From positions 63,901-127,900 of the forward strand of contig DYGA01000003.1 in assembly GCA_020724865.1 (NCBI GenBank): a stretch of 64,000 nt of DNA, written 5' to 3'. The position numbers were made by a program, and so were the translations under genes. Numbering within the stretch: the first letter of the stretch is position 1; every line of letters begins with the position of its first letter. This document shows, in pieces, positions 1 to 64,000 of the stretch. The notes beneath the pieces were generated by a model. The model saw only the letters and a list, made by a program, of their open reading frames with translations. It searched no databases and was not told where the DNA came from. The DNA is from Candidatus Paceibacter sp. GTDB taxonomy: Bacteria; Patescibacteriota; Patescibacteriia; S139-126.

Positions 1-210
1 GCCGAGTTGAGTGCATTGATTGAATATTTTAAAACCGATGAGTATATAGAAACCGAAGCAAGAACCAAACTTGGCTATAAAAAACCAGGCGAAACTGTGG
101 TGGTAGTTGCTACTAATACTGATAATATAAATAATACCGCTAAAAATACTTCTGCAGAAAATTTGCCTAAAACTAATTGGCAGTTGTGGGTGGATTATTT
201 TTTTAATTAA
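1..210 (+). CDS. Septum formation initiator FtsB/DivIC-family protein, C-terminal fragment (5' end lies outside the window)
   Basis: Open frame runs from nt 1. The motif ETEARTKLGYKKPGETVVVV matches the conserved C-terminal motif of the FtsB/DivIC/FtsL family (ARxxLGxxxPGExV). Confidence 0.5.
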   Translation, partial: AELSALIEYFKTDEYIETEARTKLGYKKPGETVVVVATNTDNINNTAKNTSAENLPKTNWQLWVDYFFN

Positions 211-227
211 TAAATATAAATAAATTT

Positions 228-1508
228 ATGCCAGATTTAAAAGAGAGTGAACCAAAAGAAAAAATTGATTCAGTAAATCCAAAGTATGCTGAAATTAGGG
301 AATCAGTATTAGCAGCTATTGAAGCTGATACTAAGCAGAAAGATAACGATACAAAAAAATCGATAATATCGGATGATAAAAAAGATTTTCTCCCAGATAA
401 AAAAATTGTAAACAAAAAAATTTCTAAATCAAAGCCAAAAATTAAAACTATGGAGAAAACTAATACTATCAGCAAAACCGAAGATCAATTTGAGTTTAAA
501 AATAATAAAAATAAAACCGAGTCAATAACTGGAATTGATTCTGAAAACAATCAAAAAATTAACAATGTTCAAGACTTAGTTAAAGATAAAAAGGCTAAGA
601 AAAAAGTTTTAAAAGTATTAGTGTCTAGTATATTTTTTACAATTTTAATTTTATTTTTGCTGTTGGTGGGGGGAATTTATATTTTTAAATGGGATCAGAC
701 CGCTATTCGAAAAATTGTAAATATTTTACCTTTGCCGGTTGGTTTTTATGATTATAAGCCTATTAGTTTAAAAAGTTATTGGGATGATATAGATACTTTA
801 CAATATTTTTATACTAATCAGGTTGCTCAAGGGAATTATAAAGAAGTGCCACCCGAAAGTGAACTTAAAAATATTGTTTGGGATAGATTGTTGAATATGA
901 AAATTATAGAGGATTTAGCCAAAAAATATGATGTCTCAGTTACCCCCGAAGAAATTAATATGGAGGTTGATTCAATAGTAAACGAAGCCGGCAGTAGGGA
1001 AGCTCTAGCTGATAATTTATATGAATTTTATCATTGGGATATTCAAACATTTAAAACCAGAGTAATTGGACCATATATTTTGGAGGATAAAGTGCGTAAT
1101 AAAATATCCAGCGATCCAACTTATGATCAAGCGGCTCAAACCGAAGCTCAACAAATTTTAACTGAAGTCAAACAGGCGCCAGAAAAATTTGCTGAAATTG
1201 CCGCGCGGGTTAGTGATGATCCTGGTTCGGCCAGCAGGGGAGGAGATTTAGGCTACTTCAATCAGGGAGTTATGGTTCCAGAATTCGAACAAGCAGCTTT
1301 CAATTTACAAGTAGGGGAAATTAGTGATTTAGTCAAAACCCAGTTTGGTTATCATATTATAAAAGTTGACGATCGGATTGTTTCTTCAACCAATGATAAA
1401 GAGGTACAAATTAAAGCCAGTCATATTTTGATTGCCCCGATGTCGTTTGCTGAAATTTTAGAAAAATATAAGCAAGATAAAAAGATAATTCGATTATTGG
1501 ATAAATAA
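228..1508 (+). CDS. Membrane-anchored PpiC/parvulin-type peptidyl-prolyl isomerase (PrsA/SurA-like foldase), with Lys-rich N-terminus and one TM helix
   Basis: Parvulin signature SDDPGSASRGGDLGYFNQGVMVPEFEQAAF...TQFGYHIIKV. A TM segment lies near aa 130-150. The SHILIA strand sits after the GYHII motif instead of before it (see findings). Confidence 0.8.
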   Translation: MPDLKESEPKEKIDSVNPKYAEIRESVLAAIEADTKQKDNDTKKSIISDDKKDFLPDKKIVNKKISKSKPKIKTMEKTNTISKTEDQFEFKNNKNKTESITGIDSENNQKINNVQDLVKDKKAKKKVLKVLVSSIFFTILILFLLLVGGIYIFKWDQTAIRKIVNILPLPVGFYDYKPISLKSYWDDIDTLQYFYTNQVAQGNYKEVPPESELKNIVWDRLLNMKIIEDLAKKYDVSVTPEEINMEVDSIVNEAGSREALADNLYEFYHWDIQTFKTRVIGPYILEDKVRNKISSDPTYDQAAQTEAQQILTEVKQAPEKFAEIAARVSDDPGSASRGGDLGYFNQGVMVPEFEQAAFNLQVGEISDLVKTQFGYHIIKVDDRIVSSTNDKEVQIKASHILIAPMSFAEILEKYKQDKKIIRLLDK

Positions 1509-1559
1509 AATCGCTCTAAATTCTACATAGCGATTAAAAGATCTTTATAATAAATTTTT

Positions 1560-1635
1560 TGGAGCCGAAGGTGGGATTTGAACCCACAACCTACGGTTTA
1601 CGATACCGTTGCTCTGCCAGTTGAGCTACTTCGGC
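1560..1635 (-). tRNA. tRNA-Thr (anticodon CGU)
   Basis: Reverse complement folds as a cloverleaf: acceptor GCCGAAG/CTTCGGC, D stem GCTC/GAGC, anticodon stem ACGGT/ACCGT with loop ATCGTAA, T arm GTGGG-TTCAAAT-CCCAC, encoded CCA. Length 76 nt. Confidence 0.8.
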
Positions 1636-1678
1636 TGACAATAATAATTTGACGCTACTGGAATTTTCTGAATTAAAT

Positions 1679-1752
1679 TGGAGCGAGCGAGGAGAATCGA
1701 ACTCCCGCTACTAGCTTGGGAAGCTAGGGTACTACCACTATACTACGCTCGC
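1679..1752 (-). tRNA. tRNA-Gly (anticodon CCC)
   Basis: Reverse complement: acceptor GCGAGCG/CGCTCGC, anticodon stem CTAGC/GCTAG with loop TTCCCAA, T arm GGGAG-TTCGATT-CTCCT, encoded CCA. Length 74 nt. Confidence 0.8.
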
Positions 1753-1795
1753 AATAAATTATTACCTAAAAGTAGTATAATTTAAAAAAAAATTC

Positions 1796-2917
1796 ATGCC
1801 AAGCAAAAAACAGATTACACCCTTATTTTTAACAATTTTTTTAATGCTATTTTTTGGGCGTATAAATAATGTTAACGCTAATATTTTAAGCTTTGTTGAC
1901 ACATCTAAAACTGAACAACTCGTAAGTTTAGGTGAAAATCAAGCCAGTTTACATTTTTTTGCAGGTTCTTTATCCCAACCTTCACGGGTAGCTTTTTGGA
2001 TTGATCAAACAATACTAACAACTGAAAAACAGCTGAGCCCAATTTATGCTTGGCAAATATTAGATGCAGATATTGTTGATAAAGTATTTTTAGAAATACC
2101 TTTTGATTTTGTGGTTAATGATTGGCAAGTCGTTTATTCCCCCGATGGGGAAAATTTTTTACCAACTACTTATGAAATAAATAAACAATCAGTAATTATT
2201 CCTTTACCTGCTAAAAATGGAAAAATTTATATAACTTCCTTGGTTTTGTCTGAAGTGAAGATTAATTTAGATAATGCTACCGTCAAAAAAGGTTATCCGG
2301 TAAAAACTCCTGACGGTTTTTTTAATTTTTATATTTTACCAGATGCTCTGCAACAATCTGCTGAAATTACCATCAAACCTTTAAATTTGGCTGGTTTTAA
2401 TATAAATCCAGGTTTGAAGCTTATTTCGCCAATTTATTATTTTTATATAGATGCTGCTGATGGTGAATTTCCTCAAAAAGATTTACCAATTGATATAAAA
2501 TATTTTGGAGATAATGTGAATGTTAAAGATATTTATTATTGGGATAATATTAATATGACGTGGCTACCATCACCATCAATTACTCGCTATAATGAAGGAG
2601 TGGTTAGAACTCTAACTCATCAGCGGGAAATGATTTTAGCTGTTTTTTCTAAAGAAATAATGGAAAAGGGTATAGCTAGTTGGTATCGTTATAAAGGTGG
2701 TGATTTTGCAGCTTCGCCTGATTATGCTAAAGGTACAAAATTAAAAGTTACGAATTTGGCCAATCACAAGTCAGTTATTGTGGCGGTTAATGATTATGGC
2801 CCAGACCGTAGTGTTCATCCGGAAAGAATTATTGATTTAGATCGAGTAGCTTTTGCTAAAATAGCTGATCCTAGCGCTGGGGTAATTGTAGTATCAGTGG
2901 AAGAAAATTATTATTAA
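1796..2917 (+). CDS. Secreted RlpA-like lytic transglycosylase family protein (C-terminal double-psi beta-barrel domain)
   Basis: N-terminal signal/TM. C-terminus ASWYRYKGG...TKLKVTNLANHKSVIVAVNDYGPD...RIIDLDRVAF matches the RlpA DPBB consensus (SWYG...T.V.V.NDRGP...R.IDLS..AF). A TATAAT box lies ~15 nt upstream of the ATG. Confidence 0.7.
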   Translation: MPSKKQITPLFLTIFLMLFFGRINNVNANILSFVDTSKTEQLVSLGENQASLHFFAGSLSQPSRVAFWIDQTILTTEKQLSPIYAWQILDADIVDKVFLEIPFDFVVNDWQVVYSPDGENFLPTTYEINKQSVIIPLPAKNGKIYITSLVLSEVKINLDNATVKKGYPVKTPDGFFNFYILPDALQQSAEITIKPLNLAGFNINPGLKLISPIYYFYIDAADGEFPQKDLPIDIKYFGDNVNVKDIYYWDNINMTWLPSPSITRYNEGVVRTLTHQREMILAVFSKEIMEKGIASWYRYKGGDFAASPDYAKGTKLKVTNLANHKSVIVAVNDYGPDRSVHPERIIDLDRVAFAKIADPSAGVIVVSVEENYY

Positions 2918-2920
2918 TTT

Positions 2921-3601
2921 ATGATTGAATTTAAAAATATTACCAAAAAATATCCGCCCGATGTTTTTGCTTTACGTGATGTTAGTTTTAAAATTGCTGC
3001 CAAGGAATTTGTATCGATTGTTGGTCAATCCGGCACAGGTAAAACTACTTTGGTTAAATTGATAATTGCTGAGGAAAAGCCAACCAAAGGTAAAATTTTG
3101 ATTGGTGATTGGGATATTACCAACATCAAACCTTATGAATTACCAATACTGAGGCGGCAAATAGGGGTAGTTTGGCAGGATTTTAAACTTTTGCCAAAAA
3201 AGACAGTTTTTGAAAATGTTAGTTTTGCTTTAGAAGTTTGTGGTGAAACACCAGAGCGGATTAATCGGGTTGTGCCTCAGGTTTTACGGGTAGTGGGTTT
3301 AGCTGATAAACACTACAGATTTCCTTATCAGCTTTCTGGCGGCGAACAGCAAAGAGTGGTGATTGCTAGAGCCTTAGTTCATAAACCAAAGATTTTGATA
3401 GCGGATGAGCCAACTGGAAATTTAGACGCCATTAACACTCAAGGGATTATAGAAATTTTGAAAAAAATAAACGAACTTGGCACTACAGTTATTTTGGTCA
3501 CTCATGATCGGGAAATCGTAAACGGTTTGAAAAAGAGAGTTATCACTTTTGATGCTGGCACAGTTGTATCTGATCAAATTGAAGGTAAATATATGTTATA
3601 A
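2921..3601 (+). CDS. ftsE: Cell division ABC transporter ATP-binding protein FtsE
   Basis: Walker A GQSGTGKTT, ABC signature LSGGEQQRV, Walker B ILIADEPTGNLD. Size (226 aa) and position directly upstream of ftsX fit FtsE. Confidence 0.9.
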   Translation: MIEFKNITKKYPPDVFALRDVSFKIAAKEFVSIVGQSGTGKTTLVKLIIAEEKPTKGKILIGDWDITNIKPYELPILRRQIGVVWQDFKLLPKKTVFENVSFALEVCGETPERINRVVPQVLRVVGLADKHYRFPYQLSGGEQQRVVIARALVHKPKILIADEPTGNLDAINTQGIIEILKKINELGTTVILVTHDREIVNGLKKRVITFDAGTVVSDQIEGKYML

Positions 3602-3672
3602 GTTAGGATATAAGACTTAGGTTTTAGATAGTTTTCTAAATCCTAAATCTTAAATCCTAAATCTTAAACGAA

Positions 3673-4590
3673 ATGTTTTTAGTTTCAGTTTATCGGGTTA
3701 TAAAATTTGCTTTAGTAAATTTTTGGCGCAATATTTGGCTGGCAATAGTAACTACCACAATAATGTCTATGTCATTGTTTGTGGTGATGGTGTTGTTGGG
3801 TTTGAATTTAGTTATTAATCAAGCTATAAATTCTTTACATGAGCAAGTAGATGTATCGGTTTATTTTAAATCTGAAATTACCCCGGAAGTAGTCCAGGAG
3901 TTTCAAACTAATTTACAGCAAATTCCTGGCGTCAAAGAAGTAGTTTATATTTCTAAAGATTCAGCCTTGGATAATTTTCGTGCCAAATTTGCTGATAACC
4001 CAGTTATACTTGAATCACTGGATGAATTGGCTGAAAATCCTTTGGGTGACACTTTGATTATTCAAGCTCAATCAATTAATGATTATGATTTGGTTTTACA
4101 AGTTTTGAACAGTGAAGAATTGTCTCCATTTATCCAAGAAAAGAATTTTCAGGACTATAATAATATAATAAATAAAATATCCGAAATCAGCGCTACCATC
4201 AACAAAATTGGTTTATTTTTAAGTATTTTATTTCTCTTGATTGCCGTTTTAGTCACTTTCAATACCATTAGAATTGCTATTTATACTTATCGTAACGAAT
4301 TGGGAATTATGCGTTTAGTAGGTGCCAGTAAAGCTTTTATTGAATGGCCATTTTTTGTTGAAGGAATAATTTATGCTTTAGTTTCGGTGTTAGTCACCAC
4401 AGTAGCCATTTATCCTATAGCTGGTGCTGCACAACCATTTTTGGATAAGTTTTTCGGTTCCAGCACTTTGAATTTAGTAAACTATTTTAATACCAATTTT
4501 TTCAAAATAGTTAGCTTACAATTATTGGGAGCCAGTTTTATAAGCATATTTAGCTCTTGGTTGGCTGTTAGGCGCTATATTAAGAATTAA
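3673..4590 (+). CDS. ftsX: Cell division permease FtsX
   Basis: Four-TM topology with a large first extracytoplasmic loop and FtsX-like C-terminal TM bundle, immediately downstream of ftsE. Confidence 0.85.
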   Translation: MFLVSVYRVIKFALVNFWRNIWLAIVTTTIMSMSLFVVMVLLGLNLVINQAINSLHEQVDVSVYFKSEITPEVVQEFQTNLQQIPGVKEVVYISKDSALDNFRAKFADNPVILESLDELAENPLGDTLIIQAQSINDYDLVLQVLNSEELSPFIQEKNFQDYNNIINKISEISATINKIGLFLSILFLLIAVLVTFNTIRIAIYTYRNELGIMRLVGASKAFIEWPFFVEGIIYALVSVLVTTVAIYPIAGAAQPFLDKFFGSSTLNLVNYFNTNFFKIVSLQLLGASFISIFSSWLAVRRYIKN

Positions 4591-4596
4591 ATTATT

Positions 4597-5235
4597 ATGT
4601 TTACAGTCGTTATCCCTGTTTATAATGAAGAGAAGACTATTGTTAATCTTGTGCACTCTATTTTAAATTTCCCCGGTCTTGACCGACTGATTGTTGTTGA
4701 CGATGCTTCCACTGACAAAACTTATGAACTGATAAAAAATTTACCTATTACTATCATTCGTCATAATAAAAATTTGGGTAAAGATCAGTCAGTATTATCT
4801 GGAGTGAAGGCTGCCGTTACAGATTGTATTATATTGGTTGATGGCGATTTGGTCGGCTTAAATGCCGATCATATAAAATTATTGACGGATTATAGTGAAA
4901 ATTATCGTATGGTACTTGGGATTTTACGTTCCAATAGATGGTGGGGGTGGTTGTTTTTCTTGAATCGCTATTTTTTTACCTACACCGGTCTTAGATTGGT
5001 TAGACGAGAAGATATTTTGGCAATTCCGATTGGTTCATTAAGTAAATTTCGTTTAGAATCAATCTTGTCTTATATTGCTAGACAATCAAATTGGACAGTA
5101 AAGCGGGTTGTTTTAACTGGGATAAAACATGTAATCAAAGAAAAAAAATTTGGTTGGCGGGTGGGAATAATCAGACGTTGGCAGATGATATACGATATTG
5201 CATCTTTTTATGGAAAAAAATATTTCCGTATCTAA
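4597..5235 (+). CDS. Family 2 glycosyltransferase (GT-A fold, polyprenol-phosphate sugar transferase-like)
   Basis: N-terminus VVIPVYNEEKTI...LIVVDDASTDKT is a GT2 signature. The DGD motif is present. Confidence 0.65.
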   Translation: MFTVVIPVYNEEKTIVNLVHSILNFPGLDRLIVVDDASTDKTYELIKNLPITIIRHNKNLGKDQSVLSGVKAAVTDCIILVDGDLVGLNADHIKLLTDYSENYRMVLGILRSNRWWGWLFFLNRYFFTYTGLRLVRREDILAIPIGSLSKFRLESILSYIARQSNWTVKRVVLTGIKHVIKEKKFGWRVGIIRRWQMIYDIASFYGKKYFRI

Positions 5236-5758
5236 AATTGCTTTGGCTCTAAGTGGGGGGTTTTTGCGAGCAATCGCTAGCATCGGTGTTTTACAGGAAT
5301 TTAATCAACATAATATAAAGTTGGCAGCTCTGTCTGGTTCTTCTTCTGGTGCTTTGGTTGCGGCTGCTTATGCAACTGGTAAATTGGGAAAACTAACGGA
5401 AATAATTTTAGCCTTGAAAAACCCAAGTGATATTTTTGTTATTCGACCAGATAGAGAAGCAATATTTTCTAATGATAAAATAATTTCTTTACTATATGAT
5501 TTATTTGCAGATTTTGATTTCGCTGATTTAGATTTAAAACTTTTTATTCAAACCTGTGATTTAACGGAAAAAAAAGAAATTTATATTCAATCCGGTTTAA
5601 TAAGAGAAGCAGTTCAGGCGGCCATGGTGATTCCGGGTGTTTTTGTCCCTTTGAAAAAAAATAATAAAATTTTAATAGATGGTGCTCTTTATGAACTTTT
5701 ACCAGTCAGTATTTTACGTCAACAGGGTTATAAACTTATACAAGATAGGCCGATATGA
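5210..5758 (+). CDS. Patatin-like phospholipase, short form; probably frameshifted, with the C-terminus continuing in the +1 frame to nt 5858
   Basis: GGxRG-like LSGGFLRAI, the nucleophile elbow GSSSG and the DGA catalytic dyad motif are present. The frame stops early at 5758, while the +1 frame encodes a patatin-like C-terminal stretch (see findings). Confidence 0.6.
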   Translation: MEKNISVSKIALALSGGFLRAIASIGVLQEFNQHNIKLAALSGSSSGALVAAAYATGKLGKLTEIILALKNPSDIFVIRPDREAIFSNDKIISLLYDLFADFDFADLDLKLFIQTCDLTEKKEIYIQSGLIREAVQAAMVIPGVFVPLKKNNKILIDGALYELLPVSILRQQGYKLIQDRPI

Positions 5759-5854
5759 TTTTAGTAAGTTGCCACAGATAATTGAAACCGGTCGGCGCGC
5801 AGCCAGAGATGCTATGCCATTTATAAAAAAGATAATTAAAAACAGTCAGAAAGG

Positions 5855-5884
5855 TTGACCAAAATACTTTTTTTTATTACACTA
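5855..5884 (+). promoter_or_regulatory. Candidate sigma70-type promoter for tRNA-Gln (TTGACC, 18-nt spacer, TACACT)
   Basis: TTGACC at 5855-5860 with a -10-like TACACT at 5879-5884, about 65 nt upstream of the tRNA. Confidence 0.3.
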
Positions 5885-5953
5885 TTTTAGGTAAAGGACA
5901 ATAAATATCATTTATTCTTTATTGTAAATTCTAAGTTTTAGCCACTAGTTTAT

Positions 5954-6027
5954 TGGGGGATCGTCTAATGGTAGGACAGCGGCCTTTGGAGCCGTCAATC
6001 GTGGTTCGAGTCCACGTCCCCCAGCCA
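5954..6027 (+). tRNA. tRNA-Gln (anticodon UUG)
   Basis: Acceptor TGGGGGA/TCCCCCA (U1-A72 as in bacterial tRNA-Gln), anticodon stem GCGGC/GCCGT with loop CTTTGGA, T arm CGTGG-TTCGAGT-CCACG, discriminator G, encoded CCA. Length 74 nt. Confidence 0.8.
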
Positions 6028-6035
6028 CGATTTTT

Positions 6036-6062
6036 CACCAATGTTTATTGGTGTTTTTTATT
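6036..6062. terminator. Rho-independent terminator hairpin (caccaat-gttt-attggtg plus T-run), shared by tRNA-Gln and the convergent hydrolase gene
   Basis: 7-bp stem, 4-nt loop, followed by TTTTTTATTTT. Confidence 0.6.
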
Positions 6063-6882
6063 TTATAAATTTAAGTATTTCTTCTGCTACTTCATTGGAA
6101 TTATTTAAAACAACATTATGCAATCCGTCGGGGATTATTATCAGCTTAGAATTTGAAATCTTTTTATTTATATCTTGAGATATTTCCAAAGGAAATATAC
6201 TGTCTTTATTACCAACAATAATCAGAGTGGGAATGTTTATTTTTGCCAATTTATCTAAAATATTTAATTTTAATATTTCTAGAGAGGTTAATAGATAACT
6301 GCGCCAGGAATTGCGTAGTATCGTTCGTATTAGTCCAAAGATTTCGTAGTCTTTGTGTATTTTACCAGGAGGGTAAAAAGAATGACCGGGATATATTGGC
6401 GGCGGGCTAAACCAAGCAAAAAATATACTTAAATATTTGGCTAGCCTCAATAATATTGGGTTAGATAGATATTTTGGCGGGCGATAGGTACTAGAAATTA
6501 AAACTAATGAATTTAACCGGAAAGGAAATTTCAAGGCAAAGTGTTTGGCAACAACGGCACCATAGCAGTGTCCAATTAAGTTTATTTTTTCTATTTTTTC
6601 AGCTTGCATTATAGCCATAATATCATTTACTAAATTGTCAATTTGATATGCTGAACTAGTTAGGGGATGAGTAGAAAAACCATGACCACGTAAATCCATA
6701 GCTAAAACTGAGATATTATTTGCTAGTAATATTTTATTGACATATTGCCAGGCATCTAAGTCACCTCCAATCCCATGGAGTAAAAGTATTTGTGGTTTGC
6801 TAGCTTGATTAGTTAAATAAATTTCATAATATAAAAGTATGCCATCGGTAGTCGTAATATATTTTTTAACTGTTTTAAACAT
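6058..6882 (-). CDS. Alpha/beta-hydrolase fold protein
   Basis: HG oxyanion motif LLHGIGGD, nucleophile elbow IGHCYGAV (GxCxG, Cys at the nucleophile position) and a C-terminal DGLHN His motif. Confidence 0.65.
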   Translation of the reverse strand: MFKTVKKYITTTDGILLYYEIYLTNQASKPQILLLHGIGGDLDAWQYVNKILLANNISVLAMDLRGHGFSTHPLTSSAYQIDNLVNDIMAIMQAEKIEKINLIGHCYGAVVAKHFALKFPFRLNSLVLISSTYRPPKYLSNPILLRLAKYLSIFFAWFSPPPIYPGHSFYPPGKIHKDYEIFGLIRTILRNSWRSYLLTSLEILKLNILDKLAKINIPTLIIVGNKDSIFPLEISQDINKKISNSKLIIIPDGLHNVVLNNSNEVAEEILKFIK

Positions 6883-6963
6883 ACTATAAGCATAGCATAA
6901 ATAACAATTTATTTTTTTTAATTTATAATTTAATTTAGTAAAAAAGTATAGTATAATTATTAA

Positions 6964-7542
6964 ATGAGTGGTTTTGCTTTGGATTTATATAATTGGTGGA
7001 TTCAATATGGTTATTGGGTTATTTTTTTATTGATAATATTTGAAGGACCGATAACCACTGTTGTGGCTGGTTGGTTTGCATCGTTAGGTTTTATCCATTT
7101 AGGTTGGTTATTGATAATAGTTATTATAGCTGATTTATTGGGTGATTTAGTTTATTATTTTATTGGCAGATTTGGGCGTCAGCAAAATGTAATTCGTTGG
7201 ACAAAGTGGTTAGGATTTACCAAGGAAAGATTGTTGGAAATGGAAAAACATTTTTCCGATCATGCTGCCCGTACCTTTGCTATCGGTAAAATTACTCATG
7301 GTGTTGGCGGATTGGTTTTGTTAGCGGCGGGAATGGCTAAAGTTCCTGTGAATAAATTTTTAAAGTTAAATTTACTGCCGACGATTGTTAAATCTGCCTT
7401 TTTAATTTTTTTGGGTTATTATTTTGGTCGGGCTTATAATTTATTAGCTAGTTTTTTTGATTATTTAGCTCTGTTTTTTTTAATAGGCGTTATCATTTTA
7501 TATATAAGATATATTCGTAAAAATTCAAAAAAATTGTTGTAA
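6964..7542 (+). CDS. DedA/SNARE-associated family membrane protein
   Basis: 192-aa multi-TM protein with the DedA-like G...ADLLGDLVYYFIGRFG motif. A TATAAT box lies 6 nt upstream of the ATG. Confidence 0.7.
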   Translation: MSGFALDLYNWWIQYGYWVIFLLIIFEGPITTVVAGWFASLGFIHLGWLLIIVIIADLLGDLVYYFIGRFGRQQNVIRWTKWLGFTKERLLEMEKHFSDHAARTFAIGKITHGVGGLVLLAAGMAKVPVNKFLKLNLLPTIVKSAFLIFLGYYFGRAYNLLASFFDYLALFFLIGVIILYIRYIRKNSKKLL

Positions 7543-7547
7543 ATCAC

Positions 7548-8729
7548 ATGAAAATATTAATTGCCACTGATAATTATTATCCAAATGTTAACGGTGCCTC
7601 GTATTTTGCTCAAAGATTGGCTCGTGAATTGCAGGATCGTCATCATAAAGTTCTTGTGTTAGCGCCCGGACAGTCTATAAAAAGCGGTTATTTTACTCAT
7701 AAAGGGGTGAGGGTATTTGGCGTAAGATCTATTCCAATTATAAAAAAAATTCAGTTTCGGCAGGCAGTACCTTTTTCACAATTAACTATTTGGCCAATAT
7801 TAAAAGATTTTAAACCTGATATTATTCATGTGCAAGATCATTTTTCTTTGGGACATTCCGCTGCATATTTTGGTCGGTATAACAATATCCCCGTGATTGG
7901 AACTAATCATTTTATGCCAGAAAATTTAACTCATTATCTTCATGTCGGTTCCACAATAGAAAAAAAAGTAAATAGATTATTTTGGCAATATTTTTTGGCA
8001 ATTTACCAACGTTTAGATGCAGTTACCGTACCAACTCAAGCTGCGGCTGATTTATTGCGTAGTATTGGTTTTAGTAAGGAAATTAAAGTAATTTCCAACG
8101 GTATTGATTTGCACAAATTTAGCCCCAAAGAAGATGATTATGCTTTACGAAAAAAATACCATATCCCCAACGGAAAAATTTTATTGTATACCGGACGAAT
8201 TGATAAAGAAAAAAATTTGGATACAGTTATTAAAGCATTAGCTAAGTTACCGAGTGATTTTTCGATTCATTTTGTAGCAATTGGCCAGGGAATGTATCAA
8301 AACAATTTACAATTACTTATCAATAAATTAGGTGTGGCGGGAAAAGTTACCTTCACAGGCTTTGTGCCAGATGAGGATTTTCCTTATTTGTTGGCAACCG
8401 CTTATTGTTTTATTTCTCCAGGCATTGCTGAATTACAAAGTATTGCTACTATGGAAGCTATGGCCAATGCTTTGCCTATATTGGCAGCAAATGCCGTGGC
8501 TTTACCTGAGTTAGTGCACAATGATATTAATGGATTTTTGTTTGAGCCTTATGATGAAATTTCTTTGGCAAATTATATTAAAAAAATTTTTACAAATGAA
8601 CAATTACATGATCGATTGGCTGAAGGTAGTTTGCAAATTATTAAAACGCACGATATGCATCAAGTGATAACCCAATTTGAAAAATTATATGAATTCGTAA
8701 TACGGAAAAAAAATAAATTTAATCAATAA
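7548..8729 (+). CDS. Family 4 (GT-B) glycosyltransferase
   Basis: C-terminal EX7E-type motif AELQSIATMEAMANALPILAANAVALPELVHNDINGFLFEP, typical of GT4 retaining transferases. Confidence 0.8.
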   Translation: MKILIATDNYYPNVNGASYFAQRLARELQDRHHKVLVLAPGQSIKSGYFTHKGVRVFGVRSIPIIKKIQFRQAVPFSQLTIWPILKDFKPDIIHVQDHFSLGHSAAYFGRYNNIPVIGTNHFMPENLTHYLHVGSTIEKKVNRLFWQYFLAIYQRLDAVTVPTQAAADLLRSIGFSKEIKVISNGIDLHKFSPKEDDYALRKKYHIPNGKILLYTGRIDKEKNLDTVIKALAKLPSDFSIHFVAIGQGMYQNNLQLLINKLGVAGKVTFTGFVPDEDFPYLLATAYCFISPGIAELQSIATMEAMANALPILAANAVALPELVHNDINGFLFEPYDEISLANYIKKIFTNEQLHDRLAEGSLQIIKTHDMHQVITQFEKLYEFVIRKKNKFNQ

Positions 8730-8792
8730 AATTTTATTTCTGATTATTGGTTTTAATAAACTTAAATTTTTTTAAGATAATAAGGTTATAAC

Positions 8793-8813
8793 TCAAATAT
8801 TTAATATATTTGA
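8793..8813. promoter_or_regulatory. Perfect 21-bp palindrome (TCAAATAT-TTAAT-ATATTTGA) abutting a TTGACA hexamer, a candidate operator
   Basis: 8-bp inverted arms with a 5-bp spacer, directly followed by TTGACA at 8817-8822, upstream of the 8901 gene. Confidence 0.4.
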
Positions 8814-8900
8814 ATGTTGACAGATTAAAAATACTGGTTTAATTTAAATAATATTCTACCTTAACAATTTAATATTCATCAATTTATCAGGAGGTTCTAA

Positions 8901-9380
8901 ATGAACAAAAAAAAATTAATTCCGTCTGTCTCGATCGAAACAGTTTATAATTTCATTCAGAGGAAAACTCCCTGCTGCCAGTTGGAAAACGGGCAAATCA
9001 AGTGTTCGGCTTCTTTTAGCCATCACCGGTATTGTTATGATGTATTTATAAAAAATCATCAGCAAGATTTTTCAATCATCTTTATGGACGGGGAAAAGAT
9101 AAAAACTTCAGCTGAAATATTGGCTGAAGCAGGAATTTTTTTTGCAGATTTAATTTCAGCAAACAATATTATCCAAAACTCAAACTGTGTTCAAGTGAAA
9201 GTTCCGGCACAATTCATTTTATCTGTTATTGAAAAATTAAATATATATCGTCCTCAAAATGACGAAACGATTTTGTTGCCAGAAGATTTTACTGATTTTT
9301 CTCAAGATAAAAAATTGATTAATAAAAAATGTTTAGAACTGGATGATGATTTTGATGAAGATTATAATATAGTATTATAG
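8901..9380 (+). CDS. Hypothetical protein (159 aa, Cys/His-containing N-terminal half, acidic C-terminus)
   Basis: Strong SD (caGGAGGttctaaATG), a rarity in this window. Local GC is higher than the surroundings. No recognisable family. Confidence 0.5.
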   Translation: MNKKKLIPSVSIETVYNFIQRKTPCCQLENGQIKCSASFSHHRYCYDVFIKNHQQDFSIIFMDGEKIKTSAEILAEAGIFFADLISANNIIQNSNCVQVKVPAQFILSVIEKLNIYRPQNDETILLPEDFTDFSQDKKLINKKCLELDDDFDEDYNIVL

Positions 9381-9382
9381 TA

Positions 9383-9410
9383 AAAATCCCGCAAAAATTT
9401 GCGGGATTAA
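9383..9410 (+). terminator. Hairpin terminator (aaatcccgc ... gcgggatt)
   Basis: GC-rich inverted repeat 3 nt after the stop of the 8901 gene. The T-run is weak. Confidence 0.45.
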
Positions 9411-9476
9411 TATTGAAGCATATTTGAAAATATAAATTTTTAAAATTAATTTTTTTTAACAAAAAAAGGAGTAGAA

Positions 9477-9737
9477 ATGACGCATATTAAATTTATAGCA
9501 GAAAACGGGGACCAATATATATTTATTGGTAAAAATAAAAAGGCCATACTAGATGATACTAAAGGTGGAACTGAATTTGGTGGCGAAAAATTCATAGATA
9601 CAAAAGAAGTATCTTTAAAGGAAGTTATTCATTTAAAAAATTATAACAAAGCCGCAGCGGCAATTATTTCCGGATCACCATGTTATCTGATAACTATTAT
9701 TTCTTCAAAAAATAAAAAACAAAGCGACTCAAATTGA
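9477..9737 (+). CDS. Hypothetical small protein (86 aa)
   Basis: Strong SD aaaAGGAGtagaaATG. The gene ends inside a strong terminator hairpin. Confidence 0.45.
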   Translation: MTHIKFIAENGDQYIFIGKNKKAILDDTKGGTEFGGEKFIDTKEVSLKEVIHLKNYNKAAAAIISGSPCYLITIISSKNKKQSDSN

Positions 9738-9750
9738 GTCGCTTTTATTT
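9721..9750 (+). terminator. Rho-independent terminator (gcgactc-aaatt-gagtcgc plus TTTTATTT)
   Basis: 7-bp GC-rich stem followed by a T-run. The stop codon of the 9477 gene lies in the loop. Confidence 0.7.
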
Positions 9751-9825
9751 ATTGCCAAATAAATAGTATTATGTCAAGATATTGGAAAAGTTATTTAAAA
9801 TTATATAATAAAAAGGAGGACAAAT

Positions 9826-10743
9826 ATGCAAATTAATTCACGAAAAAAATGTGAGATCGTTGACATAATCACCCCGAAAAAGATTGTTTTAAATGGTCTT
9901 TGGTTTGGCCCTATTCAAGCTAAGGTGGGTTTTATCTTTATCCCCGGTTTAGGTGGTAATGTATTTTCTAAATTGGATTTGTTAGCTTGGTTAGCTGGTT
10001 CCCATTTCTCAGTTTTAAGTTTAAATACCAGGGGGCATGATAAGGTTGCAAAAATACAAAAGATAGATAAACGTACTATGAAAGGTTATTACTCCATCAA
10101 TGGGGGTAGTGCTCATGAAGTTTTTACCGAATCTAAAGATGATATAGCTGGGGCAGTCAAATTTTTGCTATCCAGAAAAATAAAGAACATTTATCTAATC
10201 GGTCATTCTACTGGATGTCAGAAATCAGTTTATTATTTAGCTAAAGGAAAATTTAAAGAAAAGGTTCAAGGAGCAATTTTGCTTTGTCCGATAAGTGATT
10301 ATGCATCCGCTGTCCAGGAATATGGAAAAAAGAAATTAAAGAAAGTTGCCAGTATTGCGCGGCAAATGATCAGGACAGGCAGGGGTCACAATATTTTGCC
10401 TTTAAATTTATGGCCTGGTTATGTTGATGCCCAAAGGTTTTTAAGTTTATATACATCAAATAGTCCTGAAGAAATTTTTTCTTATATTACCCCAGATAAA
10501 AAGCCTTATACTTTATTGAAAGTAAAACAACCATTGTTGATTATTTTAGCTGGACAAGATCAATATCAAGATCGTCCAGCCAAACAAATTGCCAACTGGT
10601 TTGATAAATATATTAATCATCCCAGAAGTCAAATTAAAATTTTTACCAAAGCTAATCATTCCTTGGTAGGTTATGAAAAATTAATTGCTAAATTAAGTCA
10701 TTATTGGATTCAAAAAGGAGGGAGAAATGTCAAAAATAAATAA
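9826..10743 (+). CDS. Alpha/beta-hydrolase (serine hydrolase, GHSTG nucleophile elbow)
   Basis: Strong SD aaAGGAGGacaaatATG. Motifs FIPGLGG (oxyanion), LIGHSTGCQ (nucleophile elbow) and a C-terminal ANHSL His motif. Confidence 0.65.
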   Translation: MQINSRKKCEIVDIITPKKIVLNGLWFGPIQAKVGFIFIPGLGGNVFSKLDLLAWLAGSHFSVLSLNTRGHDKVAKIQKIDKRTMKGYYSINGGSAHEVFTESKDDIAGAVKFLLSRKIKNIYLIGHSTGCQKSVYYLAKGKFKEKVQGAILLCPISDYASAVQEYGKKKLKKVASIARQMIRTGRGHNILPLNLWPGYVDAQRFLSLYTSNSPEEIFSYITPDKKPYTLLKVKQPLLIILAGQDQYQDRPAKQIANWFDKYINHPRSQIKIFTKANHSLVGYEKLIAKLSHYWIQKGGRNVKNK

Positions 10744-10861
10744 TCTTAATGAAGGATTGAAAGATTTAGAAATTTGTGATTGTGATTGTCATCGATCCGG
10801 TTTTGATATTAAACATTTTGTTCCATGTTGTAGTGTTTGTTCTTTTTGTAAAAAAGGATAA
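10727..10861 (+). CDS. Cys-rich 44-aa peptide (MSKINNLNEGLKDLEICDCDCHRSGFDIKHFVPCCSVCSFCKKG), a candidate metal-binding or RiPP-like precursor
   Basis: Absent from the ORF track because it is below 60 aa. Strong SD aaaAGGAGGgagaaATG embedded in the 3' end of the hydrolase gene. Seven Cys and two His in 44 aa. Followed by a terminator at 10925-10952. Confidence 0.35.
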   Translation: MSKINNLNEGLKDLEICDCDCHRSGFDIKHFVPCCSVCSFCKKG

Positions 10862-10924
10862 AAGGTGGAGCAGAATCACACGAAGCAAAATGTCCTTCTA
10901 ATCCTAAAAATAAAAATAATAAAA

Positions 10925-10952
10925 AAGCACCTTAAAAAAAAGGTGCTTTTAT
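10925..10952 (+). terminator. Rho-independent terminator (aagcacct-taaaaaaa-aggtgctt plus TTTT)
   Basis: 8-bp stem followed by a T-run. Closes the islet transcription unit. Confidence 0.65.
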
Positions 10953-10992
10953 ATTGATTTTTTTTCTAAAATAAGATAAAATTAAACTAATT

Positions 10993-12609
10993 ATGGCCAA
11001 TGATTTAGATAAAAAAGTTTATACTTTATTTTTACCCCTATTGGAGTTAATTAGGGTTTTTGAACGTACAGCCCAAGTTCAGTTACCACCGGAGGATTCT
11101 CGGGTTAAATTAAACAATGTTGTATCCAAAATATCTTTATTTTATGAAAAATTGAGAAATGCAGTTGATTATGCAGATGAACATTTATTGCGTGAACGAG
11201 CTATTTTACGCAATTTGAAAAGAACAATGACCTTACATAATCGTAAAGGGGAAATAATTGCTAAACCGCTAGTGTATGATTTGATTAGATCTGGTTATTT
11301 GCCGAATGATCAGCTGAATGAGTCAGTTATAATTGAGACTGAAAAAATAATTGATCGTTTTATTATTTTAAATAATTATATTGGCAGTTATAAGGAAAAA
11401 GAAGAAAAGGTAGAAATTTTCAATTTTTTGTTACCACAGTTAGCCATAGAAATTGATGATTTATTAGTCAATAAAGATAGAGATAATGCTTTGGTTGAGT
11501 GTATGTATCAGGTTGTCAAAAAAGATGTGGTAGTTACTGATAACCGATATAGTGATTTAGATAAAAAAATTCAGTTATATATTGCTATTTTGAAATCACT
11601 GATTAAAGCCGATCAGGCAAGAATTGGGTTTTATTTGTGGCAGTTATATGTACCGCATTGGCAACAGGCTCAAGAAAAAGAATTAATATTGATAGCCCAA
11701 AATATATCTGATATTATTTTGAAAATAAAAAGACAACTAGAACATCCGTTAAATAATTTATACATCAGAATTTTACGTAAGTATAATGTCTTATTTCTGG
11801 TCATCAGGGATATCATTAGTGAGTATCCAAATCAGGCTTTGGAAATTTGGAAACAGCCAGCTTTATTGGAAGAAAAAATACGTCAAGCAGCCAAGAAAAG
11901 ATATAAGATTTCGCGCGCTAAACTCACTCGGAGTATAATCAGAAGTATTATTTACCTTTTTATTACCAAAATGATATTGGCTGTTTTATTAGAATTTCCG
12001 TTAGACTTAATGCTAGAGAAAAATATTAACTACATGACAATTGCGATCAATGTAATGTTTCCGCCCTTGTTAATGTTTGTAATTGGTTTATTCATTAGAG
12101 TGCCAGGTATTAAAAATACCGATAAAATTGTTCAAGGTATCAAAGAAATTTCTTACCAGTTTGAAGAAAGAAATGTGATTAGAAAAATAAAAAAACCACT
12201 TAAACGTTCGGTGCTGATGACTAGAACATTCAAAATAATTTATAGCATTATATTTTTCTTTACTTTCAGTTTAATCATATATGGTTTGGATAAACTGGGT
12301 TTTAATTTAGCTAGCATGATTATTTTTATCTTTTTTTTAAGTTTAGTATCATTTTTTTCCATTCGCATATCACAATCAGCCAGAGAATTACATATTATAG
12401 AAAAAAAAGAGAATTTATTTACTTTTATTAAAGATTTTTTTTCTTTACCAATTTTAGAAGCCGGACGCTGGCTGTCCGACAAATTAAATAAAATAAATTT
12501 TTTTGTAGTATTTTTCGATTTTATAATTGAAGCCCCTTTCAAAGTTATAGTTGATTCAATTGAAGAATGGATGGGTTATGTGAGGGAGAAAAAAGAGGAT
12601 ATTTATTAA
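10993..12609 (+). CDS. Hypothetical membrane protein (538 aa): ~330-aa soluble N-terminal domain plus a C-terminal multi-TM region
   Basis: Hydrophobic segments cluster from aa 330 onward. No recognisable family. Confidence 0.5.
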   Translation: MANDLDKKVYTLFLPLLELIRVFERTAQVQLPPEDSRVKLNNVVSKISLFYEKLRNAVDYADEHLLRERAILRNLKRTMTLHNRKGEIIAKPLVYDLIRSGYLPNDQLNESVIIETEKIIDRFIILNNYIGSYKEKEEKVEIFNFLLPQLAIEIDDLLVNKDRDNALVECMYQVVKKDVVVTDNRYSDLDKKIQLYIAILKSLIKADQARIGFYLWQLYVPHWQQAQEKELILIAQNISDIILKIKRQLEHPLNNLYIRILRKYNVLFLVIRDIISEYPNQALEIWKQPALLEEKIRQAAKKRYKISRAKLTRSIIRSIIYLFITKMILAVLLEFPLDLMLEKNINYMTIAINVMFPPLLMFVIGLFIRVPGIKNTDKIVQGIKEISYQFEERNVIRKIKKPLKRSVLMTRTFKIIYSIIFFFTFSLIIYGLDKLGFNLASMIIFIFFLSLVSFFSIRISQSARELHIIEKKENLFTFIKDFFSLPILEAGRWLSDKLNKINFFVVFFDFIIEAPFKVIVDSIEEWMGYVREKKEDIY

Positions 12610-12653
12610 TTTTTAATATAAAATTAAAATTTTTTATCAATTTTACAGCAGGA

Positions 12654-12682
12654 TTGACAAAATCCATTTTTTTTGCTATACT
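12654..12682 (+). promoter_or_regulatory. Consensus sigma70-type promoter (TTGACA, 17-nt spacer, TATACT)
   Basis: TTGACA at 12654-12659, a 17-nt spacer, then TATACT at 12677-12682. A second TATAAT at 12705-12710 lies 10 nt before the ATG of the downstream gene. Confidence 0.55.
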
Positions 12683-12720
12683 TATATGTTTACAAATAAT
12701 TTGCTATAATATATATAGAC

Positions 12721-14097
12721 ATGGATAAAGATAATAAAAAATTAGTCAAAAAGAAAAGAAGTAAAAGTTGGCAATGGTTGTGTGTATTATTTGGCATTGG
12801 ATTATTATTATATCCGCAAAGAAAAAAAATTCAAAAAAAAGTTAAGCAACCAATTAACCGTTTTGCTTTAATTTTAAATGAAGAGTGTAAATATATTCCG
12901 GAAAAAATGGCATCTATGAGAACCCGTATTAAAAATTATTTACAAGATTTTTTTATTCCTTCATCTCGTAACGACCATCAACCTCACGGTCTGTCTACGC
13001 GGTTACTCAAATTTTATGCCGTTATTTTAATATTAATAAAATTGTTGACAGTTGGCTTTTTATTTTTTACATACCCTAGTCCAGCCGTTTTATCACAAAA
13101 AATTTCCCAAGAAATATTTGAATTGACCAATAATTCACGTAAGGCTGAAAATATCAATGAACTAAGTTGGAATACTGAACTTACCAGAGCCGCTCAGGCT
13201 AAAGCTGAAGATATGATAAAAAATAACTATTTTGCTCATATTGGACCTGATGGTAAACAACCTTGGGAATGGATAAATAAAGGCGATTATTATTTTCTCT
13301 ACATGGGAGAAAATTTGGCCATGGATTTTTCTTCGGCCAAGATTGCTCATAGCGCCTTTCAACAGTCTCCCACACATTGGAAAAATATCATGAATCCAAA
13401 ATATAAAGATATGGGAGTGGGTGTGGCAGTAGGTAAAATAAATGATCGAGATACAATAGTTTTGGTAGAATTTTTTGGCGCTCAGAAAGAGTTATCACCA
13501 ATAGTGCCAGTTGCTCAGGCGGCTGTAGATACATCAGTCGCAGCTGCTACAACACCAACTACCAACAACCAAGATATTTTAGTTACTGCACCGATTGCAT
13601 CTGTTGAACAGCCAGTAGTTACTAATACAACTCCAACGGTAGTTAGCCAAGAAGAAATAAACAAGCAAATTTCAGAAACAGCGTTAAAACCAGAAGAAGA
13701 AGTCAAACAAAATAAAGAGGAAAATATTATACCCGAATCTATTCCAGAACCAGAAAAAGTGAATGAAGAATTACAAGCTCCTGTTCCTCAACAGTTGGTT
13801 GCGGAAATAATGATTCCTGAACAAGTTGATATTTCTGATCAAGCCGTTTTAGTATCTAGTATCGAAGAATCAACCCAGAAAAGCTTAGTTGAATATGTAG
13901 TTATTTTTAGTCGTTATGCATTGTTGGTATTTTTAGTTGTTTTATTGGTAATGTTACTGATAAATATTTTAGTCAAACCTCATATTCAACACAGTAAGGT
14001 AATATTACAAACCTTAGGGGTTATTTTACTAGTATCAACATTACTTTTAACCAGATTCCATTTTATTGAAGAAATTCAACATATCCTTATATTTTAA
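12721..14097 (+). CDS. Membrane-anchored CAP/SCP (PR-1-like, YkwD-type) domain protein with a Thr/Pro/Val-rich linker and C-terminal TM helix
   Basis: CAP motifs YFAHIGPDGKQPWEWI...HWKNIMNPKYKDMGVGVA. A low-complexity T/P/V/Q-rich region spans aa 260-330. Hydrophobic helices lie at both ends. Confidence 0.65.
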   Translation: MDKDNKKLVKKKRSKSWQWLCVLFGIGLLLYPQRKKIQKKVKQPINRFALILNEECKYIPEKMASMRTRIKNYLQDFFIPSSRNDHQPHGLSTRLLKFYAVILILIKLLTVGFLFFTYPSPAVLSQKISQEIFELTNNSRKAENINELSWNTELTRAAQAKAEDMIKNNYFAHIGPDGKQPWEWINKGDYYFLYMGENLAMDFSSAKIAHSAFQQSPTHWKNIMNPKYKDMGVGVAVGKINDRDTIVLVEFFGAQKELSPIVPVAQAAVDTSVAAATTPTTNNQDILVTAPIASVEQPVVTNTTPTVVSQEEINKQISETALKPEEEVKQNKEENIIPESIPEPEKVNEELQAPVPQQLVAEIMIPEQVDISDQAVLVSSIEESTQKSLVEYVVIFSRYALLVFLVVLLVMLLINILVKPHIQHSKVILQTLGVILLVSTLLLTRFHFIEEIQHILIF

Positions 14098-14113
14098 GTA
14101 AAAAATTATTATG

Positions 14114-14150
14114 CAAAAAGCCTACTTGACAGTAAAAGTAGGCTTTTTGC
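14114..14150 (+). terminator. Rho-independent terminator (aaaagcctactt-gacagtaa-aagtaggctttt)
   Basis: 12-bp stem followed by a T-run, after the CAP-domain gene. Confidence 0.75.
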
Positions 14151-14206
14151 TTTGCAGGTTAAATTATGTTAAAATATTAATAAATTATTAATTTAAAATA
14201 CATTCT

Positions 14207-15205
14207 ATGATTGGAGAAAAAAACATAATTGTTACTGGAGGAGCGGGGTTTATTGGATCACATTTATGTGATGAATTGGTCAAACAGAAAGCCAATGTGA
14301 TCTGTATAGACAATTTTATTAGCGGAACTAGGGGTAATATTGAATTTTTACTACAGCAACCAAATTTTAGATTTGTCAATCATGACGTTTCTGAACCAAT
14401 TGATTTAGAATCTTTACCAGAATTAAAAAATTTTCATATTGGCGCCAAAGGCATACAGGAAATATATCATTTGGCTTGCCCTATTGCCTATAAAGATTAT
14501 AGTGAACTACCATTGGAAACGATTATTACCAATTCTCATGGGACTAGAAATATGTTGGAGTTAGCTGTTAAATATAAAGCCAAGTTTTTGTTAGCATCAT
14601 CTTCAGCTATTTACGGCGAACCCTTAAAAAATATTAAGTATTTTAAAGAAGATTATTGGGGATATGTAAATACTATTGGAGCGAGAAGTTCTTATAATGA
14701 AGGTAAACGTTTTGCTGAAAGTTTAACTTATAATTATGGTTTATATCATAATCTCAATACTAAAATTATCAGAATATTCCAAACTTATGGTCCACGTATG
14801 AGATTTAATGATGCCCGTATGATTCCCGATATAATTCGGTCTGCTTTAGCAGGTGAAGAGCTTGTAATTTATGGTGAAGAAGGTGTTACTACTTCGTTTA
14901 TGTATATTTCTGACTTGATAGATGGTTTATTGAAAGCCATGGTTGCTGAAGGTAATATTGTAGTAAATATGGGGCACCCTAAAGAAATTATGGTTGAAGA
15001 AGCAGCTCGTATCATCAAAGAATTAACTGAATCAAATTCACAAATTGTTTACCGTGAGTCACCACAATATATTTTAAAACATGGTTTGCCTGATATAACT
15101 AAAGCCAAAGAAATTTTAGGTTGGTTCCCATTGGTTGATTTAAAATCAGGTTTAAGTAAAACAATTGAATATATGAAAGCCCAACAAGGTTTGTTGGGAA
15201 TATAG
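14207..15205 (+). CDS. NAD-dependent sugar-nucleotide epimerase/dehydratase, UDP-glucuronate decarboxylase (UXS)-like
   Basis: Rossmann motif VTGGAGFIGSHL. DNFISGTRGNIE, YNEGKR (YxxxK) and IFQTYGPRMRFNDARMI align with UXS/ArnA-type decarboxylases. Confidence 0.7.
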   Translation: MIGEKNIIVTGGAGFIGSHLCDELVKQKANVICIDNFISGTRGNIEFLLQQPNFRFVNHDVSEPIDLESLPELKNFHIGAKGIQEIYHLACPIAYKDYSELPLETIITNSHGTRNMLELAVKYKAKFLLASSSAIYGEPLKNIKYFKEDYWGYVNTIGARSSYNEGKRFAESLTYNYGLYHNLNTKIIRIFQTYGPRMRFNDARMIPDIIRSALAGEELVIYGEEGVTTSFMYISDLIDGLLKAMVAEGNIVVNMGHPKEIMVEEAARIIKELTESNSQIVYRESPQYILKHGLPDITKAKEILGWFPLVDLKSGLSKTIEYMKAQQGLLGI

Positions 15206-15272
15206 TCCATTGAATATTTCAATTTTTTATGAGTGGATTTTTTTTAAATATATTTTAAATGTATCATAGTAT

Positions 15273-16190
15273 ATGAATATTTTAGTAACCGGTGGCGCAG
15301 GTTTTATTGGTTCGCATTTGGTTGACGAATTGATAAATAAAAAAAATAAAGTAGCTGTCATTGATAATCTTTCTACCGGCAGAAAAGATAATTTATCTAA
15401 GCAGGTTGATTTTTTTAAAATCGATATAGTAGATAAAAAAAATATAGAAAAAATTTTCAATAAATTTAAACCCGATGTTGTTTATCATTTAGCTGCTCAG
15501 AAAGATGTCAGATATTCTGTTAAAAATCCTGACATTGATGCTCAAATCAATATTTTAGGTTCATTAAATTTGATAAAACTATCTCTGAAATATCAGATAA
15601 AGAAATTTATTTTTGTATCCAGTGGTGGGGCCATTTATGATGAAAATGAAAATTTGCCCTTTACTGAAAATTCTAAAGTAAAACCTTTGTCGCCTTACGG
15701 TTTAGCTAAGTATACCATCGATCAGTATTTAGAGATTTTTCAAAACACAAATAATTTTCCCTTTGTTAGTTTAAGATTGGCAAATGTTTATGGTCCCAGG
15801 CAAGATCCATTGGGTGAAGCTGGAGTGGTGGCAATTTTTTTTAATACATTAAAAAATAATAAACAGCCACATTTAAATGGCGGGGGAAAACAAACTAGAG
15901 ATTTTGTCTATGTAAAGGATGTGGTGAATGCTTTATGGCAAGTAAGCCAATTTCCAGTTTTTGGCATTTATAATATTGGCACAGGCATTCCCACCAGTAT
16001 TGCTGAACTATTAAAATTGCAGCAATCTTTATGTGGAACAAATATTGAAGCTATTTTTAGTCCAGCTCAACCCGGTGAAGTAATGAGAAATGCTTTATCT
16101 TATCAAAAAGCCAAAAAAGATTTTTTTTGGCAACCGCAGTATGATTTAACTAAGGGTTTAATTGAGACAGTTAATTGGTTTAAAAATTAA
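15273..16190 (+). CDS. NAD-dependent epimerase (UDP-glucose 4-epimerase GalE-like SDR)
   Basis: VTGGAGFIGSHLVDEL, DNLSTG and the YGLAK catalytic motif. Confidence 0.75.
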   Translation: MNILVTGGAGFIGSHLVDELINKKNKVAVIDNLSTGRKDNLSKQVDFFKIDIVDKKNIEKIFNKFKPDVVYHLAAQKDVRYSVKNPDIDAQINILGSLNLIKLSLKYQIKKFIFVSSGGAIYDENENLPFTENSKVKPLSPYGLAKYTIDQYLEIFQNTNNFPFVSLRLANVYGPRQDPLGEAGVVAIFFNTLKNNKQPHLNGGGKQTRDFVYVKDVVNALWQVSQFPVFGIYNIGTGIPTSIAELLKLQQSLCGTNIEAIFSPAQPGEVMRNALSYQKAKKDFFWQPQYDLTKGLIETVNWFKN

Positions 16191-16195
16191 TTTTT

Positions 16196-16861
16196 ATGAA
16201 AATATATATTGTTATACCCGCATTCAATGAGGCAGATCATATTACTAAAGTTATTACTGATTTGAAAAATCACGGATACGAAAATATAGTCGTTGTTGAT
16301 GACGGATCAACCGATGGAACTTTTGAACTCGCCAAAAAAAATCAAGTGAAAGTTTTGCAGCACGTGGTTAATCGCGGTATGGGAGCAGCTTTACAAACCG
16401 GAAATGATTTTGCTTTAAAACAGGGGGCTGAAGTGATAGTTCATTTTGATGCTGATGGTCAAATGTTGGCTAGTGATATAAAAAATATGGTTGATCCGAT
16501 AATTAACGAAAAAATTGATATTACATTGGGCAGCAGATTTTTAAGTTCTAAAGGTGAAATGCCTTTGTCTAAAAAATATATTATCCATCCTTTAGCCAAA
16601 GTTATAAATTATTTTTTTACTAGGTTATGGTTGTCTGATGTTCACAACGGATTTCGTGCGCTGTCTGCTCAGGCAGCAAAAAAAATTATAATTACCCAAG
16701 ATCGGATGGCTCATAATACAGAAATAGTTGAAAAAATTAAAAAATATCATTTAAAATATCGAGAAGTTCCCGTTACTATTAAATATTATGAATATGGTCA
16801 ATCAATCGGCGGTGGTTTGAAAATATTACGAGATTTATTAATTGGTAAATTAATACGTTAG
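16196..16861 (+). CDS. Family 2 glycosyltransferase (Dpm1/GtrB-like polyprenol-phosphate sugar transferase)
   Basis: IVIPAFNEADHI...VVVDDGSTDGT, the DAD motif, 221 aa. Confidence 0.75.
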   Translation: MKIYIVIPAFNEADHITKVITDLKNHGYENIVVVDDGSTDGTFELAKKNQVKVLQHVVNRGMGAALQTGNDFALKQGAEVIVHFDADGQMLASDIKNMVDPIINEKIDITLGSRFLSSKGEMPLSKKYIIHPLAKVINYFFTRLWLSDVHNGFRALSAQAAKKIIITQDRMAHNTEIVEKIKKYHLKYREVPVTIKYYEYGQSIGGGLKILRDLLIGKLIR

Positions 16862-16863
16862 CT

Positions 16864-17211
16864 ATGAATATAATTCAATACATTTTATTATTGTTAATTA
16901 TTTTTGTAATTCACCGAATCTGGACACGTTGGCATAATCGCGAAATTAGTAGGCGGGAATGGTTAGGTTGGAGCTTATTTTGGTTGGCAGCTGGTATATC
17001 AGTTTTATTGCCCAAAACTACTGATTTAGTTGCAGGTAAATTGGGTTTAGCATCAGGTCGGGGTGTTGATCTTATAGTTTATATTTCAATCCCATTAATT
17101 TTTTATATATTATTTCGCCTCTTAGTTAAAATCGACAATCTGGAACAAAATATTACCAAGATCACCAGACATTTATCTCTTAGGGATAATATTGAAAAAA
17201 AAGAAGAATAA
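16864..17211 (+). CDS. Small 3-TM membrane protein (DUF2304-like GT2 partner)
   Basis: 115 aa with three hydrophobic helices, tightly coupled to the upstream GT2. This arrangement is commonly seen for DUF2304. Confidence 0.4.
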   Translation: MNIIQYILLLLIIFVIHRIWTRWHNREISRREWLGWSLFWLAAGISVLLPKTTDLVAGKLGLASGRGVDLIVYISIPLIFYILFRLLVKIDNLEQNITKITRHLSLRDNIEKKEE

Positions 17212-17214
17212 AAT

Positions 17215-18249
17215 ATGATGAATGTGGCTGTTATAATTGTAACTTATAATAATCGTTTACAAATAATCGATTGTTTAAAAAGCGTTGCCAAACAAAGTTA
17301 TCAAAATAATTTTCAGATAGTGGTTGTAGATAACGGTTCGACAGATGATACTCAAGAGATTATAAAAGAAAATTTTCCTCAAGTTGTTCTTATTGAAAAT
17401 GAAAATAATGGTTATGCTGGAGGTAATAATATAGGTATTACTTGGGCTGAGAAACAGGGATATAATACTTTTGTTTTGTTGAATCCTGATATGGAGGTGG
17501 ATATTGATTGGTTGAAAGAACTGGTAAATTTAGCGGAAAAAAAAGACGAGGCAGGTATTGTCCAGTCTAAAGTACTTTTTTTTAATGAAAAGTATAGAGT
17601 TAATACTGTGGGTAATCCGTTACATTTTGCCGGTTTTTCTTGGTCAGGAGGTTTTAAAAATTTAAGTAGTCGTTACTTAGAACCTAAACCTATTGTGTCA
17701 GCATCGGGTAGTAGTTTATTAATAAAAAAACAGGTTATTGATAAGATCGGATATTTTGATGAAAATTTTTTTATGTATCATGAAGATGTTGATTTTAGTT
17801 GGCGGGCAAGATTGGCTGGTTATGAAATTTATTTAGCTCCCCTGTCAAAAGCTTTTCATAAATATACTTTTTCTTTTGGTACCAAAAAATTTTATTATGC
17901 AGAACGAAATCGTTTGGCAGTAGTTTTTACTCATTATAAATTTTTAACCTTAGTTTTATTGCTGCCCTTTTTAATTTTTACGGAAATAGCTATGTTACTT
18001 TATGCAATTTTCACCGGTTGGACTAAATATAAATTATTTTCTTGGGTTGGTTTTTTATTAATGATCCCGCAAATATTGATAAAAAGATTTAAACAAAATA
18101 AATTTCGTATGTTAAGTGATAGTAAAATTTTAAATTTGATGACTGATAAGCTTGATTTTGAAGCTTTGCAGAGTCCATTTATAAATTATTTATATAATCC
18201 TTTAGCTAAATTTTATTTTGTGTTTTTAAAACTTATTGTTAAATGGTAA
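17215..18249 (+). CDS. Family 2 glycosyltransferase (rhamnosyltransferase-like) with C-terminal membrane helices
   Basis: IIVTYNNRLQI...VVVDNGSTDDT. A DXD-region motif is present. C-terminal TM segments. Confidence 0.7.
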   Translation: MMNVAVIIVTYNNRLQIIDCLKSVAKQSYQNNFQIVVVDNGSTDDTQEIIKENFPQVVLIENENNGYAGGNNIGITWAEKQGYNTFVLLNPDMEVDIDWLKELVNLAEKKDEAGIVQSKVLFFNEKYRVNTVGNPLHFAGFSWSGGFKNLSSRYLEPKPIVSASGSSLLIKKQVIDKIGYFDENFFMYHEDVDFSWRARLAGYEIYLAPLSKAFHKYTFSFGTKKFYYAERNRLAVVFTHYKFLTLVLLLPFLIFTEIAMLLYAIFTGWTKYKLFSWVGFLLMIPQILIKRFKQNKFRMLSDSKILNLMTDKLDFEALQSPFINYLYNPLAKFYFVFLKLIVKW

Positions 18250-18253
18250 TCAT

Positions 18254-19351
18254 ATGAAAATAGCTCAAGTAACCGCTGTTTTTCCTCCTTATCGTGGTGG
18301 TATTGGTCAGGTTGCTTGGCATTATGCTAAGGGTCTAAGCGATTTAAAGGAAAAAGTTGAGGTCTTTACCATTGACTATGGTTTAAAGCAAAAATATAAT
18401 TTTCCTTGCCATTATTTATCAGCTTGGCCGCGTTGGGGCAAGGCAGGTTTTTGCCCTCAATTATTATGGCGTTTAGATAAATTTGATATAGTGCAACTTC
18501 ATTATCCTGCTTTTGGTTTAGCTGAAGTTACTAGTTTTTGGAGATTTATAAATAAAAATAAAAAGCTGTTTTTATTTTATCATCATGATTTAGTAGGAAA
18601 GGGTTGGTTGGGAAAATTTTTTTGGTTATATCAAAAATTATTTTTGCCTTTTATTTTAAAAATGGCCGATGTTATTTTGGTTTCCTCTTTAGATTATATT
18701 GCACACAGCGAAATAAAAAAATATTATTTTAATCATAAAGAAAAGTTTATTGCTTTACCTTTTGCTGCTGATGATATTTTTATTCCTTTACCAGAAAAAA
18801 AATATTCTGTAAAAAATATTTTATTTGTTGGCGGTCTTGATCGTAATCATTATTTTAAAGGTGTTGATAAACTAATCATGGCTTGCGCTCGATTACCGGT
18901 AGACAATTGGCAGTTAACAATTGTTGGTGAGGGAGAATTACTGCCTCTATATAAAAATTTAGCAGAAAAATTAGGTATCAAGGAAAAGGTTATTTTTACT
19001 GGAGCACAGACAGATTTTGAATTAGTTAAAATGTATCAAAATTCTTATATTTTTTGTTTGCCGAGTATTGATAAAACCGAAGCGTTTGGTTTGGTTTTAG
19101 TTGAAGCGATGGCCTGTGGATTGCCGGTTATTGCCAGCAATTTACCAGGGGTTAGGGGAGTAGTTAGAGAAAATGAATCTGGAATATTAGTTGAAGCTGG
19201 AAATGTTGATGATTTGGTAGTTAAAATAAACATGTTTTTAAATGATGAAGAAAAACAAAAAAAATATGGTCAACAAGCCAGTCAGATTGTTCAAAATGTT
19301 TATCGCTGGCCAAAAATAATAAAAGAACTACGAGAAATTTATTATGTTTAA
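18254..19351 (+). CDS. Family 4 (GT-B) glycosyltransferase
   Basis: EAFGLVLVEAMACGLPVIASNLPGVRGVVRENESGILVE matches the GT4 EX7E region. The track uses an upstream TTG start at 18236. The ATG at 18254 avoids overlap with the upstream gene. Confidence 0.8.
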   Translation: MKIAQVTAVFPPYRGGIGQVAWHYAKGLSDLKEKVEVFTIDYGLKQKYNFPCHYLSAWPRWGKAGFCPQLLWRLDKFDIVQLHYPAFGLAEVTSFWRFINKNKKLFLFYHHDLVGKGWLGKFFWLYQKLFLPFILKMADVILVSSLDYIAHSEIKKYYFNHKEKFIALPFAADDIFIPLPEKKYSVKNILFVGGLDRNHYFKGVDKLIMACARLPVDNWQLTIVGEGELLPLYKNLAEKLGIKEKVIFTGAQTDFELVKMYQNSYIFCLPSIDKTEAFGLVLVEAMACGLPVIASNLPGVRGVVRENESGILVEAGNVDDLVVKINMFLNDEEKQKKYGQQASQIVQNVYRWPKIIKELREIYYV

Positions 19352-21572
19352 GTTTTTTTTACCTCAAATAAAAATTAAACGCAAAGATGTAAATATTATC
19401 TTTTGGTTAAATTTTTTGTTTTTGGGTATAAATTTATTTTGGCAAAATAATTTTCTAATAAATATTATTTTATTTACAATTTTTTTTGTTTTAGCCGGTT
19501 ATTATGCTGGTTTATACGCCAATAGATTGTTACAATTAGACAAATTTCGATCATTGGTTTTTGGTTACTTGACCTTAATTTATTTACTTAGTTTTGCGGT
19601 TGCGTTATTTGTAAATTTTTACAAGTATCATATTTTATTTGCCTATGTTTCAATTTTAATTGTTGGCGTAGTTATTTTTTTTGTAAGTAAAAATTTAGAT
19701 TGGTTGCCAGTAACCAGTAAAGATGATACTAGTAGAGGTATTACTGTTAGGCCACCTTTTTATTTAACATATTTATTACCCCTTTTCTTAATTGGCGGAA
19801 TATTACTTCTATTATCCGCGCGAACCGGTGATTATTTGATTACTCCTTGGCAGGTAATTCCCAAAATATATGTATATATATTTTTATTTGTCACTTTTAC
19901 AGTTGGTATTTTAATATTTTCTAAGTTAAAAACTGGCTTTATTATTTTGTTGATAATATTGCATTCTTATTTTTTACATGCTTATTTGCCAATAATTTAT
20001 GAAACTGGCTTTGGTGGTGATAAATGGCGTCATTTAGCCTCGGAAAAATTTTTAAAAACTGGCCAAGTTTATACTCCCAGTTTAATAGGCGAGCCTCTAC
20101 GTCTAATGACTTTAGGTCCTTGGCAGGTCCCAGAAGTATTGTTTGCTGGTAATAAAACTTCTTATGGCAATCAATGGGGATTGACTTTGTTGCTAAGTGA
20201 TTTTTTAGCAATAGATATTTTTTGGATTGATTACTGGTTGATTTTTATTTTATGGTCTTTTTTTATTCCTTTACTTTTATACCAGCTGGCTGGCTTTGTA
20301 TATCAATCAACTAAGTTTAAATTGTTAATAGCTTGGTTACCGACAATATTTTATACTTGGCAAGTTTTTGGAGCTGTCACTTTACCGGTTTCATTGGGGA
20401 TGATATTTTTTCTAGCAGTATTATATTTATGGTTATACTATTTGCAAACTAACAGTAAAAAAGTCAGAAATTTAGCGATTATTTTTACTTTTTTAATGTA
20501 TTTTGGCTATGTTTTGTATTTTATAATCATGTCAGTACTAGCAGTCGGTTTTTTGATATGGGGAGAAATAAAAAATAATACCTGGCGTCGAGCTTTATTA
20601 ACTATCATTATATTTTTAGCCTGTTTAGTAATTCCGGCGATGGAAATATTGATGGGTTACGGTTCTTTGCAGTCTGGCATTACAAATCCAGCTAAAATTT
20701 TTTCTCTCACCGCTGATGCTTTTGGAAACTTGACCGGTATAGTTGCTTTTATTCCTAGACCAACTCATATTGATCAGGGTAACTGGCTTTATAATCAAAC
20801 CAGACAAACGCAGAGCCAGGCTTCACTTTTTAGCTTAAGATTACTGCCATTATTTTTTACCAGCTTAGTATGGTTGTTGACATTATTGGGCATACAAAAA
20901 ATAAGAAAATTACCAGAAAAAAAGTTTGCTTTATTTATTCTATTATCATTTGCAGTTTTATTGTTTAGTTATATTTTTTCCTGGTATTTTATGGACGGAA
21001 ATCATATTTTAGCTAGACGATTGGATTTAACTATTACTTTTTTTTGGTTATTTTTAATTGGTTTAGGAATTTTTTATTTACTAGAAGATTTTTTGCCAAA
21101 GACAGATAATTTTATTAAAGTATACAGTTTAATAATATTTATTTCCTTGTTGGCCACTTCTACTTATAGTTCAGGCCCAGTTTTAGAGGTGGTCACCAAA
21201 GATGAAGTGATCGCTGCTCAATATGTTTGGGAAAGAATTGATAAAAAAAATAATTATTGTGTTGTAGCTAACACTTGGCCATTATTGGGATTGGAATATG
21301 TTTCAGGTCGGGAAATTATTGCCGGAGGTTTTCCTGTCTACTTAGAATATGCTCAGCCAGAAAGAGTAAAAATATTTGAAGGTTTAATTCGCAAACCATT
21401 GGCCGAAGATTGGATGGCTAAAGCCTTTGCAGTAACTCAAGCTAACGAATGTTGGTATATGACAGAAAAGCGTTGGATGTCAGATAAAGTTTGGGAAGAT
21501 AATTTGCGAATTTTTGGTGAACCTCAAATGCAGATAGGACAAGTTTATATTTGGCAAATAAAAAGAGATTAA
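19344..21572 (+). CDS. Large polytopic membrane protein (742 aa), a putative GT-C-type glycosyltransferase or polymerase (YfhO/ArnT-like architecture)
   Basis: About 14 predicted TM helices followed by a ~130-aa C-terminal soluble domain. Sits inside the glycan locus next to the Wzx gene. No motif-level assignment possible. Confidence 0.5.
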   Translation: MFKFFLPQIKIKRKDVNIIFWLNFLFLGINLFWQNNFLINIILFTIFFVLAGYYAGLYANRLLQLDKFRSLVFGYLTLIYLLSFAVALFVNFYKYHILFAYVSILIVGVVIFFVSKNLDWLPVTSKDDTSRGITVRPPFYLTYLLPLFLIGGILLLLSARTGDYLITPWQVIPKIYVYIFLFVTFTVGILIFSKLKTGFIILLIILHSYFLHAYLPIIYETGFGGDKWRHLASEKFLKTGQVYTPSLIGEPLRLMTLGPWQVPEVLFAGNKTSYGNQWGLTLLLSDFLAIDIFWIDYWLIFILWSFFIPLLLYQLAGFVYQSTKFKLLIAWLPTIFYTWQVFGAVTLPVSLGMIFFLAVLYLWLYYLQTNSKKVRNLAIIFTFLMYFGYVLYFIIMSVLAVGFLIWGEIKNNTWRRALLTIIIFLACLVIPAMEILMGYGSLQSGITNPAKIFSLTADAFGNLTGIVAFIPRPTHIDQGNWLYNQTRQTQSQASLFSLRLLPLFFTSLVWLLTLLGIQKIRKLPEKKFALFILLSFAVLLFSYIFSWYFMDGNHILARRLDLTITFFWLFLIGLGIFYLLEDFLPKTDNFIKVYSLIIFISLLATSTYSSGPVLEVVTKDEVIAAQYVWERIDKKNNYCVVANTWPLLGLEYVSGREIIAGGFPVYLEYAQPERVKIFEGLIRKPLAEDWMAKAFAVTQANECWYMTEKRWMSDKVWEDNLRIFGEPQMQIGQVYIWQIKRD

Positions 21573-21579
21573 TTTATTT

Positions 21580-22587
21580 TTACAGATTCTTTTGAGTAAG
21601 ATAGTCAGAATCAATAATTTTTTTTGTAATAAACGGTCTGATATCAGCTATTTTTTTAGATTGAATATAAAATCTTTTATTTTTATATTTTTTTAAATCT
21701 TTTAAAGCGTTATAGATTGCAGAAATGTAAACTTTTAACTGATGGCGTTTTATTGAATTGATTTTAATTATAGCTTGCCCCATTAAAATTAGCAGACTAT
21801 ATTGCCACCAAAGTTTAGTTGGTAAATTTTTGTATAAGGTAAAAATTAAATTTCGATAAGTATGATAGACGGCAAAATCTGACATTACTCCGGTTGTAGC
21901 TGAACCTTTGTGCCAACAGATGGCATCATTAGCCAAGCTGGCAGAAAAGCCAAAAAGTCTAGCTCTGAAACCTAAATCAAAATCTTCAGCATAAGCAAAA
22001 AAACTACTATCAAAATAATCATAGATTATACGTGATTCAAAGCCGATAGAAATTTGTTTTTCTTCTTTTGTTTGTTCTAATAATTTACGACTATAAAGAG
22101 CCGCACCGGCAGATGGGCAAAATAATATTTTGTCGTGAGATTTTATGTTGAAAGTAATTCCTGACATCATAAATTCAATACCTAAGCTGTCAATTTCATT
22201 TGGTTTGTCCATTTTTAACATGGTAGCTTGTATCATGTCAGAGTTAGTTTGCTCGGCATGATTTATTAAGTTTTTTAAGAAATTTTCCTGAACAATAATA
22301 TCATTATTTAAGGTTAAAATATATTTTATATTTTTGTCGGTTAGGATTTTTCTTATATTTATATTATTACCTTCAGCAAAACCTTTATTTTCTGCTGCAG
22401 TGTCAATAATTAAATTATCCCATTTAGAATATAGATTAGTTAAAGTAATTTCATCTTCACGTGATGATCCTTGAATAAGTAAATAAATTAAAAAATCTTT
22501 ATAAGTCTGACGTTGTAATGATTTCAAACAGTTGATAGTTAGTTTGACATTTTTATTGTGTAAAATAGATATACCAATTTTTGACAT
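21580..22587 (-). CDS. Family 2 glycosyltransferase
   Basis: N-terminus IGISILHNKNVKLTINCLKSL..., a DXD-like region NNDIIV and GT-A length. Confidence 0.65.
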   Translation of the reverse strand: MSKIGISILHNKNVKLTINCLKSLQRQTYKDFLIYLLIQGSSREDEITLTNLYSKWDNLIIDTAAENKGFAEGNNINIRKILTDKNIKYILTLNNDIIVQENFLKNLINHAEQTNSDMIQATMLKMDKPNEIDSLGIEFMMSGITFNIKSHDKILFCPSAGAALYSRKLLEQTKEEKQISIGFESRIIYDYFDSSFFAYAEDFDLGFRARLFGFSASLANDAICWHKGSATTGVMSDFAVYHTYRNLIFTLYKNLPTKLWWQYSLLILMGQAIIKINSIKRHQLKVYISAIYNALKDLKKYKNKRFYIQSKKIADIRPFITKKIIDSDYLTQKNL

Positions 22588-22588
22588 A

Positions 22589-23872
22589 TTAAAGTGGTTT
22601 ATTTATATTTGGTCCGATATTACTATTTATATGAACAAATTTTTTGTTCAAATAATATTCAACTAATCCAAAAATTATTAAACCAGAAATAATTTCCGTT
22701 AAGACTGTGGCCCAAGCTGCTCCTAAATAAGAAAATTTTGGTATCCAGTAAAAATTTAAAACTATATTTATGATCATGCCTAAGCCAGTTGCAAGGGTAT
22801 AGGTTAATTGTTTGCCAAGTGCATTTAGGGTGTAAAGCCATACATGAGCTAAAAAAGAAAAAAAGACAGCCAAACTTAGTATATAGAAAATATTGACAGC
22901 TGGTGAAAATTCTATCCCATAAATATAAATTATTAACCATTTGGCTATAGCTGTAGTTATACCCAATATCAATAAACCTGCCAAAGTCATAAGATAAAGT
23001 GTTTGACGATAAAGTTTACGGCAAGCAGTAAGTGATTCTTTAGCTAATTGTGACAATTTTGGGTAAACTGACATTATTAAAACATAGGCGACAAATGTTA
23101 ATGAAAAAATAAGTAAATAAGCAGCATTGTACCAGGCAGTTGGTTGGTCGCCTTTAATGATTGATAACATAACCGTGTCAATACGAAAATAAATAATTAC
23201 AAACATATTAGCTAGAGCTAGAGGCCAAGCTTGTTTTAAAATATTTTTTATAATTTTATTATTCCATTGCCAGCCAAATGAAGTAAATTTTTTCTTTATA
23301 ATTATTATACTTATTACTAGAGCATAGGTAGCAGCAATAAAATATGACCAAACTACGGCGGTTAATGATTTTTGCAATACTGCATAAATGATTAGAGCTA
23401 AAAGAAATAAATGTTGGCTTATTTTAATAAAAGCTTCATATTTAAATTTTTCATATGCTTTAAAAATTGAACGTAACAATTCGGCTAAAGTGTATATTAT
23501 TAAATAAGCGCCCGCAATTATTATTAATTCTTTAATAAATTTAGGTTTATTGAGTAAAAGGGTACTGATTACAATTAAACCATAAGTAATAAATCCAATT
23601 ACTATTTTTAAAGAGAAAAAATTGCTTAATATTTTTTTAACATCATTTTTATTTATACTGATATCGCGAATTGCTATCATGGTCAGGCCAAAATCTGCTA
23701 TCACTTGCCAGATTTGGGCAAAAGCTAAAACAAAAGCAAATTGTCCATAAACTGTTTGGCCTAATTTACGTGCGATTAAAATACTAACAAAAAAAAGAAT
23801 AAGTATAGATATGCCTTCAGATATAGCCAGATAAGATGTATTTTTTCTTAAAATTTTTTGCATTGCTGACAT
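22589..23872 (-). CDS. Polysaccharide biosynthesis protein / oligosaccharide flippase (Wzx-like, MOP superfamily)
   Basis: 427 aa with ~12 TM helices and a typical Wzx/RfbX organisation. Coupled to the downstream GT2. Confidence 0.7.
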   Translation of the reverse strand: MSAMQKILRKNTSYLAISEGISILILFFVSILIARKLGQTVYGQFAFVLAFAQIWQVIADFGLTMIAIRDISINKNDVKKILSNFFSLKIVIGFITYGLIVISTLLLNKPKFIKELIIIAGAYLIIYTLAELLRSIFKAYEKFKYEAFIKISQHLFLLALIIYAVLQKSLTAVVWSYFIAATYALVISIIIIKKKFTSFGWQWNNKIIKNILKQAWPLALANMFVIIYFRIDTVMLSIIKGDQPTAWYNAAYLLIFSLTFVAYVLIMSVYPKLSQLAKESLTACRKLYRQTLYLMTLAGLLILGITTAIAKWLIIYIYGIEFSPAVNIFYILSLAVFFSFLAHVWLYTLNALGKQLTYTLATGLGMIINIVLNFYWIPKFSYLGAAWATVLTEIISGLIIFGLVEYYLNKKFVHINSNIGPNINKPL

Positions 23873-23941
23873 AAATATATTGTATCAATCTTTAGTAGAA
23901 TTGGGAATGAATTAAAGCTAAAATTTTGCTATAATAATAAT

Positions 23942-24811
23942 ATGCAACTAAATAAAATTACTCGAATTATTAATTTAGTCATGATATTGTTGGGTGTTTT
24001 ATTTTTATTTTTTTTAGTTTGGTACGATATTAATCCTTCGGGGAAAAGATCAATAGAGCACAGTTTTAAAAAACCAAATAAATTGGTCTATGGTCCATAT
24101 CCTGCTGATCGATTAACAAATAAAAGTAGTGAAAATTATTGGGAAGTTGTTATTGATCCAATATATTTTGATTTATATATTCCGAGACTTTATCAACGTA
24201 TTTCATTTAGTGCCATTTTTAAAACTGATAGTAATAAAGCTGTAATTGCTTTAGGCGGATTAGGCAGCGATCAAGGTTGGCAAATAACCCTCAAACCCGC
24301 ATATAATGGTTATTTAGAAAATTTAAGTTTAAATTGCAAAGTTTTTCTTGATGATGATGATAAAATTTCTGTTTGTGCTGGACGAAATCAATCGCTTCCC
24401 GAAATGAAAATTTGGCAGGATATTTTTAGAATATTTCCTGACGCCGACTATGTTATGTATTATTTACCAGCAGATAAAATGGAATCCATTGATAAAATTG
24501 ATAATTTGAAAATTGGTTTATGGGAAAATAGTTTAACAGAAAATGATTTTGATTTTTTGCTTACCGGTTATCAACCCCCTGAAGATTTGGGAGATGGTTG
24601 GAAAAAAGCTACAGTGATTTTTTCTCCAGATGAATTATGGTTAGCCGGACATATATATAAATTTGTAATTTCCATACCTGATTTATCAAATCGGGGCGGT
24701 CAAGTAAAATTACAAGCCGTTGAATTTTATTTAGAAAAGGAACCCATTAACCGTTATAATTTTCAGGAAAAATTTTTGCGCTTTTGGCAAAGATTAAAAT
24801 CCCGATTTTAA
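23942..24811 (+). CDS. Hypothetical protein with N-terminal TM anchor (289 aa)
   Basis: A TATAAT box lies 6 nt upstream of the ATG. No recognisable family. Confidence 0.45.
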   Translation: MQLNKITRIINLVMILLGVLFLFFLVWYDINPSGKRSIEHSFKKPNKLVYGPYPADRLTNKSSENYWEVVIDPIYFDLYIPRLYQRISFSAIFKTDSNKAVIALGGLGSDQGWQITLKPAYNGYLENLSLNCKVFLDDDDKISVCAGRNQSLPEMKIWQDIFRIFPDADYVMYYLPADKMESIDKIDNLKIGLWENSLTENDFDFLLTGYQPPEDLGDGWKKATVIFSPDELWLAGHIYKFVISIPDLSNRGGQVKLQAVEFYLEKEPINRYNFQEKFLRFWQRLKSRF

Positions 24812-24814
24812 TTT

Positions 24815-25192
24815 ATGGATATGAATAATATATATTGGCAAAGGATTACTAGGATTTTTTTATATTGGTCTATAATTTTTTTTATTTTATTGTTAATTTT
24901 AGAAGATTTAAAACCTTTTTTGGTAAAAACACATTTTACACCACATTGGTTAGTCCCCATTATATTAGTTTTGTTTTTTTATCAGGTATTTAGTCATGAT
25001 AATTATCAACCTGCTTTACCAAATGAAAAAAAATTAACAATTTTTGGCTGGATTGTGGGTATTGTTTGCTGGATAATTATCTATTTATATTTTTCCAATA
25101 AATTTTTGAGTTTTATTAGCGGTGGATGCATTTTTATTTTAGTACGACAATATTTAGCTAAAATAAAAAATCAAGCAGATCATTTGCTTTAA
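24815..25192 (+). CDS. Hypothetical small membrane protein (125 aa, 4 TM)
   Basis: Hydrophobic profile only. Confidence 0.4.
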   Translation: MDMNNIYWQRITRIFLYWSIIFFILLLILEDLKPFLVKTHFTPHWLVPIILVLFFYQVFSHDNYQPALPNEKKLTIFGWIVGIVCWIIIYLYFSNKFLSFISGGCIFILVRQYLAKIKNQADHLL

Positions 25193-25218
25193 ATTAAATT
25201 TTTATTTAATATGTTATT

Positions 25219-25707
25219 ATGATAAGCGGTGTAATAATAAAAAAATTAAAAGTTCACGCGGATATCCCTGATACTGAAGAAGTATTAGTTCAACCTGGGT
25301 TTTTGATGGAGGTTTTGCGGGCTGATGACAATTTGTTAAAAAAATTTGGGCAAACAACCTTTACTGTTGCTTATCAGGGAACAATAAAAGCCTTTCACTA
25401 TCATGAAAAGCAAGATGATTTATGGTTTGTTGCTACAGGTAGAGCTATGGTAGTACTTTATGATATAAGAGAAAATTCACCAACTTTTGGTCAAACTCAA
25501 GTTATTTATGCTGGAGTTGACGATTATAAATTAATTGTTATTCCCGTTGGCGTAGCTCACGGTTATAAAGTTTTATCTCCAGAACCAGTGTTACTTTTTT
25601 ATCATACAACCGAATGCTACAATCCTGATAATCCAGACGAAAAAAGGATAGCATTTGATGATGTTAAGATTGGGTTTGATTGGAATTCTTTGCCTCCAGA
25701 AACATAA
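25219..25707 (+). CDS. rmlC: dTDP-4-dehydrorhamnose 3,5-epimerase (RmlC-like cupin)
   Basis: FHYHEKQDDLWFVATGRAMVVLYDIRENSPTFGQ...IPVGVAHGY aligns with the RmlC core (HxH...DVxVDxRxxSPTFG...PxGxAHGF). Confidence 0.7.
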   Translation: MISGVIIKKLKVHADIPDTEEVLVQPGFLMEVLRADDNLLKKFGQTTFTVAYQGTIKAFHYHEKQDDLWFVATGRAMVVLYDIRENSPTFGQTQVIYAGVDDYKLIVIPVGVAHGYKVLSPEPVLLFYHTTECYNPDNPDEKRIAFDDVKIGFDWNSLPPET

Positions 25708-25732
25708 TTAAATATAATTTAATATTATTAAT

Positions 25733-26149
25733 ATGCATGACTGTATTTTTTGTAAAATTGTAGTTGGTGAAGTTCCTAGTGAAAAAGTTTATGAGGATGA
25801 TGATACCTTAGCTTTTTTAGATATTTCCCCAATAACTAAAGGGCATGTTTTAGTAATAACCAAAAAACACTATAAAGATTTATTGGAAACACCATCTTCA
25901 GATCTAGAAAAATGTATTCTTACCATAAAAAAAATTGCTCCAAAGTTGTTGATTGCTTTGGAAGCTGACGGTTTTAATATAGGTTTAAATAATGGCGAAG
26001 CGTCTGGTCAAGTGATTAAACATATTCATTTTCATATTATTCCCAGGTATCATAACGATAATTTAAGGATGTGGGAGGGGCAATCTTATCAAGAAGGTGA
26101 AATGAAAGATTATGGTGATAAAATAAGAAAATTTACTATTGAATTATAA
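25733..26149 (+). CDS. HIT-family (histidine triad) nucleotide hydrolase/transferase
   Basis: CIFCKIV N-terminus and the HxHxHxx triad HIHFHIIPR. Confidence 0.8.
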   Translation: MHDCIFCKIVVGEVPSEKVYEDDDTLAFLDISPITKGHVLVITKKHYKDLLETPSSDLEKCILTIKKIAPKLLIALEADGFNIGLNNGEASGQVIKHIHFHIIPRYHNDNLRMWEGQSYQEGEMKDYGDKIRKFTIEL

Positions 26150-26199
26150 TTTATAAAATAAAGAATATTATTTTTTTATTATAAATTAATTTTAAAAGC

Positions 26200-27186
26200 A
26201 TGAAAATATTGGTGACTGGAGGTGCTGGATTTATTGGCAGCAATTTTATTAATTATTGGTTAAATAAATATCCTCATGATCAGATTATCAATTTGGATAA
26301 GTTAACATACGCTGGTAATTTAGAAAATTTAAATGCAGTCAAAGATAATCCCAATTATAGCTTTATTCAAGGAGATATTGCCGATATAAAATTGTTGGAT
26401 AGTATATTGCCGGGAGTTAGTTTAGTAATACATTTTGCTGCAGAATCACATGTTGATCGGTCAATAATTGGACCGGCAATTTTTATACAGACCAATGTTT
26501 TAGGTACCCAAGTATTATTAGATGCTTGTTTAAAGCATAAAATTGGTCATTTCCATCACGTATCAACTGACGAAGTATTTGGAGCCCTGTCTCTTGATTC
26601 TGAGGTTAAATTTAGCGAAATAACGCCTTATAATCCACGTTCTCCTTATAGTGCTTCCAAAGCCGCTTCTGATCACTTGGTACGTTCCTATGGAATTACA
26701 TTTGGTCTTAAATATACAATTACTAATTGTTCAAATAATTTTGGACCTTATCAGTATCCAGAAAAGTTTTTACCGCTTATGATTACTAATTTATTGCAGG
26801 ATAAAAAAGTCCCAGTTTATGGTGACGGATTATATGTGCGTGATTGGTTGTATGTAGAAGATCACTGTCAAGCAATTGATTTAGTCGTCCATTCCGGAAA
26901 AATCGGTGAAACTTATTGTATCGGCGGTATGACCGAAGATATTAATAACTTACAGATTACTAAAAAAGTTTTAGCTATAATGGGTAAAGATGAATCTTAT
27001 ATTCAATTTGTTGAAGATCGTCCCGGTCATGATCGTCGTTATGCTGTTGATTGGACTAAAGCAAAAAATGAGCTTGGTTATAAACCGGTTTATGATTTTG
27101 ATAATTATTTGGTGAAAACAGTAAATTGGTATCGAGAAAATGAAAAATGGTGGAGAAAATTAATAGGTCAGACAAATAATTTTTAG
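26200..27186 (+). CDS. rmlB: dTDP-glucose 4,6-dehydratase
   Basis: MKILVTGGAGFIGSNF, the YSASKAASDHLV catalytic YxxxK and the overall RfbB pattern. Confidence 0.9.
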   Translation: MKILVTGGAGFIGSNFINYWLNKYPHDQIINLDKLTYAGNLENLNAVKDNPNYSFIQGDIADIKLLDSILPGVSLVIHFAAESHVDRSIIGPAIFIQTNVLGTQVLLDACLKHKIGHFHHVSTDEVFGALSLDSEVKFSEITPYNPRSPYSASKAASDHLVRSYGITFGLKYTITNCSNNFGPYQYPEKFLPLMITNLLQDKKVPVYGDGLYVRDWLYVEDHCQAIDLVVHSGKIGETYCIGGMTEDINNLQITKKVLAIMGKDESYIQFVEDRPGHDRRYAVDWTKAKNELGYKPVYDFDNYLVKTVNWYRENEKWWRKLIGQTNNF

Positions 27187-27208
27187 TATTTTTTATAAAT
27201 TATATTCT

Positions 27209-28054
27209 ATGAAAAAAATTTTAATATTAGGTGCAGACGGAATGCTTGGACATGATTTGGCAAAAGTTTTTGCTGAATATAATCCGTGGCTGTGGGACAA
27301 AACAGAACTTGATATAACAGATGAAAAAAACGTGATGGAAAAAATCACCATCACAAAACCAGATATTATTATAAATTCGGCCGCCTATACCAATGTTGAC
27401 GGTGCGGAGGCAGATAATGAGATTGCTTATAAAGTTAATGCTGATGCGGTTGGTTTTATAACTAACGCTGCCAAAGTTATAAATGCTAAAGTTGTGCAAA
27501 TTAGCACTGAATATGTTTTTAGTGGTGAAAATAAAAATGGCTATAATGAAGAAGATAAAACTAACCCTATCAATTTTTACGGACAATCAAAAGCAGCTGG
27601 CGAAAAAATATTAATTAGTTCTGGAGTTGATTATTTTTTAATCAGAACTTCGTGGCTATATGGTCAAGCGTCGCAAAAAGGCAAACCCAGGGGGAAAAAT
27701 TTTATTGATACAATCTTAGAGAAAGCTAAAACTAACGATGATTTAAAGGTGGTAAATGACCAGTTTGGACATCCAACTTATACGTATGATTTATCACAAG
27801 CAATTAAATCTTTACTTTGGGAGAATTATCCTACCGGCATATATCATTTAATAAATGAAGGGGTGGCCTCTTGGTATGATTTGGCGAAATATGCTTTGCA
27901 GATAAAAAATATGAATGCTAAAATAAAACCGTGTTCAAGTGATGATTTTCCACATATTGCCCAAAGACCTAAGTTTTCAATATTAAACAATAACAAATTT
28001 CCTAAATTGAGAAATTGGCAATTGGCAGTAGAGGACTATTTAAATAATAAATAG
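27209..28054 (+). CDS. rmlD: dTDP-4-dehydrorhamnose reductase
   Basis: ILGADGMLG Rossmann motif, the YGQSKAAGE catalytic motif, 281 aa. Confidence 0.85.
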   Translation: MKKILILGADGMLGHDLAKVFAEYNPWLWDKTELDITDEKNVMEKITITKPDIIINSAAYTNVDGAEADNEIAYKVNADAVGFITNAAKVINAKVVQISTEYVFSGENKNGYNEEDKTNPINFYGQSKAAGEKILISSGVDYFLIRTSWLYGQASQKGKPRGKNFIDTILEKAKTNDDLKVVNDQFGHPTYTYDLSQAIKSLLWENYPTGIYHLINEGVASWYDLAKYALQIKNMNAKIKPCSSDDFPHIAQRPKFSILNNNKFPKLRNWQLAVEDYLNNK

Positions 28055-28077
28055 ATTAATTCTTAATTCTAAATAAT

Positions 28078-28527
28078 ATGCCTCACGATTTTAAAATATC
28101 AGTCAATGCAATTATACCCAGAGAAGGTGAAGTATTATTGGTGAAAAGGTCCGATCGGGATATGTGGAGATTGCCCGGCGGCGAACTAGCATTAGGGGAA
28201 ACTATTGATGAAGCAATAATAAAGCTGATCCACCAAAAGTTGGGTTTAACTATAAGCATTGAAAGGGTTATTGGTTTATATTCTAAACCAATACAAAATG
28301 AATTAGTTGTTTTATTTTTAGTTAAGTTGATGAACAAACGGCAAACCCCAAAACCGAGTGGTAATTATGTCGCAGCTGATTATTTTCCAGTAGATAAATT
28401 ACCCGATAATTTTCCTGACAAAAATTATGAACGTGTTGAAGATTACAAAGAAAATTATAAAGATGTGGTTATACGCACTCAAATGTCAGCACCATCTAGT
28501 TTAAAATTTCCCAATTTGGGAAAATAG
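28078..28527 (+). CDS. NUDIX hydrolase
   Basis: Nudix box region [26 protein letters not shown]. Confidence 0.7.
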
Positions 28528-28531
28528 GATT

Positions 28532-29263
28532 ATGAAAGGTATTATTTTAGCCGGCGGAAAGGCAACAAGATTAAGACCCTTAACTTTAATCACCAGTAAA
28601 CAACTTTTACCGGTTTATAACAAACCGATGATTTTTTATCCATTATTTACTTTACTGAGAGCTGGTATTAGAGAGATTTTAATTATTATTTCACCAGAAT
28701 ACGCCGGTCATTTTATGCGGTTGCTTGGTTCCGGCAAACAATTTAATGCCAAATTTACTTATGAAATTCAAGAATATCCTAGAGGCTTAGCAGATGCTTT
28801 TATAATTGGTGAAGATTTTATTGATAATGGAAATGTAGCGATGATTTTAGGAGATAATATTTTTGCTGACGATTTAAGTCAGGATATAAAAAATTTTATC
28901 AAAGGAGGGATGGTTTTTGCTAAATATGTAAATGATCCGGAAAGATACGGAGTAGTCGATTTTGATGCTAATGGTCGAGCATTATCTATTGAAGAAAAAC
29001 CAAAAAATCCAAAAAGTAATTATTGTGTCACTGGTTTATACGTCTATGATCAGCAAGTCATTGAAATCGCCAAAAATCTTAAACCTTCTGCTAGAGGCGA
29101 ATTGGAAATAACTGATATTAATAATTTTTATTTACAAAAAGGACAATTAGAGGTGAAGGTTATAAAAAACAATTGGTTTGATGCTGGTACGTTTGATTCT
29201 TTACTTAAGGCATCAAATTGGGTAGCGGAAAATCAGTCTCTTTGGGAAGAATTTCAATCATAA
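28532..29263 (+). CDS. rmlA: Glucose-1-phosphate thymidylyltransferase-like sugar-phosphate nucleotidyltransferase
   Basis: [18 protein letters not shown] motif G-x-G-x-R. 243 aa, slightly short for RmlA. Confidence 0.75.
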
Positions 29264-30602
29264 ATAAATTTTGTTTGTTTTCATTTTGATCGGTAGCAAT
29301 CATACTATAAATAACTTCATAACCAGATTTCACCAAGCTGGTTTTATTTATATTTTCTAGATTTAAAATTTGTGCTCTATTTCTTTTGTCACGATCATCC
29401 AATTCAATCATTTCTAATCCGTTTTTTTGTAACAGCAGCAAATGGTTATTTGATGGATACCATAAAACTTGGTTGATAGGATTGGCTTGCCTTGTGATTA
29501 GTGAAGTTTTTCCATCTTTTTCAATCCAAACTTCCCAGGAGTTATAAAAAACTAAAGCATTATTGGGAGAATAGAAAGCTGATTCTACATCATTATAAAT
29601 TTTTGAGCTGTTGTTAAAACCTACTTCATTTTTGTCTAAATTCAATACATATAATTTATTGTTTTTTTCATCTAAGATTGTGGCTTTTTTATTTTGGATA
29701 TTTAAAAATTTATAATTTTCAGAATAAGGCAAAAGATAATCGGGAAAACTTTCATTGGTAATATTTAGCGCTTTTATTCTGAGATAAATATTATTATCTA
29801 AATTATTTTTTTCTAAATAATAAACTAAATTATTGTCAAAATAGAAATCAAAAATTTTTGTATCTAGATTGGAAATAATATTTGTTTGTTTTAAAGAAAA
29901 TGGTTCAAGATAAAAAATATTTTTATCGTCAGCACATAAAATTGTCAGCGAGTTATCTTTAATTAATTTACAATTAAACATTTGTCCCAAAGAATTTTTT
30001 CTGGGAATAACTATAATTTTGTTGGGATCTTGGATGCGCCAGAAAAAATAAGTTTTATCTGCTGTTAATAATAAAATTTGTTTATCAAGCGACCACTGAG
30101 ATTCTAAAATTTTTTCATTTAATTCATTAATTTTTTGTTCAATATTATTGTTTAAATTTAATATTTTTAATTCATTATTTTTTTGAAATATGATTAGATT
30201 TTCTATATCGTTGTAAGTCCAGAAGTCAACTTGATTAATAAGAGGAGTAATGTTGGGATTTATTTTAAATAAATATATATGTTCAGCAAAAGTTGTTTCT
30301 CCTGATAATACATTTAAATTTTTTTCCCAAGAAGAAAAGCCAGGTTTACTTATTTTTATATTATATTTATTTGGTAGTAGATTATTAAATCGCCAAGGTG
30401 TAGATTTTTCAATTTGTGTATCATTTAAATTTATAAATACTTTCTTGGGTGTGGTACGAATAACTAAATTACCTATTTTATCCACTTTATTTTTATAATA
30501 ATTCCAACGATAACCCGTAGTATATAAAACAACCAACGGAGCGGTTATGCCAAAAAATATAAAAAAAAGTATATAAATAATACGTCTGGTACGTAAAGTC
30601 AT
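29205..30602 (-). CDS. Hypothetical Asn-rich membrane-anchored protein with a PEGA-like domain and probable beta-propeller repeats
   Basis: N-terminal TM. The segment KKVFINLND...[19 protein letters not shown] resembles a PEGA domain. Repetitive N/Y/W-rich segments. Confidence 0.45.
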
Positions 30603-30661
30603 AGTTTATTTATTATTTTTATTATAGCATTTTTTTGCTTTCTTGAATAAAACTTAAAGAT

Positions 30662-30682
30662 AACTTACAATATATGTAAGTT
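30662..30682. promoter_or_regulatory. Perfect 21-bp palindrome (AACTTACA-ATATA-TGTAAGTT) immediately upstream of the murA start
   Basis: 8-bp inverted arms with a 5-bp spacer, in the divergent intergenic region. Ends 1 nt before ATG 30684. Confidence 0.4.
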
Positions 30683-30683
30683 T

Positions 30684-31952
30684 ATGACAAATATGTCCAA
30701 ATATGTTATTCAAGGAGGAAAAACCTTAAAAGGTACTATTTCAGTATCAGGCGCAAAGAATATGGCGACCAAATTAATGGTTGCTTGTTTGCTGTCTGAC
30801 CAAGTAATGACTTTGAAAAATGTGCCAGAAATCGAAGATGTCAATCGTTTACTTGAAGTATTATCTGATTTAGGGGTTAAAATAAATAAATTGCACGACA
30901 ATACTTATCAATTGGATCCAAAACATTTTAATCCAAAAAATTTAAATATGGAATTGGTAAGTAAATTTAGAGCTTCGATCTTATTGTTAGGTCCATTGTT
31001 GGCTCAATATCAAGAAATAAAATTTCCTCATCCTGGAGGTTGCACTATTGGCAAAAGACCGATTGATATGTTTATAGAAGGTTTTAAAAAAATGGGAGTA
31101 ACGGTGTCAATTGATGACAAATATTATATTTTTCGATCTAATGGTCTGCAAGGTGCTAAAATAGTTTTTCCGCAAATTACTGTTACCGGTACGGAAACTT
31201 TGTTATTAGCCGCAGTCAAAGCCAAAGGTATTACTCATTTAATAAATGTTGCGCAAGAACCAGAAGTAATAGCTTTAGCTGAGTATTTAAATAAAAATGG
31301 CGCTAAGATCAGAGGTGTTGGTACTAGTGTATTAGAAATTGAAGGGGTTAATAATTTACAAAATAGCGAAGTTGAAATTATTCCTGATCGCATAGAAGCT
31401 GGATCTTTTTTAGCTTTAGCTTGTGCCAGTAACAGTAATTTAAAAATCACGAATTGTAATCCAGATCATTTACAAGTACCTTTAACTTTACTCGAACAAA
31501 TGGGTGTTAAAATGAAAATAGGTTTAAATGAAATTGAAATACTTGCTTCAAAAGATTTACAAGCTTTAAACATTAAAACACATGAATATCCTGGTTTTCC
31601 TACTGATATGCAAGCGCCATTTACTGTTTTGATGACTCAGGCTTTTGGACAATCACTAATTCATGAAACAATATTTGAAGGCAGATTATTTTATACAGAT
31701 TTTTTAAATCGCATGGGGGCTAATATTATTATGTGTGATCCGCAGAGAGTATTATTGACTGGACCGACTAAACTGAAAGGCAAAAAATTAGAATCTCCAG
31801 ATTTGAGAGCTGGTATAGCAATGGTTATAGCGGGATTAATTGCCGAGGGGACTACAGAAATTGAAAATATATATCAGATAGAAAGAGGGTATGAGGGATT
31901 AATTGACAAGTTAAAGGCAGTTGGCGCTAATATTATTAAAAAAAATGATTAA
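30684..31952 (+). CDS. murA: UDP-N-acetylglucosamine 1-carboxyvinyltransferase
   Basis: VIQGGKTLKGTISVSGAKNMA, Cys-containing active-site loop, 422 aa. An alternative start lies at 30693 (MSKYVIQGG). Confidence 0.9.
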   Translation: MTNMSKYVIQGGKTLKGTISVSGAKNMATKLMVACLLSDQVMTLKNVPEIEDVNRLLEVLSDLGVKINKLHDNTYQLDPKHFNPKNLNMELVSKFRASILLLGPLLAQYQEIKFPHPGGCTIGKRPIDMFIEGFKKMGVTVSIDDKYYIFRSNGLQGAKIVFPQITVTGTETLLLAAVKAKGITHLINVAQEPEVIALAEYLNKNGAKIRGVGTSVLEIEGVNNLQNSEVEIIPDRIEAGSFLALACASNSNLKITNCNPDHLQVPLTLLEQMGVKMKIGLNEIEILASKDLQALNIKTHEYPGFPTDMQAPFTVLMTQAFGQSLIHETIFEGRLFYTDFLNRMGANIIMCDPQRVLLTGPTKLKGKKLESPDLRAGIAMVIAGLIAEGTTEIENIYQIERGYEGLIDKLKAVGANIIKKND

Positions 31953-31972
31953 TAAATAATAAATAATCAATC

Positions 31973-33202
31973 ATGAGTATAGTTAAAAAGATTTTAATAG
32001 CAATATTAGCCGGTTTTTTTGTTTTAGGGGTGTTTTCGGCAGGTCTACTTTATGGTGCTAAAAATGGAATATTAATAAATAATTTAGTTAGGGTTGGGAC
32101 TGGTAAAGTTTTAAATAAAGATATTACTCCCAAACAATATCTGCAGGATGTTAGTTTTTCCTTATACTGGGATCTTTGGGATACTATTCAAAAAAGATAT
32201 TATGATTTTAAAAATGTAAAAGAAGTTGACATGTTTTATGGATCATTGGCGGGGATGGTAGCAGCCTTAAATGATCCTTATTCTGTATTTTTAAGTCCCC
32301 AAGTTAATGAAGAATTTACCGATGAATTAAGTGGAAAATTTGAAGGTATTGGGGCTGAAATTGGTATTCGCAAAGATCAACTTACCATAATTGCTCCTTT
32401 GCCAGATACACCTGCTTTTCGGGCTGGATTAAAAATTGGCGATAAAATATTGGCAATAGATGGTATTGATACCCAGGGTATGGCTTTAGATAAAGCTGTT
32501 AGTTTAATTCGAGGTGAAAAAGGAACAAAAGTTAAACTGACAATAGCTACTGCCAGTGATAATGAAATTAAAGATGTTGAGATAGTTAGAGACACCATAA
32601 ACATTATTAGCGTTACTTGGGAACAAAAAGATAACCAAACAGCTTACATAAAAATTTCATATTTTAATGAAGATACTTTTGAAAGATTTCGTCAGGCAGT
32701 TGCTGAAGCTTTAAAAAATAATCCAAAAAATATAATCTTAGATTTACGCGGGAATCCAGGCGGGTTTTTGGATACCGCCGTAAAGATTGCAAGTTATTGG
32801 GTAGATAACCAGCCGGTGGTTTTGGAAAAATTGTATGATGGTTCAATTACCACTTTTCCAGCAGTGGGTAAACCAGTATTGAAAGATAAAAAAACTTACA
32901 TTTTAATTAATGGCGGTTCTGCTTCAGCTTCCGAGATTGTTGCTGGGGCATTACAGGATTATAACTTGGCTACTATAGTTGGTGAACAATCATTTGGTAA
33001 AGGTAGTGTTCAAGATCTTATCAACTTTGTTGATGGATCGGCAGTTAAATTAACCGTAGCTAAGTGGTTAACTCCAAAAAGTAATGCTATCGATCAGGTG
33101 GGGATAACCCCAGATGTAGTAGTAGAAATGACATCTGATGATTATGATGAAAATAGAGATCCTCAACTTGATAAAGTTCTAGAATTGATAAAAGAAAATT
33201 AA
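31973..33202 (+). CDS. ctpA: Carboxyl-terminal processing protease (S41 family) with PDZ domain
   Basis: PDZ segment GLKIGDKILAIDG and the S41 motifs LDLRGNPGG, GGSASASEI, TIVGEQSFGKGSVQ. Confidence 0.85.
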   Translation: MSIVKKILIAILAGFFVLGVFSAGLLYGAKNGILINNLVRVGTGKVLNKDITPKQYLQDVSFSLYWDLWDTIQKRYYDFKNVKEVDMFYGSLAGMVAALNDPYSVFLSPQVNEEFTDELSGKFEGIGAEIGIRKDQLTIIAPLPDTPAFRAGLKIGDKILAIDGIDTQGMALDKAVSLIRGEKGTKVKLTIATASDNEIKDVEIVRDTINIISVTWEQKDNQTAYIKISYFNEDTFERFRQAVAEALKNNPKNIILDLRGNPGGFLDTAVKIASYWVDNQPVVLEKLYDGSITTFPAVGKPVLKDKKTYILINGGSASASEIVAGALQDYNLATIVGEQSFGKGSVQDLINFVDGSAVKLTVAKWLTPKSNAIDQVGITPDVVVEMTSDDYDENRDPQLDKVLELIKEN

Positions 33203-33206
33203 TATT

Positions 33207-33662
33207 ATGAAAGTAATATTATTGAAGTCATACAAAAATCTTGGACGAGCAGGTGAGTTAAAAGAGGTTAATGAGGGGTATGCTCGAAATTTTTTAATTC
33301 CGCAAAAAATTGTTAAAGTTGCCGATGATAAAAGTATTAATGATTTCAAAATACAAAAAAAACAACAAGAAAAAAAATTTTTAAAAATCAATGCTATTAA
33401 ACAGGAATTTATAAATAAATTAAACCAACATAAAATTGAAATTATTAGACCAGCCAATGAAGCCGGCGTATTATTTGCTCAAGTTAAAAAAGATGATATA
33501 GCAGCAGTTTTACAACAATATAATTTGCCCAATATTGATATTAAAATTTCAGAATGTCATTTTAAGAATATAGGTAATCATCAGGTAGAGATAAATTTTC
33601 CTGACAAGACTAATTATCAATTAGTCATAAATATAAAACCGCTAAAAAATTATGAAAAATAA
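33207..33662 (+). CDS. rplI: 50S ribosomal protein L9
   Basis: MKVILLKSYKNLGRAGELKEVNEGYARNFLIPQKIVKVA matches the L9 N-terminal consensus. Confidence 0.9.
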   Translation: MKVILLKSYKNLGRAGELKEVNEGYARNFLIPQKIVKVADDKSINDFKIQKKQQEKKFLKINAIKQEFINKLNQHKIEIIRPANEAGVLFAQVKKDDIAAVLQQYNLPNIDIKISECHFKNIGNHQVEINFPDKTNYQLVINIKPLKNYEK

Positions 33663-35304
33663 AAAAACAAAGTTCATTTTTGTGATGGGTGGAGTTTTGT
33701 CTGGTTTGGGTAAAGGTATAGCTACCTCATCAATTGCTAAATTATTGCAGAGTCGCGGTTTTAAAGTAACTGCGATGAAAATTGATCCTTACATAAATGT
33801 TGACGCTGGTACAATGAATCCCACCGAACATGGTGAGGTATTTGTGACCAAAGATGGCTTGGAAACAGATCAGGATATAGGTAATTATGAAAGATTTTTA
33901 GATTTAGAATTAGACGCAGACAACTATATGACCCAAGGTTCGGTTTGGCAAACAGTCATAAATAAAGAGAGAAACCTTGAATATGGCGGTAAATGTGTTG
34001 AACCAGTACCTCATATACCAGATGAAGTAATTCGACGTATTAAAAAATTAGCGAACAAATCTAAAGCTGATTTTGTAATGATAGAAATTGGGGGTACTGT
34101 TGGTGAATATCAAAATTTTATTTTTTTGGAAGCCGCTAGAATGATGAAATTAAAAATGCCAAATCAAGTTATGTCAATCATGGTTTCATATTTACCCATA
34201 CCTTCAAAGATAGGTGAAATGAAAACAAAACCTACTCAAACTGCAGTAAAAACATTAAATTCGGCTGGTATCCAACCAGATTTCATTTTAGCTCGAAGCG
34301 AAAAAGTTTTAGATCATAAACGTAAAGAAAAAATTTCAACATTTTGTAATGTAGCTATTGAGGATGTAATTTCTTCTCCAGATGTAGACAATATTTATCA
34401 AGTGCCAATAGTTTATCGGCAGCAAAATCTTGATAAAAGAATATTGTTGAAGTTTAAGATGAAAGCAAATAACCGTGACCTGCAAGATTGGCAAAAAAAA
34501 TTGTTGGAAATTCCCAAAAAGACTCGTAAAAAAGTAAAAATTGGTTTGGTAGGAAAATATTTTTCTACCGGTTCATTTACTTTATCTGATTCTTATATTT
34601 CAGTAATTGAATCATTAAAATTTGCAGCTTGGTATCATAAATTTAATATAGAATTTGTTTGGATAGACAGCGAAAGTATAGAAAAAGGTAAAACAGATCT
34701 TAAGGTTTTAAATGATTTTGCTGGCATAGTTGTACCTGGCGGTTTTGGTAGCCGCGGAGTGGAAGGAATTATACAAGCTATAGAGTTTATAAGAAAAAGT
34801 AAAATACCGTATTTTGGACTTTGTTATGGTATGCAATTAGCTTGTATAGAGTTTGCCAGAAATGTTTTAAAGTTAAAGGATGCTAATACGACCGAAATTG
34901 ATAAACAGACAACCAATCCAATAATTGATTTAATGAGCGAACAAAAACAAAATATCAAAGATGCTCGTTATGGTGGCACTATGAGATTGGGGGATTATAG
35001 TTGTCAATTAGTTCCTAAAACTATAGCTGCCCAAGCTTATAATTCTACTTCGGTTGTAGAAAGACACCGACATCGTTATGAATTTAATAATAAATATTTA
35101 AATAAAATAACTAAAGCTGGATTGATTGTATCTGGAATAAATAAAAAGAGGAATTTAGTTGAAATAGTTGAGCTAACTGATCATCCATTTTTTGTCGGTG
35201 TCCAATTTCATCCGGAATTTAAATCTCGGCCACTCCGCCCTCATCCCTTATTTTTACAATTTATTAGTGCGGCCATCAAAAGGCAAGAATATAAAAACAA
35301 ATAA
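33652..35304 (+). CDS. pyrG: CTP synthase
   Basis: KFIFVMGGVLSGLGKGIATSSIA N-terminus and the glutamine amidotransferase GLCYGMQ motif. 550 aa. Confidence 0.95.
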   Translation: MKNKKTKFIFVMGGVLSGLGKGIATSSIAKLLQSRGFKVTAMKIDPYINVDAGTMNPTEHGEVFVTKDGLETDQDIGNYERFLDLELDADNYMTQGSVWQTVINKERNLEYGGKCVEPVPHIPDEVIRRIKKLANKSKADFVMIEIGGTVGEYQNFIFLEAARMMKLKMPNQVMSIMVSYLPIPSKIGEMKTKPTQTAVKTLNSAGIQPDFILARSEKVLDHKRKEKISTFCNVAIEDVISSPDVDNIYQVPIVYRQQNLDKRILLKFKMKANNRDLQDWQKKLLEIPKKTRKKVKIGLVGKYFSTGSFTLSDSYISVIESLKFAAWYHKFNIEFVWIDSESIEKGKTDLKVLNDFAGIVVPGGFGSRGVEGIIQAIEFIRKSKIPYFGLCYGMQLACIEFARNVLKLKDANTTEIDKQTTNPIIDLMSEQKQNIKDARYGGTMRLGDYSCQLVPKTIAAQAYNSTSVVERHRHRYEFNNKYLNKITKAGLIVSGINKKRNLVEIVELTDHPFFVGVQFHPEFKSRPLRPHPLFLQFISAAIKRQEYKNK

Positions 35305-35309
35305 ATAAA

Positions 35310-35345
35310 ATAAAGTCCGTCTCACCGAGACGGACTTTATTTAAT
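35310..35345. terminator. Bidirectional rho-independent terminator (gtccgtct-caccg-agacggac) between pyrG and rpmA
   Basis: Perfect GC-rich hairpin flanked by an A-run upstream and a T-run downstream. Confidence 0.75.
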
Positions 35346-35356
35346 ATTTATTTTAA

Positions 35357-35635
35357 TTATTTACTAATTACGTGTACGTATTTAGTTAATTTTTTTTGGC
35401 CATTGAATCGAGTTACTTTTTTAGTTTGAAATGAAACAATCCCAGCTGTTTTAGCCATTAACGTGTCGTCACCACCTTTGATAACATTTTTTCCTGGTCT
35501 TATTTTTGTACCTCGCTGTCTGACTAATATATTTCCAGGTTTTGCAATTTGCCCAGCAAACATTTTTATTCCCAAGCGTTTACTAACGCTATCACGGCCT
35601 AAGCTTGTTGAACCGCCTGCCTTTTTATGCGCCAT
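35357..35635 (-). CDS. rpmA: 50S ribosomal protein L27
   Basis: [24 protein letters not shown] is a near-universal L27 N-terminus. There is no upstream rplU in the window. Confidence 0.95.
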
Positions 35636-35729
35636 AAATAATTAATGTTAATAATTTTATATTGGTAATGATAATAATATCATAAAATAAGGTATTGTCA
35701 AGATAAATTTCAATTGCTAAAGTTAATAC

Positions 35730-35993
35730 ATGAAGAAAAAAAGATTGTATAAAAATGAATTAACTTCAAGTATTTTAAATAAATATATTAATTCTAAAAT
35801 TAAACCATACATCCAGCTTGATGGGGGAGATATAGAGTTTATATCTTACAGTAAATCAACTGGTCAAGTCAAAGTTAAGTTATTAGGCGCTTGTGTTGGT
35901 TGTCCTTTATCCTCAATTACTTTAAAGATGGGGGTTGAAAAGCAATTACAAAGTAAATTTCCCGAAATTACTGAAGTAATAATGATTGACTGA
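35730..35993 (+). CDS. NifU/Nfu-like Fe-S cluster scaffold domain protein
   Basis: LLGACVGCPLSSITLKMGVE carries the Nfu C-terminal domain CxxC motif. Confidence 0.65.
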   Translation: MKKKRLYKNELTSSILNKYINSKIKPYIQLDGGDIEFISYSKSTGQVKVKLLGACVGCPLSSITLKMGVEKQLQSKFPEITEVIMID

Positions 35994-35994
35994 T

Positions 35995-36360
35995 TTAAAA
36001 ATTTATTTGTGGACTGATATTGTCAAAATTTGAGTTGTTTTTTAAATATTGTTGACTTAAATTTTGGGAAAATATATTGGAGAATTTATCCCAATTATAA
36101 TTTGTTGGTTTTAATTTGTTTTCAAAATTTAATTCCACTTCGTCTAATAGTTTTGTGTTGATAGTGGCAGGTGCGATATCACTTTGCAAAACTATTATTT
36201 GCTTGGCAGAAATAATAGTTTGATAAAAGTTAAAGTAAAGAAAAAAACCAATAATTAAGATGATCAATATAGAAAAAATTATTGATATTGATTTTAGATT
36301 TTTTAAAAAAAATGAATTAAATTTTTTGAATATTTTGTTTAATTTCATATTTATTGCCAA
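35995..36360 (-). CDS. Hypothetical single-TM protein, last gene of the pilus operon (PilP-like position)
   Basis: Translationally coupled to pilO by a 10-nt overlap. N-terminal TM. Confidence 0.35.
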   Translation of the reverse strand: MAINMKLNKIFKKFNSFFLKNLKSISIIFSILIILIIGFFLYFNFYQTIISAKQIIVLQSDIAPATINTKLLDEVELNFENKLKPTNYNWDKFSNIFSQNLSQQYLKNNSNFDNISPQINF

Positions 36361-36887
36361 TACATATTAGCTTCAATCGAAGTCATTACTTCGTTACCTT
36401 GTTGGTTAAAGGTTAGTTTATAAATGTTTATATAATATTGTTTGTGTTGCAATTCTTCTATAAAACGTAAAGTATTTACGTAAGAACCATTAAGAGTCAA
36501 TTGTACAGTAATTGGAGTTGGAGTTTTTGGTTTTTCGAAATCGGGGAGTTTTATTGAGTGATTAATATTATTTGCTTCAGCTGTTTTTTCAATATCATTT
36601 ATAAAGTCCAGGGTATTTTCAGTCTTAATTATTATTTCGTTTATTTTTTCCAGTCTTGTTTGGGAACGTTCTATTTCCAGATTTATTTTTTTCAAAGACA
36701 TACCCTGTTGATACTTTGTTTCTAATTCTAGGCGTGTTTGATAAATTTGTTTATTTAAATCAATAATATCCAAAATAGTTTTGGCGGTAAAAAATATTGT
36801 ACTTAAAAGTAATATAACCAATAGTACAATTGTTACATTTAAAGTTGTAGAATTTTCTTTTTGATTTTTTGAATTTAATTTATTCAT
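36351..36887 (-). CDS. pilO: Type IV pilus assembly protein PilO-like
   Basis: Single N-terminal TM plus a coiled-coil periplasmic domain. Sits in pilM-pilN-pilO order. Confidence 0.55.
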   Translation of the reverse strand: MNKLNSKNQKENSTTLNVTIVLLVILLLSTIFFTAKTILDIIDLNKQIYQTRLELETKYQQGMSLKKINLEIERSQTRLEKINEIIIKTENTLDFINDIEKTAEANNINHSIKLPDFEKPKTPTPITVQLTLNGSYVNTLRFIEELQHKQYYINIYKLTFNQQGNEVMTSIEANMYWQ

Positions 36888-37419
36888 CGCAGGATAATTT
36901 ATTTATAGTGCCAGTAATCGAAAAATCAATATTTTGTTTTTTTAGTAAAGTGTTGAGAGGTAAGGATATTTCACTTATAAAATCACACTCTTCTAGATTT
37001 TGTTTTAAATCCAATAAATTTTCTCGGTTATTACTTATACCAATTAAATTGACTTTTTTTTCTGACATATTAATCTCAATTTTACTTAAATAAATGCCAT
37101 TTTTAATTTTACTGTTCAAATTATATAAAAACAGTGCCCAATCAGTATATTCTTTTTGAATATCGTTTAAGATTTTAATTTGTTTATTGTAGTTATTTAC
37201 ACGTTCGTTTATTTTTTGATTTGATATTTTTAAAGCCGTTGCTTGAGTTTGGACCTCGTTGAATTTTTTTAATAAAATTAACTTCGCTCCAAACAAAACA
37301 CCGCTGATAACCAGAGACAAAGTTAAAATAATAGAAATTACTGTTTTAATGATCACATATTTCCACATCAAATTGGAATTGGTTTTTTCTGAAATTGGTA
37401 GTAAATTTAATTCAATCAT
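36880..37419 (-). CDS. pilN: Type IV pilus assembly protein PilN-like
   Basis: Short cytoplasmic N-terminus, one TM, a coiled-coil periplasmic region, immediately after pilM. Confidence 0.6.
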   Translation of the reverse strand: MIELNLLPISEKTNSNLMWKYVIIKTVISIILTLSLVISGVLFGAKLILLKKFNEVQTQATALKISNQKINERVNNYNKQIKILNDIQKEYTDWALFLYNLNSKIKNGIYLSKIEINMSEKKVNLIGISNNRENLLDLKQNLEECDFISEISLPLNTLLKKQNIDFSITGTINKLSCDE

Positions 37420-37420
37420 A

Positions 37421-38467
37421 TTATTTTATAGCCAAACCAATAGCAGTAGTTAATGATAATAATTGTTCAGTCGGTAGATTTAAATTTTTACTTATTTTAA
37501 TATTGGTGCTAATATCTGCCACTTCAGTAGGTAAACCGACTTTTTCAGATAAAATTTTATTCAATTGAATCATATTAGCTCCGCCTCCGGTGAGGAGTAG
37601 TTTTTCAATTGTAGTGGATTTAGCAATATTTTCTTGGTAGTATTTTAAACCAGTATTTATTTCGTTAGCCAAATTATCTAATTCTTTTTCTAAAATAATT
37701 TTAATTCCACCTTTGCATTTTTTTTCATCTAAACCACAAATTATTTTTGCTGCTTCAGCTTGACGAGGGGATATTTTTAATGTTTGACTTATCACTTGGG
37801 TGATTTTATTACCACTAATTGGTAGACTAAGGCTAAATTGTACAGCGTCTTGAGCACAAATAATTAAACTACTACGATTTGCTCCTAAATCAACAATCGC
37901 TTGAGCTTGTTCTAACATTTTTTCTTTGGGATAAATTGCTCTGGCTATAGCTAAAGCCTCAATTTCTAATGATAAAGGTACAAAGCCGGCCAGTTTAATC
38001 ATTTTAGTGTAATCATCGACAATTTCTTTGGGAGCGGCACCAATAACTACCGGAATTTCTTTATCATTTTTTTTATTTTCTAAGATATGATAATCAAAAT
38101 AAATTTCATCTAAAGAAAATGGCAGATGATGTTCAGCTGCCCAGTCGATAGCTGAAGGAATTTCTGTTTCCGATACATGAGGCAAATAAATAATTTTTAT
38201 AAAAGTTTGTTTTTCAGGGAGACAAGCATGAACAAATTTTGTTTTGATTTTAGGACCATAAGCTGAATTTACCAGTTCTTTGATTAAGTTGGAGCTTTCT
38301 TGGAGTTTAATAATTTTGCCATTTTCAAAATAACCGGGTGGCACATTGGCTTTGTTGTAATTTACTAGCTCAAAAATGTTTTTTTTATTTATTACTGCAG
38401 CTAATTTAAAAGATAAATCACTAATATCAAGTCCAAAATATGAAATTTTTTTATTACTGAAAATCAT
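37421..38467 (-). CDS. pilM: Type IV pilus assembly ATPase-fold protein PilM
   Basis: Actin-like FGLDISDLSFKLAAV N-terminus and DLGANRSSLI, LTGGGANM motifs. The probable start is at 38467 (MIFSNKK...), which has a TATAAT box 8 nt upstream. The track start at 38521 overlaps the upstream gene. Confidence 0.75.
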   Translation of the reverse strand: MIFSNKKISYFGLDISDLSFKLAAVINKKNIFELVNYNKANVPPGYFENGKIIKLQESSNLIKELVNSAYGPKIKTKFVHACLPEKQTFIKIIYLPHVSETEIPSAIDWAAEHHLPFSLDEIYFDYHILENKKNDKEIPVVIGAAPKEIVDDYTKMIKLAGFVPLSLEIEALAIARAIYPKEKMLEQAQAIVDLGANRSSLIICAQDAVQFSLSLPISGNKITQVISQTLKISPRQAEAAKIICGLDEKKCKGGIKIILEKELDNLANEINTGLKYYQENIAKSTTIEKLLLTGGGANMIQLNKILSEKVGLPTEVADISTNIKISKNLNLPTEQLLSLTTAIGLAIK

Positions 38468-38480
38468 AGATATATTATAC

Positions 38481-39881
38481 CTAATTTGGCAATTCTTCCC
38501 AAGAAATGAAAGTGTAATCACCAGTGGTGGGAAAATAGGGAGGTGGGGAGTATGTTAGTTTGGAATCATAAATGCTTTTAGTAGTTTGATAGCCATCAAT
38601 AACATTGTTTGAGCTGTTGACCCAAGTCCAGGTCCAAGTTTTATTAGTTATAATACCTCCATAAACCTCTATATAATTTTTAATACGTCTGTCTCTTGAA
38701 TTATAGTAATAAGCTCGATAAACTCGTCCTTTTTGTGCCAACATTATGGCATCAATGTTAAGATTAGATGGTGCGTGACGTGGAACTTGAATGTTTTTTT
38801 GAGCAATTAAGCCTAGTCTATTCGTGTCATCGCGCTCTACATAATTTATATTGCCGTTAATGTAAATACTGGTATTAGTATTTGGATTATCGGGAAAATC
38901 AGCAGAAACCAGTATGATATTTCCTTTAACTATTCCTTCAACCCAGACATCATCTTCAATAAAAATTACACCATTAGTTGGTAAGGAAAAGTTGCCGACG
39001 TATGTTTGAGTGTTTATTTCTTCTGCTTTATATTCATAACCAGAAAAGTCATCATCGTCAATCTGGTATAAACTTGGTTTTAGACTTGTGACGCGATAAA
39101 GATCATAACTACCGTTGTTTAAAAAAATTAGATGATATCCATAATTTGATCCATTGTAGTAGTGGCCATTAGTTTGTGCTATAGATTTTATATTAGCCAA
39201 GTCGATAGTTATCGTATTAAAATCAATTTCTGGGACAGGAAATTTCCACAGATCATTATTAGGTCCTGCGCCCCAAACGCCTGGCTTTTCTTCATAATTG
39301 CAGCCGTGTGAAGGGGTACAAATATAAGTTGATTTAGCTGATGTTATCAATGAATCGTTAGTTCCATCAATCCTTATTCCCCCGTTGGAATGCATTTCGC
39401 CCGAAACGCCTTCATTTTCACCAAGCCAAACATCAGAATTAGATAAAAAAGAAAAATGAGCTAGTGATGCTTTTCCATATTTAACTTCTATTGTTTTTTT
39501 AACATTAGGATATTTATTTATCCAGCCAGTTGATTTTATTGTTACAATTGTTGAACCAATCGGTGGAGGTGTTATTTCAAGGCTAAAACTGCCAATTATG
39601 CCGGTTGTTGGGTCTTGGTATTGATGGACATAAGGTCCAGGATTATTGGTACCGTCGGTAAAATCAGTTGGGTCGTGTGCTAGATGCCAACGGTAATAGT
39701 TAATTCCGGCTTCAGCTATGTGAAGTGCTTGGAGACGGGCAATTAAAATATTATTTAATTTTTTTTGCTGGAATACTACTCCAAGTAGACTGCTAATTAT
39801 TAATAAAAATACTCCTGTTAAAACGATGATCAGTATTAGTACATTTCCGCGATTAGAGATAATTTTTTCTTTTGTTTTCAT
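38481..39881 (-). CDS. Pilus-associated protein with N-terminal TM (minor pilin/PilX-like), 466 aa
   Basis: Hydrophobic N-terminus RGNVLILIIVLTGVFLL without the canonical G/FTLLE motif, followed by a large beta-rich domain. ATGA overlap with the upstream pseudopilin gene. Confidence 0.45.
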   Translation of the reverse strand: MKTKEKIISNRGNVLILIIVLTGVFLLIISSLLGVVFQQKKLNNILIARLQALHIAEAGINYYRWHLAHDPTDFTDGTNNPGPYVHQYQDPTTGIIGSFSLEITPPPIGSTIVTIKSTGWINKYPNVKKTIEVKYGKASLAHFSFLSNSDVWLGENEGVSGEMHSNGGIRIDGTNDSLITSAKSTYICTPSHGCNYEEKPGVWGAGPNNDLWKFPVPEIDFNTITIDLANIKSIAQTNGHYYNGSNYGYHLIFLNNGSYDLYRVTSLKPSLYQIDDDDFSGYEYKAEEINTQTYVGNFSLPTNGVIFIEDDVWVEGIVKGNIILVSADFPDNPNTNTSIYINGNINYVERDDTNRLGLIAQKNIQVPRHAPSNLNIDAIMLAQKGRVYRAYYYNSRDRRIKNYIEVYGGIITNKTWTWTWVNSSNNVIDGYQTTKSIYDSKLTYSPPPYFPTTGDYTFISWEELPN

Positions 39882-40507
39882 AGGTTGTTTTTTAAATTTC
39901 TGATTTGAACATCAGTTTCCAGATCAAAGTTTTCTGGCGCGCGATTGGGATTAATATTAATTCTTAAAAAAACGTGAATCAGTTTTGTTTCAATTAACCG
40001 AGCTGGTGCGGGCAAAGGATTATTAGTGGTGTCGTATGGGTAATTGCCGTTGTAATATATAAAAATTGGAAGTGTGTCGTTGTGTACATTAGTTGAAATA
40101 GTAGTAATAACTTCATTTTCAGCTTCATAAACTAGAGGATTACCAGTTGCCTCGATAACGCCTTTCTTGAGATTGGTGCCTTCAAGAAAATATCTTACGC
40201 GTTCAGTGCTTATATCTTCATCAATATCAGTATAAAATATAATTTCATAGTCCCCAGCGTATTCTAGTCCATATGAACCAGTTTCTGATTTAGAAAGTTC
40301 GCGTAATTCTTGAGCCATTGTGTCAATTCCATTTTTTGCTTGACGAATGGCTTCTAGCTGTTCTTGACCGAAAGCGGCACTGCGGTAACTTTGGATAGCA
40401 AAGTTATTCCAAGCTAAAATTAATATAATGAAAATAGATAGAGTAATGATTATTTCCAGTAACGTCAAACCTTGCTGAGTAGTTAATGATTTATTATATA
40501 TCTTCAT
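39878..40507 (-). CDS. Prepilin-type (class III signal) pseudopilin, 209 aa
   Basis: N-terminus QQGLTLLEIIITLSIFIILIL is the type IV pilin methylation/cleavage motif G-(F/L)TLLE. Confidence 0.65.
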   Translation of the reverse strand: MKIYNKSLTTQQGLTLLEIIITLSIFIILILAWNNFAIQSYRSAAFGQEQLEAIRQAKNGIDTMAQELRELSKSETGSYGLEYAGDYEIIFYTDIDEDISTERVRYFLEGTNLKKGVIEATGNPLVYEAENEVITTISTNVHNDTLPIFIYYNGNYPYDTTNNPLPAPARLIETKLIHVFLRININPNRAPENFDLETDVQIRNLKNNL

Positions 40508-43326
40508 TGAACAATTAATTTAATTGTAGTTGATGTGCCAGCAGATAGTATCAAAGGGAGAGTAGGGTCAGAAAGCTGCAAATCATATGATTGATCTGTA
40601 ACTGTTATTTGATAAGTATCCCACTCTATATCTGAAAGCATTAGTTGACCTTGGGCGTTGGTGGTTAGATTTTTGTTATATTTAAATACGTCTGGGGATT
40701 GATAAATTAACTTAGTGCCAATTAAATTTATGTCAACATATGGGACAGGAGTTTCGTCATATTGGTAGTTGAGCGTACCAACCCAGCAATTACCGAAACC
40801 ACTAGAATAGTCAGTCCAAGTAACAGCAAGATTGGTATCATTGTAGACAGTTATATCACTGATCAGTTGATCCCCAGTTTGTTCAAGATTAATTTGCATC
40901 TCTTGAGGCCATAATATATCGCCATTGGTACTAATTTTATGAGCAAAAATATTTTGATCGCCGCTTCGGTTGTCTTGCCAAACTATAAAAATTTCATCGT
41001 TAGCATTAGTAGCGGCTAATGGAAATGTTTGTTGAGCAGATGGTGCTTGATTAGGGAGAAAATTGTCGCTGTTTAGTAAAATATTACCATTGGTATCTAC
41101 TTTCTGCCAGTATATATTATTCTGACCTTGCCTTGCATCAGACCAAAATATATAAATATTATTATTACTGTCAGTTGTCAGAGCGAAGTTGTCATGATTT
41201 ATTTCCGGTATTTCACTGTTGATCTTAATTTCACTTGGCCAGATAACATTTCCATAACTGTCGGTTTTAATGAGATAGATTTGGTTGATACCTGAGCGAT
41301 TGTCAAGCCATCCGATCAATAGGTTTTCATTATTGTCTTTAGTTATACGGGGCGATGATTGAACCGATGGAATCGAATAAGTATTTATTTTTTTGTCATT
41401 AATTAGTTGGCGATTGCCGTCTGTGTCTAGGTAATTAAAATAAATATCACCACCATCTGTACGGTTGTCTTGCCAAATAACCGCTATAGATCCGGATGCG
41501 AAAGTAGTTCCTGGTAATGTTTTAAAAGCATTAGATATGTCTGCATTAACTTTACGACTCCCATTCCACAAATTGGTGCCAAAACCGTTGGTTTTGGTCA
41601 TATAGATATCAGAATTATCAGTACTATTTTCAGTCCAAACCGTGTAAATATTGTCGTTTCCGTCTATAGTAATATCTGGGTTGGTTTGGTTGGTGGCTTG
41701 TGAGTAAGCAAGGTCATTAATCCACAGTTTATTACCGGTGAAATTATAACTTTGTCCGTATGATTTGGCTGTGATTGTATCATCACGGTAGTCTTCCCAA
41801 ATAAAGTAAAATTTATTATTATTAGCAACAAGACGTGGATAAAAGTGGTCGGTAGTAGTAACACCAGTATTAATTTGCCAATTTCCTGGCAGAGTACGGG
41901 AGACAGTGTTGATTGTAATGGTGCTAAGAAGATCTATAGAAAAACTTACCTCGGTCGTTTTATTTTCAACAACTACTATTGGTGGTCGCGTTGGCGTAGG
42001 GTAATCTATGGTTTGGGTATAGGTTTGGTCAGTACTATAACCGCTTTTGCTTACGATAACTTGATATTGATCACTAACTGGCGCACCAGGTAGTATGAGA
42101 CGACCGTTATCGTTAGTTGACAAATTGAGATCTATCTGAGGGATTAATGTGTCATTCACAATATGAACATTAGCTTGAGGTACAGGTAAGCCATTAGAGT
42201 CAAAGACATTGATAACTATGGTACCACCGCTTTCGGTAGTTTCAATACCGGATGGCGCGACATCAGTTAACAAATATATTTTTTGTTGGCCATAAGGTGT
42301 TTGCCAACTGACTGTTATTTTGACCCGTTTGTAATCTGTATTTAGAAGATCTTCCGGCAGTGTATAGGGAAAAGGGTTATTTAATATCCAAAAATCGTCA
42401 ATAGCACCATTGGCATTTTGCGTTGCATAGGAACTGGCATTCCCTATGTAAACGTAGTTGCAGTTTGTTGGGGCAATAATGGTACCTGACGCTTCGTAGC
42501 CGATTTCTTGATTGTCGCGGTAGACGGAAATAATATTATTTTCGCTGTCATAGGCAACTTCAATAAAATACCACTGTCCCACATTCCATTCTAGAGGATG
42601 AGTCGATATGTACTGGGCGCTGGGCGAAACTCCATAGTCGAAACGAAGCTTATTTGAATTTTCTCGTACTAGTGTAAAAATTCCGTTACAACCGCTTATA
42701 TTTATAAGGTATCTGTCACTGCTTTCGTTTTTGTCATTAGGAGTGTACCAAAATCCGATTCGTCCTTTGGCAGTGTTGATGTTATTTGTAACTTGCAAGC
42801 GAGAGTAATCGGCTTCGTTTTTTGGTAAATATAGTATAGCCTGGTTTGCAACACCACTGGTTGATGTTAGAGTAGATGCAATATTAATCGTTCCGGCGCC
42901 TTTTTGTGGAGTTTGATCGTTACTAATAGAATCGGCGTTCCAGTAGAAAGTTACTTCTGGATTATTAATATTGTAAGGATTTTCTACTTCGCCAGGTGTA
43001 AGTGTTCCATCAAAAGGATCGTCAATATAGATAATTTCAGTACTGACCGTAAAATTTGTATTATTCCGATTAATTATTTCTGTTTGAGGGATAGTGCCTG
43101 CCGGGATTCCGCCGATGGTACCAATTTGCGAGTATGGTAGATTACGTATTAATTCAATTTTTTGATTAGCCAGTGAAGCTGCAGTAATTTTTAATTTTTC
43201 ATCACTAGTTAACCTAAGATATGTAGCATAAAGTTGGGATATTGCTACAACTATTAAAACCATTATCCCCAAACTAATAACTATTTCTAATAAGGTAAAA
43301 CCAAGTCGGTTATTTTTATTTTTCAT
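40504..43326 (-). CDS. Giant prepilin-like protein (940 aa) with a LamG/ConA-like lectin domain and tandem beta-propeller-like repeats (candidate pilus tip adhesin)
   Basis: N-terminus NNRLGFTLLEIVISLGIMVLIV is a prepilin leader plus hydrophobic helix. The GRIGFWYTP...WYFIEVAYD...ISVYRDNQEIG pattern is typical of LamG jelly-rolls. Six or more ~50-aa repeats carry D/N-x-IY...G-x-x-W. Confidence 0.65.
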   Translation of the reverse strand: MKNKNNRLGFTLLEIVISLGIMVLIVVAISQLYATYLRLTSDEKLKITAASLANQKIELIRNLPYSQIGTIGGIPAGTIPQTEIINRNNTNFTVSTEIIYIDDPFDGTLTPGEVENPYNINNPEVTFYWNADSISNDQTPQKGAGTINIASTLTSTSGVANQAILYLPKNEADYSRLQVTNNINTAKGRIGFWYTPNDKNESSDRYLINISGCNGIFTLVRENSNKLRFDYGVSPSAQYISTHPLEWNVGQWYFIEVAYDSENNIISVYRDNQEIGYEASGTIIAPTNCNYVYIGNASSYATQNANGAIDDFWILNNPFPYTLPEDLLNTDYKRVKITVSWQTPYGQQKIYLLTDVAPSGIETTESGGTIVINVFDSNGLPVPQANVHIVNDTLIPQIDLNLSTNDNGRLILPGAPVSDQYQVIVSKSGYSTDQTYTQTIDYPTPTRPPIVVVENKTTEVSFSIDLLSTITINTVSRTLPGNWQINTGVTTTDHFYPRLVANNNKFYFIWEDYRDDTITAKSYGQSYNFTGNKLWINDLAYSQATNQTNPDITIDGNDNIYTVWTENSTDNSDIYMTKTNGFGTNLWNGSRKVNADISNAFKTLPGTTFASGSIAVIWQDNRTDGGDIYFNYLDTDGNRQLINDKKINTYSIPSVQSSPRITKDNNENLLIGWLDNRSGINQIYLIKTDSYGNVIWPSEIKINSEIPEINHDNFALTTDSNNNIYIFWSDARQGQNNIYWQKVDTNGNILLNSDNFLPNQAPSAQQTFPLAATNANDEIFIVWQDNRSGDQNIFAHKISTNGDILWPQEMQINLEQTGDQLISDITVYNDTNLAVTWTDYSSGFGNCWVGTLNYQYDETPVPYVDINLIGTKLIYQSPDVFKYNKNLTTNAQGQLMLSDIEWDTYQITVTDQSYDLQLSDPTLPLILSAGTSTTIKLIVQ

Positions 43327-43330
43327 TGTT

Positions 43331-44563
43331 TTAAAATGATTGAGTCAATGAGTACATCGGCATAATTACTGCTACAGCAATACTGCCCACACCTAAACCT
43401 AAAATTAACATTAAGATTGGCTCTAATGTAGCAGTTAAATTATTCATGGTTTGATCAACCTCTTCTTCATAAAAAATAGCTAGTTGTTCTAATATGCTAT
43501 CTAGAGAACCCGTTTCTTCACCTACTGATATCATTTGGATGACAATTGGTGGAAATAAATCAGGTCTTTTTTCTAAAGTGGTGTGTATATTTACACCTTT
43601 TTTTAATTCTTCAGCCGCTGCATTTAACAATTCTTTATAGGAACTATTGTTTAAAACTTTAGCAGTAATTAAAAAATTTTCAGTTATAGGTATATCAGTT
43701 TTTAATAATGAGCTGGTAGTGCGGGAAAATCTAGCCAAACTTACTTTTTTCAAAATAGGACTAACAATGGGTAATTTTAATATAAATTTATGCCAAATAA
43801 CCTTACCTTTTTTACTACGTATGAATTTAATAAAACTGACAACCCCAGTAATGGCTATGAGTGCTACCAACAAACCATTATTTACTATAAAATCAGAAAC
43901 GGCTATAAGAATTTTTGTTGGTAAAGGCAAATCTGCTTCAACTTCTTTAAAAATTGCGGTAATTTGTGGTATTACAAATATAAACATAATTATCATTATG
44001 ATAATCATGGCGGTGACAACAATTGAAGGGTAAACCATAGCCCCTCTGACTTTTGCAACTAAATGATGGTCTTTTTTCATTTGCAGGGTTAGTTGTTTGA
44101 GTACTTGTTCAAGTTGCCCAGACATTTCGCCAGTTTTTAACATATTGATATATAGTTCGCCAAAAACTTTTGTATATGGTTGTAAACTTTCAGCTAAGGT
44201 TTTGCCTTTTTCAACATTACTGAGTACATCTAAAAGTATTTTTTGTAATTTTTTATTAGTTGTTTGAGTAGCTAAGGCACGCAATGCTTGAGACATGGAA
44301 ATGCCAGCTTTTATCATTACTGATAAATTTTGGGTGAAAAAAATTTTTTCGGAAACGGGAACACCAGAAATGTCTATCAGATAGTTGTTGATTTTATTTA
44401 TCCAATCTTTAAAGTTTGTATAATTATTTATTTCTTTGACTTGAGTTAATGTTAAATCTCGACTGGATAAATAATTTTCCAGTTCTTCTTTTGATGATTT
44501 TTCGATTACTCCTTTTTTTATTTCACCCTCTTTAGTGCGGGCGGTGTAAGCAAATTCAGGCAT
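43331..44563 (-). CDS. pilC: Type IV pilus / T2SS platform protein PilC (GspF family)
   Basis: Two GspF-type repeats and three TM segments. 410 aa, immediately downstream of pilB. Confidence 0.85.
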   Translation of the reverse strand: MPEFAYTARTKEGEIKKGVIEKSSKEELENYLSSRDLTLTQVKEINNYTNFKDWINKINNYLIDISGVPVSEKIFFTQNLSVMIKAGISMSQALRALATQTTNKKLQKILLDVLSNVEKGKTLAESLQPYTKVFGELYINMLKTGEMSGQLEQVLKQLTLQMKKDHHLVAKVRGAMVYPSIVVTAMIIIMIIMFIFVIPQITAIFKEVEADLPLPTKILIAVSDFIVNNGLLVALIAITGVVSFIKFIRSKKGKVIWHKFILKLPIVSPILKKVSLARFSRTTSSLLKTDIPITENFLITAKVLNNSSYKELLNAAAEELKKGVNIHTTLEKRPDLFPPIVIQMISVGEETGSLDSILEQLAIFYEEEVDQTMNNLTATLEPILMLILGLGVGSIAVAVIMPMYSLTQSF

Positions 44564-44564
44564 A

Positions 44565-46298
44565 TTATTCTTTAGTTACTCTAATAATTTCTTCAATAGT
44601 AGTAATTCCATTTTTGGCTTTAATAATACCGTCTTCAAATAGAGTTAACATATTTTGTTTTTTAGCCGCTTCAAAAAGTTCATGGGCTGAAGCTTTTTGC
44701 ATTATCAATTTTTGTATATCGGGAGTAATTTCCAAAGTTTCATAAATACCTATTCTTCCTTTATAGCCATTATTATTGCACTGCTTACAACCTTTACCGC
44801 GATAGAACAAAAGTTCAGATAAAGGTATATCAACTGAATCAATAACCTTTTCCTTGACTAAAGTAGTAAGTAAAGATTCTATATTATAACGTTGTTCAAG
44901 TTCTTTAATATTTTCTTTAGTTAAGTTATAGGAGTAGATACAATTGGTGCATATTTTTCTTACTAAGCGTTGGGCAATAATTAAATTGGTGGTGCTAGCG
45001 ATTAAAAAACTAGCAATGCCCATATCTTGTAATCTGGGCAAAGTGGAGACTGCGTCGTTTGTGTGTAAAGTAGATAATACTAAATGTCCGGTCATAGCGG
45101 CATGAATAGCAATTTCCGCTGTCTCAACATCTCTAATTTCACCAACCATAATAATATCTGGATCTTGACGAAGTAGGGAGCGTAAACCTGAAGCAAAAGT
45201 AAAACCGACTTTAGTATTTATTTGCGATTGGTTGATTCTGGGCATGCGATATTCTACCGGATCTTCAACTGTAGCAATATTAACTTTTGGAGTATTTAAT
45301 ATATTTAATATGGTGTAAAGAGTAGTAGTTTTACCACTACCAGTAGGGCCAGTTACTAATATCATGCCGTGTGGTTTTTCGATATTGGCTTTGACAATTT
45401 CGTAAGATCGTTTTTGAAAACCCAGTTGTTCCAAAGTCAGTATTTGACTGGACTCGTTGAGTAAACGCAAAACAATTTTTTCTCCATCAAAGACAGGGAT
45501 AATTGAAACACGGAAAGCTACTCGATATTGATCAGAAGAAATTTTAAATCTGCCATCTTGCGGTTGACGATGCTCATCAAGTTTTAAATTGGCCAGAATT
45601 TTTATTCTGGCAGTTACACCTGCTTGAGCATTTTTAGGTAAAGTCATTACGTCTCTCAAGATACCATCAATTCGATATCGAACTAAAAGCTCTTTTTCCA
45701 TAGGTTCAATATGTATATCTGAAGCTCCTTCAAAAATAGCATATTCAAGTAAAGTATCAACGATTCTTACAACCGGTAAATCAGTGGCCAATTCTTTTAA
45801 GTCCTGGCTGGTAGAAGTGGTGTCACCAGATTCATTTATAGCAGTTAATTCTTTAAATTCTGCTTTTAATCCTTTATGGTATTGTTTTAAAGTTTCTTGG
45901 ATTGAATGGGGAGAAGCAAGAAATATTTGTAATTTTAATCCAGTTTTTTTTCTAATAAATTCAAAAGTCTGTAAATCAGATGGTTCGGTAGTAGCAATTT
46001 TTAGTACATCATTTTCTAATTCAAAAGCTATTATATTATGGGTTTGAGCTATTGGTTCTGGAATTAAAAATAAAATATCCTTTCTTATTATTTTTCCTTT
46101 TAAATTAATAAATGGCAAATTTAGCATTTGAGCAGCTGCTTCGTAGAGAGTTTCTTCGTTAATAATTTTTTGTTCTAAGACAAGATTTTCCAGATGTAAT
46201 TTTTCTTCTTCAGCTTGGTGCTGCAACTTATCAATAGTTTTATTGTCAACTAATTTTTGATTTAATAAAATTTTTTTTATTAGACTTTGATTAAGCAT
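44565..46298 (-). CDS. pilB: Type IV pilus assembly ATPase PilB (GspE family)
   Basis: Walker A VTGPTGSGKTTTL, Asp/His boxes, C-terminal tetracysteine CTNC...CKQC and a GspII_E N-terminal domain. Extended -10 (TGTTATAAT) upstream. Confidence 0.9.
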   Translation of the reverse strand: MLNQSLIKKILLNQKLVDNKTIDKLQHQAEEEKLHLENLVLEQKIINEETLYEAAAQMLNLPFINLKGKIIRKDILFLIPEPIAQTHNIIAFELENDVLKIATTEPSDLQTFEFIRKKTGLKLQIFLASPHSIQETLKQYHKGLKAEFKELTAINESGDTTSTSQDLKELATDLPVVRIVDTLLEYAIFEGASDIHIEPMEKELLVRYRIDGILRDVMTLPKNAQAGVTARIKILANLKLDEHRQPQDGRFKISSDQYRVAFRVSIIPVFDGEKIVLRLLNESSQILTLEQLGFQKRSYEIVKANIEKPHGMILVTGPTGSGKTTTLYTILNILNTPKVNIATVEDPVEYRMPRINQSQINTKVGFTFASGLRSLLRQDPDIIMVGEIRDVETAEIAIHAAMTGHLVLSTLHTNDAVSTLPRLQDMGIASFLIASTTNLIIAQRLVRKICTNCIYSYNLTKENIKELEQRYNIESLLTTLVKEKVIDSVDIPLSELLFYRGKGCKQCNNNGYKGRIGIYETLEITPDIQKLIMQKASAHELFEAAKKQNMLTLFEDGIIKAKNGITTIEEIIRVTKE

Positions 46299-46377
46299 GG
46301 TTTTGGTTTGTATAAATTATAACATATTTTTCTAAAAAGACCAAAAGTATTTTTATATTGACTTTAGCTCGTTTTTA

Positions 46378-46758
46378 TTGGATGATATATTTATGGTAAA
46401 ACTGCTTTTCAGCAAAAAGAAAATATTTTGGCCTCAGAATATATTACTTCTTATAAATATTTTATTATTGCTGTTATTTTGGTTATGGATGTTTTTTAAA
46501 ATAAAAAATAGACAAGATTTAATACCATTACATTATAATATTTATTATGGTATTGATTGGTTTGGACCAAGTTATTATTTATATTTATATCCCTTACTAG
46601 CCACTATATGGTTTTTAATTAACATTATTTTTTCTTTTTTTTGGTCAAAACAAAACAAAAATTTTTTATTTTTGTTTTTTATTTTAACTTTGTTATTAAA
46701 TATTTTTTTAATTACCGGTTCTTTTTTAATAGTTTTGTATTACTTTAATATTAGTTAA
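46378..46758 (+). CDS. Hypothetical 4-TM membrane protein preceding mraY
   Basis: Hydrophobic profile only. 126 aa. Confidence 0.4.
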   Translation: MDDIFMVKLLFSKKKIFWPQNILLLINILLLLLFWLWMFFKIKNRQDLIPLHYNIYYGIDWFGPSYYLYLYPLLATIWFLINIIFSFFWSKQNKNFLFLFFILTLLLNIFLITGSFLIVLYYFNIS

Positions 46759-46759
46759 T

Positions 46760-47806
46760 ATGTTGGAAATTGCTATTATTAAGATTTTTTTTATTACTGT
46801 ATTATCTTTTATTTTTGCTATTGTTTTAACACCTTTGTTAACTCATTTTTTGTATAAATATAAATTGGGTAAAAGGATACGCTCGGAAACAAGTGCGCCA
46901 ATTATGTCAAAATTACATCAGGCCAAATCAGGAACGCCGACTATGGGCGGTATTTTGGTTTGGTTTACGGTATTAACCTTAGCGTTAGTTATTAATACTC
47001 TTTGGCACTTATCCGATTGGCCCGCTTTGCAAGATTTAAATTTTTTAACCAGATCAGAAACATTATTACCTCTAGGAGCTTTGGTCTTCAGTGCTTTAAT
47101 AGGTTTATTTGATGATTTTTTGAATATTAAAGGTTTAGGAACTGCCGGTGGTGGTTTAAATATAAAACATCGCTTAATCGCTTACACTTTAATTGCTATC
47201 GCTGGGGCTTATTGGTTTTTTTATAAATTAGAATGGGATATTATTCATATTCCTTTTTGGGGAAATTTTAGTATTGGTATTTGGTATATACCCATTTTTA
47301 TTTTTGTTATTGTGGCTACTGCTTTTTCAGTAAATGAAACAGATGGTTTGGATGGTTTGGCTGGCGGGGGTTTGTTGGCGGCTTTTACTGCTTTTGGAGT
47401 TATAGCTTTTGTTCAAGGTAAGTATGATTTAGCTGCTTTTTGTGGTTCGATCGTGGGAGCTTTACTTGCTTTTTTATGGTTTAATATCAATCCGGCCAGA
47501 TTTTTTATGGGTGATACGGGAGCAATGTCTTTGGGGGTAACTTTAGGTATTGTTGCAATGTTGACTAACAGTATTTTACTTTTACCAATCATTGGATTTC
47601 TTTTTGTTTTAGAAACATTGTCAGTTATTTTGCAAGTTAGTTCAAAAAAATTTTTAGGACGAAAAATTTTTTTATCAACTCCGATTCATCATCATTTTGA
47701 AGCAATTGGGTGGCCGGAACCAAAAATAGTTATGCGCTTTTGGATTATTTCTGCAGTTATGGCAGTTATTGGTTTAATTATATTTTTAATGGATTATTTA
47801 TTTTAA
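46760..47806 (+). CDS. mraY: Phospho-N-acetylmuramoyl-pentapeptide transferase
   Basis: Motifs TPTMGG, NxxNxxDGxDGL (NETDGLDGLAGG) and HHHFE. Confidence 0.9.
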   Translation: MLEIAIIKIFFITVLSFIFAIVLTPLLTHFLYKYKLGKRIRSETSAPIMSKLHQAKSGTPTMGGILVWFTVLTLALVINTLWHLSDWPALQDLNFLTRSETLLPLGALVFSALIGLFDDFLNIKGLGTAGGGLNIKHRLIAYTLIAIAGAYWFFYKLEWDIIHIPFWGNFSIGIWYIPIFIFVIVATAFSVNETDGLDGLAGGGLLAAFTAFGVIAFVQGKYDLAAFCGSIVGALLAFLWFNINPARFFMGDTGAMSLGVTLGIVAMLTNSILLLPIIGFLFVLETLSVILQVSSKKFLGRKIFLSTPIHHHFEAIGWPEPKIVMRFWIISAVMAVIGLIIFLMDYLF

Positions 47807-47811
47807 AAATT

Positions 47812-48117
47812 ATGAAAAAATATTATTTACAATCTTGGTTTAAACTGATTTATTTATTAGCAGCAGTTTTATTCTGGCTTGGTTTAGGAGTTATTTTTCA
47901 TGCTTTAGCAGAATTTCCTGTTTTATATTTTTTAACTAAAGATTTTACAAAATTTTCTTTGGGCTTTAGTTATGAAATATGGTTAGCCATACATAGTGTA
48001 TTTTCTATAATTGTTCTTATCTCTTCATTAATCGCCGGTATTTATTTTGGGTTACAATGGTATGATTTTATTTATATAAAATATGAAGGTAAATTCAGCC
48101 AGTTGGTTAAAAAATAA
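47812..48117 (+). CDS. Hypothetical small membrane protein (3 TM)
   Basis: Start at 47812 (MKKYYLQ...) in the same frame as the track ORF 47710..48117. The upstream part of the track ORF overlaps mraY. Confidence 0.35.
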   Translation: MKKYYLQSWFKLIYLLAAVLFWLGLGVIFHALAEFPVLYFLTKDFTKFSLGFSYEIWLAIHSVFSIIVLISSLIAGIYFGLQWYDFIYIKYEGKFSQLVKK

Positions 48118-49486
48118 AACTATTATTGTCTTTGGTCTGGGGTTGCACGGTGGCGGGTTGGCTCTAGCTAATTGGTTGTATAAAAACGGGGCAAAAGTTT
48201 TAGTATCTGATAAAAAAACAGCCGCAGAGTTAAAATCAACAATTAGAAAATTAAAAATACCAAAGAAGAATGTTTATTTAGGTAGGGAACCTTCGCTTAG
48301 TTGGCTAAAAGTGGCTGATTTAATTTTACAAAATCCCGGCGTTCCTAAAGATCATTTTTTTATTGTTGCGGCAAAGAAAAAGAAAATACCAATTTACAAT
48401 GAAGCAACTTTATTTTTTTCTTTAGTAAATAAACCAGTGATTGCTATCACCGGCAGTAAAGGCAAATCCACCACAACTCATTTATTGGGATTAATTTGTA
48501 AAAATTATAATAAAAATACTTTGGTCGGGGGTAATATTAAAATAAATCCCATGTTTAGTTTGATTGATAAAATAAAAGACAATTCTCTTATTATATTAGA
48601 GTTATCATCTTGGCAATTGGAAGGTTTGGCGGCTATAAAAAAATCGCCCCATATTTCTTTATTGACAAATATTACTCCAGAACATTTGAATCGTTATAAA
48701 AGTTTTAATGAATATGTGCAAGCAAAATTTTTAATTTTTAAATATCAACACCTCAATGATATAGCGGTTTTGAATTTAGATGATCCAGTGAGTTATCAAT
48801 TGTCAAAAAAAATTACAAACCAAATATTTTTTTATAGTCGTAAAAAAAAGGTAAAACAAGGTGTCTATTTAAGTAAAAATAAAATTTATTTTAAAATAAA
48901 AAACAAGACCGAGTTTATTCTGCATAAAAAAGATATTAAACTACCTGGTTTACATAATTTAGAAAACATATTAGGAGCAATTTTAGTGGCTAAAATTTTA
49001 AACATACCAAATGCAATAATTTCTAAAGTAGTAAAAGCATACCATGGATTTCCTAGTCGATTTGAAACCATTCGACGGTTTAAAGGCATTACATTTATAA
49101 ATGACACGACAGCTACCGCGCCAATAGCTACAATTTCAGCTCTTAAAACTTTACCACAGCGATCTATTTTATTGGCCGGTGGTAGTTCTAAAGGTTTGCC
49201 CGTAGGTGAATTGGCAAAAATTATCAAACAAAAAACTAAGTTTTGTTTTTTATTTACTGGCCAAGGTTCAGAAGAGTTGCTAAGAGAGTTAAGAAAAATT
49301 AAATACCCAGAGAAAAAATTGTTTTTAAATTATAGTCAGATGAACCAAATTGTAAACGACGCTTATAAACATGCTACAACGGGAGATATAATAATTCTTT
49401 CGCCCGGTTTTGCTAGTTTTGCTAATTTTAAAAATGAATTTGATCGTGGTGATCAGTTTAATTATTATGTTAGAAAGTTAAAATGA
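48083..49486 (+). CDS. murD: UDP-N-acetylmuramoylalanine--D-glutamate ligase
   Basis: N-terminal Rossmann-like motif GLGLHGGGLALANWL, the Mur ligase P-loop GSKGKSTT, and dcw context. Confidence 0.85.
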   Translation: MKVNSASWLKNKTIIVFGLGLHGGGLALANWLYKNGAKVLVSDKKTAAELKSTIRKLKIPKKNVYLGREPSLSWLKVADLILQNPGVPKDHFFIVAAKKKKIPIYNEATLFFSLVNKPVIAITGSKGKSTTTHLLGLICKNYNKNTLVGGNIKINPMFSLIDKIKDNSLIILELSSWQLEGLAAIKKSPHISLLTNITPEHLNRYKSFNEYVQAKFLIFKYQHLNDIAVLNLDDPVSYQLSKKITNQIFFYSRKKKVKQGVYLSKNKIYFKIKNKTEFILHKKDIKLPGLHNLENILGAILVAKILNIPNAIISKVVKAYHGFPSRFETIRRFKGITFINDTTATAPIATISALKTLPQRSILLAGGSSKGLPVGELAKIIKQKTKFCFLFTGQGSEELLRELRKIKYPEKKLFLNYSQMNQIVNDAYKHATTGDIIILSPGFASFANFKNEFDRGDQFNYYVRKLK

Positions 49487-50643
49487 CGAATAAATTGTCT
49501 TGGCAACAGAAAATTAAAAGATTTTTTAATTGGTTGATTTATCGTGGCGATGGAAAAGAACCAGATTATACTTTATTTGTCCTTTTATTAGTTATACTGA
49601 TTTTAGGTTTGATTTTTTTAGCTTCGGCTTCTAGTGTAATATCTTTTGATGAACACCATGATCCCTACTATCTTTTTAAAAGGCAATTTTTTCAAGGTAT
49701 ATTTTTTGGTCTAATACTTTTTGCTATTACCAGTCATGTTCATTATAATTTTTTTAAAAAAAACGCTTTGTTTTTATTGTCAGTAGGAATTATTTTATTG
49801 GTTTTAGTTTTTTCTGGTATCGGACTTGAACTTTTAGGGGGACGCCGTTGGCTTAATCTATTTGGTTATAGCTTTCAACCTGCTGAATATGTAAAAATTG
49901 CTTTAATAATTTATTTGGCAGCTTGGTTTGACTCACGGAGTAATAATATTAAAAGTTTTAAAATAACTTTTTTACCATTTTTAATACTTTTATGTTTAGT
50001 AGTAATTTTGATTCTTTTACAACCAGATATGGGGACAGCATCGTTGCTTGTTGCTTTAAGTATAACTATGTATTATTTAGCCGGTGGGCAAGTAGGTTTT
50101 TTGTTATCACTAACAGCAATTGGTTCAGTTATTTTTTATTTTTTAATAAAAAATTCTTCTTATCGAGCAGCTAGGCTTATGGTATTTTTGAATCCTGAGT
50201 TAGATCCTCAAGGTATTGGTTATCATATAAATCAAGCAATGTTAGCCATAGGTTCTGGTGGTATTTTTGGTAGGGGGCTTGGTCATTCAAGGCAAAAATT
50301 TAATTATTTACCTGAGGTTGCCGGTGATTCAATTTTTGCCATAATTGCAGAAGAATTAGGTTTTATTTTTACTTTTCTATTTTTACTTTTATATTTTTAC
50401 TTTTTTTACAGAATTTTACAGTTAGCTTTTAAAGCACCTGATAATTTTTCCAAATTTTTTATTTTAGGTTTTTTTAGTTTATTAATCTGGCAATCCTTTT
50501 TGAATATCATGGCTATGCTGGGATTGATTCCTTTAACTGGTATGCCTTTGCCTTTTATTTCTTACGGTTCTTCATCATTGGCTATGTTATTGGCTGGTAT
50601 GGGGATAATATTTAATATATCTAAATATCGAACACATAATTAG
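49483..50643 (+). CDS. ftsW: SEDS-family peptidoglycan glycosyltransferase FtsW/RodA
   Basis: Ten-TM SEDS pattern with conserved QPDMGTA and GSGG...GLG regions. Sits between murD and murG. Confidence 0.8.
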   Translation: MTNKLSWQQKIKRFFNWLIYRGDGKEPDYTLFVLLLVILILGLIFLASASSVISFDEHHDPYYLFKRQFFQGIFFGLILFAITSHVHYNFFKKNALFLLSVGIILLVLVFSGIGLELLGGRRWLNLFGYSFQPAEYVKIALIIYLAAWFDSRSNNIKSFKITFLPFLILLCLVVILILLQPDMGTASLLVALSITMYYLAGGQVGFLLSLTAIGSVIFYFLIKNSSYRAARLMVFLNPELDPQGIGYHINQAMLAIGSGGIFGRGLGHSRQKFNYLPEVAGDSIFAIIAEELGFIFTFLFLLLYFYFFYRILQLAFKAPDNFSKFFILGFFSLLIWQSFLNIMAMLGLIPLTGMPLPFISYGSSSLAMLLAGMGIIFNISKYRTHN

Positions 50644-50652
50644 TTCAAATCT

Positions 50653-51744
50653 ATGAAGATTTTAATGGTTGGTGGTGGTACCGGAGGTTCAGTAACACCG
50701 CTCATAGCTATAGCTCAATATTTAAAAAATCAAAAAACAGATCTTGAGTTTATTTGGTTTGGTACTTACAAAGGTCCAGAAAAAAATTTAGTATTAGCCG
50801 CTGATATAAAATTTATTCCAATATTTTCAGGTAAATTTAGACGTTATTTTTCTTGGCAAAATTTTATTGACATTTTTTTTATAATTTTTGGTTTTATTCA
50901 AGCTTTTGTGTATTTTTTCAAATTTAAACCAGATGTGATGATTAGCGCTGGTAGTTTTGTGGCTGTACCGGTGGGTTTAGTAGCTTTTATATTTCGCTGT
51001 CCTCAAATTATACATCAACAAGATATAGTTACTGGTTTAGCTAACAAAATTTTATCTTTTTTAGCTAATAAAATTACTGTAACTTTTCCAGAACAAGTCG
51101 CAAATTTTCCTTCCTCAAAAGTTGTTTTATCTGGCAACCCAATTAGAGAAGAAATTTTACAAGGTAATAAATCAAAGGCTATCCAGTTACTGAGTTTAGA
51201 AAAAGACTTGCCAACCGTTCTGGTAGTTGGTGGTGGTACCGGGGCAATGAAATTGAACCAATTAATCCAAGGGGCGTTACCAGAATTATTGCAATTTTGC
51301 CAGGTAATTCACATCACTGGTAAAAATAAAAAAGTTCAAGCTTTAGCTTTAAAAGATTTTTCAACTAGATATCACCAATTTGATTTTATTTTAAATGAAA
51401 TGCCAGATATTTTAGCTGTTGCCGATCTGGTAATAACTAGAGGAGGCATGGGTTTTCTTACTGAATTAGCTGCTTTAGGAAAGCCAACATTGATTATACC
51501 TATACCTGATTCCCATCAAGAAGCTAATGCAAATTATTTTGTCCAACAACGAGCAGCGATTTATTTGGATCAAAACAAGATATCAAGTCAATCCCTAATA
51601 GATGATCTTAAAGAATTAATTGCTGACAAGGCAGCTTTAAATTATCTTGGTATTAATATAAAAAAATTATATCAGCCTATGGCTGCCCAAATAATTTCCG
51701 AAAGTTTATTAACATTATTTAATGAAAAAATTAATAACAGATAA
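50653..51744 (+). CDS. murG: UDP-GlcNAc:lipid I N-acetylglucosaminyltransferase
   Basis: GGGTGGSVTP N-terminus (G-rich loop) and GT28 C-terminal domain motifs. Confidence 0.85.
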   Translation: MKILMVGGGTGGSVTPLIAIAQYLKNQKTDLEFIWFGTYKGPEKNLVLAADIKFIPIFSGKFRRYFSWQNFIDIFFIIFGFIQAFVYFFKFKPDVMISAGSFVAVPVGLVAFIFRCPQIIHQQDIVTGLANKILSFLANKITVTFPEQVANFPSSKVVLSGNPIREEILQGNKSKAIQLLSLEKDLPTVLVVGGGTGAMKLNQLIQGALPELLQFCQVIHITGKNKKVQALALKDFSTRYHQFDFILNEMPDILAVADLVITRGGMGFLTELAALGKPTLIIPIPDSHQEANANYFVQQRAAIYLDQNKISSQSLIDDLKELIADKAALNYLGINIKKLYQPMAAQIISESLLTLFNEKINNR

Positions 51745-53104
51745 AAATAATTTGCATTTTGTCGGGATTAAGGGTGGCGGTATGACCGCTTTGGCTTTAC
51801 TTTTGCAGGGAATGGGTAAAAATATAACTGGTAGTGATACTGGTGAAAAATTTTATACTGACAAAATTTTACAAAAATATAAAATTAAATATTTCGAAAA
51901 TTTTGATCCTGAGACCCTTCCAAAAAATTTAGATTTAATCATATATTCAACTGCTTATAATCCAAAAAATAATCCCCTTTGTATTCAGGCAAAAAATAAA
52001 GGCATTCCAATTATAAGTTACCCTGAAGCTTTGGCAGAATTGATTAACACCAAAAATACCATAGCTATAGCTGGTACTCACGGCAAAACCACTACTACAG
52101 CTTGGTTGGCTTTTTTACTTAAGTTAGCAGATTTTGATCCATCAGCAATTATTGGTTCAAATGTGCCTCAATTTGGCGGTAGTACTTTGGTTGGTAAATC
52201 AAATTGGTTAGTGGTAGAAACTGATGAATATCAAAATAAATTTCAGTATTATTTTCCTCAGGCAATTGTTCTTAATAACATAGATTGGGATCACCCAGAT
52301 TTTTTTATTAGTGAAAGTGATTATGTAAATGTATTTAAAAACTATATTGAAAAAATACCTAATCATGGGTTTTTAATTGCCGGTACTGATAATTTAAATG
52401 TTCGTAATTTAGTAAAAAATTTTTCTGGCAAACTCATAACTTTTGGCATTAAACAAAAGGCTGATTGGCAAGCCAGATGTATACGTATAGATAATGGCAC
52501 TACTAGTTTTGACGCCTATTTTAAAAATAAGTTTTGGCATAAGATAAAAATCAATTTAAAAGGAGATTTTAATATTTTAAATTCATTAGCTGTTTTAGCT
52601 GCAGCCGTTGAATTAAAGGCTGATAAAAATAAAATAATTCAGGGTTTAGAAAGTTTTTTGGGTACAGAGAGGAGATTTGAAAAAAAAGGTGAAATTGGAA
52701 ATTCGGTAATTTATGATGATTTTGCCCATCATCCTGAAGAAATCCGTGCAACTTTAAAAATGTGTAAAAAATATTTTCCCGATAAAAAAATAATAGTTGT
52801 TTTTCATCCCCATACTTTTACCCGCACTTTGCAATTGAAAAATGAGTTTGTTAAGAGTTTTATTTATGCTGATCAAGTATTATTGTTGGACATTTACGGC
52901 AGCGCTAGAGAACAACAGGGAGGAATCAATTCTGAAGAATTAACTCAAGCCATAAATGAATTTAGTCATAATGCAGTGTATGTAAAAGATATCAATGGTG
53001 CGGTTAATTATTTACAGACGAATTTGAATGAAAATAATTTAATTATTACCATGGGTGCGGGTGATGTTTGGCGAGTCGGGGAAACTTTGTTACATTTAAA
53101 TTAA
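51722..53104 (+). CDS. murC: UDP-N-acetylmuramate--L-alanine ligase
   Basis: HFVGIKGGGM, the Mur ligase P-loop GTHGKTTTT and a DDFAHHP C-terminal motif. Confidence 0.85.
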   Translation: MKKLITDKNNLHFVGIKGGGMTALALLLQGMGKNITGSDTGEKFYTDKILQKYKIKYFENFDPETLPKNLDLIIYSTAYNPKNNPLCIQAKNKGIPIISYPEALAELINTKNTIAIAGTHGKTTTTAWLAFLLKLADFDPSAIIGSNVPQFGGSTLVGKSNWLVVETDEYQNKFQYYFPQAIVLNNIDWDHPDFFISESDYVNVFKNYIEKIPNHGFLIAGTDNLNVRNLVKNFSGKLITFGIKQKADWQARCIRIDNGTTSFDAYFKNKFWHKIKINLKGDFNILNSLAVLAAAVELKADKNKIIQGLESFLGTERRFEKKGEIGNSVIYDDFAHHPEEIRATLKMCKKYFPDKKIIVVFHPHTFTRTLQLKNEFVKSFIYADQVLLLDIYGSAREQQGGINSEELTQAINEFSHNAVYVKDINGAVNYLQTNLNENNLIITMGAGDVWRVGETLLHLN

Positions 53105-53122
53105 AATATTTTACAGATTTTT

Positions 53123-53707
53123 ATGGATATACTATTACAACGGTTACAAAAAATTTATGGTTCAAATTTAAAAACTGACGTTCGGTTATCAGAATATACT
53201 AAAATAGGTATTGGCGGATTAGCCAAATATTTTTTACCATGTAATAATATAGAATCATTTAATTCAGCAATTAATACAGCTCAAAAAAATAATATTTCAT
53301 TTTTGGCATTAAGATATGATGAAGATATTTTAATAGTTTCTCAAGCTATAAATAAGTTAATTATTTTTTTACTTGCGCCAGACAATAATCAACCAAAATT
53401 AATAAATTTATTTGTACCAGTAGTAATAGACAAAGAAATAGAAAAGATATTAATTAATAAAGGTTTTACTGATCTGGCTAATAAAAAGGAATTGTCGCCT
53501 AATGATATTTTTTTGAGAATGGGATTAGTTGATAAAGTTTTTGGCGGCTTAAAACAGATGCCCACCTCGCCCAATACAGCTATAAATTTTCAGCAAGCAA
53601 CTATTGATGATGTAGTTATTATGTCTTCTTATTTAAAACAACAAGTGCGTGATAAACTTGGTATACAGTTAAAAGATAATTATAAATTTATTGATGAAAA
53701 TAATTAA
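53123..53707 (+). CDS. Hypothetical protein with a MurB-like N-terminal motif (truncated or divergent UDP-N-acetylenolpyruvoylglucosamine reductase?)
   Basis: N-terminus VRLSEYTKIGIGGLAKYF resembles the MurB start (L..yTTfriGG.a..f), but the protein is only 194 aa and lacks the GxGSN FAD motif. It occupies the murB position after murC. Confidence 0.3.
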   Translation: MDILLQRLQKIYGSNLKTDVRLSEYTKIGIGGLAKYFLPCNNIESFNSAINTAQKNNISFLALRYDEDILIVSQAINKLIIFLLAPDNNQPKLINLFVPVVIDKEIEKILINKGFTDLANKKELSPNDIFLRMGLVDKVFGGLKQMPTSPNTAINFQQATIDDVVIMSSYLKQQVRDKLGIQLKDNYKFIDENN

Positions 53708-53716
53708 AATTTTAAT

Positions 53717-54028
53717 ATGAAAATAATAATCAAAGGTACAAATATTGAATTAACTCCTGAGATGAAAGTTTATTTACAAAATAAATTTTCAACTATTGAA
53801 AAATATAACAAGAAAATAAATGAAGTTAGAGTTGAAATTGAACACGATGCAAAACATCAAAAGGGAGAAATTATAAGATGTGAAGTAAATGTGTTAGTTA
53901 ACGGTCGTATTATTAGAGTAGAAAAAAATGCCGTTTCATTTGAAAAAGCCGTAAATAAAGTTCGAGATCATTTAAAATTAGTTTTAGTAAAACAACGAAA
54001 AAAAAGTATAGATAAATATCGTAAATAG
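53717..54028 (+). CDS. hpf: Ribosome hibernation promoting factor (S30AE/RaiA family, short form)
   Basis: MKIIIKGTNIELTPEMKVYLQNKF is an HPF/YfiA N-terminus. 103 aa. hpf-secA adjacency as in Firmicutes. Confidence 0.85.
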   Translation: MKIIIKGTNIELTPEMKVYLQNKFSTIEKYNKKINEVRVEIEHDAKHQKGEIIRCEVNVLVNGRIIRVEKNAVSFEKAVNKVRDHLKLVLVKQRKKSIDKYRK

Positions 54029-54068
54029 TTTATGATTAGTCTAAATCGTGTTATTATAATAACTTACT

Positions 54069-56822
54069 ATGAAATTAATTTATAAAATTTTTGGTGATCC
54101 AAATGAAAAATATCTAAAATCTCTACAACCAACTGTTGAGAAAATAAATAAATTGGAAAGTGAAATAAAAAAATTATCTGATCAAGAGCTGCGAGCCAAA
54201 ACTGATTATTTTAAAAAAATTGTTTCACAAAACGATGACTTAGATGCAATTTTGCCAGAAGCTTTTGCTGTAGTTAGGGAAGCGTCGCGCAGAACTACTG
54301 GTATGAGACATTTTGATGTCCAATTATTGGGTGGTATAGTTTTACATCAAGGCCAAATTGCTGAAATGAAAACAGGTGAAGGTAAAACCTTGGTTGCTAC
54401 CCTCGCTTTATATCTAAACGCTTTAACTGGCAAAGGGGTTCATTTGGTTACAGTGAACGATTATTTAGCCCGCCGTGATGCTGTGTGGATGGGGCAAATT
54501 TATAATTTTTTAGGCATGTCGGTTAGCTGTATTCAACAACAGGGTATATCTTATATTTATGATCCGACTCACAAAGCCAATTCTCAATCCAATGTAGTCG
54601 TTGATATGGATAATTTAAGATTATGCACCAGAGCTGAAGCTTATCAGGCTGATATTGTTTATGGTACCAATAATGAATTTGGTTTTGATTATTTGCGTGA
54701 TAATATGGCCATTGAAACGTCACAAATAGTACAAAGACCCTTATATTTTGCGATTGTTGATGAAATAGATTCAATTTTAATTGATGAAGCTAGGACCCCT
54801 TTGATTATTTCTGCCCCGGCTGAAGAGTCAGAAGAACAATATCAACAATTTGCTCAAATTGCTAGACAGTTAGTAGAAAATCAAGATTATAATGTTGATG
54901 AAAAAATGCGAGCGGTTACTTTGACTGAAGCTGGAATTACTAAAGTAGAAAAAATTCTACAAGTAGAAAATATTTATACTGATCAACAGTTAAATTTAGT
55001 TTATCATATTGAAAATGCACTTAAAGCTAAAACACTATTTTTGCGGGATCGAGATTATATTGTTAAAGATGGAGAGGTAATAATAGTTGATGAATTTACC
55101 GGGCGATTAATGCAAGGCAGACGTTATTCGGAAGGTTTACATCAAGCTATTGAAGCCAAAGAAGGAGTAAAAGTCCAACAAGAATCACAAACTTTAGCAT
55201 CAATTACTTTTCAAAATTATTTTCGTATGTATAAGAAGTTATCAGGTATGACTGGAACTGCTTATACCGAAGCCGAAGAATTTTATAAAATATATGGTTT
55301 AGAGGTGACTGTTATTCCAACCAATAAACCAGTTATTAGAAAAGATTTGGAAGATTCAATATATAAAACTGAACAAGGCAAATTTAACGCTCTTATTAAA
55401 GAAGTAAAAAGAAGAGTTAGTAAAGGACAACCGGTTTTAATAGGCACAGTGTCTGTTGAAAAAAATGAACTTTTACATCAATTATTAGATCGAGCCGGTA
55501 TTAAACATGAAATTTTAAATGCAAAAAATCACGCTCGAGAAGCAGAAATCATAGCTCAAGCCGGTAGGCCAGGAGCCGTAACTGTTGCTACCAATATGGC
55601 TGGGCGAGGTGTGGATATTATTCTTGGTGGACAACCTTTTGATAACGATTTATACAATCAGGTCAAAGCTGCTGGCGGTTTGCATGTTATAGGTACAGAA
55701 AGACACGAATCAAGACGTATAGACAATCAGCTGCGAGGACGGAGCGGACGTCAGGGAGACCCCGGCAGCACTCAATTTTATATTTCTATGGAAGATGATT
55801 TAATGAGAATTTTTGGTTCGGATCGCATGAAAGCTATAATGACCACCTTAAAAGTTCCTGAAGATATGCCAATTGAAAATAGAATCATAAGTAAATCCAT
55901 AGAAACTGCTCAAAAGAAAATTGAAGGCCATAATTTTGATATTCGCAAACATTTAGTTGAATACGATGATGTGATAAATAAACATCGCGAAACCATTTAT
56001 CGGAAACGTAAAGATATATTAATGGCCGCTGATAGAGATATCAAAAATCAAGTTAGTTCTGATAAATCAGAATTAAAAAAAATTATTTTATCTGTCATTC
56101 AAGATGAAATAGAGCAAGTGGTATCTTTTCATACTGCCGCTGAAAAAATACGTGATTGGAATATAAAAGAAATTTTTGAAACTATCAAAACAATTTATCC
56201 GGTAGAAAATTCTTTTTTGAGTAATTTAGAAAATTTGTCTAGAGAAAAATCTGATGGAGCATCTCAAGCCAGATATCGAACCGAATTGATTGATAAAATA
56301 TTTACTGACATAAAAGAAAAATATGACCTTTTAGAAAATAAAATATTACAAGGTCCTTTGGGAGAAAATAAACAAGTTATGCGCCAAATTGAGAAGGCAG
56401 TTTATCTGCGAGCGATAGATATTCATTGGATATCTCATATTGATACTTTGGATCGAATTAGGCAGGGGATTGGACTTAGAGGATATGGCCAAAGAGATCC
56501 TTTGGTGGAATATAAAAAAGAAGCCTATAGATTATTTAATGAATTATTACAATCTATTCAAAATCAGGTTGTATATTCTATTTTTAAAGTTATTCAAGCA
56601 CAAGAGTTATCAATACGCTCGCCTTTACAGCGTAGTGGTTTAAGAATGTCAGCTCCAGCTAAAACAATGGAAAAAGCACAAACTAGAAGTAATTTATCAA
56701 ATCAAAATGATTCAGTGATCACTGATAAACCTTATTCACATGTTGCTGGTAAAAAAGTTGGTCGTAACGATCCTTGTCCTTGCGGTAGTGGAAAAAAATA
56801 TAAAAAGTGCCATGGGCAATAA
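54069..56822 (+). CDS. secA: Preprotein translocase ATPase SecA
   Basis: DEAD-like motor motifs MKTGEGKTLVATL, VTVNDYLARRD and TNMAGRGVDI, plus the C-terminal zinc finger CPCGSGKKYKKCHG. A TATAAT box lies 8 nt before the ATG. Confidence 0.95.
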   Translation: MKLIYKIFGDPNEKYLKSLQPTVEKINKLESEIKKLSDQELRAKTDYFKKIVSQNDDLDAILPEAFAVVREASRRTTGMRHFDVQLLGGIVLHQGQIAEMKTGEGKTLVATLALYLNALTGKGVHLVTVNDYLARRDAVWMGQIYNFLGMSVSCIQQQGISYIYDPTHKANSQSNVVVDMDNLRLCTRAEAYQADIVYGTNNEFGFDYLRDNMAIETSQIVQRPLYFAIVDEIDSILIDEARTPLIISAPAEESEEQYQQFAQIARQLVENQDYNVDEKMRAVTLTEAGITKVEKILQVENIYTDQQLNLVYHIENALKAKTLFLRDRDYIVKDGEVIIVDEFTGRLMQGRRYSEGLHQAIEAKEGVKVQQESQTLASITFQNYFRMYKKLSGMTGTAYTEAEEFYKIYGLEVTVIPTNKPVIRKDLEDSIYKTEQGKFNALIKEVKRRVSKGQPVLIGTVSVEKNELLHQLLDRAGIKHEILNAKNHAREAEIIAQAGRPGAVTVATNMAGRGVDIILGGQPFDNDLYNQVKAAGGLHVIGTERHESRRIDNQLRGRSGRQGDPGSTQFYISMEDDLMRIFGSDRMKAIMTTLKVPEDMPIENRIISKSIETAQKKIEGHNFDIRKHLVEYDDVINKHRETIYRKRKDILMAADRDIKNQVSSDKSELKKIILSVIQDEIEQVVSFHTAAEKIRDWNIKEIFETIKTIYPVENSFLSNLENLSREKSDGASQARYRTELIDKIFTDIKEKYDLLENKILQGPLGENKQVMRQIEKAVYLRAIDIHWISHIDTLDRIRQGIGLRGYGQRDPLVEYKKEAYRLFNELLQSIQNQVVYSIFKVIQAQELSIRSPLQRSGLRMSAPAKTMEKAQTRSNLSNQNDSVITDKPYSHVAGKKVGRNDPCPCGSGKKYKKCHGQ

Positions 56823-57228
56823 TACCAGTAATCAAAACCTATTTCAAAGAGTTAAAGAGCTGAAATTACCAATGGGAAAATATGCTTTATTTGGCAGTGC
56901 GCCGCTGGGAATCAGAAAATTAAAAAATTGTCGTGATATAGACATTGTTGTAACGGAGGATTTGTGGGATGAATATAAACAAAAGAACTGGAAGCTACGG
57001 ACTAAGCCTCATGGCAGTAAGTATCTTTGGAATAAAAAAATTGAATTATGGAAAGATTGGCAACCTGGCCAGTGGGATATTAAACAACTAATCAAAGAGG
57101 CAGAAATTATTAATGACTTACCGTTCGTTAGATTAGAAAGAGTTTTAGAATATAAAAAATTATTGGGAAGAAAAAAAGATTTGGCAGATATTAAAATAAT
57201 AAAAAAATTCCTGCAAACAAAGAAATAA
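56812..57228 (+). CDS. Minimal nucleotidyltransferase-fold protein (Pol-beta superfamily, MNT/ANT-like)
   Basis: hG[GS]x9-13DhD motif LFGSAPLGIRKLKNCRDIDIVV. 138 aa. The start overlaps the last 11 nt of secA. Confidence 0.5.
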   Translation: MGNNTSNQNLFQRVKELKLPMGKYALFGSAPLGIRKLKNCRDIDIVVTEDLWDEYKQKNWKLRTKPHGSKYLWNKKIELWKDWQPGQWDIKQLIKEAEIINDLPFVRLERVLEYKKLLGRKKDLADIKIIKKFLQTKK

Positions 57229-57282
57229 ATAAGATATAAGATTAAACAAAAATTACTAGATAAATTTATATTTAAATTAAAG

Positions 57283-57504
57283 ATGCTGATTAAACTAGGA
57301 AAATATAAGCACTATAAAGGGAATTATTATAATGTAATAGGTGTTGCTAAACATAGTGAAACCATGGAAGAATTGGTAGTTTATCAAGCTAGCTATGGAA
57401 ACAAAGATTTATACGTTAGACCACTTAAAATGTTTGTTGAAAAAGTTATGATTAATGGGAAAAAAGTTGCCAGGTTTAAATATATAGGTAATTTAAAAAA
57501 ATGA
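57283..57504 (+). CDS. DUF1653-like small protein (73 aa)
   Basis: [44 protein letters not shown] resembles the DUF1653 consensus (YRHYKG..Y.V.G.A.HSET.E..VVY..LYG...WVRP..MF). Confidence 0.45.
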
Positions 57505-58250
57505 AAAAAAATTTTTTTATTTTTTTGTTTATTTTTATTTTATTGCCAATTCAAGTTTGGGCCGAAGATACATCAGGATTAGATGTTGATCATGATGGAT
57601 TGACTAATTCGGAAGAAATAAATAAATATTATACTGATTATTTAAATTCAGATACTGATGGTGATGGTTATTTTGATGGTGAAGAAATTGCCAAACATTT
57701 TTCCCCGCATGCTAAAGCTAAAACACTTTCTCAGTATGATTTAGATGGTGATGGGCTATCTGATTGGTTAGAAATTCAATTTGGGACAAATTTAAATAAT
57801 TATGATACCGATGGAGATGGTTTTTCTGATTATAATGAAGTTTTAAATAGTTATGATCCTTTAAATTCTAAACCTATAAAATTACCTCAGGAAATAATTA
57901 TTGATACTACCAAACAAACTCTTACCGCCAAGCTCAATAATATATCTTTAGTAATTTTTCCTGTATCGACAGGTAAAGCAGGTTATGAAACTACCCGCGG
58001 TGAATATGAAATTAATAATAAGATTCCTCGAGCATGGTCAAAAACCTATGGTTTATGGATGCCTTATTGGATGAGTTTTATAGGTTCGCAATACGGAATT
58101 CATGAATTACCTGAATGGCCCGGAGGAATAAAAGAAGGACAAAACCATCTTGGCACTCCAGTATCGCATGGATGTGTAAGGTTAGGCATCGGTCCAGCTG
58201 AATGGCTATATAATTGGGCTAATATTGGCACAAAAGTAAAAGTTAAATAA
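57501..58250 (+). CDS. Secreted L,D-transpeptidase (YkuD domain) with N-terminal Asp-rich Ca-binding (thrombospondin type-3/dockerin-like) repeats
   Basis: Signal peptide. Four DxDxDGxxDxxE repeats ([48 protein letters not shown]). Catalytic HELP...[11 protein letters not shown] motif. Confidence 0.75.
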
Positions 58251-58339
58251 ACTCAATAATTTTACTTGCTTTTTTTTGTAAAGTCGTTATAATATATTCG
58301 TTAAATATTTGATGGTTTATCCATCAAGTTTTTATAACT

Positions 58340-60043
58340 ATGTCTAACCCCAAAAACAATACGGCAAAATTAAGTGCAAAACAAAAGCTTTGGTTAAAAG
58401 CAATTTTTATTATTGTTTTGTTTTTATTTTTTGGTGGGATAGTTTATCCAGTGTTACCTGCCGGCGTACCTGGTAAAACTTGGTTTGATTCGTTTCAACC
58501 AAAATTAGGTCTTGATTTGCAAGGCGGAGCGCATCTGGTTTTTGAAGCAGACACTTCACAGATAAAAGATAGTGACAAAGCTTCAGCTGTTGAAGGTGTG
58601 CGCGATGTGATCGAGCGTAGAGTCAATACATTTGGTATAGCTGAACCTTTAATCCAAACCAATAAAGAAGGAGATAATTATCGCGTTATTGTTGAGCTAG
58701 CTGGTGTATTTGATATTAGTGAAGCCATAAAACAAATAGGAGAAACACCTTTACTTGAATTTAAAGAACAAAATCCCAATTTTACTGGTGAAATAAAATT
58801 AACCCCTGAACAGCAACAAGTATTAGACCAGTTAAATAATCAAGCCAAAGAAAAAGCCTGGGAGATTTTAAATAAAATAAAGGCAGGAGAAGATTTTGCC
58901 CAATTGGCAAAAGAAAATTCCCAAGATCCAGGAAGTAAAGATCAGGGCGGTAATATTAGTTTTGTTAAAAGAGGCGTTTTAGTTCCGGAATATGAACAAG
59001 TTATTTTTGATCAATTAGCAGATGGTGAAATTGCTCCTACTCCCATAGAAACACAATTTGGTTATCATATTATTCAAAAATTGTCGGAGAAAGGTTTTGG
59101 TGATGCTAGAGAAGTTGAATCTCGACATATTTTAATTGCTAAAGTATCTCCTCAAGATTTATTTGCTTCAGAGGATCAATGGATAAATACAGAACTGTCT
59201 GGAAAACATTTAGATCGTGCTCAGTTAGTTTTTAATCAAAATACCAACGCTCCTGAAGTTAGTTTGACTTTCAATGAAGAAGGTAAAAGATTGTTTGCCG
59301 AAATAACCAAAAAAAATCTAAATAAGCCAGTGGCGATATTTTTGGACGGTCAGCCTATATCAATACCTACTGTGCAGAATGAAATTACTGAAGGACAAGC
59401 TATAATCAGTGGCGATTTTACAATTTCAGAAGCAAAACTATTAGCTCAACGGCTAAATGCTGGCGCTTTACCGGTACCAATTAAATTAGTAACTCAGCAA
59501 ACAGTTGGCCCATCTTTAGGATCTAAAAGTATACAACAAAGTATTTTTGCTGGTATTATCGGTATTGTTGCTGTAGTTTTGTTTATGATTTTATACTATC
59601 GCTTGTTGGGATTATTTGCGGCCCTATCTTTAGGTATGTATGGAATCATAGTGTTTGGATTATTCCAATTTATTCCAGTCACTTTAACTTTAGCTGGTAT
59701 CGCTGGATTTATTTTGTCACTTGGTATGGCGGTTGATGCCAATGTTTTAATTTTTGAAAGGGTTAAAGAAGAATTAAAAAAAGGCGAACCTCTTGATCTC
59801 GCCTTGACCGATGGTTTTAAACGAGCATGGCCATCGATCAGAGATTCAAATTTATCTACTTTGATTACCACCGCAATTTTATTTTGGTTTGGTACTTCAA
59901 TTATTAAAGGTTTTGCTTTAACCCTGAGTATTGGTGTAATAGTCAGTATGTTTAGCGCAATATTTATTACCAAAACATTGCTAGAAATTTTTATGGTCAA
60001 AAAGCTAGAAAAATACAAATGGTTGTTTGGATATTTTAAATAA
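58340..60043 (+). CDS. secD: Protein translocase subunit SecD with a circularly permuted parvulin PPIase domain inserted in the periplasmic P1 region
   Basis: SecD motifs LGLDLQGGAHLVFEAD and RRVNTFGIAEPLIQ, the P1 base ...AIFLDGQPISIPTV...AGALPVPI, and a C-terminal 6-TM bundle. Residues ~145-275 carry a parvulin signature (DFAQLAKENSQDPGSKDQGGNISF...TQFGYHIIQK...SRHILIAKV). Confidence 0.85.
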   Translation: MSNPKNNTAKLSAKQKLWLKAIFIIVLFLFFGGIVYPVLPAGVPGKTWFDSFQPKLGLDLQGGAHLVFEADTSQIKDSDKASAVEGVRDVIERRVNTFGIAEPLIQTNKEGDNYRVIVELAGVFDISEAIKQIGETPLLEFKEQNPNFTGEIKLTPEQQQVLDQLNNQAKEKAWEILNKIKAGEDFAQLAKENSQDPGSKDQGGNISFVKRGVLVPEYEQVIFDQLADGEIAPTPIETQFGYHIIQKLSEKGFGDAREVESRHILIAKVSPQDLFASEDQWINTELSGKHLDRAQLVFNQNTNAPEVSLTFNEEGKRLFAEITKKNLNKPVAIFLDGQPISIPTVQNEITEGQAIISGDFTISEAKLLAQRLNAGALPVPIKLVTQQTVGPSLGSKSIQQSIFAGIIGIVAVVLFMILYYRLLGLFAALSLGMYGIIVFGLFQFIPVTLTLAGIAGFILSLGMAVDANVLIFERVKEELKKGEPLDLALTDGFKRAWPSIRDSNLSTLITTAILFWFGTSIIKGFALTLSIGVIVSMFSAIFITKTLLEIFMVKKLEKYKWLFGYFK

Positions 60044-60962
60044 ATTTATGCATTTTCCATTTATTAAAAAAAGAAAATATTGGTATATACTGTCTGGATT
60101 ATTAACTGTAATTTCTTTGTTTTCCATATTAGTTTGGGGATTTAAACCAGGAATTGATTTTACGGGCGGTTCGTTATTGGAAATACAATTTACCGCACAA
60201 GCACCCAGAGTTGAAGAATTAAATGATCAAGTTAAAGAATTAAATATAGGAAATTTTAGTATTCAACCTTCAGAAAATAATACTTATATTTTTAGACAAA
60301 AAGATTTTTCAGAAGATGAACACCAGCAGTTGATAAATAAAATTACCGAATATTATCAAAATAAATATCAAGGTGAAGTAATTCAATTACGTTTTGAATC
60401 CATCGGACCAAGTATTGGTTTGGAATTAAGAAATAAAGCTCTTACCACTACAATAATAACTTTGCTTTTCATTATCTTGTTTATCGCTTATGCATTTAGA
60501 AAAGTATCGCAACCAGTAGCATCGTGGAAGTATGGTTTAGCCGCATTAGTTGCTTTATTTCATGACATAATTATTTTACTAGGTGTTTTTTCGATATTAG
60601 GTAAATTTTTGGGTTATGAGATAAACATATTATTTTTAACCGCATTACTCACAACTTTGGGATATTCTGTTAACGACACAATAGTAGTTTTTGATCGTAT
60701 TCGTGAAAATATTTATACTCGACATGAAAATTTTCCTGATGCTGTTGAAGATTCTATGAATCAAACTTTTGCTCGTTCGATTAATACCTCATTCACCACT
60801 TTGTTAGTTTTATTTGCGGTTTATTTTTTTGGCGGAGACACAATTAAAGAGTTTGTTTTGGCGCTGATCGTTGGTATCACCATTGGGACATATTCATCAA
60901 TTTTTATAGCCTCACCAATTTTAGTTGATTGGTATAAGTTCTCACAAAAAAGAAAAAATTAA
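60027..60962 (+). CDS. secF: Protein translocase subunit SecF
   Basis: GIDFTGGS motif, a C-terminal 6-TM bundle with the LHDIIILLGVFS region. Overlaps secD by 17 nt. Confidence 0.85.
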   Translation: MDILNKFMHFPFIKKRKYWYILSGLLTVISLFSILVWGFKPGIDFTGGSLLEIQFTAQAPRVEELNDQVKELNIGNFSIQPSENNTYIFRQKDFSEDEHQQLINKITEYYQNKYQGEVIQLRFESIGPSIGLELRNKALTTTIITLLFIILFIAYAFRKVSQPVASWKYGLAALVALFHDIIILLGVFSILGKFLGYEINILFLTALLTTLGYSVNDTIVVFDRIRENIYTRHENFPDAVEDSMNQTFARSINTSFTTLLVLFAVYFFGGDTIKEFVLALIVGITIGTYSSIFIASPILVDWYKFSQKRKN

Positions 60963-60973
60963 TTTAATTTAAT

Positions 60974-61435
60974 ATGCCTGATAAAATATTAACCGAAGAC
61001 GGACATAAAAAAATTATTGAAGAATTAGAATATTTAAAAAAGGTCAGAATTCCCGAACTTGCCAAAAGAATAGCTGAAGCAAAAGAATTAGGAGACTTAT
61101 CTGAAAATGCTGAATATCAAGAGGCCAAAGATGAACAAGGTTTAGTAGCTAAAAGAATTAATGAACTGGAAGAATTATTACGAATTGCCACTGTAACAGA
61201 TACTAATACCGTAAATAAAACCGAAGTCGAAATGGGGAATACTATAGTTGTCAGTCATGATAATAAAAAAATTGAATTTAAAATTGTTAGTTCCAATGAG
61301 GTGAATCCTGCTGAAGGCAAAATATCAAATGAATCACCTTTAGGACAGTCGTTTTTAGGCAAAAAGAAAGGCGATATAGTTGAGGTGGATATTCCTAAAG
61401 GGAAAATTGTTTATAAGATTCTTGATATTAAATAA
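60974..61435 (+). CDS. greA: Transcription elongation factor GreA
   Basis: N-terminal coiled-coil LTEDGHKKIIEELEYLKKV...AKELGDLSENAEYQEAKDEQ and a C-terminal FKBP-like domain. Confidence 0.9.
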   Translation: MPDKILTEDGHKKIIEELEYLKKVRIPELAKRIAEAKELGDLSENAEYQEAKDEQGLVAKRINELEELLRIATVTDTNTVNKTEVEMGNTIVVSHDNKKIEFKIVSSNEVNPAEGKISNESPLGQSFLGKKKGDIVEVDIPKGKIVYKILDIK

Positions 61436-61482
61436 TTTTTCTTATTCTAATTAACTTGCATTATAATAATAAACTTTTATAA

Positions 61483-63615
61483 TTGATGTATAAATCAATT
61501 ATGTTGCTTATGAATACAGAAAGTAATTTAAACGAAGAATTTAAGAATCGACTAGAAAAATTGAACGGTTTTAAAAAAGCTGGTTTTAATCCTTACCCAG
61601 AAAGATTTGAAAAAAAACACGAAATTCAAGAGCTACTTGAGTATGCAGAAAATAATCAAATTTTTTCAGCCACGGAAATAAATCGAGAAACCAATGAATT
61701 TGTAACTGCGGGCAGAATTATGACTTTGCGTGAACATGGCAAAATTACTTTTGCCAATCTCCAAGACTTTACAGGCAAAATACAAATATCTTTTTCTCAA
61801 AATATTTTAGGAAGTGATTTGTATTCACTAATTAAATTTTTTGATTTGGGTGATTTTATCGGAGTGACGGGAAAAATTTTTAAAACTAACAAGGGCGAAA
61901 TAACTTTAATGGTTTATGATTTTAGTTTTTTAGGCAAAGCATTTCGTCAGTTACCAGAAAAATTTCATGGTCTTAAAGATAGAGAAATTTTGTACCGACA
62001 AAGATATTTAGATCTTTTAGTCAACCCAGATACTAAGGAAAGATTTATCCAAAGGTCAAATATAATTAATTTTTTACGAAATTATTTATTGAAAAATAAG
62101 TTTTTTGAAGTAGAAACACCTATTTTAACTCCTACAGCTTCCGGTGCTTTAGCCAAACCATTTATAACTCACCATAACGCTTTGGATACTGATTTTTATT
62201 TAAGAATCGCCCCAGAAACATATTTAAAAAGACTGATTGTTGGTGGTTATGAAAAAGTTTTTGAATTTGCCAAATGTTTTCGTAACGAAGGGATAGACCC
62301 ATCACATCTCCAAGAGTTTACAATGCTTGAATATTATGTTGCTTATTGGAATTGGGAAGATAATAAAAATTTTACTGAAAAGTTGGTGTCCGACTTGGTT
62401 TTTTATATTTTTGGAAAATATAAAATCAATTTATTTGGTAAAGAGTTAGATTTTACTCCGCCATTTACCGTTATATCTATGCGCGATGTTATTTGGGAAA
62501 ATTCAAAAATAGATATAGACGATGTTAAAGATAAAGCAGATTTACTATTAAAAATCAAACAAGCCGGTATTAATTTAGAAAATACAGAAAAATTAGGTTT
62601 GGGTAATTTAATCGATTCTCTGTATAAAAAAGTTGCTCGAGATAAAATTATAAAACCAACATTTTTAATCAATCATCCCATTAGTCTTTCTCCTTTAGCC
62701 CGTGCTAATGATTTTAATAAAAATATTGCCGACAGGTTTCAATTAATTGTTAATGGTTGGGAGATAGTAAATGCTTATTCTGAGTTAGTAGATCCACTGG
62801 AACAGAAACAAAGGTTAATTGAGCAAAACGAACTAAAAAATAAAGGCGATGAAGAAGCTATGATGATGGATGATGATTATATCAAGGCTATGGAATACGG
62901 CATGCCACCTATATCAGGGTGGGGGATGGGTATTGATAGGATTTGTACTTTATTTAGTGAACAAGAAAATTTAAAAGATGTAGTTTTATTTCCATTACTT
63001 AAAAATAAAAATGATTTGCCTACAAATGTATTAAATGAACAAATATCTGATCCGGGTATAAGTTATGAAGAGGCAGTGAAGTTATTGAACAAATATATAC
63101 CGCCAACCGATCCTTTATATAAACATTCTTTAGCCGTTGAATTTATAATGCGTTCATTAGCTGACAAATTAAAACAAAATCAAACAGTTTGGGGTATTGC
63201 CGGTTTATTACATGATTTAGATTATTTAGAAACAAAAGAACAACCGCATTTACATGGCATAAAATCAGAAAAAATCCTTCAAGATCACGGTTTACATCCA
63301 GAAATAATTTATGCCATTAAAGCTCATAATTATTTACATGAATTATCTTTACATACTCTACTAGCAAAAGCCCTATATTCCGTTGAAGAATTAGCTGGTT
63401 TAATTACAGCTTGTGCATTAGTACAACCTGACAAATCTTTATCATCTGTAACCCTAGATTCGTTGTTAAAAAAATTTAAACAAAAGTCATTTGCTTCTGG
63501 CGTCAACAGGTCAATTATTCTAAAATCAGAAGAATATTTAAATATGAGTTTAAAGGAAGTTATGTCAATAGCCTTGCAAGCTATGCAAAATAACAGTAAA
63601 AAATTGGGTTTATAG
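61483..63615 (+). CDS. lysS: Lysyl-tRNA synthetase (class II) fused to a C-terminal YqeK-like HD phosphohydrolase domain
   Basis: LysRS motifs: the anticodon-binding OB domain, FRNEG (motif 2 region) and GMGIDRICTLF (motif 3). A ~190-aa extension carries HD signatures H-SLAVEF, GLLHDLDY, HLHG, KAHNY. The likely true start is at 61501 or 61510 (TATAAA box 7 nt upstream); the track start at 61483 is probably too early. Confidence 0.85.
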   Translation: MMYKSIMLLMNTESNLNEEFKNRLEKLNGFKKAGFNPYPERFEKKHEIQELLEYAENNQIFSATEINRETNEFVTAGRIMTLREHGKITFANLQDFTGKIQISFSQNILGSDLYSLIKFFDLGDFIGVTGKIFKTNKGEITLMVYDFSFLGKAFRQLPEKFHGLKDREILYRQRYLDLLVNPDTKERFIQRSNIINFLRNYLLKNKFFEVETPILTPTASGALAKPFITHHNALDTDFYLRIAPETYLKRLIVGGYEKVFEFAKCFRNEGIDPSHLQEFTMLEYYVAYWNWEDNKNFTEKLVSDLVFYIFGKYKINLFGKELDFTPPFTVISMRDVIWENSKIDIDDVKDKADLLLKIKQAGINLENTEKLGLGNLIDSLYKKVARDKIIKPTFLINHPISLSPLARANDFNKNIADRFQLIVNGWEIVNAYSELVDPLEQKQRLIEQNELKNKGDEEAMMMDDDYIKAMEYGMPPISGWGMGIDRICTLFSEQENLKDVVLFPLLKNKNDLPTNVLNEQISDPGISYEEAVKLLNKYIPPTDPLYKHSLAVEFIMRSLADKLKQNQTVWGIAGLLHDLDYLETKEQPHLHGIKSEKILQDHGLHPEIIYAIKAHNYLHELSLHTLLAKALYSVEELAGLITACALVQPDKSLSSVTLDSLLKKFKQKSFASGVNRSIILKSEEYLNMSLKEVMSIALQAMQNNSKKLGL

Positions 63616-63617
63616 TT

Positions 63618-64000
63618 ATGAAAAAGTTACTTATAGCTACTCATAATTTAGGCAAAATTTCAGATTATACCGAAATTTTTAGAAATCATCCTTTTGACTT
63701 ACTAACTTTAAAAGATTTGAATATTACTCAACAAGCAGAAGAATTTGGCGAAAATTTTGAAGAAAATTCATTATACAAAGCCAAATTTTACGGTAACTTA
63801 TCTGGTTTTTTAACATTAGCTGATGATGGGGGACTAGAAATTCCAATATTAGATAATTATCCCGGGGTTAAAACTAGACGTTGGGAATCAGATAAACCTC
63901 TGACTGATGAGCAGTTAGTTGAAAAAATTTTGAAAAAATTAGAAAAATATAATAGCAAAGATAGAAGGGCTATATTAAGAACAGTTATTACAATTTATAA
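63618..64000 (+). CDS. rdgB: dITP/XTP pyrophosphatase (RdgB/Ham1 family), N-terminal part; the 3' end lies outside the window
   Basis: MKKLLIATHNLGKISDY matches the RdgB N-terminus (ATGNxGK). Confidence 0.65.
   Translation, partial: MKKLLIATHNLGKISDYTEIFRNHPFDLLTLKDLNITQQAEEFGENFEENSLYKAKFYGNLSGFLTLADDGGLEIPILDNYPGVKTRRWESDKPLTDEQLVEKILKKLEKYNSKDRRAILRTVITIY

Follow-up and report, generated by a model that had tools for sequence, protein, structure and literature searches.

A 44-codon cysteine-rich ORF of a Patescibacteria genome is almost certainly a frameshift-truncated allele from a family of small Cys/His-rich proteins

The short ORF on the forward strand at positions 10727–10861 (ATG at 10727, TAA at 10859–10861) of a 64-kb stretch of Patescibacteria DNA, the whole of which is called the window here, is genuinely coding and conserved, and its product is a small protein rich in Cys and His. 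The initial annotation had taken it for a complete gene encoding a 44-aa peptide. It is, however, almost certainly a truncated allele of a longer gene, that is, the 5′ two-thirds of an ancestral gene of ∼68 codons, the conserved continuation of which (10852–10935, in the −1 frame) had been overlooked. That the allele is fixed, recent and impaired in function by the frameshift is the most likely reading, which we hold with reasonable confidence; on the narrower point of whether the ancestral function is lost or crippled by the truncation, the balance tips slightly towards yes.

The 44-codon ORF and its continuation

The ORF encodes MSKINNLNEGLKDLEICDCDCHRSGFDIKHFVPCCSVCSFCKKG, in which a CxCxCH...HxxPCC cluster is followed by a CxxC knuckle; its coordinates and its content of 7 Cys and 2 His were reproduced as originally described. 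Cys makes up 16% of the small protein, in CxC and CxxC motifs accompanied by some His ligands, compared with 0.48% of residues in the long ORFs of the window. Of the 220 ORFs of 30–70 aa in the six frames, no other exceeds 5 Cys, and no paralog was found within the window. Judged by its sequence, the protein probably binds metal. The ATG is preceded, at a distance of 5 nt, by the Shine-Dalgarno sequence AAGGAGGG (10715–10722, forward strand). Because just 2 of the 52 long ORFs have GGAGG in the 20 nt preceding them, so strong a signal is unusual in the window, just as had been pointed out before.

The first 17 nt of the ORF are shared with the end of the upstream cistron, a gene for a 305-aa DUF1749/alpha-beta hydrolase (9826–10743, forward strand; PF08538, E = 1.9e-23). 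A sigma-70-like promoter candidate (TTGGAA-16-TATAAT; 9782–9809, forward strand), which agrees with the consensus at 10 of 12 positions and is a consensus match only, lies upstream of the pair and comes after a terminator at 9721–9745. The bicistronic unit is ended by an intrinsic terminator hairpin with T/A runs on both sides (10923–10950, no strand assigned). Such a clean terminator had been claimed, and its stem covaries (GCACC/GGTGC in the window versus GCGCC/GGCGC in the syntenic relative L004). The 17-nt overlap, the strong Shine-Dalgarno sequence and the terminator loop, which holds the stop codon of the ancestral gene, suggest that the small gene would be co-transcribed with the hydrolase gene and translationally coupled to it. 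Further genes in the neighbourhood encode a GT4 protein, two hypothetical proteins, a 538-aa membrane protein and a CAP-domain protein.

A GTG-initiated, Lys-rich ORF of 31 aa had also been proposed downstream (10871–10966). It actually spans 10865–10957 (30 aa), in the same frame as the Cys-rich ORF, and was rejected as a gene since it is not conserved: a stop follows after 7 codons in L004, L008 and L009 and after 11 in L005, and L010 has no GTG. An Rfam scan of the whole window returned three tRNAs and no other match.

The TAA at 10859 terminates the ORF because of a frameshift at an A6 tract (10850–10855, forward strand). In DNA alignments, the window reads TGT-A6-G where the intact relatives L004, L009 and L010 read TGT-A7-G; L008 has A8 and the L005 clade AAAAAGA. 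In the −1 frame, the sequence continues with KRIKGGAESHEAKC..., and the stranded 3′ part of the ancestral gene (10852–10935, forward strand; KRIKGGAESHEAKCPSNPKNKNNKKAP followed by a stop codon) is collinear with the homologs P0001 and P0003. This tail encodes the His-x3-Cys helix of a putative C2HC finger (SHEAKC, 10876–10893); the H-x3-C/H motif is missing from the 44-aa product and is found only in the −1 frame. In the syntenic relatives L004, L009 and L010, both parts form one ORF of 68–77 aa. When the two parts of the window were joined (“repaired”, 69 aa) and used as the homology query, the intact 77-aa homolog P0001 was matched (78% identity, 91% query coverage, E = 8e-27), as was P0002 (E = 1e-23). 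An alternative genetic code was ruled out, the stop being TAA and all long ORFs of the window being intact under table 11.

Substitution patterns indicate that core and tail both were under purifying selection. Compared with L004, omega is 0.04 for the core (11 synonymous and 4 non-synonymous differences) and 0.07–0.21 for the tail in its −1 frame. Compared with L005, omega of the 44-aa part is 0.2–0.4, which stems from only 4–6 substitutions and does not differ significantly from that of neighbouring genes; the hydrolase gene, which is syntenic in L001–L005 and L008, has an omega of 0.18 in the same comparison. The reading frame and all Cys codons are kept in relatives, which is the kind of conservation that the initial annotation had suggested looking for.

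The protein family and its predicted fold

The small protein belongs to an undescribed family, for which there is no Pfam, NCBIfam or PHROG model. A search with P0001 against 1.84 billion proteins yielded at least 138 representatives (of clusters at 50% identity) at E ≤ 1e-3. Members are mostly 55–85 aa long, share the signature CxCxCH-x7-HxxPCC-xx-C-xx-C-x10-11-H-xxx-C/H, and occur in Patescibacteria and on viral contigs of 100–450 kb; a degenerate DNA pattern located the family in IMG/VR, and GenBank phages gave no match by tblastn with P0001 and P0037. When the ORF, the repaired protein and 82 members were compared with Pfam, NCBIfam, PHROGs and PADLOC, no family was returned, only scattered single-member matches, and literature searches on the motif, and on Cys-rich small proteins from Patescibacteria or jumbo phages, brought up nothing relevant. 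The unit is also found tandemly repeated, or as a fusion domain in DHH/DHHA1 or cREC_REC proteins. No recurring partner emerged from all-against-all BLAST of 322 neighbouring ORFs around ∼20 family loci.

Eleven Cys/His positions are invariant in alignment A4, a result that is partly circular because its members were picked for carrying the full motif. In an unselected set, 126 of 129 representatives with the N-terminal cluster and the CxxC also have H-x3-4-C/H, usually 10–11 residues further on. Residues C17, C19, C21, H22, H30, C34 and C35 of the window ORF fall in invariant columns, and C38 and C41 form the C-x2-C knuckle, two residues past the CC pair, in columns that are at least 90% conserved. 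Besides the ligands, the consensus retains G, P, R and I (CxCxCHxxG...HxxPCC...RI). In P0034, P0113, P0115 and P0126, the N-terminal cluster is present and the C2HC finger is not; the finger is replaced in this sub-group by a different conserved C-terminal segment and not by a simple stop. Because such finger-less members exist, the N-terminal cluster may be able to work alone.

AlphaFold2 modelled residues 21–70 of P0001 with a pLDDT of 84–94, including a hairpin around C47/C50 (strands 44–46 and 53–55) and a helix (59–64) associated with H61 and C65, both at 90–94. The 44-aa product, with an equivalent alignment, reached a mean pLDDT of only 56.6 (range 52–62) and no secondary structure, a comparison in which Zn is not modelled and very short chains are penalised. 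The C-x2-C...H-x3-C spacing with its hairpin and helix is thus present in P0001 and absent from the 44-aa product. The drop in pLDDT from 84–94 to 52–62 upon removal of the tail suggests one interlocked fold rather than two modules. Against solved structures, the family profile gave weak matches covering ∼25–35 residues, to 2l7x (E = 6e-4) and to the RAD18 UBZ (E = 5e-3); single members matched zf-C2HC_2 (1e-5) and Sgf11, and fold searches found no significant structural neighbour. In the model, the C-terminal part resembles a zinc finger of the C2HC beta-beta-alpha type. The ancestral gene encoded a cytoplasmic protein of ∼68 aa that probably forms one compact unit around two or three Zn, with this finger at its C terminus, and that may serve as a binding module for protein or nucleic acid.

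With the UBZ4, zf-C2HC_2 and Sgf11 fingers (RAD18 UBZ, PDB 5vf0, 2mre; PF13913, PF08209), the family shares a C-x2-C followed, after 10–11 residues, by H-x3-C (H in place of the last Cys in some members), and also the predicted hairpin at the CxxC and the helix with H and C. In addition to the short, weak matches and the lack of significant hits in fold searches, however, the family finger differs in being joined to a unique CxCxCH...HxxPCC cluster, the last Cys of which is 2 residues away from the first Cys of the finger, and in the window allele its His/Cys half is out of frame. The hosts are different too, namely bacteria and phages, which to our knowledge have no ubiquitin system.

The best match among solved structures, the dual CCHC unit of the Crimean-Congo haemorrhagic fever virus Gn tail (PDB 2l7x), is made through H..C...CPxC-x10-H-xxx-C, and there, as putatively in the family, two adjacent metal sites lie in one small unit. 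This match is borderline and at the level of sequence, and the family has CxCxCH where 2l7x has a second CCHC finger; the two have no link in evolution or function.

Of the metallopeptide types considered initially, a small Cys/His-rich and probably metal-binding protein stands, with a zinc ribbon or finger-like unit as the nearest option, and metallothionein does not. SmtA/BmtA metallothioneins are likewise small, with 16% Cys, some His ligands, CxC and CxxC. Unlike these, the family has invariant residues (His among them), conserved hydrophobic and aromatic positions, a predicted hairpin and helix, and a domain-like behaviour (repeats and fusions), and it gave no match to Pfam metallothioneins.

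Intact and disrupted alleles in relatives

Tract length varies among close relatives: A6 is found in the window and in L001–L003, A7 in L004, L009 and L010, and A8 in L008, the latter known from a single co-assembly. In the L005 clade (with L013), a 1-nt deletion 20 nt downstream is accompanied by a Cys-to-Tyr exchange at an invariant Cys. The frame was disrupted three times independently, by A6 in the window, by A8 in L008 and by the 1-nt deletion in the L005/L013 clade. Between the window and L005 (12.9 kb compared), every coding indel lies in the small Cys-rich gene, and in the neighbouring genes 80 further A/T runs, each at least 6 bases long, are free of indels. Likewise, L004 and L008 (99.1% identical) have A7/A8 as their sole coding indel over 8.2 kb, and 56 other such runs do not differ. 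Most likely, constraint on the gene has been relaxed within this genus. Further genomic material for comparison exists, with SecA relatives at 82–89% identity on contigs of up to 717 kb.

Altogether 8 contigs (NCBI MAG, JGI and several Logan runs) code for exactly the same 44-aa product, and one of them stems from a strain differing at 0.13% of positions. An A7 version of the window-type allele was not present among ∼15 billion proteins, the repaired query giving only P0001 and P0002. In public collections, the 44-aa ORF is annotated as a gene.

In the Patescibacteria genome studied here, a coding A7 tract has thus lost one A and become A6 at 10850–10855. Owing to the lost A, translation ends at the 44th residue, shortly beyond the CxxC knuckle, and 27 codons with the His-x3-Cys helix are left stranded in the −1 frame. 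The allele has lost two of the four finger ligands, and a recent loss or impairment of function is the most likely consequence. Poly(A) disruptions in Buchnera and Blochmannia are similar in that a single-base indel in a coding A run splits a gene of an AT-rich, reduced genome into two frames. Transcriptional slippage, which has been reviewed as partly rescuing such genes in these organisms, involves runs of 9 A or T there (PMC5009743); with a tract of A6, rescue by this route is expected to be negligible here.

Consequences of the truncation

Against impairment, the 44-aa part retains its Shine-Dalgarno sequence, its start codon and each of its seven Cys codons. Because of these intact elements, and because omega resembles that of the neighbouring genes, the 44-aa allele could still yield a useful product. 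Whether it is maintained as a stand-alone metallopeptide, with a useful activity residing in its N-terminal CxCxCH...HxxPCC cluster, must be weighed against the behaviour of the family. The allele is fixed in several samples, and a sub-group of the family carries the cluster without the C2HC finger. Fixation, however, says little about selection because the frameshift is very recent, the tail being still readable, and the finger-less proteins have another conserved C-terminal segment as a substitute. Moreover, nearly all CxxC-bearing representatives (126 of 129) keep the His/Cys half, and the predicted fold loses its confidence (pLDDT 84–94 to 52–62) once the tail is removed. A stand-alone 44-aa metallopeptide is accordingly regarded as unlikely.

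The presence of A6, A7 and A8 at one site is also compatible with reversible switching. Poly(A) slippage would then toggle, heritably and reversibly, between A7 (ON, full-length) and A6 or A8 (OFF, truncated), as at contingency loci, where a coding tract that varies in length among close relatives switches the frame. One case for comparison is glpK of M. tuberculosis, the tract of which consists of 7 C. Switching has been reported for tracts of only 7 nt, a mechanism of rapidly reversible, genetically encoded drug tolerance having been identified in glpK (bioRxiv 10.1101/717272), and PMC2831843 argues for coding homopolymeric tracts as a general regulatory device. Three tract lengths at one site in close relatives, with A7 and A8 separating L004 and L008 at 99.1% identity, fit such a scheme. 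Nevertheless, A6 is present in all 8 window-type contigs and no A7 window-type protein exists among the ∼15 billion searched, and no within-lineage ON allele has been seen. In the sister clade of L005, a non-repetitive site was disrupted and an invariant Cys lost, which indicates decay rather than switching. The tract itself is ordinary for a genome of 31% GC (125 A6, 52 A7 and 37 A8 runs per 64 kb) and no longer than ∼90 others in the window, and the A8 of L008 comes from the one co-assembly. Phase variation is thus doubtful, with a chance distinctly below that of a useful 44-aa peptide. Smaller still is the chance of the more far-reaching version, in which A6/A7/A8 is a real ON/OFF contingency switch in episymbiotic Patescibacteria and controls a phage-type multi-zinc protein, with a new interlocked N-terminal Cys5His2 cluster, in phage-host or host-symbiont conflict.

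It is very improbable that the A6 allele still gives the full-length protein by recoding, be it by −1 ribosomal frameshifting or by slippage of the RNA polymerase with insertion of an extra A. The −1-frame tail is still intact, and low-level compensatory frameshifting at indels has precedent (PMC5009743). A −1 shift could take place only across the three codons AAA AAA GGA, a stretch that is bounded by a TAA in the −1 frame (10849) and a TAA in the 0 frame (10859) and that does contain A_AAA. In the 0 frame, however, this reads U_AAA_AAA_G, which is not a canonical X_XXZ_ZZN heptamer and offers only the A_AAA tetramer. In E. coli, Z_ZZN tetramers without a downstream stimulator shift at background level (0.147% versus 0.112%), and A_AAA is the weakest of six pseudoknot-responsive tetramers (PMC4066793). 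No stimulator was found 3′ of the site: the region 10856–10925 folds at −7.1 kcal/mol (z = −1.0), and 35 of 200 shuffled sequences do so equally well or better. For slippage by the polymerase, 6 A compare poorly with the runs of 9 A or T described for bacteria (PMC5009743). The two-frame arrangement is not conserved either, since L004, L009 and L010 are continuous, L008 would need the opposite shift and L005 is shifted elsewhere. The fact that relatives encode the protein in a single frame indicates that the shift is no conserved feature.

A sequencing or assembly error in the homopolymer, with a true A7 and an intact gene, would account for a one-base difference from the intact relatives. Such an error has next to no probability, given the same A6 in independently sampled and processed material (8 contigs; NCBI MAG, JGI, Logan), the agreement of 80 other A/T runs in neighbouring genes between lineages, and the absence of any other frameshifted-looking gene from the 64-kb window.

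Least credible of all is the initial proposal that the ORF encodes a RiPP precursor, a bacteriocin precursor or a metallothionein and that the hydrolase could be its partner in maturation or immunity: the ORF is small, Cys-rich and apparently coupled to an alpha/beta hydrolase gene, but Pfam detected no radical-SAM, lanthipeptide, YcaO, protease or ABC-exporter genes among the neighbours (7548–14097), the Cys/His scaffold is conserved over its full length without a leader/variable-core split, the unit recurs as tandem repeats and as a domain of larger proteins, metallothionein and RiPP families of Pfam and NCBIfam gave only single-member noise (E ∼0.008–0.01), and linkage to the hydrolase is seen in this genus only, the neighbours of other family members being unrelated and no neighbour family recurring.

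The homopolymer indel itself is ordinary, and none of these results opens a long-standing question. Small-ORF and RiPP mining pipelines would misread the truncated 44-aa allele. More useful than the allele is the family, as a candidate from which to define a new domain and to solve a metal-bound structure. The repeated disruption of the gene in sister lineages bears on which genes reduced genomes tolerate losing, and the disrupted alleles amount to a small natural experiment on whether the C-terminal finger is dispensable.

The cysteine-rich ORF and its locus

The ORF of the initial annotation was present as claimed, running from ATG to TAA at 10727-10861 (product MSKINNLNEGLKDLEICDCDCHRSGFDIKHFVPCCSVCSFCKKG) behind a Shine-Dalgarno sequence, AAGGAGGG, at 10715-10722 on the + strand, 5 nt from the ATG, and it is real coding sequence. 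It shares 17 nt with the 3′ end of the DUF1749 α/β-hydrolase gene (9826-10743, + strand, 305 aa; Pfam PF08538, E=1.9e-23), with which it is probably cotranscribed, and an intrinsic terminator lies downstream (10923-10950). GC content in the window is 31%, and Cys makes up 0.48% of the long ORFs; across the six frames, 220 ORFs are 30-70 aa long, and of these the small ORF alone contains more than five Cys. GGAGG precedes just 2 of the 52 long ORFs. The Lys-rich ORF with a GTG start proposed downstream was found, at corrected coordinates (10865-10957), but it is not conserved in relatives and was rejected as a gene; RiPP precursor and metallothionein were likewise discarded for the peptide, both failing the defining features.

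The gene order GT4, 159-aa ORF, 86-aa ORF, hydrolase, small gene, 538-aa membrane protein and CAP-domain protein is conserved. The two ORFs upstream of the hydrolase gene (8901-9380, 159 aa; 9477-9737, 86 aa) are syntenic in all related loci, have no Pfam match and show ω values of 0.27-0.32; a terminator at 9721-9745 belongs to the 86-aa gene. The window is bacterial chromosome from Patescibacteria: its gene content is chromosomal (SecA, SecD, LysS, PyrG, MurD, and PilB), and the best named relatives of SecA (∼60-62% identity) are from the Patescibacteria group, Falkowbacteria, Kerfeldbacteria, and Buchananbacteria. In the 710-aa lysine-tRNA ligase ORF (61483-63615), LysRS models cover residues 17-508, leaving an unexplained C-terminal extension of ∼200 aa, and in SecD (58340-60043, 567 aa), residues ∼165-255 match PpiC/PrsA-type peptidyl-prolyl isomerases and may be a PPIase domain inserted into the periplasmic loop.

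A frameshift relative to intact relatives

Immediately after the last Cys of the small ORF, an open -1 frame encodes KRIKGGAESHEAKCPSNPKNKNNKKAP up to a stop (10852-10935). When the 44-aa part and the -1-frame part were joined and searched against 5.8 billion protein clusters, two proteins matched, P0001 (77 aa) and P0002 (53 aa); in P0001 (…CSICSFCKKRIKGGAESHELMCSDNPKNKIKRLK), one ORF spans 91% of the joined query. The 44-aa ORF is thus not the complete gene: it is an allele, truncated by a frameshift, of a ∼68-codon gene belonging to an undescribed zinc-finger-like family. The terminator hairpin holds the ancestral stop codon (TAA, 10933-10935) in its loop, and the last ancestral codons form its 5′ stem, which covaries between lineages (GCACC/GGTGC versus GCGCC/GGCGC); by score, it is a terminator on both strands.

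DNA alignment located the lesion. The related contigs L004, L009, and L010 read TGT AAAAAAA G (A7) and keep the ORF intact, whereas the window and L001-L003 read TGT AAAAAA G (A6) and reach TAA two codons on. Disruption has recurred in sister lineages: L008, 99.1% identical to L004, carries A8 and is shifted in the opposite direction (CKKKNKRWS, then a stop), and L005-L007 and L013 are in frame at the tract (AAAAAGA) but have lost one base 20 nt downstream (GCAG-GTCA) and have an invariant Cys replaced by Tyr. (The L008 MAG, CAZINS010000004.1, is labeled “uncultured Gammaproteobacteria bacterium,” yet its locus shares 99% identity with L004 and synteny with the window; the label is probably wrong.) An assembly slip was ruled out for A6 by the occurrence of the exact 44-aa product on eight contigs (an NCBI MAG, JGI, and several Logan runs), including a strain differing at 0.13% of positions.

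Phase variation through the length of the poly(A) tract would fit the A6/A7/A8 series; however, no ON allele was seen in the window lineage, nor any A7 form of the window-type allele in the searched protein collection, the sister clade is disrupted at a nonrepeat site and also lacks an invariant Cys, and the tract is ordinary, one of ∼90 A7 or A8 runs in 64 kb. Full-length protein might also be made by programmed -1 frameshifting on the A6 tract, but the two frames can be joined only at AAA-AAA-GGA, which offers an A_AAA tetramer and no canonical heptamer. Such tetramers without a stimulator give background levels in E. coli (PMC4066793); no stable structure was found 3′ of the site (z=-1.0), and the two-frame layout is absent from relatives. 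For transcriptional slippage restoring the frame, the bacterial cases reviewed in PMC5009743 occur at runs of 9 A or T, compared with 6 here.

A truncated allele also agrees with the substitution pattern (Nei-Gojobori). Between the window and L004, the Cys-rich core differs by 11 synonymous and 4 nonsynonymous changes (ω 0.04), and reading the tail in the -1 frame gives an ω of 0.21 (0.07 for L005 versus L004). Both parts therefore coded for protein in the common ancestor, under past purifying selection, and a recent frameshift separated them. For the window versus L005, both disrupted, the 5′ part shows 2 synonymous and 4 nonsynonymous changes; the ω of ∼0.4 (0.05-0.32 in neighboring genes) hints at relaxation, with counts too small for significance. 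The indels give the stronger signal: in alignments of the window with L005 (12.9 kb) and of L004 with L008 (8.2 kb), all coding-region indels are confined to the small gene, and none was found in 80 and 56 other A/T runs of at least 6 bases, respectively, in neighboring genes. The small gene is the sole nearby site tolerating frameshifts. Elsewhere in the same comparison, two epimerase genes and a GT2 gene (14207-16861) are near-identical to L005 (dS 0.005-0.015), compared with a dS of 0.09-0.17 for the genes on the other side (7548-14097), which looks like recent recombination or a sweep of this glycan-synthesis cluster between the two lineages.

A protein family without a curated model

An exhaustive HMMER search with P0001 (1.84 billion representatives, E<=1e-3) returned 138 proteins, mostly of 55-85 aa, with matches extending to either side of the frameshift site; the family has no Pfam, NCBIfam, PHROG, or PADLOC model. 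Eleven positions (C26, C28, C30, H31, H39, C43, C44, C47, C50, H61, and C65 of P0001) are invariant in an 82-member alignment, partly circularly, because its members were chosen for having the full motif (CxCxCH-x6-12-HxxP/A-CC-xx-C-xx-C-x10-11-H-xxx-C/H). As an independent check in an unselected set, the His…Cys/His pair occurs in 126 of 129 representatives with the N-terminal cluster and CxxC. Like a folded domain, the unit is found in tandem (e.g., P0014, P0026, P0036, and P0038), fused N-terminally to a DHH/DHHA1 phosphoesterase-like protein (P0138, 338 aa), and in the same position in a protein carrying a cREC_REC receiver domain (P0083, 255 aa).

Members occur in Patescibacteria and on viral contigs. 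A degenerate DNA pattern matched 32 IMG/VR stretches, in which 19 ORFs fit the protein motif, including some near-duplicates and one false positive, a low-complexity (Cys-His)n repeat of a giant-virus MAG (L040/L044, IMGVR GVMAG-S-1041352-47) that is not a member. Many IMG/VR members lie on contigs of 100-450 kb, and P0037 on a phage-like one of 442 kb; the very large viral contigs are probably jumbo phages, and GenBank phage records gave no match. Viral-contig members (L014 and IMG/VR L017-L046) sit in stretches of small hypothetical genes. Neighbors differ between family loci, and no recurring partner was found.

Against solved structures, the family profile matched the CCHFV Gn tail (2l7x, 6e-4) and RAD18 UBZ (5vf0, 5e-3); single members match zf-C2HC_2 or Sgf11. 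In Candidatus Buchananbacteria (L011, JAUSEE010000036.1), the two-domain P0014 (6001-6435) is flanked by a truB-sua5 fusion gene and uvrC, and uvrA and uvrB are no more than 6 kb away, which may be coincidence or, given the weak UBZ-like matches, a hint at DNA repair.

Fold and consequence of the truncation

With the family alignment, AlphaFold2 modeled P0001 at pLDDT 84-94 (residues 21-70), placing C47/C50 at a hairpin and H61/C65 on a helix. In Cys/His spacing, hairpin, and helix, the C-terminal part resembles C2HC ββα fingers; fold searches returned no significant neighbor. The intact protein would be a small multi-zinc module binding protein or nucleic acid. The 44-aa product ends 3 residues past the CxxC knuckle and lacks the helix giving the other two ligands. 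With an equivalent alignment, its mean pLDDT was 56.6, with no residue reaching 70 and no secondary structure, compared with 84-94 for the corresponding residues of the full-length homolog. This suggests, if weakly because AlphaFold2 ignores metals and penalizes short chains, that the intact protein is one interlocked fold rather than two independent modules. Four representatives (P0034, P0113, P0115, and P0126) keep the CxCxCH…HxxxCC cluster and have a conserved ..TY.KY..DG.ID.. segment in place of the C2HC finger, so the N-terminal cluster may be a separable module with some autonomy.

Most probably, the 44-aa allele reflects recent loss or impairment of function, and the small gene is most probably dispensable in this genus. 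The frameshift event is ordinary; the family behind the small gene is of modest interest as a candidate new domain.

What the first reader, a model, noticed from the sequence alone, without database searches (positions are those of the whole stretch)
58772..59165. SecD carries a parvulin PPIase domain in place of its P1 head, and the domain is circularly permuted like the stand-alone paralog at 228..1508
The SecD ORF 58340..60043 has normal SecD N-terminal (LGLDLQGG, RRVNTFGIAEPLIQ, TPLLEFKEQ) and P1-base/TM regions. Between them, where the P1 head subdomain normally sits, is a full PpiC/parvulin signature (EDFAQLAKENSQDPGSKDQGGNISFVKRGVLVPEYEQVIF...TQFGYHIIQK). In canonical parvulins such as E. 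coli PpiC, the beta-strand xxHILV precedes this block. Here SRHILIAKV follows the GYHII motif. The same reversed order occurs in the membrane-anchored PpiC protein at 228..1508 (TQFGYHIIKV...IKASHILIAP), and there is no HIL strand upstream in either protein. This argues for a circularly permuted parvulin fold that duplicated into SecD. A foldase built into the SecDF periplasmic head, the part that contacts emerging preproteins, would couple translocation to prolyl isomerisation or chaperoning. I am not aware that this arrangement has been described.
Basis: partly seen in the sequence, partly recalled or inferred. Interest (0 to 1): 0.65.

Follow-up and report, generated by a model that had tools for sequence, protein, structure and literature searches.

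The report
SecD with built-in permuted parvulin foldase
The protein-export subunit SecD of this small-genome (Patescibacteria-type) bacterium has a prolyl-isomerase (parvulin) domain inserted next to its mobile outer head, with the first strand moved to the end; this puts in one chain a helper-translocon partnership that other bacteria form between separate proteins.

Summary
The parvulin signature inside an intact secD ORF (58340..60043) is real. The claim that it replaces the P1 head is wrong. The head is present (aa 284-379). The ~110-125 aa parvulin domain (aa ~146-272) sits in the linker between the P1-base strand and the head.

The circular permutation is supported by several lines:
- The Pfam Rotamase match starts at model position 14, and there is no upstream strand.
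- The trailing EVESRHILIAK aligns to the N-terminal strand of solved parvulins.
- Moving that strand to the front restores a full-length model match.
- H243 and H263 are invariant in 69 homologs.
- AlphaFold2 gives one compact domain (pLDDT 96.9) with a beta4-to-trailing-strand hairpin.
- Coevolution places the strand between beta4 and beta2.

The stand-alone SurA/PrsA-like protein (228..1508) has the same order.

The fusion is common in Patescibacteria: at least ~70 clusters at 50% identity, some with two modules. Saccharibacteria, Nomurabacteria and non-CPR SecDs lack it.

Five full-text searches found no description of either feature.

Function as a translocation-coupled foldase or chaperone is inferred, not shown. 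I rate it a new variant of known kinds.

The parts
58340..60043 (+). secD ORF, 567 aa, uninterrupted; stop codon included
   Evidence: Listed as one ORF. TIGR01129 scores 389.5 bits against a cutoff of 244.4. The best 120 homologs all share the same architecture.
58499..58774 (+). P1 base, N-terminal part (Sec_GG motif LGLDLQGG and SecD_1st, aa 54-145), ending in the strand TPLLEFKEQ
   Evidence: PF07549 matches aa 54-73 and PF21760 matches aa 85-145. The region aligns to T. thermophilus SecDF residues 24-126.
58775..59155 (+). Inserted parvulin (PpiC-type PPIase) domain, aa ~146-272, with permuted strand order
58805..58882 (+). Long entry helix, aa 156-181 (parvulin alpha1 with an N-terminal extension). 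No beta strand precedes it.
   Evidence: DSSP on both models gives H156-181 and coil at aa 145-155. Conservation upstream of L154 is low.
58925..58927 (+). D196 codon (the Asp of the S-x-D motif ENSQDPGS, at the position of Pin1 Cys113 by homology)
   Evidence: Invariant in 69 SecD homologs and in 102 SecD plus PrsA-like sequences. The equivalence to Pin1 residue numbers rests on general knowledge of parvulins.
59060..59092 (+). Parvulin beta4, aa 241-251 (GYHIIQKLSEK), containing invariant H243
   Evidence: DSSP gives E241-251. G241, H243 and I245 are invariant.
59111..59140 (+). Relocated beta1 strand, aa 258-267 (EVESRHILIA), containing invariant H263. It forms a hairpin with beta4.
   Evidence: DSSP gives E258-267 with pLDDT ~93-98. 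H263 is invariant and I264/L265 are 99% conserved. The strand aligns to the N-terminal beta1 of PrsA 4wo7, PEB4 3rfw, HP0175 5ez1 and NmPin 2m08. Coevolving pairs are K251-E258, S249-E260, L248-R262, N205-E260 and A169-I266.
59189..59476 (+). P1 head subdomain, aa 284-379. It is retained, not replaced.
   Evidence: PF22599 matches at 103.1 bits, E = 1.1e-29, model positions 19-114. The insert-less SecD L022 matches the same model range. The region aligns to T. thermophilus SecDF from residue 148.
59486..59989 (+). SecD membrane domain (SecD_SecF_C, aa 383-550), including invariant D466, which aligns with T. thermophilus SecDF D340
   Evidence: PF02355 match. In the alignment to 3aqp, AVDAN pairs with AVDGN. 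D466 is invariant.
60027..60962 (+). secF, overlapping the end of secD by 17 nt
   Evidence: Listed. TIGR00966 scores 290.8 bits against a cutoff of 160.
228..1508 (+). Stand-alone membrane-anchored SurA/PrsA-like protein (426 aa) with the same permuted parvulin. Parvulin core is aa 298-382 (nt 1119-1373). Trailing strand EVQIKASHILIAP is aa 392-404 (nt 1401-1439). A C-terminal tail follows.
   Evidence: PF00639 scores 97.6 bits at model positions 13-97, and the SurA_N-type models match weakly. The domain is collinear with the SecD insert at 41% identity. The de-permuted construct extends the match to model positions 1-97. 119 of 120 homologs have the same order. The N-terminal part aligns to the SurA N-domain.

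Best explanation
This is a genuine SecD subunit of the proton-driven SecDF export motor from a low-GC Patescibacteria-type genome.

Architecture (shown):
- One complete parvulin-type peptidyl-prolyl isomerase domain is inserted into the short linker that joins the P1-base strand (TPLLEFKEQ) to the P1 head.
- The head, the base and the membrane domain are all intact.

The domain is circularly permuted relative to canonical parvulins (supported by prediction and coevolution):
- It starts with helix alpha1 and runs through beta2, alpha4, beta3 and beta4 (GYHII).
- It then turns back through a 6-residue hairpin into the strand EVESRHILIA.
- That strand fills the central beta1 slot between beta4 and beta2 and supplies the second active-site histidine.
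- The chain therefore enters and leaves the domain side by side at the beta1/alpha1 junction. This geometry lets the domain sit as a plug-in on a host loop.

Mechanism (inferred):
- The domain rides on or beside the mobile P1 head, which is thought to capture the emerging polypeptide.
- There it binds unfolded segments and/or isomerises Xaa-Pro bonds as the chain leaves SecYEG.
- This would be a covalent version of the partnership between SecDF and separate membrane-anchored parvulin chaperones (PpiD, PrsA, Mpn444).

The same permuted module is used in this genome's own SurA/PrsA-like anchored chaperone.
For: Architecture:
- Pfam gives SecD_1st at aa 85-145, Rotamase at 165-246, P1_head at 284-379 and SecD_SecF_C at 383-550.
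- T. thermophilus SecDF residues 24-126 align to aa 46-152, and residues 148-425 align to aa 273-551.
- The insert-less SecD L022 has a 28-aa linker where this protein has 138 aa.

Parvulin fold:
- The isolated insert has pLDDT 96.9 and pTM 0.89.

Permutation:
- The model match begins at position 14 of 97.
- Moving aa 255-272 in front of alpha1 extends the match to model position 1. The score rises from 75.2 to 78.1 bits (Rotamase) and from 81.1 to 86.3 bits (Rotamase_3). For the paralog the rises are 102.1 to 106.1 and 107.5 to 114.4 bits.
- In phmmer alignments the trailing EVESRHILIAK pairs with the N-terminal beta1 of PrsA, PEB4, HP0175 and NmPin, which lies ~70 residues upstream of their GYHII.
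- Both models show the hairpin E241-251 / E258-267.
- Mean-field DCA on 267 sequences ranks beta4/trailing-strand pairs in antiparallel register (251-258, 249-260, 248-262), a beta2 contact (205-260) and alpha1 contacts (169-266, 180-264) among the top 30. It also ranks entry/exit contacts 159-271 and 162-274.

Conservation:
- F186, D196, G204, G241, H243, I245 and H263 are invariant across 102 SecD-insert and PrsA-like sequences.

Spread:
- All of the best 120 SecD homologs carry the Rotamase domain.
- 71 of the best 150 representatives at 50% identity carry P1 base followed by parvulin.

Functional precedent:
- The parvulin lipoprotein Mpn444 crosslinks to SecD (bioRxiv 10.1101/2024.09.05.611430).
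Against: - AlphaFold2 and DCA use the same kind of alignment signal, so they are not fully independent.
- PPIase activity and substrate contact are untested.
- Several chaperone-embedded parvulin domains (PpiD, SurA P1) are reported to be catalytically inactive or dispensable.
- This window's protein reads GGNISF where 78-97% of homologs read GGDLGF.
- The genome also encodes a separate anchored parvulin chaperone, so the insert is not needed to supply that function.
- The orientation of the insert relative to the head and the SecY exit is unknown. The full-length model has pTM of only 0.57.
Confidence: 0.8

Rival explanations
1. The domain is a non-catalytic module. It is a permuted parvulin fold kept only as a substrate-holding chaperone surface or as a docking or structural element on P1, as proposed for the parvulin domains of PpiD and SurA P1. 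It would have no prolyl isomerase role.
Against: Both histidines, the Asp of S-x-D, and the hydrophobic positions around the proline pocket are invariant or above 90% conserved across 102 sequences. That is not expected for a purely structural module. The best sequence matches are to active parvulins such as PrsA, PpiC and NmPin.
Confidence: 0.3
2. There is no true permutation. The trailing HIL strand is a leftover first strand of a lost second parvulin domain (as at the SurA P1-P2 junction), or it belongs to the P1 head. The parvulin core would simply lack beta1.
For: The query aligns collinearly with the SurA P1 core plus the beta1 of P2 (EVHARHILL). Many related SecDs carry two tandem modules.
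Against: - The strand has pLDDT 97-98 within a single compact domain modelled on its own.
- It is only a 6-residue turn away from beta4.
- It coevolves with beta4, beta2 and alpha1.
- Its His, Ile and Leu are as conserved as the core motifs.
- The P1_head model starts only at aa 284, as in insert-less SecDs.
- A parvulin sheet lacking its central strand would not be expected to superpose at 1.2-1.7 A on complete parvulins.
- A tandem origin is compatible with, and is the classical route to, a circular permutation.
Confidence: 0.05
3. The ORF is an artefact: a frameshift or an assembly chimera joining a secD fragment to a ppiC gene.
For: None found.
Against: It is a single ORF with SecD sequence on both sides of the insert. 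The identical protein was seen on several contigs from several sources. More than 120 homolog clusters, and loci in many independent genome assemblies, have the same layout.
Confidence: 0.01

Closest known systems
SecDF of Thermus thermophilus and Deinococcus radiodurans (PDB 3AQP, 5YHF, 5XAM/5XAN/5XAP)
   Same: Same subunit and fold: Sec_GG motif, P1 base and head, and the RND-type membrane domain with the conserved TM4 Asp (D466 aligns with T. thermophilus D340). Foldseek E = 1e-25 to 1e-26. phmmer E = 9.6e-86.
   Different: In T. thermophilus about 21 residues (127-147) link the base strand to the head. Here a ~125-residue parvulin domain occupies that link. SecD and SecF are separate genes here and fused in Thermus.
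Membrane-anchored or lipid-anchored parvulin chaperones that work at the Sec translocon: E. coli PpiD (with YfgM), Bacillus PrsA, Mycoplasma Mpn444
   Same: A parvulin domain on the outer face of the membrane, placed at the exit of the translocon. PpiD contacts SecD's periplasmic domain (PMC9643414). Mpn444 crosslinks to SecD (bioRxiv 10.1101/2024.09.05.611430). The sequence and fold of the insert are closest to PrsA-type parvulins (36-42% identity).
   Different: Those are separate proteins that associate non-covalently, and their parvulin domain has the canonical beta1-first order, inserted into a SurA-like chaperone domain. Here the domain is part of the SecD chain, has no chaperone N/C domain around it, and is permuted.
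Bacteroides fragilis periplasmic PPIase, the target of BfUbb (PDB 8HM3/8HM4)
   Different: It is a soluble SurA-like chaperone with two parvulin modules. It has an upstream His-less beta1-like segment (VEVQIIT), seen in a close homolog reconstructed from a frameshifted contig. Its connectivity may therefore be a strand swap between tandem modules rather than a single permuted domain. I could not inspect the coordinates or read the primary paper.
E. coli SurA, P1-P2 tandem parvulin junction (PDB 1M5Y)
   Same: The linear order P1 core, linker, then beta1 of P2 (EVHARHILL) is collinear with the insert. This offers the classical duplication-then-truncation route to the permutation. The stand-alone protein at 228..1508 also aligns to the SurA N-domain.
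   Different: In SurA the linker is 14 residues. The SurA entries superpose over only 84-97 residues at up to 3.7 A. The isolated P1 and P2 domains are ordinary beta1-first parvulins.

Membership tests
SecD (protein translocase subunit of SecDF) | Scores above the curated cutoff of the SecD equivalog model | tested here: met
   TIGR01129 scores 389.5 bits against a cutoff of 244.4, covering aa 56-548.
SecD (protein translocase subunit of SecDF) | P1 periplasmic domain with both base and head subdomains | tested here: met
   PF21760 matches aa 85-145 and PF22599 matches aa 284-379 (E = 1.1e-29). The model has beta-rich segments at aa 281-389.
SecD (protein translocase subunit of SecDF) | RND-type membrane domain with the conserved TM4 Asp used for proton coupling (T. 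thermophilus D340) | tested here: met
   PF02355 matches aa 383-550. D466 aligns with T. thermophilus D340 and is invariant. Proton coupling itself was not tested.
SecD (protein translocase subunit of SecDF) | Partner secF gene adjacent | tested here: met
   ORF 60027..60962 scores 290.8 bits on TIGR00966 against a cutoff of 160.
Parvulin (PpiC-type) PPIase domain | Sequence match to PF00639/PF13616 above the gathering score | tested here: met
   71.3 and 77.0 bits against cutoffs of 21.7 and 22.5.
Parvulin (PpiC-type) PPIase domain | Parvulin alpha/beta fold | tested here: met
   [not shown]
Parvulin (PpiC-type) PPIase domain | Active-site residues: two histidines on neighbouring strands plus Asp/Cys on the S-x-D/C loop | tested here: met
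   H243, H263 and D196 are invariant in 69 and in 102 sequences. Their spatial adjacency is inferred from the hairpin, not measured.
Parvulin (PpiC-type) PPIase domain | Canonical order beta1-alpha1-alpha2-alpha3-beta2-alpha4-beta3-beta4 | tested here: not met
   The model is matched from position 14 only, beta1 follows beta4, and the de-permuted construct restores positions 1-94.
Parvulin (PpiC-type) PPIase domain | Peptidyl-prolyl cis/trans isomerase activity | not testable with these tools
   Needs an enzyme assay on the purified insert.
Circularly permuted variant of a known fold | All elements of the fold are present, with the N-terminal element relocated to the C-terminus and occupying its original place in space | tested here: met
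   Supporting results: reversed-order alignments, score gain on de-permutation, hairpin in two models, and coevolution with beta4, beta2 and alpha1. A sequence-order-independent superposition could not be run because no coordinates are available.
SurA/PrsA/PpiD-type chaperone (for the stand-alone protein 228..1508) | SurA-like N-terminal chaperone domain and C-terminal tail flanking the parvulin domain | tested here: inconclusive
   SurA_N_3, SurA_N_2 and SurA_N score 23.4, 22.1 and 18.6 bits, below their cutoffs of 27-31. phmmer aligns aa ~187-295 of the protein to the SurA N-domain at 11.6 bits. Homologs carry PF13624, PF13623 and PF09312. No structure was predicted for it.

The most novel reading that the evidence does not exclude
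In a large part of the Patescibacteria, SecDF would be a proton-driven translocation motor with an active foldase mounted on its moving head. The permuted parvulin would isomerise or hold prolyl segments of the chain as the head swings, so that export and the first folding step are mechanically coupled in one polypeptide. The permuted parvulin unit (core plus trailing beta1) would be an unrecognised, reusable building block. It would be found singly or in tandem in SecD, in the CPR anchored SurA/PrsA-like chaperones, and, as strand-exchanged tandems, in Bacteroidota SurA-like PPIases such as 8HM3.
Probability: 0.3. Interest if true: 0.7.

Novelty: new variant of a known kind. Interest (0 to 1): 0.55.

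Why it matters
How SecDF hands the emerging chain to extracytoplasmic chaperones is still unclear. PpiD is known to touch SecD, but the geometry is unresolved (PMC9643414).

A natural fusion places a parvulin domain at a defined point, the base-to-head linker of P1. That is 'Rosetta stone' evidence that the partnership is direct and that the P1 head region is where substrates are met.

It also offers a compact, single-chain system for structural and crosslinking work.

The permuted parvulin adds a new topology to a much-studied enzyme fold and shows how moving the chain ends makes a domain insertable.

For the biology of Patescibacteria, it suggests that export-coupled folding is hard-wired in organisms with very small genomes and few chaperones.

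Tried and rejected
1. Replacement of the P1 head: rejected.
2. Frameshift or two-gene artefact: rejected.
3. An upstream degenerate beta1 (GEIKLT, aa 150-155): rejected. The segment is coil in both models and poorly conserved.
4. Whole-protein fold search: dominated by SecDF and RND pumps, so uninformative for the insert. I re-modelled the insert alone instead.
5. The afdb50 fold library was not available, so no survey of predicted structures for other permuted parvulins was possible.
I reconstructed a close Bacteroides homolog by hand from a frameshifted contig. That sequence is approximate.
7. Pairwise alignment of a de-permuted construct to an E. coli PpiC sequence recalled from memory did not place beta1 in register and was not used.
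8. A strict regular expression for the P1-base motif undercounted fusions. It was replaced by phmmer domain hits.
9. A 'both histidines together' rule was tried to decide which strand belongs to which core in the two-module SecDs and in the Bacteroides protein. It conflicts with the tight-hairpin argument in the SecD tandems, so it was left unresolved.
10. The primary paper for 8HM3/8HM4 is not in the searchable library.
Full report
**1. What is in the sequence**

The region 58340..60043 is one uninterrupted ORF of 567 aa on the + strand. It is followed by secF (60027..60962), which overlaps it by 17 nt.

It scores well above the curated SecD threshold: TIGR01129 gives 389.5 bits against a cutoff of 244.4. 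The next ORF scores as SecF: TIGR00966 gives 290.8 bits against 160.

Pfam divides the protein as follows:
- Sec_GG, aa 54-73
- SecD_1st (P1 base), aa 85-145
- Rotamase / Rotamase_3, aa 165-247 (71-77 bits, cutoffs ~22)
- SecDF_P1_head, aa 284-379 (103 bits, E = 1.1e-29)
- SecD_SecF_C, aa 383-550

The finding's coordinates (58772..59165) correspond to aa 145-275, which is the parvulin region. The identical protein occurs on several contigs from several sources.

The window is ~31% GC. The neighbours are ordinary housekeeping genes: a YkuD L,D-transpeptidase with TSP3 repeats upstream, and GreA and a LysRS-HD fusion downstream.

**2. The head is not replaced**

- The P1-head model is matched strongly.
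- Against T. thermophilus SecDF (3AQP), residues 24-126 align to aa 46-152 and residues 148-425 align to aa 273-551. About 21 Thermus residues therefore correspond to about 120 residues here.
- The insert-less SecD of a Nomurabacteria genome (L022) matches the head model over the same positions 19-114. It has a 28-aa linker between SecD_1st and the head, where this protein has 138 aa.

The parvulin domain is therefore a net insertion of ~110 aa. It lies in the linker between the base strand TPLLEFKEQ and the start of the head (W-x-N-T-E-L-S-G-K).

The membrane domain keeps the Asp that aligns with T. thermophilus D340. This is D466, which is invariant.

**3. The insert is a parvulin domain with its first strand at the end**

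The Rotamase model is matched only from position 14 of 97. The piece that is missing is the N-terminal strand, which in canonical parvulins reads x-V-x-a-s-H-I-L-v.

No such strand lies upstream.
- The 20 residues after TPLLEFKEQ are poorly conserved.
- They are coil followed by a long helix (H156-181) in both AlphaFold2 models.

Instead, EVESRHILIAKV follows GYHIIQK after a short turn.

Sequence tests:
- **De-permutation.** I cut aa 255-272 and pasted them in front of alpha1. The Pfam match then extends to model position 1. The score rises from 75.2 to 78.1 bits (Rotamase) and from 81.1 to 86.3 bits (Rotamase_3). The same operation on the stand-alone protein gives 102.1 to 106.1 and 107.5 to 114.4 bits, with full coverage of positions 1-97.
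- **Reversed-order alignments.** With a short query spanning beta3 to the trailing strand, phmmer aligns GYHII to the C-terminal strand of PrsA (4wo7), PEB4 (3rfw), HP0175 (5ez1) and NmPin (2m08). It aligns EVESRHILIAK to their N-terminal strands (KIRASHILVAD, RVQAKHILVAT, EAHARHILVK, KIKCSHILVSK), which lie ~70 residues upstream.
- **Conservation.** In 69 SecD homologs of 55-89% identity, H243 and H263 are both invariant and I264/L265 are 99% conserved. Across 102 SecD inserts and stand-alone homologs, the invariant positions are F186, D196, G204, G241, H243, I245 and H263.

Structure tests:
- **Full-length model.** Mean pLDDT is 83.9, and 90-94 over aa 160-270. The elements are H156-181, H186-193, E205-210, H216-225, E241-251 and E258-267, followed by the head.
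- **Insert alone (aa 150-275).** It gives pLDDT 96.9 and pTM 0.89 with the same elements. The trailing strand has pLDDT 97-98.
- **Inference on strand placement.** The core strands beta2, beta3 and beta4 sit in their canonical places. The only remaining strand is joined to beta4 by six residues. It must therefore fill the central beta1 slot.
- **Coevolution check.** Mean-field DCA on 267 unique permuted domains (Neff ~208) agrees. Among the top 30 pairs are:
  - K251-E258, S249-E260 and L248-R262, in an antiparallel register with beta4
  - N205-E260, a contact with beta2
  - A169-I266 and I180-I264, contacts with alpha1
  - Q159-P271 and L162-L274, showing that the chain enters and leaves the domain side by side

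I could not open the coordinates. A His-His distance and a permutation-aware superposition therefore remain to be done.

**4. The stand-alone protein**

ORF 228..1508 (426 aa) has these parts:
- a Lys-rich N-terminal region
- a membrane anchor
- a weak SurA_N-type region
- a parvulin core at aa 298-382 (model positions 13-97)
- the strand EVQIKASHILIAP
- a short tail

It aligns collinearly with the SecD insert at 41% identity, trailing strand included. Its N-terminal part aligns with the SurA N-domain.

Of its 120 best homologs, mostly annotated as Patescibacteria peptidylprolyl isomerase or PrsA, 119 have the H-I-L strand downstream only. The permuted module is thus the rule in this lineage's anchored chaperone as well.

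**5. Distribution**

All of the best 120 SecD homologs carry the Rotamase domain. Where they are named, they come from Komeilibacteria, Parcubacteria or the 'Patescibacteria group'. Of these, 116 have the downstream-only order under a 45-aa search window. Three more have the same order with a longer hairpin linker of up to ~45 aa.

A search of 1.84 billion representatives with aa 85-300 gave 56 proteins at E ≤ 1e-30. Of the best 150, 71 have a P1-base hit followed by a parvulin hit.

A scan of species-representative genomes found three groups:
- **Single-module fusions** in Buchananbacteria, Moranbacteria, Kerfeldbacteria and unnamed Patescibacteria.
- **Two-module fusions** in Uhrbacteria, Magasanikbacteria, Parcubacteria and Peregrinibacteria. 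These have a degenerate first core, a middle SHLLICY strand, a second core with GYHLI, and a trailing strand in which the His is often Arg. Pfam reads the middle strand plus the second core as a full-length canonical Rotamase, positions 1-96.
- **No insert** in Saccharibacteria, Nomurabacteria, Gastranaerophilales, Chloroflexota, cyanobacteria and others.

One 'Lysobacteraceae' contig carrying the fusion has 30% GC and is probably mis-binned.

**6. Origin of the permutation**

The insert aligns collinearly with the SurA P1 core plus the first strand of P2. This is the pattern expected if a tandem duplication lost its first strand and its second core, which is the classical route to circular permutation.

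The best structural match is not a canonical parvulin. It is the B. fragilis periplasmic PPIase 8HM3/8HM4.
- 112 is exactly the span from the start of the entry helix to the end of the trailing strand in the model.
- The local sequence is GFHIIQLIEKRGDRINTRHILL, with only a four-residue turn.
- Its first module also matches the Rotamase model only from position 13.

A close homolog, rebuilt from a frameshifted contig, has this order: a SurA-like N-domain, a His-less VEVQIIT segment, core A, NTRHILL, a degenerate core B, then a C-terminal tail.

A solved structure therefore probably already contains the beta4-to-beta1 hairpin, possibly as a strand exchange between tandem modules. I could not verify this in coordinates or read the primary paper.

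**7. How it most likely works**

Shown:
- a complete SecD with a complete parvulin domain in the base-to-head linker
- permuted connectivity
- conserved active-site residues
- wide conservation of the fusion

Inferred:
- SecDF uses the proton gradient to move its P1 head and pull the emerging chain.
- The insert rides at the root of that head. There it binds unfolded segments and/or catalyses Xaa-Pro isomerisation as the chain leaves SecYEG.

Precedents are non-covalent.
- PpiD contacts SecD's periplasmic domain and cooperates with SecDF (PMC9643414).
- The parvulin lipoprotein Mpn444 crosslinks to SecD (bioRxiv 10.1101/2024.09.05.611430).

Whether the domain is catalytic or only a holdase is open. 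PpiD's parvulin domain is of questioned importance, and this window's GGNIS loop departs from the family's GGDLG.

**8. Novelty**

Five full-text searches found no description of a SecD-parvulin fusion or of a permuted parvulin. The searched terms were SecD+parvulin; parvulin+'circular permutation'; parvulin+'circularly permuted'; SecD/PPIase domain/Patescibacteria; and SecDF+PpiC+fusion. The library does not cover most subscription journals.

The proteins themselves are abundant in public data and are annotated simply as SecD.

Both components are well known. What is new is the arrangement: an insertion site in P1 and a permuted topology. I rate it a new variant of known kinds and of moderate interest.

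Noticed in passing
L006, L007, L009, L010, L013-L018, L029, L046 (SecD ORFs); P0116: Many Patescibacteria SecDs (Uhrbacteria, Magasanikbacteria, Parcubacteria, Peregrinibacteria) carry two tandem parvulin modules at the same site. The layout is a degenerate first core without an upstream strand, a middle strand SHLLICY, a second core with GYHLI, and a trailing strand whose His is often Arg. It is unclear whether these are two serial permuted units or a canonical domain nested in the hairpin of a permuted one. Some of these proteins are SecD-SecF fusions of ~1000-1150 aa.
   Followed up: partly
[not shown]
   Followed up: partly
P0052, P0061, P0117: In some SecD homologs the hairpin between beta4 and the relocated strand is expanded from 6 to ~35-45 residues of acidic, low-complexity sequence. 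The loop evidently tolerates insertions.
   Followed up: no
L003 (JAACEG010000012.1) and L010 (DATJFD010000021.1): A contig labelled Lysobacteraceae carries the single-module fusion but has 30% GC, so it is probably a mis-binned Patescibacteria contig. A 64% GC contig labelled Candidatus Binatia carries a two-module fusion and might be a real occurrence outside Patescibacteria.
   Followed up: no
window 228..620: The stand-alone parvulin protein has a ~130-residue Lys/Asp/Asn-rich, low-complexity N-terminal region before its membrane anchor. It has no family match.
   Followed up: no
window 61483..63615: Lysyl-tRNA synthetase (OB anticodon-binding domain plus class II core) with a C-terminal HD phosphohydrolase domain at aa 546-622 of the same 710-aa ORF.
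   Followed up: no
window 57501..58250: Immediately upstream of secD is a secreted YkuD-type L,D-transpeptidase preceded by bacterial TSP3 calcium-binding repeats.
   Followed up: no
window 1796..2917: A 373-aa secreted protein with a C-terminal DPBB_1 (RlpA-like lytic transglycosylase) domain lies next to the stand-alone parvulin gene.
   Followed up: no
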